This document shows, one piece after another, positions 1 to 42,357 of a DNA stretch of 42,357 bases. The stretch covers positions 1 to 42,357 of IMG/VR virus record IMGVR_UViG_3300037419_000652; one strand, given 5' to 3'. Numbering within the stretch: the first letter of the stretch is position 1; the number at the start of each line of letters is the position of its first letter. Below the pieces are notes generated by a model. That model was given only the letters and a program-made list of their open reading frames with translations, was not told the DNA's origin and did not search any database. The translations under genes were made by a program, and so were the position numbers. Origin of the DNA: a virus. Lineage: Duplodnaviria > Caudoviricetes.

Positions 1-126
1 TTCTTCCCAGATGACTGGGCGTACACCGCCTATCACATGGCGTCTGGCCTCTTCGAGGAGATCCCAGATCCAACCGTGAGTGAACCCGTTGCGCCTGTAG
101 GGCCTGCTGAGGAAGTGGCCCCGGCG
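1..126. repeat. Terminal direct repeat (circular genome overlap), copy 1
   Basis: 1-126 is identical to 42216-42341; the next 16 nt still align, with 5 mismatches. Confidence 0.95.
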
Positions 127-210
127 TCTGACGCTGAGGCTCAGGAGCGTCAGACGCCGGGGCCACGAACACGCAAGCCAGCGCCACGAAAGCGCGCAGT
201 AAGGCGGTAG
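1..210 (+). CDS. 3' part of a small acidic-then-basic protein that spans the circular junction (starts at ATG 42180)
   Basis: Frame from ATG 42180 (MWVKSKRDGGVQFFPDDWAY...) continues through the overlap to TAG 208-210; lies between capsid and head-tail genes. Confidence 0.7.
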   Translation, partial: FFPDDWAYTAYHMASGLFEEIPDPTVSEPVAPVGPAEEVAPASDAEAQERQTPGPRTRKPAPRKRAVRR

Positions 211-213
211 CGC

Positions 214-783
214 ATGACATCAGCAGTTCGCGCCAGTATGGCCCCGCTGATTGACCGCGTGCGCCGTCTCTGTGGCGATATCGTGACGGCTGGCAACGCG
301 CCGCAGTTCTCTGATCTTGCCGTCCAGCAAGTCTTAGATCGCTATCGAAACGACGTGCGGTACCTGGAACTGCGCGAAGAGCCGACGTATCAGGTCGCGC
401 CGCTGCCAACTGTGTGGTTGGACTTCTACGACGATGGCCGCGGCGATTGGGAGACCGACGCCGTGCTCCAGCGCTACGACTGGACGGTGCTCACACCAGC
501 CACCTCTGACTGGCTCACTGGCCACTGGACGTTCGCCAGTTCAGTTAATCCGCCGGTCAACATCACCGGCAAATCCTATGACGTTCACCTGGCGGCGGCG
601 GCGCTATGTGAGACGTGGGCAAGTGGGCTGGCGCAACTCTACGACTTCACGGCGGACGGCGCGACGTTCCGTCGATCACAGCAGGCGGAGGGCTTGCGCT
701 CGCTCGCCCACAGCCTACGGATGAAGGCGCGACCGCGCATGGTCTCGACAGGGCGTAGCGACTATGCCGGCGGAAGGTGGTAG
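214..783 (+). CDS. Putative head-to-tail adaptor/connector protein
   Basis: Position after the capsid genes; N-terminal 'IDRVRRLCGD...FSD' and C-terminal 'AAAALCETWA...YDFTADGATFRRSQ' resemble adaptor proteins. Confidence 0.65.
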   Translation: MTSAVRASMAPLIDRVRRLCGDIVTAGNAPQFSDLAVQQVLDRYRNDVRYLELREEPTYQVAPLPTVWLDFYDDGRGDWETDAVLQRYDWTVLTPATSDWLTGHWTFASSVNPPVNITGKSYDVHLAAAALCETWASGLAQLYDFTADGATFRRSQQAEGLRSLAHSLRMKARPRMVSTGRSDYAGGRW

Positions 784-787
784 GGCG

Positions 788-1144
788 ATGGCTGGACTAC
801 TGAACGCCGCTGAACTCGCCGCCTGTCGGGCGTTGCAAGAATCCACGTTCGATACGGATGCGATTCAACAGCGTGATCCCGATGATGGGTGGGGAACGCT
901 CGCAGGACCAACGACCATAGCGACGCGGAAGGTGCGGCTAGCGACGCCGACAGGTCCAACACTCGCGCAAGTGGTCGCCATGGTGGGGAACGTTCCGGCG
1001 TGGGTGCTCACCATCGCGGTTGATACCGATGTTAAGAACAATGATCGCTTCCTGATCGGTTCAGACACATTCAACGTGAATGGCGCACTGCAACCACACA
1101 GCTATCGCACGGCTGATCGCTATGTCGTGACCGAGGTGCGCTGA
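788..1144 (+). CDS. Putative head-closure (stopper) protein
   Basis: Synteny; 'TDVKNNDRFLIGSDTFNV' resembles head-closure proteins; ATG at 788. Confidence 0.6.
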   Translation: MAGLLNAAELAACRALQESTFDTDAIQQRDPDDGWGTLAGPTTIATRKVRLATPTGPTLAQVVAMVGNVPAWVLTIAVDTDVKNNDRFLIGSDTFNVNGALQPHSYRTADRYVVTEVR

Positions 1145-1476
1145 TGGGTATCGAACTGATCGTGAAGGTTGACCGCTTGCCAGAGATCATCGCCAAGCTG
1201 CCTGAAGCGGTGAATCAAGTGCTGAGCAAGGTTGCGCTGGATATTGTCGCTGAAGCCGAGACGCGCAGTCGCGTGCGGACAGGCGCGATGCGCGCAGGCT
1301 GGCAAGCCGAGCAGGAGAGCCAGTTATCCTGGCGGGTCTACAACAGTGTCGGCTACACGATCTACAACGAGTTTGGCACTTACAAAATGCCAGCAGCGCC
1401 CATGTTGACACCAGCGGTTGAGCATCAGCGTGGCTCGTTCGCATCTGCGTTCCGGGCGCTGGAGGGATTGCTATGA
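1144..1476 (+). CDS. HK97 gp10-like tail completion/neck protein
   Basis: Motifs 'VRTGAMR', 'YNEFGT..MPAAPMLTPA'. Confidence 0.85.
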   Translation: MGIELIVKVDRLPEIIAKLPEAVNQVLSKVALDIVAEAETRSRVRTGAMRAGWQAEQESQLSWRVYNSVGYTIYNEFGTYKMPAAPMLTPAVEHQRGSFASAFRALEGLL

Positions 1477-1997
1477 GCAATGAACCATTTGACTATGGCA
1501 AGACGAAGCCTGACGGCCAGCACGAGCGCTATCCGTCCAGCGTGAAGACAAACGAGGACGGTACTCCCGCCTTCGTCCAGCCGCATCGTAACGCCTATCG
1601 GCACCGGAAGTGCGGCGTCGTGACCACGATGCGCGGAGAGGCGCTGACGCTCACCTACGCCACCAATCCAGGCTTCTACGGCGCAACCTTCTGCGCTGGC
1701 TGCCATAACCATCTTCCGCTCGCGGAGTTCGACTGGCTTCCCGATGGTCTACCGATGGATGTTGTCGGTGGTCCGGTAGGTGTGGACTGGCGCGACCGCG
1801 AGACGGTTCCCCGGCCTGAGTGGCAAGTGAAGTTGAATCGCCTGCGCCAACATGCGTCCGACGCCACCAATGCGGTCAGCCGCTTGGAGGAGTACGGGAA
1901 CGAGCATGAGAAGGCGTTGGCCGACACAGCACACGCGGCTGTCACAGCGCTGTACGAGGCTATGTCAACGCGCATTCAGCAGGAAGGGCAACAGTGA
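1473..1997 (+). CDS. Hypothetical protein with putative Zn-binding domain (HxxC...CxxC)
   Basis: Overlaps both neighbours by 4 nt (translational coupling); 'HRKC...FCAGC'. Confidence 0.7.
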   Translation: MSNEPFDYGKTKPDGQHERYPSSVKTNEDGTPAFVQPHRNAYRHRKCGVVTTMRGEALTLTYATNPGFYGATFCAGCHNHLPLAEFDWLPDGLPMDVVGGPVGVDWRDRETVPRPEWQVKLNRLRQHASDATNAVSRLEEYGNEHEKALADTAHAAVTALYEAMSTRIQQEGQQ

Positions 1998-2404
1998 CGA
2001 CCCTCACCGAGACCACGCGCGTCTTCGACTGGCTGCGCGCCACGATCAATCCGCTGGCCAGCAATCGCGTCTACCGGGACATCGCGCCAGATCAGCCCAC
2101 GACGCCATACGTGATTGTCGGCCTGATGAGTGGACGTGACGTGGCGGGCGCTGCGGGTATCCGGCTGTGGCAGGACGGCCTGTATCTGGTGAAGGTGGTG
2201 GGCAAGCGTAGTGACTGGACGGCGATGGTGGCGCTGGCCGATGCGATAGACAGCGCGTTGCAGCTCGCTACCGGCAATACCGCCGACGCGACGATCATTC
2301 GTGCCGTGCGGGAAGAGTCGATTGCCTACAGCGAAGTGGTCGGCGCGGATGTGTGGTCGCATTTGGGCGCTATCTGGCGCGTGTACACGAAGAAGACGAG
2401 TTAG
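1994..2404 (+). CDS. Tail terminator (DUF3168-like)
   Basis: 'RVYRDIAPDQPTTPYVIV' motif; immediately upstream of the major tail gene; GTG start. Confidence 0.75.
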   Translation: MTTLTETTRVFDWLRATINPLASNRVYRDIAPDQPTTPYVIVGLMSGRDVAGAAGIRLWQDGLYLVKVVGKRSDWTAMVALADAIDSALQLATGNTADATIIRAVREESIAYSEVVGADVWSHLGAIWRVYTKKTS

Positions 2405-2413
2405 GAGACGAGC

Positions 2414-3703
2414 ATGCCAGGAGTAGTGGCGTACATAGATCAACATGTCCAGGTGGGACAGGAAGCGACACCGAATACTCCTGTCAGCGCCGCGAAGCGT
2501 CTGCAATCCCTGACGCTGGAGTTCACCGACGAGATCGACACCCAGCAGTTTAATCCGACTGGCTACCGCTTCGATACGCTGTCCATGCTCAACAAAGCCT
2601 GGACGGGGATCAAGGCGGGCGGGCCGCTGTCGTTCACCGAATCGCTGTACGTCATCGAGGCGGCGCTGGGAGCAGTGTCAGCCAGCACGCAGGGCGTCAA
2701 CGGTAAGCTGCGGACCTACGATGTGCCGCTGACTGGCGCGATCTCGCCCAAGACGCTCACCACGCAATTTGGTGACGCCACCTATGCGAATCAGGCGGCT
2801 GGCGCATTCTTTGCCAGCCTTGGCGCGAAGTATAGCCGCGAGACGAATGCGGTCTGGGATGGCGTGGACGGCTACGCGCAACGCATCCTCGACGGCGGCA
2901 CGACATTCTCAGGCTCGCCCACGACCGTGCCGGAGCAGCCAGTACGCGGCCCGCATCTCAACTTCTACCTGGACTCCACCAGCGCCAATCTTGGTGTCAC
3001 GCAGATCACCGAAGAAGTGCTGGAAGGCTCGTGGAACCTGAAGGATCTGCTCAAACTGTTCTGGGCGGCGGACAGAAGTCAGGCGAGCTACAAAAAGGCG
3101 CTCAGCAACGAGGCGGGCAAGTACGGCGCGAAGCTGAGTCTGGGTGAGTCCGCGGTCGTGCGGGCGATTGACGCCGCAATGATGCTCAACCGCACGTACT
3201 TCCTGCGCATCGAGAACAAGGGCGACATGCTCGACAACCAGAACGTGCTGACGATCACCGGCACACCAACAGGTGGCACCTTCACCCTGACCTATAAGGG
3301 GCAGACAACCGGCGCGATTGCCTACAACGCCGCGGCTGGCGCGGTGCAGACGGCGTTGGAGGCGCTGACCAAGATCGGCGTGGGCAACGTCACGGTGACC
3401 GGCGGCCCTGGTCCTGGCACGCCCTGGACGGTCTCATTCCTGTCTGGCCTGCTGCAAAACGACACGAGCGTTCTGACCCATGCGGACAGCTTCACCGGCG
3501 GTTCTAGCCCAGCGCTGGGCATCGTACAGACGCTGACGCCGTACGAGCACACCGTTGATTGCGCGATCAAGCTCATGAAGAAAGCCTCGTGGGGCAACCA
3601 TGATAGCGTGTACGCCCGTGACATGGACTTCACGCTGATTGGCGATCCAACGTGGGGTCATGCGCTGATGATCAAGAGTGTGACGGGGCTGGCGAGCCTA
3701 TGA
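2414..3703 (+). CDS. Major tail (tube) protein with an inserted beta-rich accessory domain
   Basis: Synteny; 'VQVGQEATPNTPV' N-terminus; RBS AGGAG; internal 'ITGTPTGGTFTLTY...AVQTALEAL' domain. Confidence 0.75.
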   Translation: MPGVVAYIDQHVQVGQEATPNTPVSAAKRLQSLTLEFTDEIDTQQFNPTGYRFDTLSMLNKAWTGIKAGGPLSFTESLYVIEAALGAVSASTQGVNGKLRTYDVPLTGAISPKTLTTQFGDATYANQAAGAFFASLGAKYSRETNAVWDGVDGYAQRILDGGTTFSGSPTTVPEQPVRGPHLNFYLDSTSANLGVTQITEEVLEGSWNLKDLLKLFWAADRSQASYKKALSNEAGKYGAKLSLGESAVVRAIDAAMMLNRTYFLRIENKGDMLDNQNVLTITGTPTGGTFTLTYKGQTTGAIAYNAAAGAVQTALEALTKIGVGNVTVTGGPGPGTPWTVSFLSGLLQNDTSVLTHADSFTGGSSPALGIVQTLTPYEHTVDCAIKLMKKASWGNHDSVYARDMDFTLIGDPTWGHALMIKSVTGLASL

Positions 3704-3708
3704 GCCAG

Positions 3709-4050
3709 TTAGCTAGCACGCTCATACACCACGGTGAACTTGGCCTTGGGCTTGATGACCGCGGCCAGGAGGCCAAGCGCCACAATACGGCCGGCGCCAG
3801 CACGTGGCTGATAGGCGGATTGCGAGACGACCTTCCAGCCCTGCTGGCCCATGCGTGTGATGCCCTCGCGCATATCCTTATCGCCTTCGTAGGTGCGCGT
3901 CTTCTGTCCGGTCTGCGCTTCGGCCTCGGCCTCTGGCGAACCACTGCGCGGCGCGTAGCAGTTCGGGCATGCCTGCTTGTTGGCGCTGATGTTCTTCTTG
4001 CCACACTCGGCGCACTCCCACGGCTTGATGCGATCCATAAATCCAGCCAT
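3709..4050 (-). CDS. Antisense moron: zinc-ribbon protein with a C-terminal hydrophobic segment
   Basis: WECAECG...CPNC; RBS AAAGGGTGG before ATG 4050; own promoter upstream. Confidence 0.75.
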   Translation of the reverse strand: MAGFMDRIKPWECAECGKKNISANKQACPNCYAPRSGSPEAEAEAQTGQKTRTYEGDKDMREGITRMGQQGWKVVSQSAYQPRAGAGRIVALGLLAAVIKPKAKFTVVYERAS

Positions 4051-4098
4051 TGTTTTCCACCCTTTCGTTGCGGCCATTTTATGCCGCTTGTTCACCAC

Positions 4099-4124
4099 GA
4101 CGCAAGACGGGCGTGGATAGTCAC
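4099..4124 (-). promoter_or_regulatory. Putative ECF-sigma promoter GTGAC-N17-CGTC
   Basis: Same motif and spacing at 5364-5389 (-) and 14094-14119 (+). Confidence 0.6.
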
Positions 4125-4143
4125 GCGGTAGTTCGGAGGATTC

Positions 4144-4629
4144 ATGACTGACATGGCAGAAGCGGTGCGGAGAGCGCGAGCCGATGCACGTGAGCGCGAA
4201 GAGGAAGCGGCGCCAGTCGCGCGCATGCGCGTTACCACGCTTGCTGATCTACGCTCCGGCAGCGTGCCTGCCACCATGATCGTGCGTGGCATGCCGATCA
4301 ACATCGAGTATGACCCGGACGGCGTGACGCTGGAATCGCTGCAACGCGCCTCAGCGCTCCAGGATGGTGACGGCAAGGCGGATGACCTGGCGGTGATGAC
4401 CGACTTCCTCATCAACACCATCCTGCGGTGGGATCTGCGCGAAGAGGACGGCGAAACGATCGTGGACCTGTCCGCTGAGCGGCTAGCGAAGTTCGGCATT
4501 GGCTTGCTGGCGGATATGAGCACGGCGCTCATCAAGGCGACGCGCATGGGGGAAGCGAGCGGGACGCCATCACGACAGCGCTTATCGCGTACGCGCACAA
4601 AGGGAACACGAAGTTCCTTGCGGCGATAG
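4144..4629 (+). CDS. Tail assembly chaperone (G-like)
   Basis: Between tail tube and tape measure genes; 'ILRWDL' motif; RBS GGAGG; slippery site G GGG GAA at 4548-4554. Confidence 0.75.
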   Translation: MTDMAEAVRRARADAREREEEAAPVARMRVTTLADLRSGSVPATMIVRGMPINIEYDPDGVTLESLQRASALQDGDGKADDLAVMTDFLINTILRWDLREEDGETIVDLSAERLAKFGIGLLADMSTALIKATRMGEASGTPSRQRLSRTRTKGTRSSLRR

Positions 4630-4793
4630 GTGGTCGCGTCCCGGACTGGTTCAATCGCATCACCCTCATGGGTGTGGTCAATACGGATGACGAGTATTGG
4701 TTCGACAAGCGCGCGCCCATCTGGGAGGACTGGGCAACGATCCATGCGGATGTGAAAGCAGCGATTATGCGAGGACCGGAGCAGGCGTCATGA
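4548..4793 (+). CDS. Tail assembly chaperone -1 frameshift extension (GT-like)
   Basis: The -1 frame is open from the GGGGGAA site (GSERDAITTALIAY...IMRGPEQAS) to TGA 4791-4793. Confidence 0.7.
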   Translation, partial: GGSERDAITTALIAYAHKGNTKFLAAIGGRVPDWFNRITLMGVVNTDDEYWFDKRAPIWEDWATIHADVKAAIMRGPEQAS

Positions 4794-4833
4794 GATTAGC
4801 ACTTCGCGGCTTAGTAAGGGAGCGCACAGGATG

Positions 4834-5316
4834 CTAAATGCCGAGCAACTGACGCTTCTTGGCCTCGAAGTCCTCTTGCGAGATTACACCGCTATCGCGC
4901 AACGCCGCGAACTTCGCCAACTCATCGGCGGCGGACGGAGCAGCGGCTTGTGGCGCAGGAGCGCGCATCGCCTGCTGGTACTGCTCGATGAGACTCTTGG
5001 CGAACTCAAACGCCGCATTGTCGGCGAACATCACCGTGTTTTCATCTTGCCCGCTAGAGAGCACGCCACCGCGATGCTCGTTTCCGCCGGGGACGGTGAA
5101 CTGGATATACCCGCGCGTCATGCCCGACCGCTTGAACTGAATCGCCGTGATGCTGGTGTAGGGTATCTCTTTATCGCCCTTCAATCCCTGCGTGGCGAAC
5201 GCCATCAGTCCCTTGCGAATGATGACTACCCGATCACGCTTCACAAGCAATTGCCCGTTCACACCTTTTGCAAGGAACTCGCCATTGCTATCCGCTGCCA
5301 TTTCCTGCTTTGCCAT
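4834..5316 (-). CDS. Antisense moron: DUF4429-like domain plus C-terminal SHOCT domain protein
   Basis: 'KEIPYTSITAIQFK...GYIQF' and the SHOCT signature 'DELAKFAALRDSGVISQEDFEAKKRQLL'; RBS AAGGAAGG. Confidence 0.85.
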   Translation of the reverse strand: MAKQEMAADSNGEFLAKGVNGQLLVKRDRVVIIRKGLMAFATQGLKGDKEIPYTSITAIQFKRSGMTRGYIQFTVPGGNEHRGGVLSSGQDENTVMFADNAAFEFAKSLIEQYQQAMRAPAPQAAAPSAADELAKFAALRDSGVISQEDFEAKKRQLLGI

Positions 5317-5363
5317 TGTCTCATTCCTTCCTTTTTGCGGCATACGAGCCGCTTATCACTAGT

Positions 5364-5389
5364 AACGCCGCTATTCGCCTCTATGTCAC
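5364..5389 (-). promoter_or_regulatory. Putative ECF-sigma promoter GTGAC-N17-CGTT
   Basis: Same architecture as 4099-4124, including the downstream AAGCGGC...GCCGCAA hairpin. Confidence 0.6.
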
Positions 5390-5413
5390 GCTCACTAGCA
5401 AGGATGGTGTGAC

Positions 5414-7123
5414 GTGGCGACCACGATAGCCGAGTTGCAGGCCGTTGTCACGGCGGACACCACTCAGGGCGACAAGAGCCTGAAGGGCTTCCACAAGAAT
5501 CTCGACGACACCAAAGATCATTCAGACAAGGCCAGTGGCGGTGTGCTGGGCTTCACCAAGAACATTGCAGGCATTGCAGCGGGCGTCGGCGTGGCGAATC
5601 TGGTTTCTGCTGGCTTTGGCATGATTCGCGACACCGCAAGCGACATGATTCAGTCGGCGATGGATGCCAACAAGGGCATCGCACAGACCAATGCGGTCCT
5701 GGCGTCCACGCATGGCGTATCGGGCCAGACGGCGCAGAGCATCGCCGCATTGGCTGACCAATTCCAAGACCTCGAAGGCGTAGACGATGATGTGACACGC
5801 TCAGCTGCCAATATGCTGCTGACCTTCACGAACATCAAGGGCGATGTCTTCCCTGGCGCCACGCAGACAGCACTGGATATGGCGGCAGCGCTTGGAGGCA
5901 GCGCGAAAGATAGCGCCATGATGCTGGGCAAAGCGCTGAATGAACCCGCAAAGGCTGCTGGTATCTTGGGGCGCGCTGGCGTACAGCTCACTGACGATGA
6001 GCAAAAAGCCATAGACACGGCGCTGAAGCATAACGACGTGGCAAAGGCACAGAGCATCATCCTCGGCGAACTGAAAACACAGTTCGGTGGTCAGGCAAAG
6101 GCTGTCGGCGACGCGGCAGGCCCGATGGGCAAGCTCAACTTGATCTGGCAGGACGTGGGCAAGAGCATCGGCAACATGCTCATTCCGGCACTGCAACAGG
6201 CTGCGACCGTCGCAATAGGCGTGATCAACTTCTTCCAGACTGGCGGGCCACCAGCCAAGGCGCTGGCAATCATCATCGGCGGCATTCTGGTCACAGCGGT
6301 TGCAGCCTACGCAGTCAGTATGGCCAGCGCCGCCATTGCGACCATCGCCGCCACCTGGCCGATATTGCTCATCATTGCGGCGGTGGGCCTCCTGGTCGCG
6401 GGCATCATCCTGCTCGTCCAGCACTGGTCGCAGGTGACGGCGTTCCTGCAAGGTGTGTGGGCTGCTGCGGTGCGTGGTGTGCAGGTTGGGCTACAGCTCT
6501 TGGGCCAGTTCTTCAGCAATCTGGGAACAACCATCCACAATGCGCTGATGGGCGCCGCGCAGGCCATTCTCTCGTGGACACTCGGCGTTATCGCGCGCTT
6601 CCAAGAGGCGAAGGCGCAGGCTGACGCGAAGATCGCCGAGATGGTCGCCGCCGTGATCAACCGGATACGTGGCGCAGTCGGTGGCGTGATTTCAGCGGCA
6701 GGCGCGATCAAGGACGGGTTTCTAAATGCGCTCGCCGCTCTTCCGGGGAAGCTTGCGGATTTAGCAACCAATGCGATCAACCACATGATCTCGGCAATTC
6801 TCGGCATGGCGGGCAAGGTTGGCAACGCCATCTCTGGCCTGTTCAGCCACTTCCACCTGCCAGGGTTCGCAGAGGGTGGTATTGCACCGGGTGGGTTGGC
6901 CATGGTGGGCGAGCATGGGCCGGAAGTGGTAGCTCTACCAGCGGGGGCGCGTGTGTATCCCAGTGGGACCGGGCCGAGTCTGGGCGGCGGTGTTGCGGCG
7001 AGTGCGTCCGGTGGAACCATCAGCATCACCATTCCGGTCTATCTGGCTGGCCGCAAAGTGGCCGAGGTCTTGCTGCCTGACATGGTGAACGAGATCCGGC
7101 GCGCCACAGGGGGCAAGGCATGA
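5414..7123 (+). CDS. Tape measure protein
   Basis: Ala/Gly-rich helical protein with TM segments and C-terminal 'FAEGG...MVGEHGPE' motif. Confidence 0.9.
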   Translation: MATTIAELQAVVTADTTQGDKSLKGFHKNLDDTKDHSDKASGGVLGFTKNIAGIAAGVGVANLVSAGFGMIRDTASDMIQSAMDANKGIAQTNAVLASTHGVSGQTAQSIAALADQFQDLEGVDDDVTRSAANMLLTFTNIKGDVFPGATQTALDMAAALGGSAKDSAMMLGKALNEPAKAAGILGRAGVQLTDDEQKAIDTALKHNDVAKAQSIILGELKTQFGGQAKAVGDAAGPMGKLNLIWQDVGKSIGNMLIPALQQAATVAIGVINFFQTGGPPAKALAIIIGGILVTAVAAYAVSMASAAIATIAATWPILLIIAAVGLLVAGIILLVQHWSQVTAFLQGVWAAAVRGVQVGLQLLGQFFSNLGTTIHNALMGAAQAILSWTLGVIARFQEAKAQADAKIAEMVAAVINRIRGAVGGVISAAGAIKDGFLNALAALPGKLADLATNAINHMISAILGMAGKVGNAISGLFSHFHLPGFAEGGIAPGGLAMVGEHGPEVVALPAGARVYPSGTGPSLGGGVAASASGGTISITIPVYLAGRKVAEVLLPDMVNEIRRATGGKA

Positions 7124-10100
7124 CGCAACTACCACTCGGCGCGGTCTACGTCCCGCCTGTCACAAACGCTCCGCCGTACTATCTCAGCGCCTCGCCAGAC
7201 GGCAATCAGAAGCTCCTCGACGCCTGGACCGGCACACCGACGACACTCTATGGCTGCACGTTCTACCTGAGCACGCAGGGTGGCTCCGGCGCGTGGCATA
7301 GCGGCGATCTGGGCGCGACCATCGATAGCCTGCTCAACCTCGCGCAGCAAGACAGTCTCAATATGGTGCGCGTCACCGATTTTTTCAACGGTTCCGACGC
7401 GACACAGGTGTGGGATGATCCGCAAGTCTGGACAAACATTGATTACTTGGTGAGCGCCTGCCAACTGCGCGGCATGTATGTCCTGATGGATGTGGCATCA
7501 TGGGGCGCGTATATGACGAGCCAGGGCGGCACTGGCGGCAATGACCCAACGGTAGCGGCGAACTGGACCGCGAAGCTCCAGGCGTTGGGCGCGCACTACA
7601 TCAATGCGAAGAACATCTGCTGGTACTCCATTCGTGGCGAGCCGAGCGTGCCAACGGATGCCACGACCACAACCGCGCTGGTGAACTTCTATGACAGCGT
7701 GACGACGACACTCTACACTGCCGATCCCAACCACCTGATCACCGCTGGCGGCCTGCTCAACATGCAGCAGAACCCGTCGTTGTCGTGGTGGCAACAGATA
7801 TTTAGTCTCGCGCACAACAACGTGTGCAGCTACAAGGTCTACAGCCAGGACGATCTCGACTACATCAACTTCATCGGGCGCTACGTGTCTGCGCTGGGCA
7901 AGCCGCTCAGCAATCAAGAGTTTGGCGGCGAGCAGGTGCTGGGCGATAGCGTGTACAGTGGCACGCCCTACAACAATATCGCGCTGTCTCGCGCTGACTA
8001 CTTCCGCCAGGTCTATCGCCGTGGCTGGCAGGTGACGACCAGCTCGTTCATCTTCTGGAATCTCGGCTTCCAGGTCAATCCCACCGGCTTTGATGTCTCG
8101 CCTGATATTAGCCCGGCGGCATGGATGGTGATCGGTGAGGCGGCGTCGGGCCAGTCACCCGCCAGCATCACTATTGGCAGCGCGACGCTCGATGACACGC
8201 TCTATGTCAGTGGTGACTCACTCAGTATCGATCTGGCGATCAACCAGCGCAGCAAAGCCGATTTTACGCTGCTGGACACGTTGGGCGCGCAGCACTTCGA
8301 CCAGGGCGAGCCGCTCATCATCGTGGACGATTTCAACCAGCGGCTCTTCGGCGGCGTGATCACCGATGCGGTGGAGACGCAGCCCGCGCCGACAGATGAA
8401 GAGAATGGCGCGCTGCTACGACACGTGCTCAACTATGCCGACTGGCACTATCTCGCCGACAAACGCGCGTTCCCCTATAGCAACGCGAATGTGAGCTTGC
8501 AACAGGTCATCAGGGACATGATGAGCCAGGTGTTGCTCGCCGAGGGTGTGGTGGCAGCGTTTGGTGACAACTACCTCTCGCCGAATCAGTCGCTCGGTGC
8601 GGATGAGGACCTGCAGGGCTTCGTCGCGATCAACAATGCGGTGATTTCTCAGGATGCGCCGATGCCGGGCGCTCTTCATGGCTCGCTCAAAGTCGTGTGC
8701 AGCGGCGCCCAGGCGTTCCAAGCCGTAGAGGTCCGCATTCCAGTCGGGGTCATCCCTGGCATCAACGGCGCGCAGATCACCATTAGCGCGTATGCGAGGG
8801 CGAGTAGTGGAACGCCCACCCTGCGCATGTTCGTTCAGGGCGCGTCCGCTGCGCTTGGCAGCACCACGACGAAGACGCTCAGCACCACTCGCACGCGCTA
8901 CACCTGGACGGCCACCATGCCCAACCCGGTAACGGGCGGCTTCCTGGCCATTCGCTTTGACACAGGCACCCCAGCGCAAGCTGTGACGTTCTGGCTCGAT
9001 AGCCTACAAATCGAGAAGGCGGGTAGCGCGTCGGCGTGGCAACTTGGCGGCGAGGCAACGGTCCAGACAGGGCCAACCATTCAGGAGATCACGAGCAACT
9101 ACAGTAGCTGCGCGGAAAACCTGGACAGTCTCTCACAGGCGGCGGATTTCACCTGGCAGATTGACGCCTACAAGGTGCTGTGGTGTGGCGCGCCGGGTCA
9201 ACTGGTCGCGCCGTGGTCTGCGGCGATGATCGATATGGAACGTGGCAGCATCGAGGTGGAACGCGCCAACCAGCAGTACCGCAACCGCCAGTATCTGCTT
9301 GGCGCCCATGCGCAGACGAGCACGCAGATTGAGACGCGCATCGGCGACGGCACCAACCAATCATTCACCATGAGCTACGAGCTGGCGACCACGCCCACGG
9401 TGGAAGTGAAGATCGGCGCAGGGTCGTTCGTGGCCAAGACGGTAGGCATCGGCGGAGTCGATAGCGCGCGGGATTGGTATTGGAACGCAGGAAAGAACAT
9501 CGTCTTCCAGGATACCGCCGGAACCAAGCTCACGAGTAGCGACACGTTGCGCGTCACCTACGTTGGCCAGTTCCCTGTCGTGGTCCTGAGCACGAATGAC
9601 ACGGAGATCGCCGCGCAGCTTGCGCGCGAGGCGGGCGTGGGCACTGGCTACGTGGATGCAGTCGCCAGCGACAGCACGCTCAAGACGATTGCGGGCGCGT
9701 ACCAGGCGGCGGGCGGCTATCTGAGTCGCTACGGCCAGTTGGGCAAAAAGGCGAAGTTTCGCACGTTGCGCGGCGGTCTCATGCCCGGCCAACTGCTCTC
9801 GGTGGATCTGCCAGCCCATGACATCAACAACGCACAGATGCTGGTGGAGTCCGTACGACTGGCTTACACCGGCTTTTACTTCTACTACGACATCACGGCG
9901 GTGGAAGGGCCGGTCAATCAGACGTGGCCGCAGTATTTCGAAGCGCTCGCTACGAAGTCAGGGCAGACGGTGGACAAGATCAACCTGGGCAGTGGCTCGA
10001 ATCTGGCGCTGCTGCAATCCTTCACCGCCAGCAAATCGCCCTCGGCGAGCTTCACGGCCACGGTGAACGCCTGTATGTTCCCGTCCGCCACTGCCTACCC

Positions 10101-10125
10101 TTCCACGTCTACCTATCCCTGCTGA
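7120..10125 (+). CDS. Tail tip/hub protein with an N-terminal GH5-like glycoside hydrolase and an internal CBM-like domain
   Basis: Follows the tape measure gene; clan GH-A-like motifs 'LNMVRV', 'YSIRGEP', 'DPNHLIT', 'NQEFG', 'FIFWN'; 'VTFWLDSLQIEK' CBM4_9-like; hub-type C-terminus. Confidence 0.75.
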   Translation: MTQLPLGAVYVPPVTNAPPYYLSASPDGNQKLLDAWTGTPTTLYGCTFYLSTQGGSGAWHSGDLGATIDSLLNLAQQDSLNMVRVTDFFNGSDATQVWDDPQVWTNIDYLVSACQLRGMYVLMDVASWGAYMTSQGGTGGNDPTVAANWTAKLQALGAHYINAKNICWYSIRGEPSVPTDATTTTALVNFYDSVTTTLYTADPNHLITAGGLLNMQQNPSLSWWQQIFSLAHNNVCSYKVYSQDDLDYINFIGRYVSALGKPLSNQEFGGEQVLGDSVYSGTPYNNIALSRADYFRQVYRRGWQVTTSSFIFWNLGFQVNPTGFDVSPDISPAAWMVIGEAASGQSPASITIGSATLDDTLYVSGDSLSIDLAINQRSKADFTLLDTLGAQHFDQGEPLIIVDDFNQRLFGGVITDAVETQPAPTDEENGALLRHVLNYADWHYLADKRAFPYSNANVSLQQVIRDMMSQVLLAEGVVAAFGDNYLSPNQSLGADEDLQGFVAINNAVISQDAPMPGALHGSLKVVCSGAQAFQAVEVRIPVGVIPGINGAQITISAYARASSGTPTLRMFVQGASAALGSTTTKTLSTTRTRYTWTATMPNPVTGGFLAIRFDTGTPAQAVTFWLDSLQIEKAGSASAWQLGGEATVQTGPTIQEITSNYSSCAENLDSLSQAADFTWQIDAYKVLWCGAPGQLVAPWSAAMIDMERGSIEVERANQQYRNRQYLLGAHAQTSTQIETRIGDGTNQSFTMSYELATTPTVEVKIGAGSFVAKTVGIGGVDSARDWYWNAGKNIVFQDTAGTKLTSSDTLRVTYVGQFPVVVLSTNDTEIAAQLAREAGVGTGYVDAVASDSTLKTIAGAYQAAGGYLSRYGQLGKKAKFRTLRGGLMPGQLLSVDLPAHDINNAQMLVESVRLAYTGFYFYYDITAVEGPVNQTWPQYFEALATKSGQTVDKINLGSGSNLALLQSFTASKSPSASFTATVNACMFPSATAYPSTSTYPC

Positions 10126-10136
10126 GGAGTTAACCT

Positions 10137-10517
10137 ATGGCGACAGCGACGCTAACTGACGCGGGCCGCAACCTGATACGCGATGCCCGGCTTGGCCTGG
10201 TGAGCGATGTGAAGATCAAGTATGTGGCCATTGGCACGAATAGCACCGCGCCAAGCGCGTCAGACACGCAACTGGGCGCTGAATCATTCCGCAAGGCGCT
10301 GACCGCGCCGAGTGCGCCAGGAACCGGCCAGGGACTCTTCACGCTCTATCTCGCGCCAGGTGACGCCGTGAGTGTAGGCATCCAGGAAGTCGGCTGGTTT
10401 GCGGGCAGCGCCGCCGCTGGCACGGCGAATAGTGGGGTGCTCGTGGCGCGCGGGCTGTATGCACACACCAAGACGGCCAGTGAGTCAATCCAGGTGGATT
10501 TCACCCTGACCGAGTAA
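10137..10517 (+). CDS. Minor tail / tail-collar fibre-like protein
   Basis: 'LTDAGRNL...YVAIGTNSTAPSASDTQL' is a typical tail-collar fibre N-terminal motif. Confidence 0.7.
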   Translation: MATATLTDAGRNLIRDARLGLVSDVKIKYVAIGTNSTAPSASDTQLGAESFRKALTAPSAPGTGQGLFTLYLAPGDAVSVGIQEVGWFAGSAAAGTANSGVLVARGLYAHTKTASESIQVDFTLTE

Positions 10518-10527
10518 GGAGCAAGCC

Positions 10528-11013
10528 ATGCCGATTCCGTATGTGCGCGTGAATAGCCCGACTGGTTGGGTGAATGCGCCAAGCACCGCCACGCCGCAGA
10601 GCGCCGCAAACTTGAACATCATGGATCAGGGCATCGTGGATCTTGACTCCACGCTGAACGCCTCCACCGGCTCAGATGGCGCGAGCCTGCCCGCGACCAA
10701 CGGCCCGTTCACCTTCGCCAACTGGCTCAACTACATCCTGACGCTGATCAAGAACATCACCGGCAAGGCGCATTGGTACACCGCGCCAGTGACCAGTATC
10801 GAGTCGCTCAACACGACAATGGGAACGAAGGCGAACCTGAGCGGCGCCACGTTCACCGGAACCGTCAACGTCAGTTCGGGCAGCCTTCAGCAAGGCGGCA
10901 AGAACGCGCTCTACGCCAATGCGGGTCTCACCGGGAAGATCAGTGCGCAGAGCAGCGCGCCGTCTAGTCCAGCCGATGGCGATCTGTGGATAGACACCTC
11001 GACCGTTCTCTAG
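10528..11013 (+). CDS. Tail fibre protein
   Basis: 'KANLSGATFTG' and 'SSAPSSPADGDLWIDT' fibre motifs. Confidence 0.7.
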   Translation: MPIPYVRVNSPTGWVNAPSTATPQSAANLNIMDQGIVDLDSTLNASTGSDGASLPATNGPFTFANWLNYILTLIKNITGKAHWYTAPVTSIESLNTTMGTKANLSGATFTGTVNVSSGSLQQGGKNALYANAGLTGKISAQSSAPSSPADGDLWIDTSTVL

Positions 11014-11022
11014 GGAGTCAGC

Positions 11023-11646
11023 ATGCCAACCGCAGGCCGCACAACCACATCAGGCAATAACTTTTGGGCACAGAATACGGGATCAAACAACCAGTATGGT
11101 TATGCGATCTCGATGTCAGAAAGCGGCCTGATCGAATACCTGGACGTGTTCATGGCGGGCGCGGCTGGCGGTGGCGGCTGTCGCACGATCCTGTGCCTGT
11201 GGGATAGCTCAGGGAACCTGCTCGCCCAAACAGCGCAGTTCACGGCAGGCGCCGGCGGTGGCGGCGTCAACGGGCAGGCGTTCCAGCGCCAGCCGCTTAT
11301 CACCCCCTACCCCGCGGCGGCAGGAACCTATCACATAGGCTTTTGGCGCAATGCGGCTGATACCGCGGACTTCTCATTCATCAACAGTGGCGGAACGATT
11401 CACCCACAAGCGCCGGGTGGTGGCATTGGCAACGTGGGCAGCCCCGGCGCGCTATCGTTCGCCAACTCCACCACGGGTCAGATGTCCGCCTTTGTCGAGT
11501 ACGTGCGCGGCGGGATCAAGCTCGCATCGGGGGGCGTTTTCAGCAAATACGCGGTGAAGCGGTGGAGTAGCGGTGCAAGCGCATGGCAGCGGCACCCACT
11601 CAAACGATGGAACGCGAGCAACAGTACGTGGGAATGGTTTGCATAG
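11023..11646 (+). CDS. Putative tail fibre tip / receptor-binding protein
   Basis: Gly-rich beta protein at the end of the tail module; 'VKRW...W' C-terminal repeats. Confidence 0.55.
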   Translation: MPTAGRTTTSGNNFWAQNTGSNNQYGYAISMSESGLIEYLDVFMAGAAGGGGCRTILCLWDSSGNLLAQTAQFTAGAGGGGVNGQAFQRQPLITPYPAAAGTYHIGFWRNAADTADFSFINSGGTIHPQAPGGGIGNVGSPGALSFANSTTGQMSAFVEYVRGGIKLASGGVFSKYAVKRWSSGASAWQRHPLKRWNASNSTWEWFA

Positions 11647-11670
11647 GCGTCAACAGCTAGGCGGCGATGT

Positions 11671-12213
11671 ATGGCGACCACGCAAGCGGCGCGAACGAGG
11701 AGTAGAACCCGCATGGCGACGCGCGATGCACAAGAGATAGAGCGGCTGCGTATCGAGCAAGGCCAGCAATTCCTGAAACAGATGCAGGACATGTTTCAGC
11801 AGACGCGTGTGGACCTGGCATCGCAGTTCGTGCCGCGCTCTGAGATGGAACACGTCAATGACGCCGTTGAGCGTGTCGCCAACGCGGTGGAGAAGCTGAC
11901 TGGCAACGTGGGAAGCTTCCACGAGAACGCGCCGCGCATTTTTGCTGACCGCGCCGAGACCAAGCAGGATTTGGCCGAGCTACGCACTGAGATCGAGAAG
12001 CTGAAGTCCGTGCGCGAGGCAGATATGCAGCGCGGCTATGGCTTCCGCATCGAGGATATGCAAGGGCGCTATCAGGGCGACATGCGAACCGAACGCGGCT
12101 GGCGAACGAACGTGCAGCAGCAGAGTACGCAGACGCTTGGCTGGATCATCGGTGGTGGCTTCGTGTTGTTTACCACTGCCGTCAGCATTATTCTGGCGCT
12201 CGCGTTGCGCTAG
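11671..12213 (+). CDS. Coiled-coil protein with C-terminal TM helix (lysis-associated)
   Basis: Coiled-coil then 'LGWIIGGGFVLFTTAVSIILALAL'; directly before the endolysin; start may be 11713. Confidence 0.6.
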   Translation: MATTQAARTRSRTRMATRDAQEIERLRIEQGQQFLKQMQDMFQQTRVDLASQFVPRSEMEHVNDAVERVANAVEKLTGNVGSFHENAPRIFADRAETKQDLAELRTEIEKLKSVREADMQRGYGFRIEDMQGRYQGDMRTERGWRTNVQQQSTQTLGWIIGGGFVLFTTAVSIILALALR

Positions 12214-12236
12214 CAGTCGAAGACACGGAGGTTCGT

Positions 12237-13226
12237 ATGCTTCTTCCCAACGGTCTTTTACCCGGCATTATCTGGGTGGAGAGCGAGTTTGATGGCCAGT
12301 TTGCCACGTGCGGCCCGAACAGTCTGGGCATGGCTGAATCCTATGGCACACAGGTCTACATCGGCGCGCCAGTGGCAGGCAAGACCGCCACGACAGTCAT
12401 CTACAACCGCATGCGCGCCGGAACGTGGATTGATAACGGTGTGCGCAAAGCCCGCGCAGATCCCGGTGGCGCATCGAAGATGGGTGGGCTGGAATCGCAG
12501 GCGCAGGCGGATGGATTCAAGACCGTGCGCTCAGGCGGTTCAGGATGGAAGGCGTTCGCTATCGCGCAGTTGAAGGCCGGCGCGCCAGTCATCATCGAGC
12601 CGTCGCATGGTCAGGTGCTGAAAGATCTGATTACCGGCCAGGGCATGGACGCGACGAACCTCCAGTATCACTACAACCTGATTGTCGGCTACTGGCCCGG
12701 CGGCGTCGTGAATGGTCGCAACCTGCCGGAAGGATTCTGGGTCGCGGATGGCGACAATGGCGCGACCAACCCGATTGTGAATGGCGTTCGCACGCGCGTT
12801 CGCGGTGGCCACAATCTTCAGTTCTACAGCGCCGCCAACTATGCGGCGTCTGCTCCTGTCGCGCTGATGGCGGTCTATCCCAAGGTGCAGATCGGGCTGG
12901 TGCATCCGGCGGGCTTCCCGGGTGGCTGGACGGATGACGGAACCACGCTGAAAGCACCCGGCGGCATGCCGGTGGTCAAAGGCTTCCGCGTCTACCTGCT
13001 GGCGCATCCTGAGTTGGTGAGCGGCCCGCATCTGAGCGACAACTACCCGATTGAGCCTGAGCGCGCGGTGTCTCAGGTGGAAGCGTGGAACACGGCGCAT
13101 GGCGCTGGATCTGTGCAGACGTTCCACCGCATGCGGCTGGCCTGGACGCAAAAAGACGGCGTGTACGTGATGTGGCTTGGCGATGAGGCGCGCTATCTGG
13201 AGCGCGAGAAAGTAGGTGCAGCATAG
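12237..13226 (+). CDS. Endolysin: C39-like cysteine peptidase plus a putative cell-wall-binding repeat
   Basis: 'TCGP', 'YHYNLIVGY', 'FWVAD' Cys-His-Asp pattern; C-terminal 'YPIEPE...VQTFHRMRLAW'; RBS GGAGG. Confidence 0.7.
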   Translation: MLLPNGLLPGIIWVESEFDGQFATCGPNSLGMAESYGTQVYIGAPVAGKTATTVIYNRMRAGTWIDNGVRKARADPGGASKMGGLESQAQADGFKTVRSGGSGWKAFAIAQLKAGAPVIIEPSHGQVLKDLITGQGMDATNLQYHYNLIVGYWPGGVVNGRNLPEGFWVADGDNGATNPIVNGVRTRVRGGHNLQFYSAANYAASAPVALMAVYPKVQIGLVHPAGFPGGWTDDGTTLKAPGGMPVVKGFRVYLLAHPELVSGPHLSDNYPIEPERAVSQVEAWNTAHGAGSVQTFHRMRLAWTQKDGVYVMWLGDEARYLEREKVGAA

Positions 13227-13357
13227 GCCGGCCAGTGGATGATGAGCAGCCGGTGCACATAGCGAGCGGCACACCGGTCTACTATCCAACTCCCAAGCAG
13301 GAGATGTCGCCCGCAGAAGTTATAGAGTTTGTGCAGAGCGCAAACAGGAGGTCTCGC

Positions 13358-13618
13358 ATGGCAGTCCGAGCGAAGTTCTACGTGAGCGAAGTCAAGGTCT
13401 CAAAAAACAACTACGGCGGCCAGAACGGCGAGTTGTTGACGACCATCAAACTTGCGCCGGTGAGTGGCAACAGCGAAGAGAACAAGCAGTTCTACCGCTG
13501 GTCGCCGAGCGGGTCAATTGATCTTGGCACCGTCAATCCTGCCGTTGTGGAACAGTTTCACATCGGCGATGAGTTCTACATCGACTTCACCCCCGCCAAT
13601 CCTGAGCAACACGAGTAG
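13358..13618 (+). CDS. Phage hypothetical protein
   Basis: RBS AGGAGG; 'VRAKF...EENKQF...PSGSI...GDEFYIDF' recalled as a widespread phage family. Confidence 0.75.
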   Translation: MAVRAKFYVSEVKVSKNNYGGQNGELLTTIKLAPVSGNSEENKQFYRWSPSGSIDLGTVNPAVVEQFHIGDEFYIDFTPANPEQHE

Positions 13619-13664
13619 CGTGTTCGCAGAGAGCGCCACCGGGCGCGAAAGGTGGTCATTTCCT

Positions 13665-14054
13665 ATGAATCTGTTTGCAGCGGCGCGAGCTGGCATGCCG
13701 CTCACGCCAGGTCAGCGCACGGTCCTGCGCGCAATCGAAAGCGTGTTACTGGCGGCGCTCGTCTCGTTCATGATTGTCTTGCCGCAACTCACCAACGGGT
13801 TTGATCTGGCGCACACCAACTGGGGCGCAATGGCGGGCGCGTTCGGTGTGGCATTCCTGATGGCGTTGGCGAAGTGGTTCAAAGCCCACGGTGACACGCC
13901 GCTGGCTGATGCGTCCGAGAATGCGGCTGGCGCGCTACGTGAGTTCGCCGACGTGCCCAATGATGTGGTGATCGAGCCGGAACTACCTGCGATGTCCGCT
14001 GATGCGTCTGAGGAGGCCGTGGCGGCACCTGTAGCGACAGAAGCGAGCAACTAG
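13665..14054 (+). CDS. Putative holin
   Basis: Two TM segments and an acidic C-tail; last gene of the lysis cassette; RBS AAAGGTGG. Confidence 0.65.
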   Translation: MNLFAAARAGMPLTPGQRTVLRAIESVLLAALVSFMIVLPQLTNGFDLAHTNWGAMAGAFGVAFLMALAKWFKAHGDTPLADASENAAGALREFADVPNDVVIEPELPAMSADASEEAVAAPVATEASN

Positions 14055-14093
14055 GAGTTCTGCGCCAGAATCGTCTCTTAGAGCGTGTGACGT

Positions 14094-14119
14094 GTGACTG
14101 CTAAAGCCGTCGAAACGTC
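14094..14119 (+). promoter_or_regulatory. Putative ECF-sigma promoter GTGAC-N17-CGTC
   Basis: Third copy of the motif, intergenic, followed by hairpin TTGGATG...CATCCAA. Confidence 0.5.
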
Positions 14120-14159
14120 TGAATAGTTGGATGCTTCGTACACATCCAATTCTCCGCCC

Positions 14160-14195
14160 AAAGCCGCGCTAACTCCCCAGTGGCGTGGCTTTGTG
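14160..14195 (+). terminator. Intrinsic terminator-like hairpin
   Basis: AAAGCCGCGC...GCGTGGCTTT followed by GTG; weak U-tract. Confidence 0.5.
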
Positions 14196-14202
14196 GTATA
14201 CT
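14192..14202 (+). promoter_or_regulatory. Extended -10 promoter TGTGGTATACT
   Basis: Matches TRTGnTATAAT at all but one position. Confidence 0.55.
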
Positions 14203-14234
14203 GAGAGCCTGATGAAGCGCTGGATTATCCAGCC

Positions 14235-14278
14235 AAACGCCCACCAACTTCCGTCTCTGACTGGTGGGCGTTTCTTTG
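14235..14278 (+). terminator. Intrinsic terminator
   Basis: 12-bp perfect stem AAACGCCCACCA/TGGTGGGCGTTT then CTTTG. Confidence 0.7.
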
Positions 14279-14288
14279 TGTTATACTC
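14277..14288 (+). promoter_or_regulatory. Extended -10 promoter TGTGTTATACTC driving the tRNA-like RNAs
   Basis: About 10 nt upstream of the first tRNA-like 5' end; identical 12-mer at 29663-29674. Confidence 0.65.
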
Positions 14289-14297
14289 TAGCTTGCT

Positions 14298-14393
14298 AGG
14301 GATGTCGCGTAACGGTGCGGTTGCTGGGACGCCAGCGACTAAGCGCGAGCGGTCGCGCCGCTTGACTGGGTTCAACTCCCAGCGTCCCTGCCA
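14298..14393 (+). ncRNA. tRNA-like RNA 1 (long variable arm, G73, CCA, no canonical anticodon loop)
   Basis: Acceptor AGGGATG/CGTCCCT, discriminator G, CCA; T-arm CTGGG-TTCAACT-CCCAG; 8-bp stem with a 4-nt loop where the anticodon arm should be. Confidence 0.75.
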
Positions 14394-14394
14394 G

Positions 14395-14511
14395 ACCCTG
14401 GTAGCTCAGAGGTAGAGCGCTCGCGGGCGATGAAGCGGCGAAAGCTGTAAAACCAGCAATGCCGTGGAGCAGTGCGAGAGGTCGCTGGTTCAAATCCAGC
14501 CTAGGGTTCCG
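14395..14511 (+). ncRNA. tRNA-like RNA 2 with a 49-nt structured region replacing the anticodon loop
   Basis: Acceptor ACCCTGG/CTAGGGT; D-arm TA-GCTC-AGAGGTA-GAGC; anticodon stem CTCGC/GCGAG; T-arm GCTGG-TTCAAAT-CCAGC. Confidence 0.8.
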
Positions 14512-14521
14512 ATAGACAATA

Positions 14522-14594
14522 GGGGGATGGCCGTATGGATACAATCATGCGGTGCACAGTCTTTAGAGCGTAGCTCTTCGCCGTAAGCGCCCCC
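14522..14594 (+). ncRNA. Unclassified structured RNA downstream of the tRNA-like pair
   Basis: GGGGG/CCCCC closing stem, ATGG/CCGT stem, hairpins CCGTATG/CATGCGG and AGAGC/GCTCT; same CCGATAGA trailer as RNA 2. Confidence 0.45.
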
Positions 14595-14605
14595 GATAGA
14601 AATTA

Positions 14606-14643
14606 GAATGCCCCAGGATTAACACCCCTGGGGCATTCGCTTT
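14606..14643. terminator. Probable bidirectional terminator
   Basis: 12-bp perfect stem GAATGCCCCAGG/CCTGGGGCATTC between convergent units. Confidence 0.7.
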
Positions 14644-15064
14644 AGCGCGCAGCGATCAGCCCACGTTGCTCTTGCTCGATCTCCGCGATCGTCAGGAAAA
14701 AGCGCTGCATCACCGTATAGGTGCTGACGCTACGGCGTAGCTGCACGGTCATGGTGGCGGCGATCAGGCCGCAGATCGTCTCGACCCGCACTTGGCACAT
14801 ACGGCAGAGCAGCGCCATGGCGGGATGCTGCGTGGTGTGTGGCATCGGCTCAACGCTGTGTGTCGCCAGGCAGAAGGCGCAGGCGCGCTTCGATAGCAGA
14901 TCATCGCGTCGTGGCGCTCCAGGTGGCGGTGTGGTCTCGCGGATAATCCTGTTCCCGCCGATGCGCTGCGGATAGCCTGTAGTGCGTGGCCAGCGCGCCT
15001 GTGTGTAGGGCGCTGCGGTGGGGATCAGCGCCACGTCTACGAAAACTCGTTCTCCCTCTTCCAT
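14642..15064 (-). CDS. Hypothetical Zn-finger protein
   Basis: CAFC...CRMC; own sigma-70 promoter and RBS GAAGGG. Confidence 0.65.
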   Translation of the reverse strand: MEEGERVFVDVALIPTAAPYTQARWPRTTGYPQRIGGNRIIRETTPPPGAPRRDDLLSKRACAFCLATHSVEPMPHTTQHPAMALLCRMCQVRVETICGLIAATMTVQLRRSVSTYTVMQRFFLTIAEIEQEQRGLIAAR

Positions 15065-15106
15065 ACCAGAATCGCCCTTCTAACCGCTTGTGTAGCGGTG
15101 AAGGGC

Positions 15107-15135
15107 AGCATAGAGACGTTGTGATTGGCTGTCAA
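15107..15135 (-). promoter_or_regulatory. Sigma-70 promoter TTGACA-N17-TATGCT
   Basis: Near-consensus match upstream of ATG 15064. Confidence 0.7.
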
Positions 15136-15174
15136 GCGGCAATTTCGTTAAGGATTGTGCGGCGGGATAACAAG

Positions 15175-15483
15175 TTAGTCGTCTTCGCGCGAGACGATAG
15201 CGCAGGCCAGGAGCCAGACGCATCCCGGAATGTGCCTCTCATCAGCGCCACAACACAGACACACGCCTGATGCACGTAACGCGGTCTCGCTAAGAGTTGA
15301 GAGCCAGATCACCACCTGTGACATCTCGGCGTTCATCGCGTGGACATACTGGCGGTTCTCTTCGCAGAGTTGCAGTGACTTGCGCGTGCTCTCTAGCTCG
15401 GCCAAGAGCGCCTTCGCATCATCCTGGGTCGCTGCTTGTTTGCGGACTCGCCTACGAATGGCGGTCAGTTCTTTGCCGTCCAT
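15175..15483 (-). CDS. Hypothetical protein (coiled-coil plus CxxC...HxxxC)
   Basis: ORF with RBS GAGG; 'CLCCG...HIPGC'. Confidence 0.65.
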   Translation of the reverse strand: MDGKELTAIRRRVRKQAATQDDAKALLAELESTRKSLQLCEENRQYVHAMNAEMSQVVIWLSTLSETALRASGVCLCCGADERHIPGCVWLLACAIVSREDD

Positions 15484-15568
15484 GAAAACGCCTCACAATC
15501 CCGATAGGTGGTGTGTATCCATCGGATATTGTGAGGCAAATCAAGCAACCGCGCAAGTGGCAAGATCA

Positions 15569-15766
15569 CTACTCGCCGCGTAGCTTCTCCCACTCGGCTT
15601 CTGTCGCTTCGATCTCATCATAAAGTGACTTCAACGCCGCATGTAGGCGGTCCTTGCGAACCACGTCTAGAAAGGTCATGGCATCGCCAATGATAGTAAC
15701 CGCATACCGTAGCGCCTTCAACCGTGACGCGATGATATATGCCTGCTCTAACGTATCAGCACTCAC
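15569..15766 (-). CDS. Hypothetical protein
   Basis: GTG start overlaps the upstream TGA; RBS GGAGG. Confidence 0.55.
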   Translation of the reverse strand: MSADTLEQAYIIASRLKALRYAVTIIGDAMTFLDVVRKDRLHAALKSLYDEIEATEAEWEKLRGE

Positions 15767-16179
15767 TCGCTCGCCTCCTGCCCCGACTGCTCCAGCGCCG
15801 CGCGGGCTTGCTTCACCCATGCCGCCACTTCATCATTCGTGACGGCAGCCGCATCGTGGGCAATCGGCACGTCCGCCACCGCCTCCACAATCGGCCTGAA
15901 CACCGCCAGTTGCGCGCGCTCACGATCCATCATTTGTTTCCAGCGTTCCCTGGCCTCATGATACTGCGTGCTGAGTTTGTCGAATAACTCACTGCACTGC
16001 GACAATTTCACGCGCAGGTGGTCGTTGTCAGCGAGTAGTAGCGCAACGTCATGATCGTAGTGTACAGGCCAGTCATTGATCGGCGCGCTTGGTGGGTGCG
16101 GCGTCTTGTTCGCCTTGCGCGCCAAACGTAGACGTTCAGTAATCACCGTCAATTGCTCTTCGCTCAGCGGATCGCTCAT
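15763..16179 (-). CDS. Hypothetical coiled-coil protein
   Basis: ORF with RBS GAGG, coupled to the next gene. Confidence 0.65.
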   Translation of the reverse strand: MSDPLSEEQLTVITERLRLARKANKTPHPPSAPINDWPVHYDHDVALLLADNDHLRVKLSQCSELFDKLSTQYHEARERWKQMMDRERAQLAVFRPIVEAVADVPIAHDAAAVTNDEVAAWVKQARAALEQSGQEASE

Positions 16180-16271
16180 TCTCGCGCCTCACTCTCACGA
16201 ACGCGGACGGCCTGACTGGCCTGATGCCAGATGAAACCGCCCGCTGATTGCCTACAGTATACGACGTGTGG

Positions 16272-16790
16272 TCAGCAGGAAGCGTACAGCCCGTAGCTAT
16301 ACGCTACCGGATAGCCTGTATAGCCAGGCGTGATGATGTTGACCGCTCCTGCTGAGTGAAAGTAGGTGTTGCATGGGATGCTGACCCATGGACCGTAGTA
16401 GTACTGCCAGCTTGACGTTGAATTCAGGTGTGTGAAATTCGACGCGGCAGACCCGCCAATGTAGTCATTCCCTGGCAGGTACAGCAGTTCCGTGAACCGT
16501 TCATCAATGGTCAGCGACGGGAAACCTGTGTTGGTTTTCCACGCCAACACGCCGCGATATTCGAAACAGCTTGTACTATCGGAATTCTTCAACTCCTGTA
16601 CGCCTGCCTGTGTCGAAACACCGAACGTGTTATTTGCTGTACCCCATGTGCGCGTCGCAACGGCGCTACAGACGGATTCTGTACCGTTCGGCTGGGTCGG
16701 TTTAGGTGCTGCGCTAGCGCTTCCGGCGACCGCAATAGCTAGAGACATTGCAAGGCAAGCCGCAACCATTGCGGCGCGAAGCTGTTTCAT
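16272..16790 (-). CDS. Secreted protein with signal peptide (moron)
   Basis: MKQLRAAMVAACLAMSLAIAVAGSASAA signal peptide; four Cys in the mature part; visibly more AT-rich. Confidence 0.75.
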   Translation of the reverse strand: MKQLRAAMVAACLAMSLAIAVAGSASAAPKPTQPNGTESVCSAVATRTWGTANNTFGVSTQAGVQELKNSDSTSCFEYRGVLAWKTNTGFPSLTIDERFTELLYLPGNDYIGGSAASNFTHLNSTSSWQYYYGPWVSIPCNTYFHSAGAVNIITPGYTGYPVAYSYGLYASC

Positions 16791-16806
16791 GCGTGTTCTT
16801 CTTTCG

Positions 16807-16835
16807 TTGTGTGATGCCAACGGAAGGCTTATACT
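16807..16835 (+). promoter_or_regulatory. Putative antisense promoter TTGTGT-N17-TATACT
   Basis: Directly precedes the structured element at 16840-16915. Confidence 0.45.
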
Positions 16836-16839
16836 TGCG

Positions 16840-16915
16840 CCAGCCGGTCACGCGGTGATGCGTGTGGCTGGTTAGGGCGCTTGTCGTGTTTCCACCACGG
16901 CAGGCGTCCGCTTCA
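16840..16915 (+). ncRNA. Putative cis-antisense RNA, motif copy A
   Basis: Hairpin, then GGTTAG, a 14-bp stem (3 G-U) with TTTCCAC loop, and GCT; motif repeated at 18553-18594. Confidence 0.5.
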
Positions 16916-16970
16916 TCTCTCGCTATTTCACCTCGCTTCCCTATGAATCAGCGCCGCCAATTGGCGCGAA

Positions 16971-17954
16971 TTATGCTTCTCGTAACGCCTGCTTCTGGCG
17001 CTCGCGCTCTTCGGCCATGATGACCGCGCGCCAGTGTGCGCCAGCCGTGCGCTTCATGCCCGGTACGGCGTCGGTTAACTGGTCTATGGTCATGCCCGGC
17101 TGCCACGCATCCCGCGCAGACTGTTCCCACGACAACGATCCACGCGGCGCGCGCTTTGACTTGCCTGTCCGCACTCGACGCTTCGCGCTTCCACCAACGG
17201 CGCTGATGTATCCGCCGTTGGGTCCACTCACAGCGGAGATATATGCGCCAGAATCGCCGTTCTCGTCTAGGCTGGCGTCGTCGTCCGTACGAGCGCTAAC
17301 TACAAGCGGAGTTGTCGAAGGCGTGGGCGCTCCCATCGCTGGAGGTGGCGCTTTCCCGCGCGCCTGTGCGGTCAACCGCTGGACGCCATGTAGTTGCAGC
17401 TCGCGCTTCTGCTGCTGGAGGGGAAGTAGCTCGATCTCTTCGCGCAACTTTTGCGCCTTACTCGCCGCGTCCGGTTTCTTTCCAGTAAAGCGCATCGCCG
17501 CGGATATAGCGATGAGCGCAAAGGCGAGAATCGAGCGGCTCATCGTCCACATGGCCGGGTCAATGCCAAGATCACGTAGTGAGTCCTGAATCGGGATGCC
17601 CTGCGCCTGATGATACGAGTATGCGTACCCGGCAATGATCACGACCGCGCCGAGCGCACAGACGAGCAGGATGTACAGGATCATCGGGAACCAGGCGCCG
17701 CGTTCGTACGCCAGCTTCGCCTTATGCACAGCGCCAGAAACATTCGCCTCGATGCCCATGGCCTGAGAGACTGCCCACGCGAACAAGAGCCACGGTACGG
17801 CCAGCGTCGCAGATCCATCGGTCAGCAGATCCACGACCGTGATTCCAGCGCCGAAGAGCAGCATCGGTGCGGACAGGACGACGATCAATTCCTCAAACCA
17901 GCGCCAGCACGCCGAGAGGAACGCGATACCGGGCAATCCGTCGTGATCGTTCAT
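16971..17954 (-). CDS. Multi-pass membrane protein with coiled-coil and C-terminal HTH-like domain (DUF2637/Spd-like architecture)
   Basis: About 4 TM segments, a low-complexity linker and 'GMTIDQLTDAVPGMKRTAG'. Confidence 0.6.
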   Translation of the reverse strand: MNDHDGLPGIAFLSACWRWFEELIVVLSAPMLLFGAGITVVDLLTDGSATLAVPWLLFAWAVSQAMGIEANVSGAVHKAKLAYERGAWFPMILYILLVCALGAVVIIAGYAYSYHQAQGIPIQDSLRDLGIDPAMWTMSRSILAFALIAISAAMRFTGKKPDAASKAQKLREEIELLPLQQQKRELQLHGVQRLTAQARGKAPPPAMGAPTPSTTPLVVSARTDDDASLDENGDSGAYISAVSGPNGGYISAVGGSAKRRVRTGKSKRAPRGSLSWEQSARDAWQPGMTIDQLTDAVPGMKRTAGAHWRAVIMAEERERQKQALREA

Positions 17955-18187
17955 GCTGCACTCTCTTTCAGCAGTTGGGCATGGTCACGTTGCCATTCCG
18001 CCGGCGTGAGCCAGAGATCGCGATCGGCGACGCGCCCGCTGATGTAGTAGTCGAAGTCACCGGATGCGATCTTGACGCGATAGATCCCGGTGACGATCTT
18101 GCAATAGATGGCCGCGAGTAAGGCGTCGCGTGCGCCACTAGACAGCTCTGGCACCTTCTCAGCCAGAGCAAGAAGTTCGGTGTTCAC
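17951..18187 (-). CDS. Hypothetical protein
   Basis: GTG start overlaps the upstream TGA; coupled to the downstream gene. Confidence 0.55.
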   Translation of the reverse strand: MNTELLALAEKVPELSSGARDALLAAIYCKIVTGIYRVKIASGDFDYYISGRVADRDLWLTPAEWQRDHAQLLKESAA

Positions 18188-18444
18188 GCTGCACTGTCGC
18201 TTTCCCAGCCGCGCAGCGCCTTGTTGGCGTAGTAGTACGCGGTCCACTCGGCGCAGGTGAGCCGGAACTCTTCCCACGGCTCCTTGAGGCGGTTCCTGCC
18301 GAAGTGGTTGAGTTCAATCGTGACCTGGCCGCTGATGTGCTGGGTATAGAGGCCGATCACGTCACCCTTTTCGATGGCGCGCTGCAATCCTCTGCGCGCC
18401 TCGGGATCAGGCATTTCAAGTGTGGGTATGCTTTTAACGTTCAT
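18184..18444 (-). CDS. Hypothetical protein, first gene of the leftward operon
   Basis: ORF with RBS AAAGG; leftward extended -10 TGcTATGCT at about 18616-18624. Confidence 0.6.
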   Translation of the reverse strand: MNVKSIPTLEMPDPEARRGLQRAIEKGDVIGLYTQHISGQVTIELNHFGRNRLKEPWEEFRLTCAEWTAYYYANKALRGWESDSAA

Positions 18445-18600
18445 AGAAAAACGCGCCTTTCATGGGTTGAAGGGCGCGCTACGTAGCGTCTTGGGTATTG
18501 CCAGCGGTGATAGACTGGCGGTTAGCCGCAGGCGTGTTCGTAGCGCGCTTGTGGTTAGGGCGGGTCGGTTGTTTCCGCAACCGGCTCGTCCGCTCAGGAC
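18439..18600 (+). ncRNA. Putative cis-antisense RNA, motif copy B (multi-branch)
   Basis: Closing stem 18488-18496/18592-18600 encloses three hairpins, with G-U pairs that form only on the + strand; -10 TATGCT at 18427-18432 inside the opposite gene. Confidence 0.5.
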
Positions 18601-18911
18601 TCAAAGGACATTGGCAGCATAGCATACCGAGCGATCACATAGCCAGAAGGTACCGAAGAATGTTACTCTTGTATACAGGTTTTTGTGAATTCTCTGCTCG
18701 CATGAGCAGGAAGAACGAGTTGCCACAAGGCCCTATTTTTCCCGAATGGCCGTGCAATTTTGTGATGGTCCCATATGAGAAAACTCACAGAATTCGCTCA
18801 ATGTTTGCACCCTCTCAATGGATACCCCATGCGGACTCGTACGTCATTACACAATACCAGCTCGATTGGCTGTGCAGCGAAATGTGAGTTCTATGAGAAG
18901 AGGAGAGAACA

Positions 18912-19886
18912 TTGTCGAGGAAGCGCGTTCCACCTCCTGTGACTGACACAAAATCGGATGCGTCAGTATCGCCAGTAAGTCCCGCAGTGGTGAATACCAT
19001 CCGCCAATTACTCATCGGATACCAACTGGATGGTACTTCACGAAACATGCGGCAACTTCATTTGAAGAAGCGCAATCGGGCATTGGTCGCTTTTATCGTG
19101 TGGCTGGAGGAGGAGGGGAGATTGACCACGATTGACGCTATTGCTGGACAGGACGTGTCGGCCTATCTTGCCTTCCGGCGCGAGAACGGCTTAAAGCCGT
19201 CATCGGTCAAGAGCGCTTTCAGTATCCTCAGCGCGTGGTTCAACTGGCTTGAACGCGAGGGCGAGATTCCAAAGTCGCCGATGGCGAACATGAAGCCGCC
19301 GAAGGTGGCGGAGTCGCCGCCCGCAATCTTGCCAGACGATGCGGTGAAGGCATGGCTGGATGCGTGCGAGGGCAACACGTTTCGTGACCGTCGCGACAAC
19401 GCGATCCTGCGGATGCTGCTTGATACTGGCCTGCGCGCGTCGGAGTTGCTGGCGATTCAGATGGAGCATATTGACTGGCAGCGGCGCACCATCCGCATAC
19501 CGGACGGCAAGGGTGGCTATCGGCGTGAGGTGCGTTTCGGCAAGGTGACAGCGGCGGCGCTAAATCGCTACATGCGCTCGCGCAGTCAGCAAAAGCATAC
19601 AGATGAACCGTGGCTGTGGATCACACAGCGCGGGCATATGTGCTACATGACGCTCTATCGCATCGTCGTGGCGCGCGGTGAACAGGCCGGCTTGGGGCAT
19701 ACGTGGCCGCATCTGATGCGGCATGAGTTCGCGCATCTGTGGCTGCGTGACGGCGGGCAGGAACGGTCGCTGATGAAGCTCGCAGGCTGGCATTCGAGCG
19801 CAATGCTGGCGCGCTATGGGGCATCGGCGGCGCAGCAACGGGCGCTAGCGGATCACGACACTTTCGCGCCAGGGGATAAGTTCTGA
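18912..19886 (+). CDS. int: Tyrosine recombinase / integrase
   Basis: N-terminal SAM-like domain; catalytic R (TGLRASE), K (GKGG), HxxR (HLMRH), W (AGW), Y (ARYG); TTG start with RBS GAGGAG. Confidence 0.92.
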   Translation: MSRKRVPPPVTDTKSDASVSPVSPAVVNTIRQLLIGYQLDGTSRNMRQLHLKKRNRALVAFIVWLEEEGRLTTIDAIAGQDVSAYLAFRRENGLKPSSVKSAFSILSAWFNWLEREGEIPKSPMANMKPPKVAESPPAILPDDAVKAWLDACEGNTFRDRRDNAILRMLLDTGLRASELLAIQMEHIDWQRRTIRIPDGKGGYRREVRFGKVTAAALNRYMRSRSQQKHTDEPWLWITQRGHMCYMTLYRIVVARGEQAGLGHTWPHLMRHEFAHLWLRDGGQERSLMKLAGWHSSAMLARYGASAAQQRALADHDTFAPGDKF

Positions 19887-19991
19887 GTGGAATAGCAGGG
19901 AGGTGGTAGGCATGTGCGACAGACTCTGATAGACTGGCGACGCCGCCCTGCCTGCTGACACCAGACAGGATACGGCGCTGGCCCGGTGCGT

Positions 19992-20243
19992 CTAAGCAGC
20001 CACCGGGTCAGCTTTTGGGTCATTGGCGACAGGTTCACCATTGCGTAGCGCGTCCAGATCAGACTTGCGCAGGAAGATGCGCTTCCCTTCTAGCGGGAGC
20101 TTGTATGTCGGCAGGTTGTAGCGCCTGATGTAATTGAACATCGCCGCGCGCTTGCGACCGAGATACGCCGCCGCTCCCTGAATCGAGAAGTACGTCTCGC
20201 CGCCGATCTGGATTATGTCCTTCTTTTCTGGCTCCTCTGGCAT
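19992..20243 (-). CDS. Excisionase-like / HTH_17 (MerR-superfamily) DNA-binding protein
   Basis: 'YFSIQGAAAYLG...YIRRYNLPTYK...IFLRKSDLDAL'; RBS GGAGG. Confidence 0.8.
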   Translation of the reverse strand: MPEEPEKKDIIQIGGETYFSIQGAAAYLGRKRAAMFNYIRRYNLPTYKLPLEGKRIFLRKSDLDALRNGEPVANDPKADPVAA

Positions 20244-20265
20244 AGCCACCTCCTATCTGCTACGG

Positions 20266-20294
20266 ATTGTACACTAATCCGGCTCATTCGTCAA
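20266..20294 (-). promoter_or_regulatory. Leftward promoter TTGACG-N17-TACAAT
   Basis: Near consensus; positioned to drive the HTH gene. Confidence 0.75.
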
Positions 20295-20295
20295 G

Positions 20296-20340
20296 AATAG
20301 TCTACGTAAGGTCTTGACAATGTAACCGCAATAGTCTACG
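20296..20340. repeat. Direct repeat AATAGTCTACG x2 (candidate operators)
   Basis: Exact copies at 20296-20306 and 20330-20340 within the divergent promoter region. Confidence 0.65.
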
Positions 20341-20342
20341 AT
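20314..20342 (+). promoter_or_regulatory. Rightward early promoter TTGACA-N17-TACGAT
   Basis: Near consensus; positioned to drive the early operon. Confidence 0.75.
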
Positions 20343-20389
20343 ACGTATAGATAAGTGATACGATTAGTCAGCAGCAAGGAGCGGGAACG

Positions 20390-20701
20390 GTGAACGAGTA
20401 CGAACGCAAGAGTCTGGAGCTGGCGACACGGAACGGGCTGACGTGGGCATGGGCGCGCTTCTACACCAGCGCCTACGGCGGAAAGGAGTTGTGGAAGGTT
20501 CAGAGCAAGACGGATTCCACGGTCAAGTACACGGTGGAGTCGAAGGCCGGGCATGCAACCGCGTGTTCCTGCCCGGCTGGAACGTGGGGCAAGCCCTGCT
20601 GCCATGCGGGCGCGGTGGTCATGAAGCTGGCGTGGCGTGAGCAACAGATCGCCGCTGAGCGTGGCGAGAGCGCGACAGACGAGCCGCAGACGGCGGCGTG
20701 A
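20390..20701 (+). CDS. SWIM zinc-finger protein
   Basis: 'YTV...CSCPAGTWGKPCCH' SWIM signature; GTG start with RBS AAGGAG. Confidence 0.8.
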   Translation: MNEYERKSLELATRNGLTWAWARFYTSAYGGKELWKVQSKTDSTVKYTVESKAGHATACSCPAGTWGKPCCHAGAVVMKLAWREQQIAAERGESATDEPQTAA

Positions 20702-20711
20702 GGAGAAAGCA

Positions 20712-20942
20712 GTGAGCTTCATCAATCCGCGAACCAACAAGCCTTACCCGGTGCCCACGCGAGCGGCAATGGAGCGTGCCAAGGCGCATAAGGCTATGGC
20801 CGCGCACCTTTTCAGGATGAAAGAGCAAGCGTCAGGCAGTCCAGCGGCTTATCTCAGCGTCATCCGGGGCGAGTGCATGCGGCAGGACATGATGGTGCGC
20901 CGGTTCCGTGAGCACTACGGACCGAACGCGGTCGGCATCTGA
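20712..20942 (+). CDS. Hypothetical protein
   Basis: GTG at 20712 after RBS AGGAG. Confidence 0.55.
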   Translation: MSFINPRTNKPYPVPTRAAMERAKAHKAMAAHLFRMKEQASGSPAAYLSVIRGECMRQDMMVRRFREHYGPNAVGI

Positions 20943-21091
20943 TAGGAGCCAGCCATGCGGTGCTGTCTTTGCCGCAGAGAATGCGACGAGCCACTCTGCG
21001 GCAGATGCTACGCGAAGGCTCGAAGACGAATCCCGCGTTGGCGAAGAGCTGCTGGCCGCTGGCGTCGGCGAGTGAGAAAGGTTCGGAAGGC

Positions 21092-21409
21092 ATGAGTGCC
21101 AGTTATTACGTCGGCGACCATATTCACTGGAGCCTGCCCAATGGCAACGAGGGTGAGGGCGAGATCGTGAGAATCGAAGAGACGCCGGACGGAACCGAGT
21201 TCTTCACGATCAAGATGTGGCTGGACGACTACGAGGAGCCGCAATATGAGACGGTCAGGGATGACAACGTTGATGGGTTGGCATCGGGCTATGATCGCGC
21301 ACCGATTGCAGATAAGCACAACCCAAGCGGGCGCTGCATTGGCTGCAAGACGACACTGGGAGACGAAGACGACTTCTATCTGTGCCGCGTGTGCAAATAC
21401 ACGCTGTAG
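21092..21409 (+). CDS. Hypothetical protein (acidic beta domain plus Zn finger)
   Basis: ATG 21092; CIGC...CRVC. Confidence 0.6.
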   Translation: MSASYYVGDHIHWSLPNGNEGEGEIVRIEETPDGTEFFTIKMWLDDYEEPQYETVRDDNVDGLASGYDRAPIADKHNPSGRCIGCKTTLGDEDDFYLCRVCKYTL

Positions 21410-21429
21410 GCGCTAGAAAGCAGCGAATA

Positions 21430-21693
21430 ATGAGCAACGACGAATATCGGCATCACTTCAGCCCGCCAGCGCAGACGGACGCGCAGGCAGCCAACAGTGC
21501 CACGCCTGACACGGACCCGCAACCCTACGGCGATGACCCTGAACACATGGCCTATGTGCTTGCCACGGACCCCTACGGATGGAGCGAGCTGACCGGCATC
21601 TGTTTCGCTTGCGGCGCTGAGATCGGCGAGCGGCACAGTTGCGAGGGACTACGCGCCTATCTGGACGAGCGCCAGGAGGATCAGCCGCTATGA
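21430..21693 (+). CDS. Hypothetical protein (CxxC...HxC)
   Basis: ATG 21430; coupled to the next ORF. Confidence 0.55.
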   Translation: MSNDEYRHHFSPPAQTDAQAANSATPDTDPQPYGDDPEHMAYVLATDPYGWSELTGICFACGAEIGERHSCEGLRAYLDERQEDQPL

Positions 21694-21839
21694 CTCAGCT
21701 ACAAATTGCGTGGGCGGCTGTCATCGTGATAACCGCTATCGGCCTTTTCTGCCTGTGGTCCTGCGTTCAGGACGTGCGACGCTGGAGATCACGCCGCAAG
21801 CAACTCGCGCTCTGGCGCAAGCATGGGTGGCTCCGATGA
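21690..21839 (+). CDS. Small membrane protein
   Basis: RBS AGGAGG; one TM segment and a basic tail. Confidence 0.55.
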   Translation: MTQLQIAWAAVIVITAIGLFCLWSCVQDVRRWRSRRKQLALWRKHGWLR

Positions 21840-22078
21840 ACGAGCAAGAGCTACGCGAGATCGCCAAGGCCACACTGGCCGGGCTTGACCGGCTACAGAT
21901 CAGAGGCGACCTGTCAGAAAGCGAGGTACGACAGACCTACGATGCGCTGACCCGCACGCGCGCCTACTGGCATCAACTGGCCTATCCAGAGCAGTATAAG
22001 CGCCCGTCATGGTTCGCCAAAGTGCGACGCTGGCTGATGGCCGGATGGATGGATTGGAGGCGTTACCCGTTTAATTAG
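21836..22078 (+). CDS. Hypothetical protein
   Basis: ATGA overlap with the previous gene. Confidence 0.55.
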   Translation: MNEQELREIAKATLAGLDRLQIRGDLSESEVRQTYDALTRTRAYWHQLAYPEQYKRPSWFAKVRRWLMAGWMDWRRYPFN

Positions 22079-22180
22079 CCAAAAGTACCACAAATCAAAC
22101 CAAGAATCAGAAGCATGGCTTGACAGGCAAACCGCTGATCTACGACAATCAGCAAGCAAGGCAAAGGTGGAAGAGACGAG

Positions 22181-22555
22181 ATGGATGCAGAGCAACGCCG
22201 CCTCATCGGCCAGTTGGGCGCAGCGTCCAATTTGGCGAAATATGGCGAGCACGCTGTGGGCATGCGGCTGCGCCAGGCGTACGAACGCGCATTTCCCACC
22301 GAATGGGAACGCAAAGCGCAGATGGCGCGCATGCGGCTGGCGCAAAAATGTGTGAGCAAAGCCAAAACGGCCAAGGCGGGCAAACCGCGTGAGTGGAATG
22401 GGCGCACAGAGGTAGAGGTCAATCGGGCGATACGCGAGATCGCGCGACCGCCGATGGCGTGCCCGTACTGCTACGCGGAGCTAGGCGAGACGTTTCCCAA
22501 GCGCGCGACTGGTCGCATCTGCAAGCGCCATGAAGCGCAGTTGAGTGCGGCGTAG
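22181..22555 (+). CDS. Basic hypothetical protein with C-terminal Zn finger
   Basis: CPYC...CKRH. Confidence 0.6.
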   Translation: MDAEQRRLIGQLGAASNLAKYGEHAVGMRLRQAYERAFPTEWERKAQMARMRLAQKCVSKAKTAKAGKPREWNGRTEVEVNRAIREIARPPMACPYCYAELGETFPKRATGRICKRHEAQLSAA

Positions 22556-22569
22556 AAAGAAGCAACTCG

Positions 22570-22827
22570 ATGTCCACACAGGCGAACACCGTAGCGCGTA
22601 CCGCCCGAACTGCCAAAGAGCGAGAAGACGTGCTATTTGCCCTCGGAGTGACGCAAGGCGATCTCGCCAAGGCCATTCAACATATCAGCGTCCTAGCTGA
22701 CAGCGCCCACCCGCTGATCGCGCATATCTGGCGCGACCTGGAGCGTGCGCAAGCCTACATCACCCGCGCTCAGAGCGATGTGCGAGTGGAGCCATACATC
22801 CCGGATACCCTGGACGACGCCGCATAG
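22570..22827 (+). CDS. Hypothetical protein
   Basis: ORF in operon orientation. Confidence 0.6.
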   Translation: MSTQANTVARTARTAKEREDVLFALGVTQGDLAKAIQHISVLADSAHPLIAHIWRDLERAQAYITRAQSDVRVEPYIPDTLDDAA

Positions 22828-22979
22828 AGAACGAGCGCATTCCGGTGCCAGCCGAAACGCGCTCAGGACGACATCCACGAACGATAGACAACAGAACCAC
22901 GAACCGCTACGAACGCAGCCCATGCGCCATTGTACTACGCTGGCGCGCGGGCTGCCTACCCACACAAAAGGCAGACCCG

Positions 22980-23423
22980 ATGCTGAATGATCGCGACGCT
23001 GAATGGCTCGCCCGCTTCTGGGGACAGCCGAACAACGTCCAACCGAAACTGCCACCATCCGAACCGCTCACCCCTGAGCCGCCAGTGGCGGAATATCCGA
23101 TCCGCAAATGCCACTACTGCGACGCGCTGACGAGCCGCGAAGCCTGTTCCCGCTGTCGCGCGCTGAAGCTGGCCATTCCCTTTGGCGTTTTGCGTGAACA
23201 AGTCCAACGCGGCCAGCGCACGGACTGGCCCGACGAGCAATGGACGCACGCCGAACTGCAAACAAACTGGCAGTGCGCCGCGCCAACCGAACAAGCCGCA
23301 TGGCGGGTATTTCGCGCGTTGATTGAACGCGCCAAGTTACGCGGCTTCAACGGCTACCGGCACCTGATCCGCCAATGGTTCTTTCACCCTGAGTATTTCA
23401 CCGACGAAGGGAAGGCAGCGTAG
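22980..23423 (+). CDS. Hypothetical Zn-finger protein
   Basis: ATG 22980 with RBS AAAGG; CHYC...CSRC. Confidence 0.55.
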   Translation: MLNDRDAEWLARFWGQPNNVQPKLPPSEPLTPEPPVAEYPIRKCHYCDALTSREACSRCRALKLAIPFGVLREQVQRGQRTDWPDEQWTHAELQTNWQCAAPTEQAAWRVFRALIERAKLRGFNGYRHLIRQWFFHPEYFTDEGKAA

Positions 23424-24575
23424 ATGAGCACTGCGATCGCACGCTACGACGACACAGCATGGCAGCAGAAGCTGGAGGCGTTCCGCGCCGCCTACGCCAG
23501 CAACCTCACGAACGCGGAACTGGCGATCTTCGGCGACGCCTGCCGCCGCCTTGGGCTTGATCCTGCTGCAAAGCAGATCTACGTGTTCAAGGACAGCAAG
23601 GGCAAAGTCACGACGATGGTAGCGATTGATGGCTACCGCAGCGTTGCTGAGAACACCCACCAGTACGACGGCCAGGTCGGGCCATTCTGGTGCGGCGCTG
23701 ACGGTGTGTGGAAAGACGTCTGGCTCTCAGACACGCCGCCAGTCGCTGCCAAGGTGGGCATCCGGCGCCGCGACTTCTCAGAGATCATGTGGGGCGTCGC
23801 GCGCTTCAAGGCATTCGTGCGTGACACCGACACCTGGCGCAAGATGCCGGAAGTGATGCTGGCGATTCGCGCTGAGATGCAGGCGCTGCGCAAGACGTTC
23901 CCGAACCAGCTCGGCGGGACGTACACGCCGGGCGAGATCGACGACAGCGATCAGCAGAACTACGTCGAGGCGACGGTCGAGGAAGCGCCACGCGCCAGCG
24001 AGGAACCGCGCCAGCTAACAAATGGAATCCACGATCGCGATCGCTCAGCTAACAACGCATCGCCGGCGGATGATCTGAGCATCGGCGAGTTCGTACGCGG
24101 CGGCGCGCAACTCGGCATGAACAGCAAGCAGATGGCCGAGCGGCTGGGCATCCCGCAGCAAGACTTCCATAAGATCAACCGGCGTGCAGCGCTGGAGAAG
24201 CTCGCTGGCGTCGTGCCTGAGAGGGCTGACAAAAGCGACGAAGCGCAAGACGACAATGATCATCTGCCGGACGAGGCCGATACGCTGGAGTTCGTACTAG
24301 AAGACCACAGCCAGGACGCCAAGGACGCGGACGTTGCGCAGGATGCGCCAGTGGAGGAAGAGAAGCCGTTCAACCATCTCGGCGATCTGGTGTTCCGCAA
24401 GCTGTGCAGCGCGGCGGGGCTGAAGACGGTCGGCGCGGTTGAAGACTTTCTTTCCGCGACGCTGGGCGAGCCGCCATACGACCGTGAGCAAGCCATAGCG
24501 AAGGTGAAGCGCGCCAAGGAATCCGCCGAGCGCACGCCGGACCTGAAGACACTACCGGCGAAGGCGGTGCATTGA
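23424..24575 (+). CDS. RecT/Bet-family single-strand annealing protein
   Basis: 'LGLDPAAKQIY', 'IDGYR', 'W.KMPEVML', 'ALRKTFP..LGGTYT..E'. Confidence 0.9.
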   Translation: MSTAIARYDDTAWQQKLEAFRAAYASNLTNAELAIFGDACRRLGLDPAAKQIYVFKDSKGKVTTMVAIDGYRSVAENTHQYDGQVGPFWCGADGVWKDVWLSDTPPVAAKVGIRRRDFSEIMWGVARFKAFVRDTDTWRKMPEVMLAIRAEMQALRKTFPNQLGGTYTPGEIDDSDQQNYVEATVEEAPRASEEPRQLTNGIHDRDRSANNASPADDLSIGEFVRGGAQLGMNSKQMAERLGIPQQDFHKINRRAALEKLAGVVPERADKSDEAQDDNDHLPDEADTLEFVLEDHSQDAKDADVAQDAPVEEEKPFNHLGDLVFRKLCSAAGLKTVGAVEDFLSATLGEPPYDREQAIAKVKRAKESAERTPDLKTLPAKAVH

Positions 24576-24784
24576 TGTTCGAATGGCGCAGACAAGGCAG
24601 CCTCTTCGAGGAAGTTACCGCGCGAGGCGACAACCATTGGTTCAATCTCGCAACCAAATTCCGAACGATTGCGCTCACTGCGTCGGAGATGGACGCGCTT
24701 AGCGAGGCGTGGCGGCTCTGGCGTGAACAACAGGTCAAGATAGTAAGCGCAATTCCGGCGCAGGAGGGAGACGCCAATGGCTAA
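24575..24784 (+). CDS. Hypothetical protein
   Basis: TGATG overlap with the RecT gene. Confidence 0.5.
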   Translation: MFEWRRQGSLFEEVTARGDNHWFNLATKFRTIALTASEMDALSEAWRLWREQQVKIVSAIPAQEGDANG

Positions 24785-25016
24785 CTGTCGCTCTTGTGGC
24801 AAGCCCGTGATCATGCTGCGCAGCGCCAGCACTGGCAAGATGGCGCCCATCAACGCCGAGCCTGATGCATCCGGCAACATTCTCATCAACGCCAAACGCG
24901 GCGAGTATCTGATCGTGGCAAAGGCCGCGCGCACGGTGGAGATGGTTCTTCATCTCTCGCATTTTGTCACCTGTCCCAACGCCAGCGAATGGCACGCGAC
25001 GAAGCGAGGGCGCTGA
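24777..25016 (+). CDS. Small Zn-binding phage protein
   Basis: 'CRSCGKPV...GK..P...SHFVTCP'; RBS GGAGGGAG. Confidence 0.75.
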   Translation: MANCRSCGKPVIMLRSASTGKMAPINAEPDASGNILINAKRGEYLIVAKAARTVEMVLHLSHFVTCPNASEWHATKRGR

Positions 25017-25270
25017 TGCCACCAATCATCAATGGCGCGTGGACGAGAGGGCGTCTCAAGCGGGTCACATCGCTTCGTGATGGGCGCGTACTGAAGTTGT
25101 GCCTGTCCGTGAATGGGCGTCACTTCGATACTTTCGTTGCTACTGGGCGCTTCCATGATGAACTGCCGCAAGCCGGTGATTCCATCGAGTTGCAGTACGG
25201 GCCAGGATTCTCAGATGGGCATCCTGGCGCACGGTCGCTATGGGTGGACGGAAGGCAGGTATTCCCATGA
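25016..25270 (+). CDS. Hypothetical protein
   Basis: Coupled overlaps on both sides. Confidence 0.5.
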   Translation: MPPIINGAWTRGRLKRVTSLRDGRVLKLCLSVNGRHFDTFVATGRFHDELPQAGDSIELQYGPGFSDGHPGARSLWVDGRQVFP

Positions 25271-25497
25271 GGGCAAAACCACAGCCTGCCACGCCTTCGC
25301 TTTGGCCGAGCAAGGACACGTCACCTGAGACACCGCTGGCGATCCTCGGTGATGAATCCGGCGCGCGCTACAGCCTGCACAGCCTGATGGAGTGCGGCGC
25401 CGAGTTCACCTACGCGCAGCTCGTGCCGTTCGCGCAGCGCTTCGACCCATGGGCTGAGCGCAAAGTAATCGAGATGAAGCGACTGAAGGTGGCGTGA
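25267..25497 (+). CDS. Hypothetical protein
   Basis: Coupled overlaps. Confidence 0.5.
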   Translation: MRAKPQPATPSLWPSKDTSPETPLAILGDESGARYSLHSLMECGAEFTYAQLVPFAQRFDPWAERKVIEMKRLKVA

Positions 25498-25715
25498 TGA
25501 CAGAACAATGCCCAGGATGCGGGAATTACCGCGAGATCCTGCTGACATGCGCCAAGTGCGGGGTCCATCGATGTGGCGCCTGCACACAACTTGAGGGCCT
25601 CTTTAGCCGAAACAAGGCCAGCACATCCCGGCCAGAGATCGACTGGCTCTGCGATGACTGCGCTCAAATCGCAGACCCGTCAAAACGCGACATGATCGAC
25701 CAAGCATCGATATAG
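25494..25715 (+). CDS. Cys-rich Zn-finger protein
   Basis: Four CxxC motifs. Confidence 0.55.
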   Translation: MMTEQCPGCGNYREILLTCAKCGVHRCGACTQLEGLFSRNKASTSRPEIDWLCDDCAQIADPSKRDMIDQASI

Positions 25716-25757
25716 CACGTCACTCATCCGTGTAGGTAACTGAAAGTGAGGCCGCAC

Positions 25758-26096
25758 ATGGCCACCAAGACGCTCGCCATCGAGCAGCTCGCGCAGGAGA
25801 TTCAGCTCTGCCAGTTGCCATCCCCCGTCGCGGAGCATCGCTTCGCCAAGGATATCAAACGCCGCTGGCGCTTCGATCTGGCGTGGCCTGCGGCGATGCT
25901 GGCCGTGGAGGTGGACGGCGGCACCTGGAGCGGCGGCCGTCACGTCACCGGCAGAGGCTTCGAGGGTGACTGCGAGAAGCTGAACACGGCGACCCTCATG
26001 GGCTGGCGTGTCCTGCGCTTCACGACGGACATGGTGCGGCGTGGCGAGGCCATCGGCGCGATCCTCGCTGCGTTCGATAATCAGCAGGCGGCGTAG
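25758..26096 (+). CDS. PD-(D/E)xK endonuclease (DUF559/Vsr-like)
   Basis: 'EHRF...RWRFDLAWP...AVEVDGG...H...GWRVLRF'. Confidence 0.8.
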   Translation: MATKTLAIEQLAQEIQLCQLPSPVAEHRFAKDIKRRWRFDLAWPAAMLAVEVDGGTWSGGRHVTGRGFEGDCEKLNTATLMGWRVLRFTTDMVRRGEAIGAILAAFDNQQAA

Positions 26097-26100
26097 CCCT

Positions 26101-26931
26101 ATGCGAGATGCGACACCTGACGCGCTAACACAGTTCATCCGCGAACTAAACACCTACCCTGTGCTCTCTCCTGAACAGCATCTCGCGCTGATCGAGAAAG
26201 CGCAGGCAGGCGATCAAGACGCCATGAACACGATGGTTACGCACAACATGCGGCTGGTCATCGCGATAGCGACTCGCAGCGCCGGGCAGGGCGTGCCACT
26301 CATGGATCTGATCCAGGAGGGTTCCTTTGGCGTGAGGCGCGCAGTTGAGAAGTTTGACGCGACCAAAGGCTTTCAGTTCAGCACCTACGCGACGCCATGG
26401 ATACAGCAAGCGGTTGGACGCACTATCGAGGACATGAGTCGGACGATTCGCATTCCATCCTACAAACACCAGCAAGTGCGCAAGATCAAACGCGACCTTG
26501 CGCACGATGACGTGGCCCGTGCGATTGCGTTGGCTGAGGCGCAAGCGGAATGGGAAGTGGTCTCGCTCGATAGAGAACTACACCCAGATGATCCCTATGA
26601 CGAAACCACACTGGCTGATCTGATCCCATCATCCAATTTACGCATGAATGTGGAGCATATTGCGAATCAGCAACTGCTGCTCTCGCTCTTTGCGCGCGCA
26701 AAGCTCACCAAGCGTGAACGAGCGGTCATCATCTACCACTACGGGTTGGACGGCAAGGGAGCGCGCACACTTGAAGCGACTGGCGCGCTCATCATCACCG
26801 CTATCGGCAAAAAGCGCATGGGTATTACCCGCGAGCGTGTGCGCCAGATCGAGGCGAACGCCCTGCGCAAGCTACGTCTGGCAGCCACCCACAGTCGAGA
26901 CCGTGACGCGCTGCTGGCGCTGGTCGCGTAG
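26101..26931 (+). CDS. RNA polymerase sigma-70 family factor (RpoD-like regions 1.2, 2, 4)
   Basis: 'HNMRLVIAIA', 'DLIQEG', 'AVEKFD..KGFQFSTYATPWI', 'RTIRIP', 'ITRERVRQIE..ALRKLR'. Confidence 0.92.
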   Translation: MRDATPDALTQFIRELNTYPVLSPEQHLALIEKAQAGDQDAMNTMVTHNMRLVIAIATRSAGQGVPLMDLIQEGSFGVRRAVEKFDATKGFQFSTYATPWIQQAVGRTIEDMSRTIRIPSYKHQQVRKIKRDLAHDDVARAIALAEAQAEWEVVSLDRELHPDDPYDETTLADLIPSSNLRMNVEHIANQQLLLSLFARAKLTKRERAVIIYHYGLDGKGARTLEATGALIITAIGKKRMGITRERVRQIEANALRKLRLAATHSRDRDALLALVA

Positions 26932-26945
26932 AAGAGGCAGAGGTT

Positions 26946-28880
26946 ATGGCACAACAGCATCAGTCATCGCCCCTGCTTGAGGCAGCGCTGGCCTATGCCA
27001 CACGAGGCTGGCCGGTCTTCCCACTGCACACGCCCACCCCCAGCGGCTGCTCGTGTGGCAAGCCAGACTGCGATCAGGTGGGCAAGCATCCGCGCTGGCA
27101 CAAAGAACTCCTGCCCAATGGTCTCAAGAACGCCACTGCTGATCATGCGCGCATTCACGATTTCTGGCGGCGCTGGCCGCATGCGAACGTTGCGATTGCG
27201 ACCGGGCGCCAGAGCGGATTGCTCGTGCTCGACATCGATCCTAAGAGCGGTGGCATCGATGGCTTACGCGAACTCATGCGTCGTCACGGCGCATTGCCAG
27301 AGACGCTCGGCGTGAAGACTGGTGGCGGTGGCTGGCACATGATCTATGCCCATCCGCGCGATGAGGCGCTCTATCGCAACGTCACGCGCCTGGATGGGCT
27401 GCCTGGTCTAGATATTCGTGGCGATGGGGGATATATCGTCGCAGCGCCATCGCTGCACGTCTCAGGCGCTCGCTACGCATGGGAGAACACGCTAGAGGCA
27501 GCGCCTCCGCCTGATTGGCTTCTTGAGCTTCTCAGGCGCTCACGCAATGCGCCGACACAAGCGCCGACCATCGCGCCCATGCCCGCCATGTCGAGCGAGA
27601 ACGCCGAGCATTGGCTACGTCACTATCTGAACCAGGCGAAAGAGGGCAGCCGCAACGAGACCGGCATGTACCTCGCGCGCCAGCTCCGCGACACCTCGCG
27701 CCTCTCACTCGCTGACGCCGAACCATACATGGTCGCCTATGCCGATGGCGTCCCTGGCGTGGGCTACAGCGCCGCCGAAGCACTGCGCACGCTACACAGC
27801 ATCTACACGCGCCCAGCAGGACAGCCGGCGGCGCTCAGAAACCAACCACAGCCCGCTACACAACCGGTCAGAAAAGTTGCACAAGCGGAACCGGAGCAAG
27901 AATCAGACGAGCCGACACCACTCCGCAAGTTCGTGTTTATGCGTGATACGGAAGTCGAGAACCTTCCGCCGCCGTCCTGGCTGATTGATGGTCATCTCGT
28001 CGAGAACACGCTGTCGATTGTCTATGGCGAGTATGGCAGCGCCAAGTCGTTTCTGACGCTGGACTGGGCGCTGTGTGTCGCCACTGGGATGCACTGGAAT
28101 GGCTGCGCGGTCAAGCAAGGTGTGGTCGCCTACGTCGCTGGTGAAGGCATCGGCGGCATGGGCAATCGCATTCGCGCCTGGAAACAGCAACGCGGCTGGA
28201 CAGGCGAGTCCGATCTCTGGCTTCTGGGCGATCCACCACAGTTCCTCTCGAATGAGGACATGGGCCTGCTGCATGCGGCGCTACGCGCTCTACCTGAGCC
28301 ACCTAAGCTGGTCATTATCGACACCCTTGCGCGCTCGTTGGCTGGCGGCGATGAGAACAGTGCGCAGGACATGGGCAAGGCCGTTCAGAACGCCGACATC
28401 ATTGCGAAAATCTTTGGCTGCCACGTCCTGCTCGTTCACCACAAGCCCAAGAACGGCGCCGGTACCAGAGGTTCCTCTTCTCTCCCCGGCGCGGCGTACT
28501 CCATGATCGAGGTCACGAAAGACGAAGACCTGATCACTGTCCGATGCGAGAAACAGAAAGACGCCAAAGAGTTTGAAACCTCACATTACCGGCTGAAGGT
28601 GCTAGACCTTGAGCACCTGGATGATCAAACGTCCTGTGTGCTGTTTCCTACAGCAGCTCCATCCAAGTCAGGGGATGCGAGTTCACGACCCACGCCACGC
28701 TCTGAGCGGGCAATCCTGGCTTGCCTGGCGAATGGCGCCGCCACATTTAGCGCCATTGTGCGATACGCGGCTGAGAACGAGGACCTGCGCGAGCGAGCCG
28801 TCGCCAATGGACTAAAAAGCCTGTTGGAAGCGGGTAGAATTACGAAGGACGGCGAGATGTATGAAAACGCCGACAGCTAA
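26946..28880 (+). CDS. Bifunctional primase/polymerase fused to an AAA_25 (RepA-like) helicase
   Basis: Prim-Pol 'GWPVFPL', 'LVLDID', 'TGGGGWH', 'DIRGDGGYIVAAPS'; Walker A 'GEYGSAKS', Walker B 'VIIDT', 'LVHH..K'. Confidence 0.92.
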   Translation: MAQQHQSSPLLEAALAYATRGWPVFPLHTPTPSGCSCGKPDCDQVGKHPRWHKELLPNGLKNATADHARIHDFWRRWPHANVAIATGRQSGLLVLDIDPKSGGIDGLRELMRRHGALPETLGVKTGGGGWHMIYAHPRDEALYRNVTRLDGLPGLDIRGDGGYIVAAPSLHVSGARYAWENTLEAAPPPDWLLELLRRSRNAPTQAPTIAPMPAMSSENAEHWLRHYLNQAKEGSRNETGMYLARQLRDTSRLSLADAEPYMVAYADGVPGVGYSAAEALRTLHSIYTRPAGQPAALRNQPQPATQPVRKVAQAEPEQESDEPTPLRKFVFMRDTEVENLPPPSWLIDGHLVENTLSIVYGEYGSAKSFLTLDWALCVATGMHWNGCAVKQGVVAYVAGEGIGGMGNRIRAWKQQRGWTGESDLWLLGDPPQFLSNEDMGLLHAALRALPEPPKLVIIDTLARSLAGGDENSAQDMGKAVQNADIIAKIFGCHVLLVHHKPKNGAGTRGSSSLPGAAYSMIEVTKDEDLITVRCEKQKDAKEFETSHYRLKVLDLEHLDDQTSCVLFPTAAPSKSGDASSRPTPRSERAILACLANGAATFSAIVRYAAENEDLRERAVANGLKSLLEAGRITKDGEMYENADS

Positions 28881-29016
28881 CTGCATTCTACTGCAATGCA
28901 GTGCAAAATGCAGTGACTTCAGGGACTACTGCAAAAATCCCCCCTATAGGGGGGATTTCATGCAGTCCTGAAGTGCAGTTGTTACGGTCAAGCTGCCGCT
29001 AGGCAAAATGCAGTTG
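28881..29016. other. Putative replication origin
   Basis: 24-bp perfect palindrome AAATCCCCCCTATAGGGGGGATTT (28935-28958) inside inverted repeats and many TGCA(G) repeats, right after the primase-helicase gene. Confidence 0.65.
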
Positions 29017-29032
29017 ATTTGGAGGTGTGAGA

Positions 29033-29551
29033 ATGGCAACGTTGAAGGCAATCGAGACGATCTACAAGGATTACCGCTTTCGTAGCCGACTGGAAGCGCG
29101 ATGGGCAGTCTATTTCGACTCACTAGGTGTTGAGTGGGAATACGAAAAAGAAGGCTTCGATCTCGGTGGCGTCTGGTATCTTCCCGATTTCTGGCTGAAG
29201 ACTGTCAACATGTGGGCGGAAGTCAAACCAGGCGCGTTTCATGGTGAGGAAATCGAGAAATGCAAGTTACTTGTGCGACAAAGCGGTTATGGTTGCCTCT
29301 TACTTGACGGTATGCCGGAAGATCGCCCGTATATAGGCTATGATCTCTGGGAAGATGGTGATGGCGACTTACAAATGTGGGATGATGGTTATGTGGTCGA
29401 TGAGCGAACCTACTTGCTCGACGACATATATATCCATGACGAACATCGCTTCTACATAGACCCTTTCGGAGGTGAAACACTCGGACTTAGAGGACAAGAG
29501 GCTGTGCGAGCTGCTAAACGTGCTCGATTTGAACATGGCGAGAAGCCATAA
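29033..29551 (+). CDS. PD-(D/E)xK nuclease-like protein
   Basis: 'FRSRLEARWA..FD...WEYE', 'YLPDF', 'EVKP'; more AT-rich than neighbours. Confidence 0.75.
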   Translation: MATLKAIETIYKDYRFRSRLEARWAVYFDSLGVEWEYEKEGFDLGGVWYLPDFWLKTVNMWAEVKPGAFHGEEIEKCKLLVRQSGYGCLLLDGMPEDRPYIGYDLWEDGDGDLQMWDDGYVVDERTYLLDDIYIHDEHRFYIDPFGGETLGLRGQEAVRAAKRARFEHGEKP

Positions 29552-29577
29552 TTTCCCACCATAACTTCCCAACCTTT

Positions 29578-29609
29578 GCGCCCTGCTCTCATGTGGGGCG
29601 CTTTTCTTT
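29578..29609 (+). terminator. Intrinsic terminator ending the early operon
   Basis: GCGCCCTGC/GTGGGGCGC stem then TTTTCTTT. Confidence 0.75.
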
Positions 29610-29619
29610 ACCCTTCCCT

Positions 29620-29674
29620 TTATCCACTTTGGCCAACGCGCATTATCCACGTTGGTCAGCGCTGTGTTATACTC
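29620..29674 (+). promoter_or_regulatory. Late promoter: extended -10 with two upstream 16-bp direct repeats
   Basis: TTATCCACTTTGGCCA (29620-29635), TTATCCACGTTGGTCA (29643-29658), TGTGTTATACTC (29663-29674). Confidence 0.65.
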
Positions 29675-29708
29675 AAAGGTGGCGATATGACTGACCGTCA
29701 GTCAGTGG

Positions 29709-30227
29709 ATGCGACGTGCGCAACTCTTTAGGAAGCCAAAGAGGAAGTCCATGTACGGGCGCGCGCCTGAGGATGATTTGCTGGCGCGACAGCGTGAAGC
29801 GAAGGCCGTCGAGATGCGGCTACAGGGCTACCAGTTCGATGAGATCGCCATCGAGTGCGGGTATGTTTCCGAGGATGGGAAGCCCTACACTGGGTCTGCC
29901 GTCAAAGCGTGGAAACGTGCGCTGAAGCGTATCCCGCAACAGGCCGTCGATGAAGCGCGTGAGACCATGCGCTTGCGTTTGGACAGTTACCGTAAAGCGG
30001 TCGCTAAGCTGAAGTATGGCGACAATACGGCGCGCATCATCGAGGTGCTGACGAAGGTCGAAGAGCGCGAAGCCAAGCTCCTTGGCCTGGACGCCATTGA
30101 AGACGCCGCGCTGTCCAATCCACCGCAGATCATCATCAGCGAAGACGTGATGAAGGCGATCCAAGGACTGACGCCAACGTACATCGAAGGGAGCGTAGAT
30201 GGCAGCGCCAGCGCTTCCCAAGATTGA
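29709..30227 (+). CDS. Terminase small subunit (putative)
   Basis: HTH-like 'AVEMRLQGYQFDEIA..CGY' and 'REAKLLGLD'; upstream of the large subunit. Confidence 0.75.
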   Translation: MRRAQLFRKPKRKSMYGRAPEDDLLARQREAKAVEMRLQGYQFDEIAIECGYVSEDGKPYTGSAVKAWKRALKRIPQQAVDEARETMRLRLDSYRKAVAKLKYGDNTARIIEVLTKVEEREAKLLGLDAIEDAALSNPPQIIISEDVMKAIQGLTPTYIEGSVDGSASASQD

Positions 30228-31548
30228 CGCATTACGCGAATCACCAAAGATCAGCGCGCCGCAGTTTCGCGGCGCGGCGTTGGATCTGATGGGTGCCGCT
30301 GACACGGAAGTCTGTCTGGATGGCCCTGCTGGCACTGGCAAGAGCTATGCTGCCCTGTGGAAGATGCACATGCGTCGCATCCTGTTCCCAGGTAGCCGCG
30401 GATTACTCGCGCGCAAGACGCTTATCAGCCTGAAGTCTTCCACGCTCGTGACCTACAAACAGCAGGTACTTGGACCGCTTCTCGCGCTCGGCTATGTCCG
30501 GTTCTGGTCTGCCAAAGGTGATGAGCCAGCGCACTACGCCTATTGGAATGGCAGCAAGCAAGTCATTGTTGGCCTGGACAAGCCCGGCAAAGCAATGAGT
30601 ACCGAGTATGACGATATCCTGATCGACGAGGCGCTGGATACCGAAGAGGAAGATATTGAGACGCTGCTGACGCGCATTCAGCGCCCAGGCCATGAATACG
30701 GAGTCGAGGGGCGGCCACCCTACGCGCAACTCACACTGGTGACGAATCCAGGGCATCCCACGCATTGGCTCAACCAGCGCATGAATGCGGGCCGCACGCG
30801 CCGCCTGATCTCGCGCCATGAAGACAATCCCAAGGTGACGCCGGAATACCTGGCCCTCTTGCAAAACAGCTTGACTGGCGCGCGCTACGATCGGCTCTTC
30901 CTTGGCCGTTGGGTATCGGCTGAGGGCATCGTGTACGACGAGTGGGATCCTGCCGTCCACCTGATCAAACGTTTCGAGATCCCGCGCGAGTGGCCGCGCT
31001 ACATCGTGATCGACTTCGGCTTCACCAACCCCTGCTGCATCCAGTGGTGGGCGATGGACCCGGACGGCAGGCTTTACCGCTACCGCGAACTCTACATGAC
31101 CAAACGCACGGTAGACGAGCACGCGGCGAAGGTCAAAGCGATCAGCGCCAACGATCCACTGCCACGCGCCGTCATTGCCGATCCTGAAGACGCGGACGGA
31201 CGCGCCGTCTTCTCGCGCGTCACCGGCTGGAGCACGCTACCCGCCCACAAAGACATCGAGAACGGGATCCAGGCCGTCAAAGCTCGCATGCGCGACGCTG
31301 GCGATGGCAAGCCGCGCATCTTCTTCCTGCAGGACTCGCTCATCGAGCGCGATCAGGATCTGGCTGGCCGCAAGTTGCCGACATGCTCTGAGGAAGAGAT
31401 CGAGAGCTACGTGTGGGCCACCAACGCCGCGGGCATCAAAGAGACGCCGGTGGACGCAAACAACCATGGACAGGACTGTCTTAGGTATCTCGTCGCGCAT
31501 TTTGACTTGGCTGACCGGCGCGTGCAGAGCGTGCGGATTCCATGGTAG
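30199..31548 (+). CDS. Terminase large subunit
   Basis: Walker A GPAGTGKS, Walker B ILIDEA, TNP, nuclease 'IDFG' and 'NHGQDCLRY'. Confidence 0.95.
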   Translation: MAAPALPKIDALRESPKISAPQFRGAALDLMGAADTEVCLDGPAGTGKSYAALWKMHMRRILFPGSRGLLARKTLISLKSSTLVTYKQQVLGPLLALGYVRFWSAKGDEPAHYAYWNGSKQVIVGLDKPGKAMSTEYDDILIDEALDTEEEDIETLLTRIQRPGHEYGVEGRPPYAQLTLVTNPGHPTHWLNQRMNAGRTRRLISRHEDNPKVTPEYLALLQNSLTGARYDRLFLGRWVSAEGIVYDEWDPAVHLIKRFEIPREWPRYIVIDFGFTNPCCIQWWAMDPDGRLYRYRELYMTKRTVDEHAAKVKAISANDPLPRAVIADPEDADGRAVFSRVTGWSTLPAHKDIENGIQAVKARMRDAGDGKPRIFFLQDSLIERDQDLAGRKLPTCSEEEIESYVWATNAAGIKETPVDANNHGQDCLRYLVAHFDLADRRVQSVRIPW

Positions 31549-31557
31549 GAGGCCATT

Positions 31558-33078
31558 GTGGATAGTCCAACCGAGTGCATGGCCCGCGCGTGGAAAGCAT
31601 ATGGCGGAAGTTTCAAGCCATCGTTGCAGCGCTCAAAAGATGGCTCTGGCCGTCCTATCGGGCCAGACTTCAATGTGGCGACCAACCGGTGCGCGCCGAT
31701 TGTGAACGCTGGCCGCGCGTTTCTGGTAGGCAAGGACATCAAGTTCCAAGTGGAAGAAGGTGTCGGGCAGCAGGCGCAAGATGATCTTGACCTGGTGTGG
31801 AAGGCGAACAAGAAGGGCACGCGACTCAGAGAGCTTGCCGACAATGGCGCGGTATGTGGGCATCGGTTCCTCAAGCTGATTCCAGACGGTGTGATCTACA
31901 AAGGTCAGACACTTCCGCGTATCGTGGTCCTGGACTCACAGCAGGTATCCGTCGAGACTGCTGACGATGACTGCCACCATGTGCTTGCCTACAACGTCAC
32001 CTGGCAGACGAAGGATGCTGCTGGGAACGCCATTACCAAGCGCCAGCGATTTGAGCGCATTGATGATGTTGACGGGCTAGAGCCGTTGGGTGCGCCGGAA
32101 CAATGGCAAATCCGCAACCAGACGCGCAAGAGCGAGTATGGGGCCACATTCAACGGGAACGACCCAAACGCCTGGATAGACACGGAGCCGCCCACACTGT
32201 GGGAGTATGACTGGGCGCCCATTCACGGCTCGCCTAATCTCATCAACGCCTGCGAATACTGGGGCGTTCCTGACCTGACGGAAGACATTATCGCGCTCAA
32301 TGAAGCGCTGAATCTGGTCAGGTCATCCAACAACAAGATTGTCTACCACTACGGTTTCCCGCATCGCTATGGCGTGGGCTTCGAAAACGCGCAGATGTCC
32401 TGGACGCCGGATGGCGATATGCCGCTCCTGCCGAGCAAAGAATCTGAAATCCGCGTGATCGACAACAAGACGGATCTGACAGCGGCGCGGGCGCATGCGG
32501 ACGATCTGAGCGGCGATATAGACGAGATTTCCGGCGTGCCTGGTATCGCACTGGGTCGCATGGCCGACCTGGGCGGCGGTGATATCCCAGCGGCGACGAT
32601 GCGACTCAAGTTCCAGCCATTGCTCGCCAAGACGGATGACAAGCGTGAGCCATTGGGCGAGATGCTGGCCGAGGTCAACGCGCACATCCTGGAATTGATG
32701 TCCTACGGCCCTGGTATCGAAGTCGAGAACGTCTGGCCCAAAGACATCCTGCCACGCAACGAAAAGGAATACGCGGAAGCCGCCACGGCGTGGGATCAGC
32801 TCGGCGTCAGCAAAGACTCACTCATGACGCACTATAGCGACTTTGACCCGGATGAGGAAGCCGAGAAGAAGGCCGACGAGCAAAAGGCGGAAGCGGACAT
32901 CGCGCAGCAGGCGCTGGCGAACTTCGACGCTGGGCAGGGTGGAAACCCGTTTGGTGGCGATCAGGCCACGCCAGTGGCTTCTGGTGACGCTACAGGCGGT
33001 ATGCCAGCGGGCAATCTGAACCATCCGGCGATGCAGGCCGCGGGAGCAGCCGCTACAGCAGCGGCAGGGAGCCAGTAA
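31558..33078 (+). CDS. Portal protein (SPP1 gp6-like)
   Basis: Follows the terminase; 'NRCAPIV...FLVGK', 'ISGVP'; size; GTG start with RBS AGGAGG. Confidence 0.85.
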   Translation: MDSPTECMARAWKAYGGSFKPSLQRSKDGSGRPIGPDFNVATNRCAPIVNAGRAFLVGKDIKFQVEEGVGQQAQDDLDLVWKANKKGTRLRELADNGAVCGHRFLKLIPDGVIYKGQTLPRIVVLDSQQVSVETADDDCHHVLAYNVTWQTKDAAGNAITKRQRFERIDDVDGLEPLGAPEQWQIRNQTRKSEYGATFNGNDPNAWIDTEPPTLWEYDWAPIHGSPNLINACEYWGVPDLTEDIIALNEALNLVRSSNNKIVYHYGFPHRYGVGFENAQMSWTPDGDMPLLPSKESEIRVIDNKTDLTAARAHADDLSGDIDEISGVPGIALGRMADLGGGDIPAATMRLKFQPLLAKTDDKREPLGEMLAEVNAHILELMSYGPGIEVENVWPKDILPRNEKEYAEAATAWDQLGVSKDSLMTHYSDFDPDEEAEKKADEQKAEADIAQQALANFDAGQGGNPFGGDQATPVASGDATGGMPAGNLNHPAMQAAGAAATAAAGSQ

Positions 33079-33311
33079 TGGCGCAGACAGAAGAGAAGTA
33101 CGTGCGCCTCGAAAGCGACGAGCTATTTGACATAGAGCTAACGCGCTTGTTTGGCGTCGTCTGGCCTGTCGTTGGCTATCCACAAACGCGCTTCGTGATC
33201 AATCGAAACGATGGCTATGATAGCGGTTTCAACCTATCGCTACATGACGCGCGGGAGCTGCGAGACGCGCTAGACGAGATGCTGGAAGACATTACGGACA
33301 GACGGCATTAA
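33078..33311 (+). CDS. Hypothetical protein
   Basis: TAATG overlap with the portal gene. Confidence 0.6.
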   Translation: MAQTEEKYVRLESDELFDIELTRLFGVVWPVVGYPQTRFVINRNDGYDSGFNLSLHDARELRDALDEMLEDITDRRH

Positions 33312-33325
33312 CAGGAGGCTAGGCG

Positions 33326-33604
33326 ATGGAAGATAAGCAACGCAGGCCAGAGTTCCCGAAATGCAGGCATTGTGGCGTGGAACTTGGCGAAGACCACAAG
33401 CCGACATGTCCGAGTGTGTCAGCCGAGACAATGCGGCGCTTAGAGATTCCGGCGCGGCACGTTGGATTGAACCCAGCGCAACCATGCTTACGCTGTGGTG
33501 AGTTGACTCATGGATTCATGGCGGCCACCGGCAAGCCGATCTGCGCTGGGTGCTACGCCAGTGACCCGCGCGTGAAGCCGCATTTGCGTCCAGTTGGATT
33601 CTAG
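33326..33604 (+). CDS. Small double Zn-finger protein
   Basis: CRHC..H...C and CLRC...CAGC; RBS AGGAGG. Confidence 0.65.
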   Translation: MEDKQRRPEFPKCRHCGVELGEDHKPTCPSVSAETMRRLEIPARHVGLNPAQPCLRCGELTHGFMAATGKPICAGCYASDPRVKPHLRPVGF

Positions 33605-33624
33605 CGGCAGGAGGGCAGTAGGCG

Positions 33625-34206
33625 ATGGAATACACGATTTGGTTTCGATTAGCGCCGCATCGGGAGTGGCAGCAAGCGCCGATCACGCTTGAGCCGCTGA
33701 ATCCTTACGAGGCAGAGCTACAGCAGCATGCAATTCAAGTCGCGCTGAAGCAGGTCGGCTACCCGTTCGCGCAGGCGGAAGTGCGGGAAGTGCCCCAGCC
33801 ATTCGACATGCTAGAGCGCGTCATGCACGAAAAGCTGGACGGAACTCCGAGCTACGGCGCAAATCCTGAAATATGGATTCTAGAGCGCAACGGAGTTGAC
33901 TGGGCATATGTCGGCAGCGAGGCAGACGCTGTGCGCGTCAACGCGGGCTGCGCAGAACTGGACGAGGAAGGCGCGACCTACACCTACCACAAGCAGGAGC
34001 CGCCAGCCGTCGAGGTCGGACATGGCGAGATGCCGCAGGAAGGTTTCACGCTTGACCTGGGCGAAATCAGCCTGATTCCCAACGTTATGGCGAGCGCCAC
34101 TGCCAAGACGCCGACAACGTTCAGTAGCAGCTTTCCTACGCGCCTGATGTGCCGCCATTGTGGTGGCGAAAATGGCGCGCACAAACCGCTCTGCAAACAG
34201 TGGTAG
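33625..34206 (+). CDS. Hypothetical protein with C-terminal CxxC..HxxxC
   Basis: RBS GGAGG; ORF in operon orientation. Confidence 0.6.
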   Translation: MEYTIWFRLAPHREWQQAPITLEPLNPYEAELQQHAIQVALKQVGYPFAQAEVREVPQPFDMLERVMHEKLDGTPSYGANPEIWILERNGVDWAYVGSEADAVRVNAGCAELDEEGATYTYHKQEPPAVEVGHGEMPQEGFTLDLGEISLIPNVMASATAKTPTTFSSSFPTRLMCRHCGGENGAHKPLCKQW

Positions 34207-34261
34207 CTATGGTCTCCCCAGCGCAAATCACCCTTTGCGCGCGATTTGAAAGGTTGACGTA

Positions 34262-34495
34262 ATGGAAGAAAAGGCGAGCACGAAACAGCTTCCTTGGCTG
34301 GTCGCGTTGGTCGTGTATCACTGGTCGGCTTTCTGGCTTTGGCTGTATCACCAGTCGCTTGTGCACGTGTACAACTTGCGCCAGTGCAAGCACTGTGGCG
34401 GCTATTTCTACAAGGTCGCCATGGCGAATGACAGCGCCACTACCTGTCAAGCGTGCTTCTTGGAGGGCTGGCGCTCCTACAGCGCTGGCGAGTAA
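34262..34495 (+). CDS. Small Trp-rich Zn-finger protein (similar to 38972-39223)
   Basis: CKHCGGYF...CQACF. Confidence 0.6.
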   Translation: MEEKASTKQLPWLVALVVYHWSAFWLWLYHQSLVHVYNLRQCKHCGGYFYKVAMANDSATTCQACFLEGWRSYSAGE

Positions 34496-34509
34496 GGACT
34501 TATCCCGTC

Positions 34510-35913
34510 ATGAAGCGAGCATTGTTCACCATCATGCCACTGATCGTCACCGTAGCGCTAGCCTTGTCGGTCGTCCTCTCGCCCAGGCCAGCGCAAGCGG
34601 CGACAACGGTGTGGTCTGACTCGCTCGCTGAGGTCGGTATGCCGAGCGCGCCGGCGATGTGGCAGCCGAGCAACTGGGATGTGCAGATCCACACGCGTGA
34701 CATGAACCAAACCGGCGATAGCATCATGGCACAGCAGGCGGACCATGGCGCGGATTGCAGCGCGCCACCAGCCCAGCATCAGATCAGTACCTGGCAGCAA
34801 GCCGTATTCGTGTGCCATAGCCACGTGATGACCGCTATCGCTGACGAGGGTTACGGTGAGGTGGCGCTGACGCCTGACCGCATGGCGGACTGGAGCGCAG
34901 GGCCGGTCACCATCGGGTTCAGCGTGTCTACAACCCATCTGAGCCAGCGCGATTGGTGGGCGCTGGACGTGTCGCCCTTTGCTGAGCAGTTGGCGTTGCC
35001 ATTTGACGAGGGCGGCGTAGACCTTGCGGGCATGCCGCGTCACTTCATCGAGGTACGCTCCGACAACTGCGGCAATGACACATTGTTCCGGGTGGCGCGT
35101 GAGTTGCCTGGCGCGACTGGCGATGATTCGAGTTGGGGCGATGAACTGTCCCATTCTGGCTGCCTGCGTGATTTCGGTATCCAGCCAAGTCCAACGGTGC
35201 GGACGCCATTCGAGTTGGTGGTTTCGCAAACCGGCTACATCTTCCGCATCAAAGGCGGCGCGACACTGACCCAAGGCAACTGGGCGCATCCGCTGGCGTT
35301 CTCTCAGGGCGTGGTCCAATTCATTCATCATAGCTACAACCCAATGAAGTGCGACGGATGCAAGCCTGACACCTGGCATTGGAGCGACTTCTCGATCTCC
35401 AGCGCCGTCCAGTACACGCTGCTACGCCCAACAGACCATCAGGTGGTCACTTCACCCGGCGGGACGGTCTCTTGGGCTTCTCCTGCGCCTACAGGGGCAT
35501 ATCTGAAGTTCGCGGGCATCGGCGCGATTCAGGTCAGCTATGACGGTGGCGCGCACTACCACGTGCCAGCCAAGCCGCCAATGGATGCGATCCTGAGCGA
35601 CCATCCTGAACACTTCACCAACTATCTGGACCCGGTTCCTGCTGGCACGCAGAAGGTTCTGCTGAAAGTGAGTAGTGGCGGTATGGCGCGTGACTTCAGC
35701 GTCGTGAGCCTGTCATCAACTGGCGGTCCACCCCCACCGACACCTACTCCGACGAATACGCCTATCCCGCCAACTCCCACGCCGGTTGCACCGACGCCTA
35801 CACCTTCGCCCATCCCCAGCCCGACACCGCAGCAGTATGACGGACCCTGCACGGTCATTCTCAACAATCAGCCCGTAACCGGCTTCTGTTCCGGCACGTT
35901 CACGCCAAGTTAG
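34510..35913 (+). CDS. Secreted protein with signal peptide and Pro/Thr linker
   Basis: MKRALF...PAQAA signal peptide; PT-rich stretch at about 35722-35832; RBS AAGGA. Confidence 0.75.
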   Translation: MKRALFTIMPLIVTVALALSVVLSPRPAQAATTVWSDSLAEVGMPSAPAMWQPSNWDVQIHTRDMNQTGDSIMAQQADHGADCSAPPAQHQISTWQQAVFVCHSHVMTAIADEGYGEVALTPDRMADWSAGPVTIGFSVSTTHLSQRDWWALDVSPFAEQLALPFDEGGVDLAGMPRHFIEVRSDNCGNDTLFRVARELPGATGDDSSWGDELSHSGCLRDFGIQPSPTVRTPFELVVSQTGYIFRIKGGATLTQGNWAHPLAFSQGVVQFIHHSYNPMKCDGCKPDTWHWSDFSISSAVQYTLLRPTDHQVVTSPGGTVSWASPAPTGAYLKFAGIGAIQVSYDGGAHYHVPAKPPMDAILSDHPEHFTNYLDPVPAGTQKVLLKVSSGGMARDFSVVSLSSTGGPPPPTPTPTNTPIPPTPTPVAPTPTPSPIPSPTPQQYDGPCTVILNNQPVTGFCSGTFTPS

Positions 35914-35928
35914 GAAAGGTAGCCAGCC

Positions 35929-36366
35929 ATGGCCGCACAGGCGTTCTCGGATTACTTCGAGGACAAGATACTCAACTGGTTCAAAGGTTCCGCGTTTCCC
36001 ACGCAACCCACAAACCTCTTCGTCGGGCTGTTCACCGCGCTACCAGGCGATACTGGCAGTGGCGGAGCGCCGTCCGATGGCACGGAGGCAACCGGCAACG
36101 GCTATGCGCGCGTGTCCATTACGGCGGCCTCGGCATGGTCCGCGATCTCCACGGTGAACACGACCCAGCGCCACATCACGAACTCGGCGCAGATCACGTT
36201 CCCAGCAGCGTCCGGCGGATGGGGCGGCAATATCGTCGGCTGGGGCATCTGGGATGCGTCCTCGGCGGGCAATCTGCTCTTCTATGGCACGACGACCTCA
36301 TTCGCAGTCATCAACGGGATGACGCCGTTCCTGGCCGCCGCCGCCGTTGATGTGGGCGTAGACTAG
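35929..36366 (+). CDS. Virion structural protein ('SDYxE..L' family)
   Basis: 'FSDYFEDKILNW...LFVGLFT...E..GNGYARV...ITFP.A...WG...GIWDA..GNLLF'. Confidence 0.7.
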   Translation: MAAQAFSDYFEDKILNWFKGSAFPTQPTNLFVGLFTALPGDTGSGGAPSDGTEATGNGYARVSITAASAWSAISTVNTTQRHITNSAQITFPAASGGWGGNIVGWGIWDASSAGNLLFYGTTTSFAVINGMTPFLAAAAVDVGVD

Positions 36367-36388
36367 CGCCTAGAAAGGTCGTGCGGTC

Positions 36389-36865
36389 ATGGCCGCGATT
36401 CAAGAGTCAGCCTTCCGTACCGCTGTGCTCGTGTTGTCTGGCACGTCAGAACTCAACTCCCTCGCCAACAACAACGTTGGCGCTATCACCGGCACTGGAT
36501 CAGGAACGGTACTCGATAACACGGGCAACAAAGATATCGTGTGCGTTTTCGAGCTACAGACTGGCACGCTTGGCGCGGGGCCGACTGCTGGCGCGGTGTT
36601 CGAGCTGCATATGTACCCGTCGTTTGATGGTGCGAACTATGCCACATCCCTGTCTGCTGGCGCGACACTGCCGAATGATCCGCCAATTGGCTTGTTCGTC
36701 GTCAACGGCACCGGCACGAGTCAGCGTCTACCGCTGAATGGTGGAGCGCCAGTGACTATCCCGCCAGGCAAATACAAGTTTGCTCTTGTCAACCGGTGCG
36801 GGCAGGCGCTACCTGCGTCTGGCGCGGCTGTCAACGCCTACGCCTTCAGCTACACGAGTATTTAG
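36389..36865 (+). CDS. Putative virion structural protein
   Basis: G/T/A-rich beta protein within the same cluster. Confidence 0.55.
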   Translation: MAAIQESAFRTAVLVLSGTSELNSLANNNVGAITGTGSGTVLDNTGNKDIVCVFELQTGTLGAGPTAGAVFELHMYPSFDGANYATSLSAGATLPNDPPIGLFVVNGTGTSQRLPLNGGAPVTIPPGKYKFALVNRCGQALPASGAAVNAYAFSYTSI

Positions 36866-36878
36866 CGGTTAGGCGGGT

Positions 36879-38396
36879 TTGCCCATGCCGTCTGTGTTGG
36901 TCGCCCCTCGGCACCGTTGGATCAAGCCGGGTGGCGACCTGATCCTTGACCGCACGCACCCGCTTGCGTACGGGCTGATATCCGCTTTCCTCTTGCATGA
37001 GGGAAGCGGCGTCACCGTGCGTGACCTCGCCAAGCCGAGTCGCACGTCTACGCTGGCCGCTGGCGCATCATGGACGAAGACGCCCTATGGCTTGGCGGTC
37101 GTGCCCTCGTCCACTGCCGCGCAGAAAAATACATTCAGCGATAACCCAACAACCAAAGGCGCGCCATTCACCGTCGAAGTCATGTTGAAACACACCGGCT
37201 CCGATGCGACGTTTGCGGCGATCATCACTGACCTGACCACCTGGGGCTGCTATGTTCACGGCAACAAGCTGGATCTGGACGGCGGCGCTGATCCTGATAG
37301 CACCGGCTCGCTGACGACTGGTAATTTCTACCATTGCGTCTGGTATTGGGATGGTTCGAACGCGGGCTATGCGATCAACGGTCTGCGTGACGCGGGCGGT
37401 GGCTCGAACACCGGTATCACGAATCCAGCGGTTTTCACCGGCTGGGGCGGCGATGGGACCAACCCGGCGCAAAACAACACGATCCTGTGGTTTCGCGTGT
37501 GGGAACGCGTGCTGGCCGATGTGGAAACGACGGCGTTGTATGTTGATCCGTTCGGGATGTTCCGCTCGCCTTCGCAGGATGCGCTTTCACTCGCGGTGGC
37601 GGCTAGCCGTCCGTCGGTCATCTGGACGCCGCCGATACATCTTTTCTCGCCTCCAAGTGGCGGCAGTGGCGCAATCACGGCACAGCCAGGCGTGGGTATC
37701 GGCATTGGGCCAAATGCGCTGGTCAGTTCAACTTATCAGGTCGCTGCGACCGCTGGCGTTGGTATTGGCGTCGCCCAAAACGCGACTGTCCAGACCACCT
37801 ACAGTATCCAGGCGCAACCGGGTGTCGGAATTGGGGTCAGTCAGAACGCGCTGGTGAAGACGAATTACCAAATCGCGCCAGTGGCTGGTGTTGGCATTGG
37901 GGTGGCGCCCAATGCGCTCGTCTCGACCTCGTATCAGATCGCGCCTGCCGCTGGCCTGGGCATTGGCATCGCGCAGAATGCTCTGGTCTCCTCCACATAT
38001 ACGATAGCAGCCCTCGCCGGTGTCGGTATCGGTGTCATGTGGAATGCGACGCTCTCTGGCAATCAGAACCAGATCCAGGCGCAGGCGGGCGTCGGGGTCG
38101 GCATCGCTCAGAATATCCTTGTGCAGCAAACCTATCAGATCGCTGCCCAGGCCGCGCAGGGATACGGCTTCGCACAGAACGCGCTTGTGCAGCAGCAATA
38201 CCGAATTGCGGCGCTGGCTGGACTGGCTATCGGCATAGCGCAGAACGCCACATTGCAATCGGGCTTGGGCGCGAACAATCCGCCACCCGTCGCCACCATT
38301 AGTCCGAACGCGCCAGTCGTCCAGACAGGCAGCGTCGCATCCAACATCCCAGCCGCCAGTGTCAGCGCCAGCGCGCCTATCGCCAGCAAGGAGTGA
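36879..38396 (+). CDS. LamG/ConA-like lectin-domain protein with 22-aa tandem repeats
   Basis: 'HPLAYGL...LHEGSG...D', 'FYHCVW.WDG', 'FRVWERVL..E'; 9 repeats; start may be ATG 36885. Confidence 0.7.
   Translation: MPMPSVLVAPRHRWIKPGGDLILDRTHPLAYGLISAFLLHEGSGVTVRDLAKPSRTSTLAAGASWTKTPYGLAVVPSSTAAQKNTFSDNPTTKGAPFTVEVMLKHTGSDATFAAIITDLTTWGCYVHGNKLDLDGGADPDSTGSLTTGNFYHCVWYWDGSNAGYAINGLRDAGGGSNTGITNPAVFTGWGGDGTNPAQNNTILWFRVWERVLADVETTALYVDPFGMFRSPSQDALSLAVAASRPSVIWTPPIHLFSPPSGGSGAITAQPGVGIGIGPNALVSSTYQVAATAGVGIGVAQNATVQTTYSIQAQPGVGIGVSQNALVKTNYQIAPVAGVGIGVAPNALVSTSYQIAPAAGLGIGIAQNALVSSTYTIAALAGVGIGVMWNATLSGNQNQIQAQAGVGVGIAQNILVQQTYQIAAQAAQGYGFAQNALVQQQYRIAALAGLAIGIAQNATLQSGLGANNPPPVATISPNAPVVQTGSVASNIPAASVSASAPIASKE
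37671..38262 (+). repeat. Nine degenerate 66-bp (22-aa) coding repeats
   Basis: Consensus about QIAAQAGVGIGIAQNALVxxTY. Confidence 0.85.
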
Positions 38397-38584
38397 GCAT
38401 GACGGAAGAAGAGCCGATGGTTTGGCAGCCAGTGATGCTTGTGGTTTCAAAGCGCATTGAATGCGGCTGTGGCGCGAAGGCTGTATTTGTCGTGCTCGAT
38501 GACAACAGCGACGCGTCCAGCGACTACGGCTACACGGGCTGGTGTCAGGACTGCTGGCGGCGTGAGCAGGAAAGCATGGAATAG
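38393..38584 (+). CDS. Small Zn-binding protein
   Basis: CGCG...WCQDC; RBS AAGGAG. Confidence 0.6.
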   Translation: MSMTEEEPMVWQPVMLVVSKRIECGCGAKAVFVVLDDNSDASSDYGYTGWCQDCWRREQESME

Positions 38585-38593
38585 GAGCCACCT

Positions 38594-38962
38594 ATGCAGG
38601 GATCCGTTCTCGATATGCGTCGTGGCGACACGATGAAATGGACGTTCAACGTCACCGATCCCAACAGCGCGGGCTACTCGCAGACGCTGAGCGGCGCCAC
38701 CGTCTATTTCACTGCCAAACGTGACCGCTCAGACGCCGACGCCGACGCGGTATTCACGAAAAACTGCACGATCATCCAGAACGGCTCGTCGAGCACGCCG
38801 GGCATCGTGACGGCGCAGCTCGCGCAGGTGGATACGACTGGACTGCCCGCGTACGATCTCGCGCTCTACTGGGATCTCGTGGTGGTGGATGGCGCGAGCA
38901 ACCACTACACAGCAGCCAGCGGCGTGCTGAACGTGTTCGCCGACGTGAAGACGGCGCAGTGA
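38594..38962 (+). CDS. BppU N-terminal-like adaptor domain protein
   Basis: 'RRGDT...LSGATVYFTAK...G.V...L...DT.......WDL...G.L.V'. Confidence 0.6.
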   Translation: MQGSVLDMRRGDTMKWTFNVTDPNSAGYSQTLSGATVYFTAKRDRSDADADAVFTKNCTIIQNGSSSTPGIVTAQLAQVDTTGLPAYDLALYWDLVVVDGASNHYTAASGVLNVFADVKTAQ

Positions 38963-38971
38963 GGAGGAAGC

Positions 38972-39223
38972 ATGGGTGATGAAGAGGCCAACTGGCCTAA
39001 CTGGACATTCTGGCGTGTCTTCACAGCCAACCTTCAATCAACGTGGTGGGGCATCGAGCACTGGCTGCTTACGAAGGTGCTGCGCAAGGAGTTCTGCAAG
39101 TCCTGTAGCGGCTACTTCCACGCCAACACGACTGTGGCAGGCAAGTGTGAGCAATGCTTTGTCAATCAGGCTAGTCGGGGGCGTGAGATATGGCAACCGC
39201 CTAACGCTCCTGTAACGCGCTGA
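38972..39223 (+). CDS. Small Trp-rich Zn-finger protein (similar to 34262-34495)
   Basis: CKSCSGYF...CEQCF; RBS GAGGAGG. Confidence 0.6.
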   Translation: MGDEEANWPNWTFWRVFTANLQSTWWGIEHWLLTKVLRKEFCKSCSGYFHANTTVAGKCEQCFVNQASRGREIWQPPNAPVTR

Positions 39224-39254
39224 GAAGGTCAAGAAGGCGCCTCGGAAGGCAAAC

Positions 39255-40085
39255 ATGGCTGGAATTACCCGTCTCGCAAAATCGCATCGTAGCGAGCAAG
39301 TTGCCCAAGATCGGGCCACACTGCGCCAACTCACAGACGACTATCTCGCCGTCTGGCGGTCTGTGCGCGCAGATCTCGACGAGCTGAACCACCAGATTAG
39401 CGAGGCGCGACAAGCGGGCAAGACAGTCTCACCATCCTGGCTGTACCGGCAGGAACGCTACAAGGCGCTGCTGAGCGGGATCCAGCAGCGTGTGAGCAGC
39501 TTCACCGACGCAGCGAGTCGTCGCATCGCTGGCGAGATGATGCGCGCCTCTGCGGACGGTGGCCGTGACGCGATGTCGCTGTTGCACGCAAGCCTGCCAG
39601 CGGGTGTGTCCTACGCCTTCACCGCGCCACCACTGGCCGCATTCGAGCAGCTATCCACAGCCACGCTCGGCAAACTGTTTGCTGGATTCGGGCGCGAGGC
39701 GGCGCTGAAGGTGCGGCAGGCGCTGCTACAAGGAATCGCGCGCGGGCAGTCGCCTGCCGTAATCGCCAGGAGCGTGCGTGAGGCGATGGGCGGCCCGCTG
39801 TGGAAGGCGCTGAGGATATCGCGTACGGAAGTTCTCAATGCGTATCGTCGCTCGTCAGCCGAAACGTATAGAAGCAACGCGGCGGTGCTTGACGGTTGGA
39901 TATGGACGGCGGGGCCTTCGCCATGTCCGTTCTGTGCAGACCATGCGGACAAGACGTATTCGCTAGACGAGAGTCTAGACGCGATGACCCATCCTCAGTG
40001 TAGATGTGTAAGCAGGCCAGCAGTAAAGCCGTGGTCTGAGATATTGCCCGGCGTTGACATGTCGCAGTTCCCTGAGTTGGCATAG
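39255..40085 (+). CDS. Minor head protein (SPP1 gp7 / Mu F-like)
   Basis: 'RISRTE', 'W.W...CPFC', 'HPQCRC'. Confidence 0.9.
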   Translation: MAGITRLAKSHRSEQVAQDRATLRQLTDDYLAVWRSVRADLDELNHQISEARQAGKTVSPSWLYRQERYKALLSGIQQRVSSFTDAASRRIAGEMMRASADGGRDAMSLLHASLPAGVSYAFTAPPLAAFEQLSTATLGKLFAGFGREAALKVRQALLQGIARGQSPAVIARSVREAMGGPLWKALRISRTEVLNAYRRSSAETYRSNAAVLDGWIWTAGPSPCPFCADHADKTYSLDESLDAMTHPQCRCVSRPAVKPWSEILPGVDMSQFPELA

Positions 40086-40139
40086 GCGCGGCCAATAAAT
40101 CGCGCTGTAATATTGTCGGATGTGATAGGATGTGGTATC

Positions 40140-40790
40140 ATGCCAGAGAACGGTGATGCGGCTGCGAACGCCCAGGCGGCGAACGACAGCCAGGCCCAGG
40201 CGGCCTCTGCGACGGGAACCCAGGCGGACCCGACGCCCCCCAATGAATCATCGTCCGTGAGCCTTGAGGATCTGAAGAAGATCCAGCGCGAGAATCAGAG
40301 TCTGCGGGCGCGACTCAAAGCTGTTGATGACGCCAAAGCCGCAGAGGAAGCGGCGAAGCTCTCAGAGCACGAGAAGACGCAAAAGGCGCTGACGGACGCG
40401 ACAGAGCAGATCAAGACGCTCAAATCGCGTATCGCGCAGCAAGCAGCGCAGTTGGAAGCAGCCAAACTGGGGATCGTTGATCCTGAAGTCGCCGCCACGC
40501 TGATTCAGTCAAAGCTAGAGCTAGACGATGACGGCGCGCCAACCAACGCAGGCGATCTGCTCGCAGCGCTTCTGAAAGAGAAGCCTTACCTCAAGGCGAC
40601 GGCAGAACCCACTCAGCAGCAGCCTCCCCGCGCCGCGATGTCCGCGACCAATGCGGGACGCGGTAGCAGCGCCGGACCCACCTACGAAGATTTGCGCGCG
40701 GGTAAATTCACCCCACAGCAGACAGCGCAGATGTGGGCAGACGGCACGATGGAAAAGCTGTTGAGCGAACACGCAGCCCGGAACAAATAA
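40140..40790 (+). CDS. Capsid scaffolding protein
   Basis: Charged coiled-coil, 'GIVDPE', 'LLKEKPYL'; upstream of the major capsid gene. Confidence 0.85.
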   Translation: MPENGDAAANAQAANDSQAQAASATGTQADPTPPNESSSVSLEDLKKIQRENQSLRARLKAVDDAKAAEEAAKLSEHEKTQKALTDATEQIKTLKSRIAQQAAQLEAAKLGIVDPEVAATLIQSKLELDDDGAPTNAGDLLAALLKEKPYLKATAEPTQQQPPRAAMSATNAGRGSSAGPTYEDLRAGKFTPQQTAQMWADGTMEKLLSEHAARNK

Positions 40791-40864
40791 GCGGCCTCGC
40801 CTGGTGAAGCGCCTACGCGCTATGGCAATCAGGGCGAGAGCCATAGTACGAGAGGCGCTTTTGT

Positions 40865-41716
40865 ATGTCTCTGAACGAATTCACACCAGAGGTGTGGTCT
40901 GGCGCGGTCCTGCTGTCGTATGAAAAGGCGCTCGTCTTCGCGGCACTGGCGGATCGCGAGTATGAGGGCGAGATCACCGGCTTTGGTGATCGCGTACACA
41001 TCAACTCGATCTCCGATCCCACCATCAGCAACTACGTCAAGGACAACGACATCAATTCGCCGGAAGCCTTGAACGCCGCCGATCAGGTGCTTGTCATTGA
41101 CCAGGCGAAGTATTTCAACTTCCAGGTCGACAGCATTGATCAGGTGCAGAACAAGCCGAAGGCGCTTGTCGCTGGCACACGCCGCGCTGGCTACAAGCTC
41201 GCCGACACAGTTGACCAGTTCATGGCAGCCCTCTACACGCAGGCGTCAGCCTCCAACGCCATCGGCTCTGAAGGTTCCCCAGTCACACCAACCGCGAACA
41301 CCGCCGGAACCGCGATGTACGAATATCTGGTGACGGCGGGCAAGAACCTCAACATCTCCAATGCGCCAACGGAAGGGCGCTGGGCTGTGCTGACCCCTGC
41401 GGCATATGCGCTGCTCCAACTGGACAACCGCTTCGTCGCCAACGGCACGCCCGCAAACATGGACGTGGTGACGAACGGCCTCGTAGGTCGCGCGGCGGGC
41501 TTCGACATCTACATGTCGAACAACGTCGCGAAGCCCACCGCCAACTACAGAATGTTGTTCGGCGTGCGTGAGGCGTGGAACTTCGCCAGCCAGATCACCG
41601 AGATGCGCGCCTATCAGCCTGAGAAGCGCTTCGCTGATGCGCTCAAAGGTCTCATGGTCTACGGCGGCAAAGTGACGCGTCCTGATGGGCTGGGAGTCAT
41701 CACCAGCACGCTCTAA
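40865..41716 (+). CDS. Major capsid protein (P22 coat-like, HK97 fold)
   Basis: 'FTPEVWS', 'YEGEI..GD.V.I', 'IDQAKYF.F.VD', 'GFDIYMSNN', 'ADALKGL.VYG.KV.RP'. Confidence 0.92.
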   Translation: MSLNEFTPEVWSGAVLLSYEKALVFAALADREYEGEITGFGDRVHINSISDPTISNYVKDNDINSPEALNAADQVLVIDQAKYFNFQVDSIDQVQNKPKALVAGTRRAGYKLADTVDQFMAALYTQASASNAIGSEGSPVTPTANTAGTAMYEYLVTAGKNLNISNAPTEGRWAVLTPAAYALLQLDNRFVANGTPANMDVVTNGLVGRAAGFDIYMSNNVAKPTANYRMLFGVREAWNFASQITEMRAYQPEKRFADALKGLMVYGGKVTRPDGLGVITSTL

Positions 41717-41782
41717 GCGCTGGATAGCGGAACGTTGTGGGGCGCTTGACTCGCTTAGGCGCTCTAGCGAAGGAACACTGAT

Positions 41783-42169
41783 ATGGCTCGCACAGCGGTC
41801 ACGACCACGACACTGACCAGCGCAAAGGACGCGACGCTCACGCCTACCGCGCTTCCGGCTGGCAACGCGATTGACCCAACCAACGGCCACAACGTCGCAG
41901 GCGCATTCGCCAGCAACGATGAGTTGTTCATCTACGTTGACCACACCACGGCCTCCACGAAGGTGCTGACGGTGCGCGCTGGAAACAATCCGCCCGCTCT
42001 GCGCGCTGGCATCGGCGATCTGACGTTCACCCTGGCCGCGACGACCAAGTATTTTCTTGGCCCGTTCGAGGCGGCGCAGTTCAGCCAGGCGGATGGCTCG
42101 CTCAATCTTGACTTCGCGGCGTCCGCCACCGGGACGCTGTACGCGATCAAGATCAAGCGGGACGTGTAG
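41783..42169 (+). CDS. Putative capsid decoration / ancillary protein
   Basis: Immediately after the major capsid gene; 'GPF...F.Q.DG...DF' motif; RBS AAGGA. Confidence 0.6.
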   Translation: MARTAVTTTTLTSAKDATLTPTALPAGNAIDPTNGHNVAGAFASNDELFIYVDHTTASTKVLTVRAGNNPPALRAGIGDLTFTLAATTKYFLGPFEAAQFSQADGSLNLDFAASATGTLYAIKIKRDV

Positions 42170-42179
42170 GGCAATTCCC

Positions 42180-42357
42180 ATGTGGGTCAAGTCCAAGCGC
42201 GACGGCGGCGTGCAGTTCTTCCCAGATGACTGGGCGTACACCGCCTATCACATGGCGTCTGGCCTCTTCGAGGAGATCCCAGATCCAACCGTGAGTGAAC
42301 CCGTTGCGCCTGTAGGGCCTGCTGAGGAAGTGGCCCCGGCGGCTGTCCCGGAGGCGC
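42180..42357 (+). CDS. 5' part of the junction-spanning small protein (continues at 1-210)
   Basis: ATG 42180 is in frame with position 1. Confidence 0.7.
   Translation, partial: MWVKSKRDGGVQFFPDDWAYTAYHMASGLFEEIPDPTVSEPVAPVGPAEEVAPAAVPEA
42216..42341. repeat. Terminal direct repeat, copy 2
   Basis: Identical to 1-126. Confidence 0.95.

What the first reader, a model, noticed from the sequence alone, without database searches (positions are those of the whole stretch)
14094..14643. Non-coding RNA island: anticodon-less tRNA mimics plus small RNAs after the lysis cassette
Seen: about 550 bp with no credible ORF holds an ECF-type promoter, two extended -10 promoters, three terminator-like hairpins, two back-to-back tRNA-shaped RNAs separated by one base, and a third structured RNA. 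Neither tRNA shape has a 7-nt anticodon loop, yet acceptor stems and T-arms are intact, which fits selection on shape better than decay. Inference: a phage operon of tRNA mimics that could act as decoys or inhibitors (for anticodon nucleases, synthetases, EF-Tu, RelA or T-boxes) or as protein scaffolds. The promoter 12-mer is shared with the terminase promoter, suggesting late co-expression. This is the best candidate for an undescribed system in the window.
Basis: partly seen in the sequence, partly recalled or inferred. Interest (0 to 1): 0.9.

Follow-up and report, generated by a model that had tools for sequence, protein, structure and literature searches.

The report
Phage tRNA mimics without anticodons
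A soil phage carries, behind its holin-like gene, two tRNA-shaped genes whose amino-acid-accepting half is intact but whose codon-reading loop is gone or replaced by a predicted kinked hairpin, and they are likely made into small RNAs that would act as decoys for host toxins that attack tRNA ends.

Summary
Both tRNA shapes are real: a complete acceptor stem plus T-arm occurs twice in the island, nowhere else in the phage, and once in 1 of 20,000 shuffles. RNA1 (14298-14393, G73, encoded CCA) has one homologue, in another phage with the same promoter. 22 of 22 stem pairs hold, the body is 85% identical (holin gene 69%), and an internal hairpin varies freely. That hairpin reads best as a D-loop insert, leaving a 3-nt loop where the anticodon belongs. 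RNA2 (14395-14511) matches a Ktedonobacterales tRNA-Val(CAC) at 36 of 36 stem and variable-loop positions, has a rewritten but fully paired acceptor, and carries a 49-nt predicted k-turn insert instead of the anticodon loop; no homologue was found. The closest phage lacks the island and another carries a different small RNA there, so this is exchangeable cargo. The 'third RNA', the ECF promoter and late co-expression are not supported. No expression data. Best reading: non-decoding tRNA mimics kept for shape (about 0.7), most likely decoys for acceptor-end tRNA toxins (0.35). A new variant of irregular tRNA polycistrons, not a Y RNA or allo-tRNA.

The parts
12237..13226 (+). putative endolysin (context); invariant Cys25, His145, Asp171 suggest a papain/C39-like peptidase (fold recalled, no Pfam hit)
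   Evidence: relatives in 3 genomes of the Ktedonobacterales set
13665..14054 (+). holin-like membrane protein, left border of the island (context)
   Evidence: Atlas lead Phage_r1t_holin at 0.88, a lead only
14094..14125 (+). ECF-like promoter motif, unverified
   Evidence: sequence; loose motif found elsewhere too
14125..14196 (+). small unit A: hairpin plus terminator-like hairpin
   Evidence: z -4.8; no homologue, no Rfam match
14194..14202 (+). extended -10 promoter motif 1
14209..14278 (+). small unit B: hairpin plus intrinsic-terminator-like hairpin with T tail
   Evidence: z -4.2; hairpin resembles the lone terminator of L081
14279..14287 (+). extended -10 promoter motif 2, 10 nt before RNA1; same motif and spacing in L083
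14298..14393 (+). RNA1: tRNA-Ser-related body, A1-U72, G73, encoded CCA; variable hairpin 14319-14340 best read as a D-loop insert; hairpin 14348-14362 with 3-nt loop in the anticodon position
14395..14511 (+). RNA2: tRNA-Val(CAC)-like body, rewritten acceptor stem, U73, CCG instead of CCA
14425..14473 (+). 49-nt insert replacing RNA2's anticodon loop; predicted standard k-turn at its base (strands 14427-14436 and 14464-14470)
14522..14595 (+). tRNA-sized segment ('third RNA'), possibly a relic; flanked by a 14-nt imperfect direct repeat
   Evidence: not above chance; repeat D3
14606..14638 (.). 12-bp terminator hairpin closing the island; strong T tail on the minus strand, weak on plus
   Evidence: counterpart in L081

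Best explanation
RNA1 and RNA2 are tRNA-derived phage genes with intact acceptor stem, T-arm and D-loop GG but no anticodon loop; they are likely transcribed from the adjacent extended -10 promoter by host polymerase, would be trimmed by the host's tRNA-processing enzymes into stable small RNAs that cannot decode, and likely act as decoys that soak up host toxins attacking the tRNA acceptor end. Shown: the anatomy, kinship to Ktedonobacterales tRNA-Ser and tRNA-Val, stem conservation of RNA1 in a second phage, and that the slot after the holin holds exchangeable cargo. Inferred: transcription; RNase P and 3' maturation (7-bp acceptor, short leader, trailer, terminator); CCA repair of the CCG copies; the target class. 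The loss of the anticodon would keep a highly expressed RNA from miscoding and from being cut by anticodon nucleases, while leaving the surface that acceptor-end enzymes (AbiEii/MenT-type nucleotidyltransferases, toxSAS pyrophosphokinases) read. I put 'functional non-decoding RNA kept for its shape' at about 0.7 and this particular decoy mechanism at 0.35.
For: RNA1 vs L083: 22 of 22 pairs kept, one double change, one single change; body 58 of 68 identical vs holin gene 221 of 321; flanks 14 of 35 and 16 of 40, so likeness ends at the RNA's borders; internal hairpin only 11 of 26 identical (p 6e-5) yet a hairpin in both; changes 3 of 44 paired vs 7 of 24 unpaired (p 0.027). In L083 RNA1 sits alone between the same promoter and a terminator, so the RNA itself is the likely product. 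RNA2: 36 of 36 identity to a Ktedonobacterales tRNA-Val(CAC) outside acceptor and loops, next best 30 of 36 among 87 tRNAs; 10 of 14 acceptor bases differ with all pairs kept, 8e-4 under random change. Slot is variable: empty in G001, a different structured RNA with its own extended -10 in L082. toxSAS toxins read only the acceptor stem and CCA and accept minihelices (PMC11559606, passages). AbiEii-family genes are in 17 of 51 genomes of the likely host order, which shows that candidate targets exist, not a link.
Against: Two copies of RNA1 and one of RNA2: no covariation statistics (262 of 500 shuffles reach the score). No homologue in IMG/VR by 4 exact patterns, none among the 32 hits of a looser one, none in 151 of 169 order genomes by models, 401 phylum genomes by pattern or 50 virus records. 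Two of three copies end in CCG, not CCA. All have A1-U72, while host tRNA-Ser and -Val start G1-C72, so the acceptor is not a copy of a host substrate; RNA2 has 1 of the 4 FaRel2 determinants. The decoy idea does not explain why RNA2 carries a k-turn. The third segment looks decayed. The D region of RNA1 is poorly determined in the folding ensemble (pair probabilities under 0.45). No toxin or partner gene is linked to the island.
Confidence: 0.35

Rival explanations
1. Natural tRNA scaffold: the tRNA body only gets the RNA matured and protected, and the inserted hairpins (RNA2's k-turn arm, RNA1's D-loop hairpin) are the working parts, binding a host or phage protein.
For: A standard k-turn sits exactly at the base of RNA2's insert: 0.4% of 20,000 shuffles, 0.015% for the Kt-7-like form with C-G at -1 and A.G at 3b,3n; 6.3% anywhere in the insert. 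3n = G predicts folding in Mg2+ without protein (PMC5061560, passages). The insert holds a GNCGAAN0-1G match (14437-14444), the YrlA motif thought to bind Ro60 (PMC4201824).
Against: RNA1's insert is the least conserved part (11 of 26), the opposite of a cargo. L7Ae-family k-turn binders were found in 0 of 61 order genomes; TROVE/Ro60 in 0 of 1 (own phage) and 7 of 169. RNA2 is a single copy.
Confidence: 0.2
2. Irregular, allo-tRNA-like miscoding tRNA now partly decayed: RNA1 is a class II tRNA-Ser body whose first hairpin is the anticodon arm; the L083 copy (7-nt loop, U33, CGC triplet, G73) would put serine at an alanine codon, and the window's copy has lost a base.
For: Closest host tRNAs are serine isoacceptors, above 200 of 200 shuffles; weak tRNA-Sec hits; G73; allo-tRNAs with serine identity and foreign anticodons, and soil polycistrons of irregular tRNAs, are described (PMC5389517).
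Against: The supposed anticodon arm is the most divergent part and pairs in different registers in the two copies; L083 has C37, A32 and only 2 D-stem pairs in this reading; this fold is 1.1 and 5.1 kcal/mol worse than the D-loop-insert fold; it says nothing about RNA2.
Confidence: 0.2
3. Neutral relics: captured tRNA genes and integration scars drifting in a non-essential slot.
For: Absent from the closest phage; third segment looks decayed; hardly any homologues; the tRNA-Val(CAC) that RNA2 resembles has a partial 3' repeat 2.3 kb downstream in G094, as at an integration site.
Against: No broken pair in acceptor, T- or conserved stems of any of three copies; acceptor rewriting with full pairing (8e-4); RNA1 more conserved than the neighbouring protein gene, with promoter spacing kept; the island is over 4 kb from the integrase and the acceptor 3' strand does not match the host tRNA, so it is not attP.
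Confidence: 0.15
4. Inhibitors of general tRNA-handling proteins (a synthetase, EF-Tu, RNase P or CCA-adding enzyme) that slow host translation in the lysogen.
For: The conserved half is the 12-bp branch that EF-Tu and processing enzymes share (PMC5389517 introduction); some inactive allo-tRNA variants killed E. coli.
Against: Serine charging needs the long V-arm, absent in the favoured fold; valine charging needs A73 and the anticodon (recalled), both absent; EF-Tu binds only charged tRNA (recalled); a constitutive inhibitor would also cost the phage.
Confidence: 0.1

Closest known systems
Polycistrons of irregular tRNAs (tRNA0/1/2) and allo-tRNAs, Mukai et al. 2017, PMC5389517
   Same: Soil-derived, tandem irregular tRNAs, serine-type bodies with G73, some charged but not used in translation; two listed rows have 38- and 64-nt D-loops like RNA1's insert.
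   Different: Those rows keep a 7-nt anticodon loop; no sequence match to RNA1's 5' motif or RNA2's k-turn strand in the supplement; branch here reads 7/5; attributed to Acidobacteria and toxin-antitoxin loci, not to a Chloroflexota phage; no anticodon-loop k-turn insert seen in the parts read.
Bacterial Y RNAs (YrlA, Yrn1), Chen et al. 2014, PMC4201824
   Same: Non-decoding tRNA mimics that keep D, T and acceptor features, can be RNase P and CCA-enzyme substrates, occur in phages; RNA2 has a GNCGAAN0-1G match.
   Different: Y RNAs lie within 4 kb of a Ro60 gene and YrlA is permuted (acceptor as an internal stem-loop); here no TROVE gene, normal 5'/3' acceptor ends, no Rfam YrlA hit.
Phage tRNAs that counter tRNA-targeting defences (e.g. 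against Septu, PMC13096335 listing; toxSAS, PMC11559606)
   Same: Accessory phage tRNA genes in a conflict over host tRNA.
   Different: Those are working tRNAs that replace the lost pool; these cannot decode, so they could only titrate.
mascRNA/menRNA, tmRNA tRNA-like domain, and engineered tRNA scaffolds (recalled)
   Same: tRNA top half without an anticodon; RNA2 has the layout of a laboratory scaffold with cargo in the anticodon arm.
   Different: Only a sub-threshold mascRNA hit (18.2 bits vs 42.5); no tmRNA tag or G3.U70; natural and phage-borne.

Membership tests
canonical tRNA | 7-bp acceptor and 5-bp T-stem with T-loop consensus | tested here: met
canonical tRNA | 7-nt anticodon loop (U33, purine 37) on a 5-bp stem | tested here: not met
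   RNA2 49 nt; RNA1 3-4 nt in either reading; ARAGORN default 0 genes
canonical tRNA | 3' CCA encoded or addable | tested here: inconclusive
   CCA in RNA1; CCG in RNA2 and L083; repair not testable
intron-containing tRNA | bulge-helix-bulge or group I intron whose removal restores a U33 loop | tested here: not met
   No such fold or Rfam intron hit; joining any 5' and 3' ends of the insert to 7 nt puts G or A at 33 (read from sequence); ARAGORN's intron call leaves a mismatched stem
allo-tRNA (Mukai 2017) | 8/4 or 9/3 acceptor branch | tested here: inconclusive
   RNA2 is 7/5; RNA1 folds 7/5 (pair probabilities 0.8-1.0), L083 splits between 6/6, 7/5 and 8/4
allo-tRNA (Mukai 2017) | Sec-like long D-stem with tetraloop | tested here: not met
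   4 bp possible in RNA1, 2 bp in L083
allo-tRNA (Mukai 2017) | long V-arm with G73/U73 | tested here: inconclusive
   G73 present; the hairpin is a V-arm only in the less favoured fold
irregular tRNA polycistrons (tRNA0/1/2) | tandem irregular tRNAs in one unit | tested here: met
   RNA1 and RNA2 one base apart between promoter motif and terminator
irregular tRNA polycistrons (tRNA0/1/2) | sequence kinship and toxin-antitoxin neighbours | tested here: not met
   0 hits for RNA1 5' and RNA2 insert motifs in the supplement; no family hit for flanking ORFs
Y RNA (YrlA) | Ro60/TROVE gene within about 4 kb | tested here: not met
   (record may be incomplete)
Y RNA (YrlA) | permuted order T - acceptor loop - D | tested here: not met
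   normal cloverleaf order
Y RNA (YrlA) | GNCGAAN0-1G motif near the 5' end | tested here: inconclusive
   match at 14437-14444, internal; about 2% by chance in 49 nt (my estimate, no call)
tmRNA | G3.U70 alanine identity, tag reading frame, pseudoknots | tested here: not met
   pairs at 3:70 are G-C and C-G
standard k-turn (RNA2 insert) | 3-nt bulge followed by G.A and A.G pairs between two helices | tested here: met
   sequence and fold against the definition in PMC5061560
standard k-turn (RNA2 insert) | kinked 3D fold or L7Ae-family binding | not testable with these tools
   L7Ae family 0 of 61 order genomes

The most novel reading that the evidence does not exclude
Temperate phages of Ktedonobacterales build anticodon-less tRNA decoys from host tRNAs, swapping acceptor stems and deleting or capping the anticodon arm, and use them as an RNA-only anti-defence against toxins that modify or cut tRNA acceptor ends; RNA2 is also a natural tRNA scaffold with a self-folding k-turn arm.
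Probability: 0.3. Interest if true: 0.85.

Novelty: new variant of a known kind. Interest (0 to 1): 0.6.

Why it matters
Known phage answers to tRNA-targeting defences supply working replacement tRNAs or proteins. A tRNA that cannot decode but keeps its acceptor half would be a different, RNA-only counter-measure, and it gives a simple test: does a 96-nt RNA rescue cells from an acceptor-end toxin? RNA2 would be a natural case of cargo carried in the anticodon arm, with a k-turn in a lineage where no L7Ae-family binder was found. Standard tRNA finders miss both RNAs, so such genes may be overlooked in soil phages generally. If the relic reading is right, the interest falls to a curiosity of tRNA decay.

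Tried and rejected
Homologue searches that gave nothing: IMG/VR exact patterns for RNA2 and RNA1, 0 hits each; a looser tRNA-with-insert pattern gave 32 loci, of which 31 were ordinary tRNAs or chance and L109 a tRNA body with a 56-nt insert that reads as a degenerate Ile arm plus a second T-arm, without the k-turn's closing stem; blastn of phages and plasmids (82, 83) hit only ordinary tRNA arms or nothing; model R2 on 151 order genomes hit only tRNA-Ser (14 matches in 13 genomes, at most 42 bits vs 118 self; 97, 99); model R3 on 151 genomes hit only 73-77-nt tRNAs (42 genomes; 24 candidates scored per genome; 100); blastn on 169 genomes; patterns on 401 phylum genomes, 1 hit each, neither tRNA-like (104 equal to its control; 129); insert pattern on 169 genomes, 47 with hits, none that I read as an insert-bearing tRNA body from the matched strings (121; loci not folded); R2 on 50 virus records, 48 of them under 90% complete. 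Model R1 and the pair count used a structure string I had misregistered; discarded and replaced by R2. Searches were wrong frames. Sequencing runs: no RNA holder listed; at 80% likeness only the likely source contig covers the two RNAs; neither is evidence on expression. Antisense or repeat matches of island parts to the rest of the phage were no longer than in shuffles. Hammerhead, theta/HDV ribozyme, TPP and SAM riboswitch likenesses seen by eye had no Rfam support. attP reading rejected (distance to integrase, acceptor mismatch). Relaxed ARAGORN is uninformative here: 55 calls in the window, 108 in G001. Earlier scan findings: none returned. Literature searches listed no paper on anticodon-less phage tRNA decoys or a k-turn in a tRNA anticodon arm; I saw listings only for most, and subscription journals and bioRxiv supplements are not covered. 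The supplement tables of PMC10690425 (10,006 candidate viral RNAs) were not opened and may hold these RNAs.

Full report
Setting. The window is a 42-kb virus record with tail, integrase, RecT, sigma-70, primase, terminase, portal and capsid genes. It is classed linear with a completeness estimate of 60, but relatives are 40-42 kb and one, G001, is colinear over its whole length at about 70-90% nucleotide identity. The host is likely Ktedonobacterales: the putative endolysin has relatives in 3 genomes, one titled Ktedonobacterales and all three in that order's set, and RNA2 matches a tRNA of that order (below). The endolysin and holin labels are leads: an invariant Cys/His/Asp set without Pfam hit and an Atlas holin hit at 0.88.

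The observation. Between the holin-like gene (ends 14054) and a leftward gene (ends 14642) there is no credible ORF. Two extended -10 motifs each follow a terminator-like hairpin in an 85-nt repeat unit. Two tRNA top halves lie one base apart; that motif is absent from the rest of the phage and appears once in 1 of 20,000 shuffles, never twice. The third RNA is tRNA-sized but not above chance in folding or likeness to host tRNAs (69 of 200 shuffles). The ECF motif is loose and untested. The 12-mer shared with the terminase promoter is real but generic: G001 has a different extended -10 at the same place, so it does not argue for late co-expression.

RNA2. Rfam scores it as a tRNA (51.6 bits) with 49 nt where the 7-nt loop belongs. 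Among 87 tRNAs from fetched loci, a Ktedonobacterales tRNA-Val(CAC) is identical at 36 of 36 positions of the 8-9 linker, D-stem, position 26, anticodon stem, variable loop and T-stem; the next best has 30. This exact Val type is rare: 1 exact and 3 near matches in 169 genomes. The acceptor shares 4 of 14 bases with it yet keeps 7 of 7 pairs, which 10 random changes do with probability 8e-4; a one-step swap from another tRNA would also explain it. It ends U73-CCG. The insert folds as an extension of the anticodon stem with a standard k-turn at its base: 0.4% of shuffles place one there, 0.015% in the Kt-7-like form, 6.3% anywhere. By the rules in PMC5061560 (passages) it should fold in Mg2+ alone; L7Ae-family proteins were found in 0 of 61 order genomes. 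It is not a recognisable intron. No homologue was found.

RNA1. Scanning JGI metagenomes with the holin alignment gave 4 loci. L083 carries an RNA1 homologue 70-170 nt after the holin, on the opposite strand, with the same promoter motif at the same 10-nt spacing, and a terminator soon after; it stands alone. L082 has a different structured RNA with its own extended -10 in that slot, G001 has only a terminator that resembles the window's second and third hairpins; L084 and L085 are short, distant and gave no Rfam hit. Pairing positions 10-13 with the strand after the first hairpin solves both: the hairpin becomes an insert between D-loop positions 20 and 21, and the second hairpin, with a 3-nt loop that differs between the copies, takes the anticodon position. 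This fold keeps 22 of 22 pairs in both copies and is favoured by 1.1 and 5.1 kcal/mol, though both folds are above the minimum-energy structures and the D region is uncertain. The body is 58 of 68 identical against 221 of 321 for the holin gene, flanks fall to 14 of 35 and 16 of 40, the insert is 11 of 26, and changes avoid stems (3 of 44 vs 7 of 24, p 0.027). With two sequences covariation cannot be significant (262 of 500 shuffles). The nearest host tRNAs are serine isoacceptors. In the class II reading L083 has a 7-nt loop with U33 but C37, which keeps the miscoding rival alive.

How it likely works. What is conserved is what acceptor-end and elbow-reading proteins see; what is lost is what ribosomes, RelA, T-boxes and anticodon nucleases need (recalled). 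An exchangeable slot with host-type promoters is where temperate phages carry conflict cargo (recalled). toxSAS toxins select tRNA by acceptor pairs and CCA and accept minihelices (PMC11559606, passages); MenT/AbiEii toxins extend acceptor ends (search listing and abstract starts only), and AbiEii-family genes occur in 17 of 51 order genomes. I therefore favour a decoy for acceptor-end toxins (0.35), ahead of a scaffold for the inserts (0.2), a decaying miscoding tRNA (0.2), neutral relics (0.15) and inhibition of general tRNA factors (0.1). Against the decoy: A1-U72 in all copies, CCG in two of three, 1 of 4 FaRel2 determinants in RNA2, no linked toxin, and no account of the k-turn. Transcription, processing and targets are all inferred; no RNA run is listed.

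Comparison. It works like other non-decoding tRNA mimics but is not a Y RNA (no TROVE gene, normal order; PMC4201824 passages), tmRNA or allo-tRNA by the tests made. The nearest description is the irregular tRNA polycistrons of PMC5389517 (main text parts 1-3 of 5, supplement parts 1 and 23 of 26 and two text searches), which include 38- and 64-nt D-loops but keep 7-nt anticodon loops in those rows and share no tested motif. PMC10690425 (passages) lists tRNA-like viral candidates without describing this; its tables were not opened. Of PMC7609411 I saw the outline and abstract. Nine literature searches listed nothing closer.

Verdict. Real, odd and probably selected, but thinly sampled: one homologue for RNA1, none for RNA2, no expression. 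New variant of a known kind; interest 0.6, and 0.85 if the decoy role is shown.

Noticed in passing
L082:1155-1304 (minus strand): A different ~150-nt structured RNA plus terminator, with its own extended -10, fills the post-holin slot of a related phage (z -4.9, no Rfam match).
   Followed up: partly
L109:1481-1599 and 1100-2400: A 111-kb phage has a tRNA body with a 56-nt insert (degenerate Ile arm plus second T-arm) inside a long non-coding stretch with other tRNA-like pieces that ARAGORN misses.
   Followed up: partly
window 26008-26931: Phage-encoded full-length sigma-70-family factor, about 37% identical to RpoD proteins; its promoters are unknown.
   Followed up: no
window 12237-13226: Unannotated family (409 representatives at E 0.001) with invariant Cys, His, Asp and a C-terminal module shared more widely; likely a Ktedonobacterales phage endolysin.
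   Followed up: partly
window 7120-10125: 1001-aa tail-region protein with a glycoside hydrolase family 5 domain, possibly a depolymerase.
   Followed up: no
L122 and L123, about 2300-4600: rRNA operons of two Ktedonobacterales-set genomes read 16S, two tRNAs, then two 5S genes, with no 23S in the locus; an endolysin-like gene lies about 1.4 kb further on.
   Followed up: no
G094:C244:126-200 and 2490-2516 (L138, L149): tRNA-Val(CAC) with a partial 3' repeat 2.3 kb downstream, as at an integration site.
   Followed up: no
window 14509-14522 and 14593-14606: Imperfect 14-nt direct repeat flanks the third segment; the same CCGATA start follows the RNA1 homologue in L083, so CCG in place of CCA recurs.
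   Followed up: partly
window 13358-13618: 86-aa gene between endolysin and holin, absent from G001 and from a rhizosphere contig that joins across it: a second small accessory insertion.
   Followed up: no
L174-L183: TROVE-domain genes in 7 of 169 Ktedonobacterales-set genomes; neighbouring Y RNAs not looked for.
   Followed up: no

Follow-up and report, generated by a model that had tools for sequence, protein, structure and literature searches.

A tRNA-shaped RNA gene with Trp-type acceptor marks and a predicted CCA clamp in a temperate soil phage: a possible non-decoding decoy

The window analyzed here is the whole 42-kb contig of a temperate phage (42,357 nt), and it carries two tRNA-shaped RNA genes placed head-to-tail. 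The first of them, element 1, is a Trp-marked body whose CCA is clamped by UGG, and it lies beside a partner, element 2, with a kink-turn arm; this form, found in a single copy, is real and odd. We consider it rather probable that element 1 is a functional RNA. Its best explanation, to which we give somewhat more than one chance in three (roughly 0.37), would be a processed, non-decoding and poorly charged decoy that occupies host proteins binding tRNA by its acceptor/T-arm half.

The contig was present in one soil-metagenome run and its gene content includes tail genes, a holin-like gene (ending at 14054), a tyrosine integrase, RecT, a sigma factor, a primase-polymerase, terminase, portal and capsid. 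Two of these products have further features: the sigma factor (26008-26931) is RpoD-like and about 40% identical to its best matches, and a 1001-aa tail protein (7120-10125) has a glycoside hydrolase 5 domain. Ktedonobacterales is the likely host order, since the closest named terminases come from MAGs of that order (49-51% identity), with Streptomyces lower down at 48%. The only close relative phage that we found, L001 (holin 79%), carries both flanking genes, separated there by a terminator alone; what we call the cassette, about 14055-14600 in the window, is absent from L001 and is therefore accessory. There was no tRNA match in the whole 42 kb of L001, and a search with the endolysin-like protein gave the L001 contig as its sole match. 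The terminase scans covered 5/64 and 4/64 parts of IMG/VR. Among 34 terminase-related records, seven had tRNA matches, and none of the seven phage loci inspected resembles element 1 or element 2. In another observation on terminase-related phages, L287 (from G025) showed by eye two YrlA-like RNAs ahead of a Ro60-looking gene. A BLAST of 14050-14660 against phages and plasmids returned, among the best 20 of 486 matches of one search and all nine of the other, only matches of 5-6% coverage, which corresponded to tRNA arms where annotated. One public contig, with a depth of 14.7, showed 0 differences over 13400-15400, including element 1; it may be the source of the window DNA, and contigs drop variants, so that this agreement is not independent. 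A second public run matched the flanking genes only. The public runs listed as carrying this DNA included no RNA run, which speaks neither for nor against expression. Next to the cassette, a 140-aa ORF (14642-15064, minus strand) is conserved in L001 and has two zinc-finger-like CxxC motifs, with no family in Pfam, PHROGs or NCBIfam.

The features of the cassette are the following.

14194..14277, plus strand: upstream unit, with a second extended -10 motif, a predicted small RNA of about 75 nt and a terminator at 14235-14273
14279..14287, plus strand: predicted extended -10 promoter TG-N-TATACT (sequence motif), transcription start at about 14294-14295
14298..14393, plus strand: element 1, tRNA-shaped RNA gene (tRNA-body descriptor, ensemble folding)
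14298..14304, plus strand: element 1 acceptor 5' strand, 7/7 pairs with 14383-14389; A1-U72, G2-C71, G3-C70 and G4-C69 as in tRNA-Trp
14305..14319, plus strand: element 1 U8-C9 and D region, with a 3-4-bp stem, a 6-nt loop and A21 missing in the short-D fold; alternatively, 14307-14310 pairs with 14343-14346
14320..14339, plus strand: hairpin A, 8 bp with a GACG loop; UGG (14325-14327) paired with CCA (14332-14334)
14346..14364, plus strand: hairpin B, 7-8 bp, in long-arm position, or in anticodon-stem position in the long-D-loop fold
14366..14382, plus strand: element 1 T arm, 5 bp and the 7-nt loop UUCAACU
14390..14393, plus strand: discriminator G73 (14390) and encoded CCA (14391-14393) of element 1, from the sequence
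14395..14508, plus strand: element 2, tRNA body (Rfam tRNA 51.6 bits) with its own 7/7 acceptor, U73 and no encoded CCA
14425..14473, plus strand: 49-nt arm replacing the element 2 anticodon loop, with a kink-turn (14427-14434 with 14466-14470), a 5-bp helix, an internal loop and an apical hairpin
14606..14638, no strand assigned: terminator-like hairpin closing the cassette (terminator/hairpin prediction), similar to a hairpin at the L001 empty site

In element 1 all 20 canonical stem pairs are intact despite length changes in the D, anticodon and variable regions. The tRNA-body descriptor detected a pair of adjacent bodies in the window and none in any of 600 windows made by dinucleotide resampling. 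ARAGORN made no call at element 1 at default, and at a 95% threshold without introns element 1 was the only locus listed (score 96.7); the Rfam tRNA model did not report it even at E<=10. Much of the anatomy proposed in the initial annotation was recovered by ensemble folding: the 7-bp acceptor reached pair probabilities of 0.89-1.0, the 5-bp T arm is intact, the discriminator G and the encoded CCA are seen in the sequence, and all eight pairs of the hairpin in the anticodon place, closed on GACG, reached 0.99-1.0. Two pairings of that annotation were not sustained. Its variable arm GCGCGA/TCGCGC had a pair probability of 0.04, with the different register 14346-14364 at 0.57-0.94, and its alternative fold of GGGACGC in the hairpin with GCGTCCC of the 3' acceptor strand had a probability of 0.00 and was 5.6 kcal/mol worse. 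The shortened D arm occurs in one fold, but two other folds, one with no D stem and one with a long D loop, lie within about 2 kcal/mol. The ensemble energies were -47.2 for the short D stem, -47.6 for the helix that removes the D stem, -46.2 for the variable arm first proposed and -45.9 for the long D loop. The long-D-loop fold pairs G10-U13 with 14343-14346, brings back A21 and G26 and places hairpin A inside the D loop; hairpin B then takes the place of the anticodon stem, closed by a 5-nt loop, and the long variable arm is lost. The core is non-canonical in other respects, with A15 facing A48, no A21 in the short-D fold and a weak D stem (0.17-0.29), and for these reasons the L shape of element 1 is uncertain.

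An open 7-nt anticodon loop was absent from all computed low-energy folds, and CCA was paired with UGG in every one of them. In these models the top of hairpin A is the codon UGG against the anticodon CCA, and closing these three pairs is worth 9.6 kcal/mol. The CCA belongs to a 10-nt segment that is paired shut, and not to the open 7-nt loop with U33 and CCA at 34-36 that tRNA-Trp has; taken alone, a CCA within a 10-nt loop is a modest coincidence. Since no low-energy fold has a normal anticodon loop, element 1 is likely unable to decode, as was originally suggested. It should be noted that, in a simple pairing test, 14 ordinary tRNAs among 503 bodies also closed their loops, so closure in silico is not proof; only element 1 did so with G-C pairs on a 4-nt loop.

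The amino acid identity of element 1 was compared with 126 distinct tRNAs parsed from Ktedonobacterales loci (21 Trp and 105 others). Its acceptor and discriminator best match Trp, at up to 13/15 positions against a Ser mean of 7.5, and A1-U72, G2-C71, G3-C70, G4-C69 and G73 are all present. The determinants listed for Bacillus TrpRS in the sections consulted of the review by Giege and Eriani (PMC9976931) are G73, G2-C71, G3-C70, G4-C69 and the first pair. A1 was found in 21/21 Trp and in 0/105 other host-order tRNAs; because 20/21 of the Trp set had been fetched by a pattern demanding AGGG, which enriched it, the 0/105 alone is free of bias. AGG/CCT with G73 was found in 0/184 tRNA bodies of a phage sample drawn without regard to the acceptor. 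The label 'Ser-like' given to element 1 in the initial annotation is weakly supported. G73, G2-C71, U8-C9, C11-G24, U44 and a long second hairpin are compatible with it, and the first two of these are acceptor marks of tRNA-Ser. Against it stand A1-U72, G3-C70 and, in the fold first proposed, the missing part of the D loop between G19 and the D stem, including A21. The host-order tRNA-Ser start with G1-G2-A3 in 17/17 cases, an acceptor that element 1 does not share, and those sections of the same review name G1-C72 and G2-C71 as pairs that most bacterial tRNA-Ser conserve, and tertiary shape as the feature read by the SerRS of E. coli. As to a long variable arm in Ser orientation on a normal core, several folds of element 1 lie within 2-3 kcal/mol of one another, and one of them has no long arm. 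The D-arm positions best match Ser(GCU) (10/12), and with the long-D-loop numbering the best positional match is also Ser(GCU), 38/54, with Trp at 36/54. Two covariance models were made, one from 34 genes of long-arm Trp and one from 23 of Ser, and element 1 scored 29.9 bits and 25.9 bits with them, respectively; true members score 45-94 and the models cross-score heavily. By its sequence, then, element 1 leans to Trp and appears to be a member of neither tRNA-Trp nor tRNA-Ser. Of 8635 residues encoded by 27 ORFs, 1.97% are Trp, which gives no sign of Trp avoidance by the phage. As observations on the host order, tRNA-Ser(GCU) lies directly upstream of tRNA-Trp in 9/20 Ktedonobacterales loci (L425, L430, L436, L438, L439, L441-L444), and nine of these 20 Trp genes have no U8.

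Long-arm (class II-like) tRNA-Trp genes of viral contigs came up when we scanned for bodies with a Trp-type acceptor and a long middle. In a second scan, the pattern prescribed a CCA loop, a CCT end and G73; it matched 68 loci, 5 of them unparsed, and yielded 46 distinct sequences. Of these, 43 have full acceptor and anticodon stems, for example L565:370-458 and L624:401-484. Besides these, UCA-anticodon forms are found at L537 and L539. The stems of these genes covary, with two-sided changes at 17/23 pairs among 34 aligned sequences. They resemble element 1 in the Trp acceptor, G73 and the long arm, and a subset also shares U8-C9 and the G10-C11-R12 D stem. Seven of the 43 have U8-C9, and the best one matches element 1 at 37/51 positions; 21/43 have three unpaired bases before the T stem. 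However, they keep a normal CUCCAAA loop, as the pattern required, whereas element 1 has no open loop, and held-out members score 51-72 bits compared with the 29.9 bits of element 1. A long-arm tRNA-Trp parent would explain a Ser-like D arm and a long arm without Ser identity. Long-arm tRNAs are named as Leu, Ser and Tyr only in the consulted sections of PMC9976931, and no long-arm tRNA-Trp of phages was found among the papers listed by a literature search. The combination of G73 and a long arm in a tRNA-Trp(CCA) raises the question of whether Trp or Ser is inserted at UGG. Other phage bodies with an AGGG acceptor and G73 (L538:501-589, L542:501-597, L541 and L546) have no recognizable anticodon arm and are unlike element 1.

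Element 2, overlooked in the initial annotation, starts 1 nt past the CCA of element 1 and is arguably the stranger of the two. Outside the acceptor and the loop it is identical to a Ktedonobacterales tRNA-Val(CAC) at 46/50 positions, while its acceptor differs from that tRNA (2/7 identical) and yet is fully paired. The kink-turn descriptor of its arm was matched in 13/20000 shuffles and in 4/1728 window tiles. The 5' strand of the arm, GCRNNGA, is the kink-turn strand that starts 6/8 host-order T-box leaders, and T-box matches numbered 13-22 per genome in 5/5 host-order genomes. The internal loop of the arm has only 4+3 nt, the cassette has no T-box antiterminator motif or Rfam T-box match, and L7Ae-family kink-turn binders were found in 0/169 Ktedonobacterales genomes. 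Both elements are also linked by four perfect complements, three of 8 nt and one of 7 nt, between the hairpin strands of element 1 (14321-14363) and element 2 (14418-14488), such that each strand of both element 1 hairpins has one of them. This arrangement had P ~2e-4 in shuffles and occurred in 2/1404 window tiles and 0/189 phage tRNA bodies. Cofolding the two elements gave no intermolecular pairs, the duplex energy was ordinary (172/500 shuffles as good), and a cross helix in the dimer had a probability of 0.001; kissing between their loops, evaluated by eye, amounts to only 3 bp and was discarded. An intron in either element was rejected as well, as the ARAGORN -i calls force broken stems. 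Were 42 nt excised from element 2, G32-G33 would remain; no intron-less relative was found.

The search for homologues left both elements as singletons. None of the loci recovered with element 1 patterns (3 viral, 34 metagenome and 29 viral pattern loci) is a clamped-arm homologue, and there was none in 169 Ktedonobacterales genomes or in 401 genomes of the phylum; with no homologue, there is therefore no covariation for element 1. The kink-turn pattern of element 2 matched 23 viral loci, none being a tRNA body with that arm. In the host order, a long-insert pattern matched 22/169 genomes, in most cases through a motif that lies by chance ahead of a normal tRNA, and seven others that we inspected are not homologues; a broad long-insert scan covered 7/64 parts of IMG/VR. 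The tallies over 169 genomes include G112, G150 and G158, which are unpublished, and no sequence or claim rests on those singly. Among the papers listed by the literature searches, we found nothing matching a kink-turn tRNA look-alike, a non-canonical phage tRNA of such form or a phage tRNA decoy.

With respect to expression, TGnTATA[A/C]T occurs three times in the whole window, two of them within the cassette; a -35/-10 promoter scanner reported none at 14279-14287. The upstream unit (14194-14277) shares a 9-mer with the element 2 arm and contains a short reading frame in which a Trp codon comes early; over the first 28 nt of the unit, a locus from Ktedonobacterales, L308, matches at 26/28 (E 5e-4, 1/169 genomes). 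The stretches 14060-14193 and 14521-14600 are also structured and non-coding, with no Rfam family above the cut-off. Two further readings of the region were discarded: a 76-codon frame (14185-14415) spanning element 1 had no NCBIfam match as a gene, and an attP remnant would be 4.3 kb from the integrase, with element 2 apparently devoid of the host 3' acceptor strand.

If element 1 is a decoy, both elements would be transcribed constitutively as a dimer from the extended -10 in the lysogen, and host RNase P would cut at 14298 and 14395, leaving the CCA plus 1 nt to trim. The trimmed element 1 would be a stable RNA unable to enter decoding. Its ancestor may be a tRNA-Trp, probably one of the long-arm genes of phages, and its charging would be slight or nil: TrpRS requires the CCA anticodon to be open, and SerRS would meet neither G1-C72 and A3-U70 nor a normal core. 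Since its acceptor/T-arm half is intact, the most economical job would be to occupy the proteins that read that half; it might titrate a reader of the acceptor end or elbow, and a toxin that modifies tRNA, belonging to a toxin-antitoxin or defence system, would be one example. The clamped arm would meanwhile keep element 1 off ribosomes and out of the reach of anticodon nucleases. The CCA end is a known target of modifying toxins, and one such toxin, according to the part of PMC7450476 consulted, prefers long-arm tRNA-Ser and also modified E. coli tRNA-Trp. The 20 intact stem pairs of element 1, the new, fully paired acceptor on a 46/50 tRNA-Val body in element 2, and the promoter motif, CCA and terminator that frame the pair, argue for the decoy. 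Against it count the singleton state without covariation, the closeness of the Trp and Ser scores and the uncertain core.

The main rival, which we regard as unlikely but worth serious consideration, is that the pair is a recently scrambled and decaying one: tRNA genes would have been acquired, and a local duplication or inversion would have rebuilt the middle of element 1, leaving useless RNAs. The singleton result in every search, the absence from L001, the three length changes in element 1 and its perfect complements to element 2 (P ~2e-4) all fit this history, and mobile elements often leave non-canonical tRNA fragments, as stated in the portion of PMC9897764 consulted. Local copying of this kind may have built the middle of element 1, in which case its hairpins would have arisen without selection. 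However, the acceptor, T, D and anticodon stems of both elements have no broken pair, element 2 gained a new fully paired acceptor and a kink-turn found in only 13/20000 shuffles, and the promoter motif, CCA and terminator were kept. The same complements would also serve a switch: on pairing with element 2 or with some other RNA, hairpin A would open and free its CCA, and element 1, uncharged, would then act on TrpRS or on the leaders of Trp T-boxes. The richness of the host order in T-boxes and the effect on trpS1 of the CCA-bearing tRNA-Other of B. cereus (PMC3399842, in the part consulted) speak for it, but the cofold has no intermolecular pairs, 172/500 shuffles equal the duplex energy, the cross helix is at 0.001, and the opened loop would have 10 nt and no U33; we hold this switch to be a long shot. 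A broader version seems just as improbable: a two-RNA lock-and-key in which a self-locked long-arm tRNA-Trp, its CCA hidden by UGG, and a co-transcribed tRNA-Val body with a complementary arm like stem I of T-boxes would control host tRNA sensing (T-box, TrpRS or tRNA-directed defence).

The tRNA bodies could instead be RNase P processing tags or scaffolds and the work be done by cargo arms, chiefly the kink-turn arm of element 2, which might cap the anticodon of a host tRNA. The head-to-tail spacing of 1 nt, the strand shared with 6/8 T-box leaders and the many T-box matches in 5/5 genomes agree with this proposal; we judge it decidedly unlikely, given the lack of an antiterminator motif and of an Rfam T-box match, the small 4+3-nt internal loop, the absence of L7Ae-family binders in 169 genomes and the Trp marks of element 1, which it leaves unexplained. 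In the model first put forward, element 1 is serylated by SerRS, does not decode, and acts as a non-ribosomal seryl donor or a sink for SerRS/EF-Tu. SerRS ignores the anticodon (PMC9976931, sections consulted); it also charges odd allo-tRNAs (PMC5389517, part consulted), and the Ser score of element 1 is only 4 bits below that for long-arm Trp, to which the compatible marks (G73, G2-C71, C11-G24, U8-C9, U44 and the long hairpin B) and the D-arm match to Ser(GCU) can be added. Nevertheless, A1-U72 and G3-C70 replace the G1-C72 and A3-U70 of 17/17 host-order tRNA-Ser, 5-6 extra unpaired nt precede the favoured long arm (the hairpin B register) and one fold has no such arm. Nor did the donor role find its partner: no aminoacyl-tRNA-using transferase was detected among 59 ORFs (Pfam, PHROGs) or 43 ORFs (NCBIfam), many of them familyless. 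Altogether, we consider serylation quite doubtful. That element 1 is an odd decoder, with hairpin B as the anticodon arm (7-nt loop, U33, CGC, G37) and hairpin A as an extra arm, is hardly credible: the Ser model does align hairpin B to the anticodon stem, and irregular tRNAs with extra loops exist (PMC5389517, part consulted), but this register leaves no base 26 and a variable region of 2 nt, and in the ensemble the loop is narrowed to 3 nt by further pairs (0.83-0.94).

If the decoy reading holds, phages would counter tRNA-directed host enzymes with RNAs that keep acceptor and elbow and are unusable and uncuttable at the anticodon. Non-decoding phage tRNA-like RNAs have been seen for decades with no agreed job. 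The present 42-kb phage offers a compact test case: its two look-alikes differ in their arms and follow a single predicted promoter, and a relative provides the empty site naturally.

Among known systems, RNA C (species 1 RNA) of phage T4 is a stable tRNA-like RNA in a phage tRNA transcript, and element 1 can be likened to it by description. A tmRNA was rejected for element 1, which has G3-C70 and not G3-U70 and gave no ARAGORN or Rfam tmRNA match (T arm only). Inserts of another kind were observed in phage tRNA bodies: in 37/85 long-insert bodies a covarying hairpin is followed by CAGCAA, often in tandem arrays (L004, L022, L026, L103, L105, L126 and others), and such an insert, annotated as tRNA-Lys, is also present in a cultured Erwinia jumbo phage. 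A model of 35 of these inserts found two in a held-out Erwinia phage locus and no match in the window at E<=10; the model is AT-rich, and GC-rich members could be missed. The anticodon arms of Lak megaphage tRNAs have 'enigmatic' tRNA introns, as described in the part of PMC6784885 consulted, and they share with element 2 an insert in the anticodon arm. YrlA and bacterial Y RNAs mimic tRNA and are cut by RNase P in one species (PMC4201824, in part). Element 2 holds one GNCGAANG motif of that kind, a motif that occurs 70 times in the window; the RF02553 score of 16.2 bits, against a cut-off of 69, is the dimeric-tRNA artefact of which the same article warns, and the YrlA hairpin between T and D arms would need the cross helix at 0.001, so both candidates were discarded. 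A Ro60 (TROVE) gene, which a Y RNA should have within 4 kb, was absent among 59 phage ORFs and present in 7/169 host-order genomes.

The closest likenesses are with irregular tRNAs. Mukai et al. (PMC5389517), in the portions consulted, described irregular tRNA polycistrons and allo-tRNAs, with odd bodies tolerated by SerRS and some RNAs charged and non-translating. The irregular tRNAs share with elements 1 and 2 a soil origin and the head-to-tail arrangement, and with element 1 a mismatch between acceptor identity and anticodon; one entry has a 38-nt D loop. Five of six cassette motifs had 0 matches in the part of their supplement that was searched, and no toxin-antitoxin genes were recognized near the cassette. 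Full-length rows there keep anticodon loops, in contrast to the clamped 4-nt loop of element 1. The comparison with allo-tRNA models called for by the initial annotation turned out unfavourable: allo-tRNAs have an 8/4 or 9/3 branch, a Sec-like long D stem with a tetraloop and a usable anticodon loop, whereas the main fold of element 1 is 7/5, with 8/4 only among suboptimal folds, and the other two traits are absent. The tRNA-Other of B. cereus (PMC3399842, in the part consulted) is a pseudo-tRNA-Trp that is poorly charged, stays off polysomes, lies on a mobile island and has a role outside translation; with its CCA it affects trpS1, and the CCA anticodon was tested on a T-box. Both it and element 1 are of Trp type, a likeness drawn by description, but tRNA-Other keeps the CCA anticodon, while element 1 has its CCA shut within a helix and carries two long hairpins. 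By analogy with the available accounts, element 1 may work like the non-translating irregular tRNAs (PMC5389517) and tRNA-Other, outside the structural definition of allo-tRNAs.
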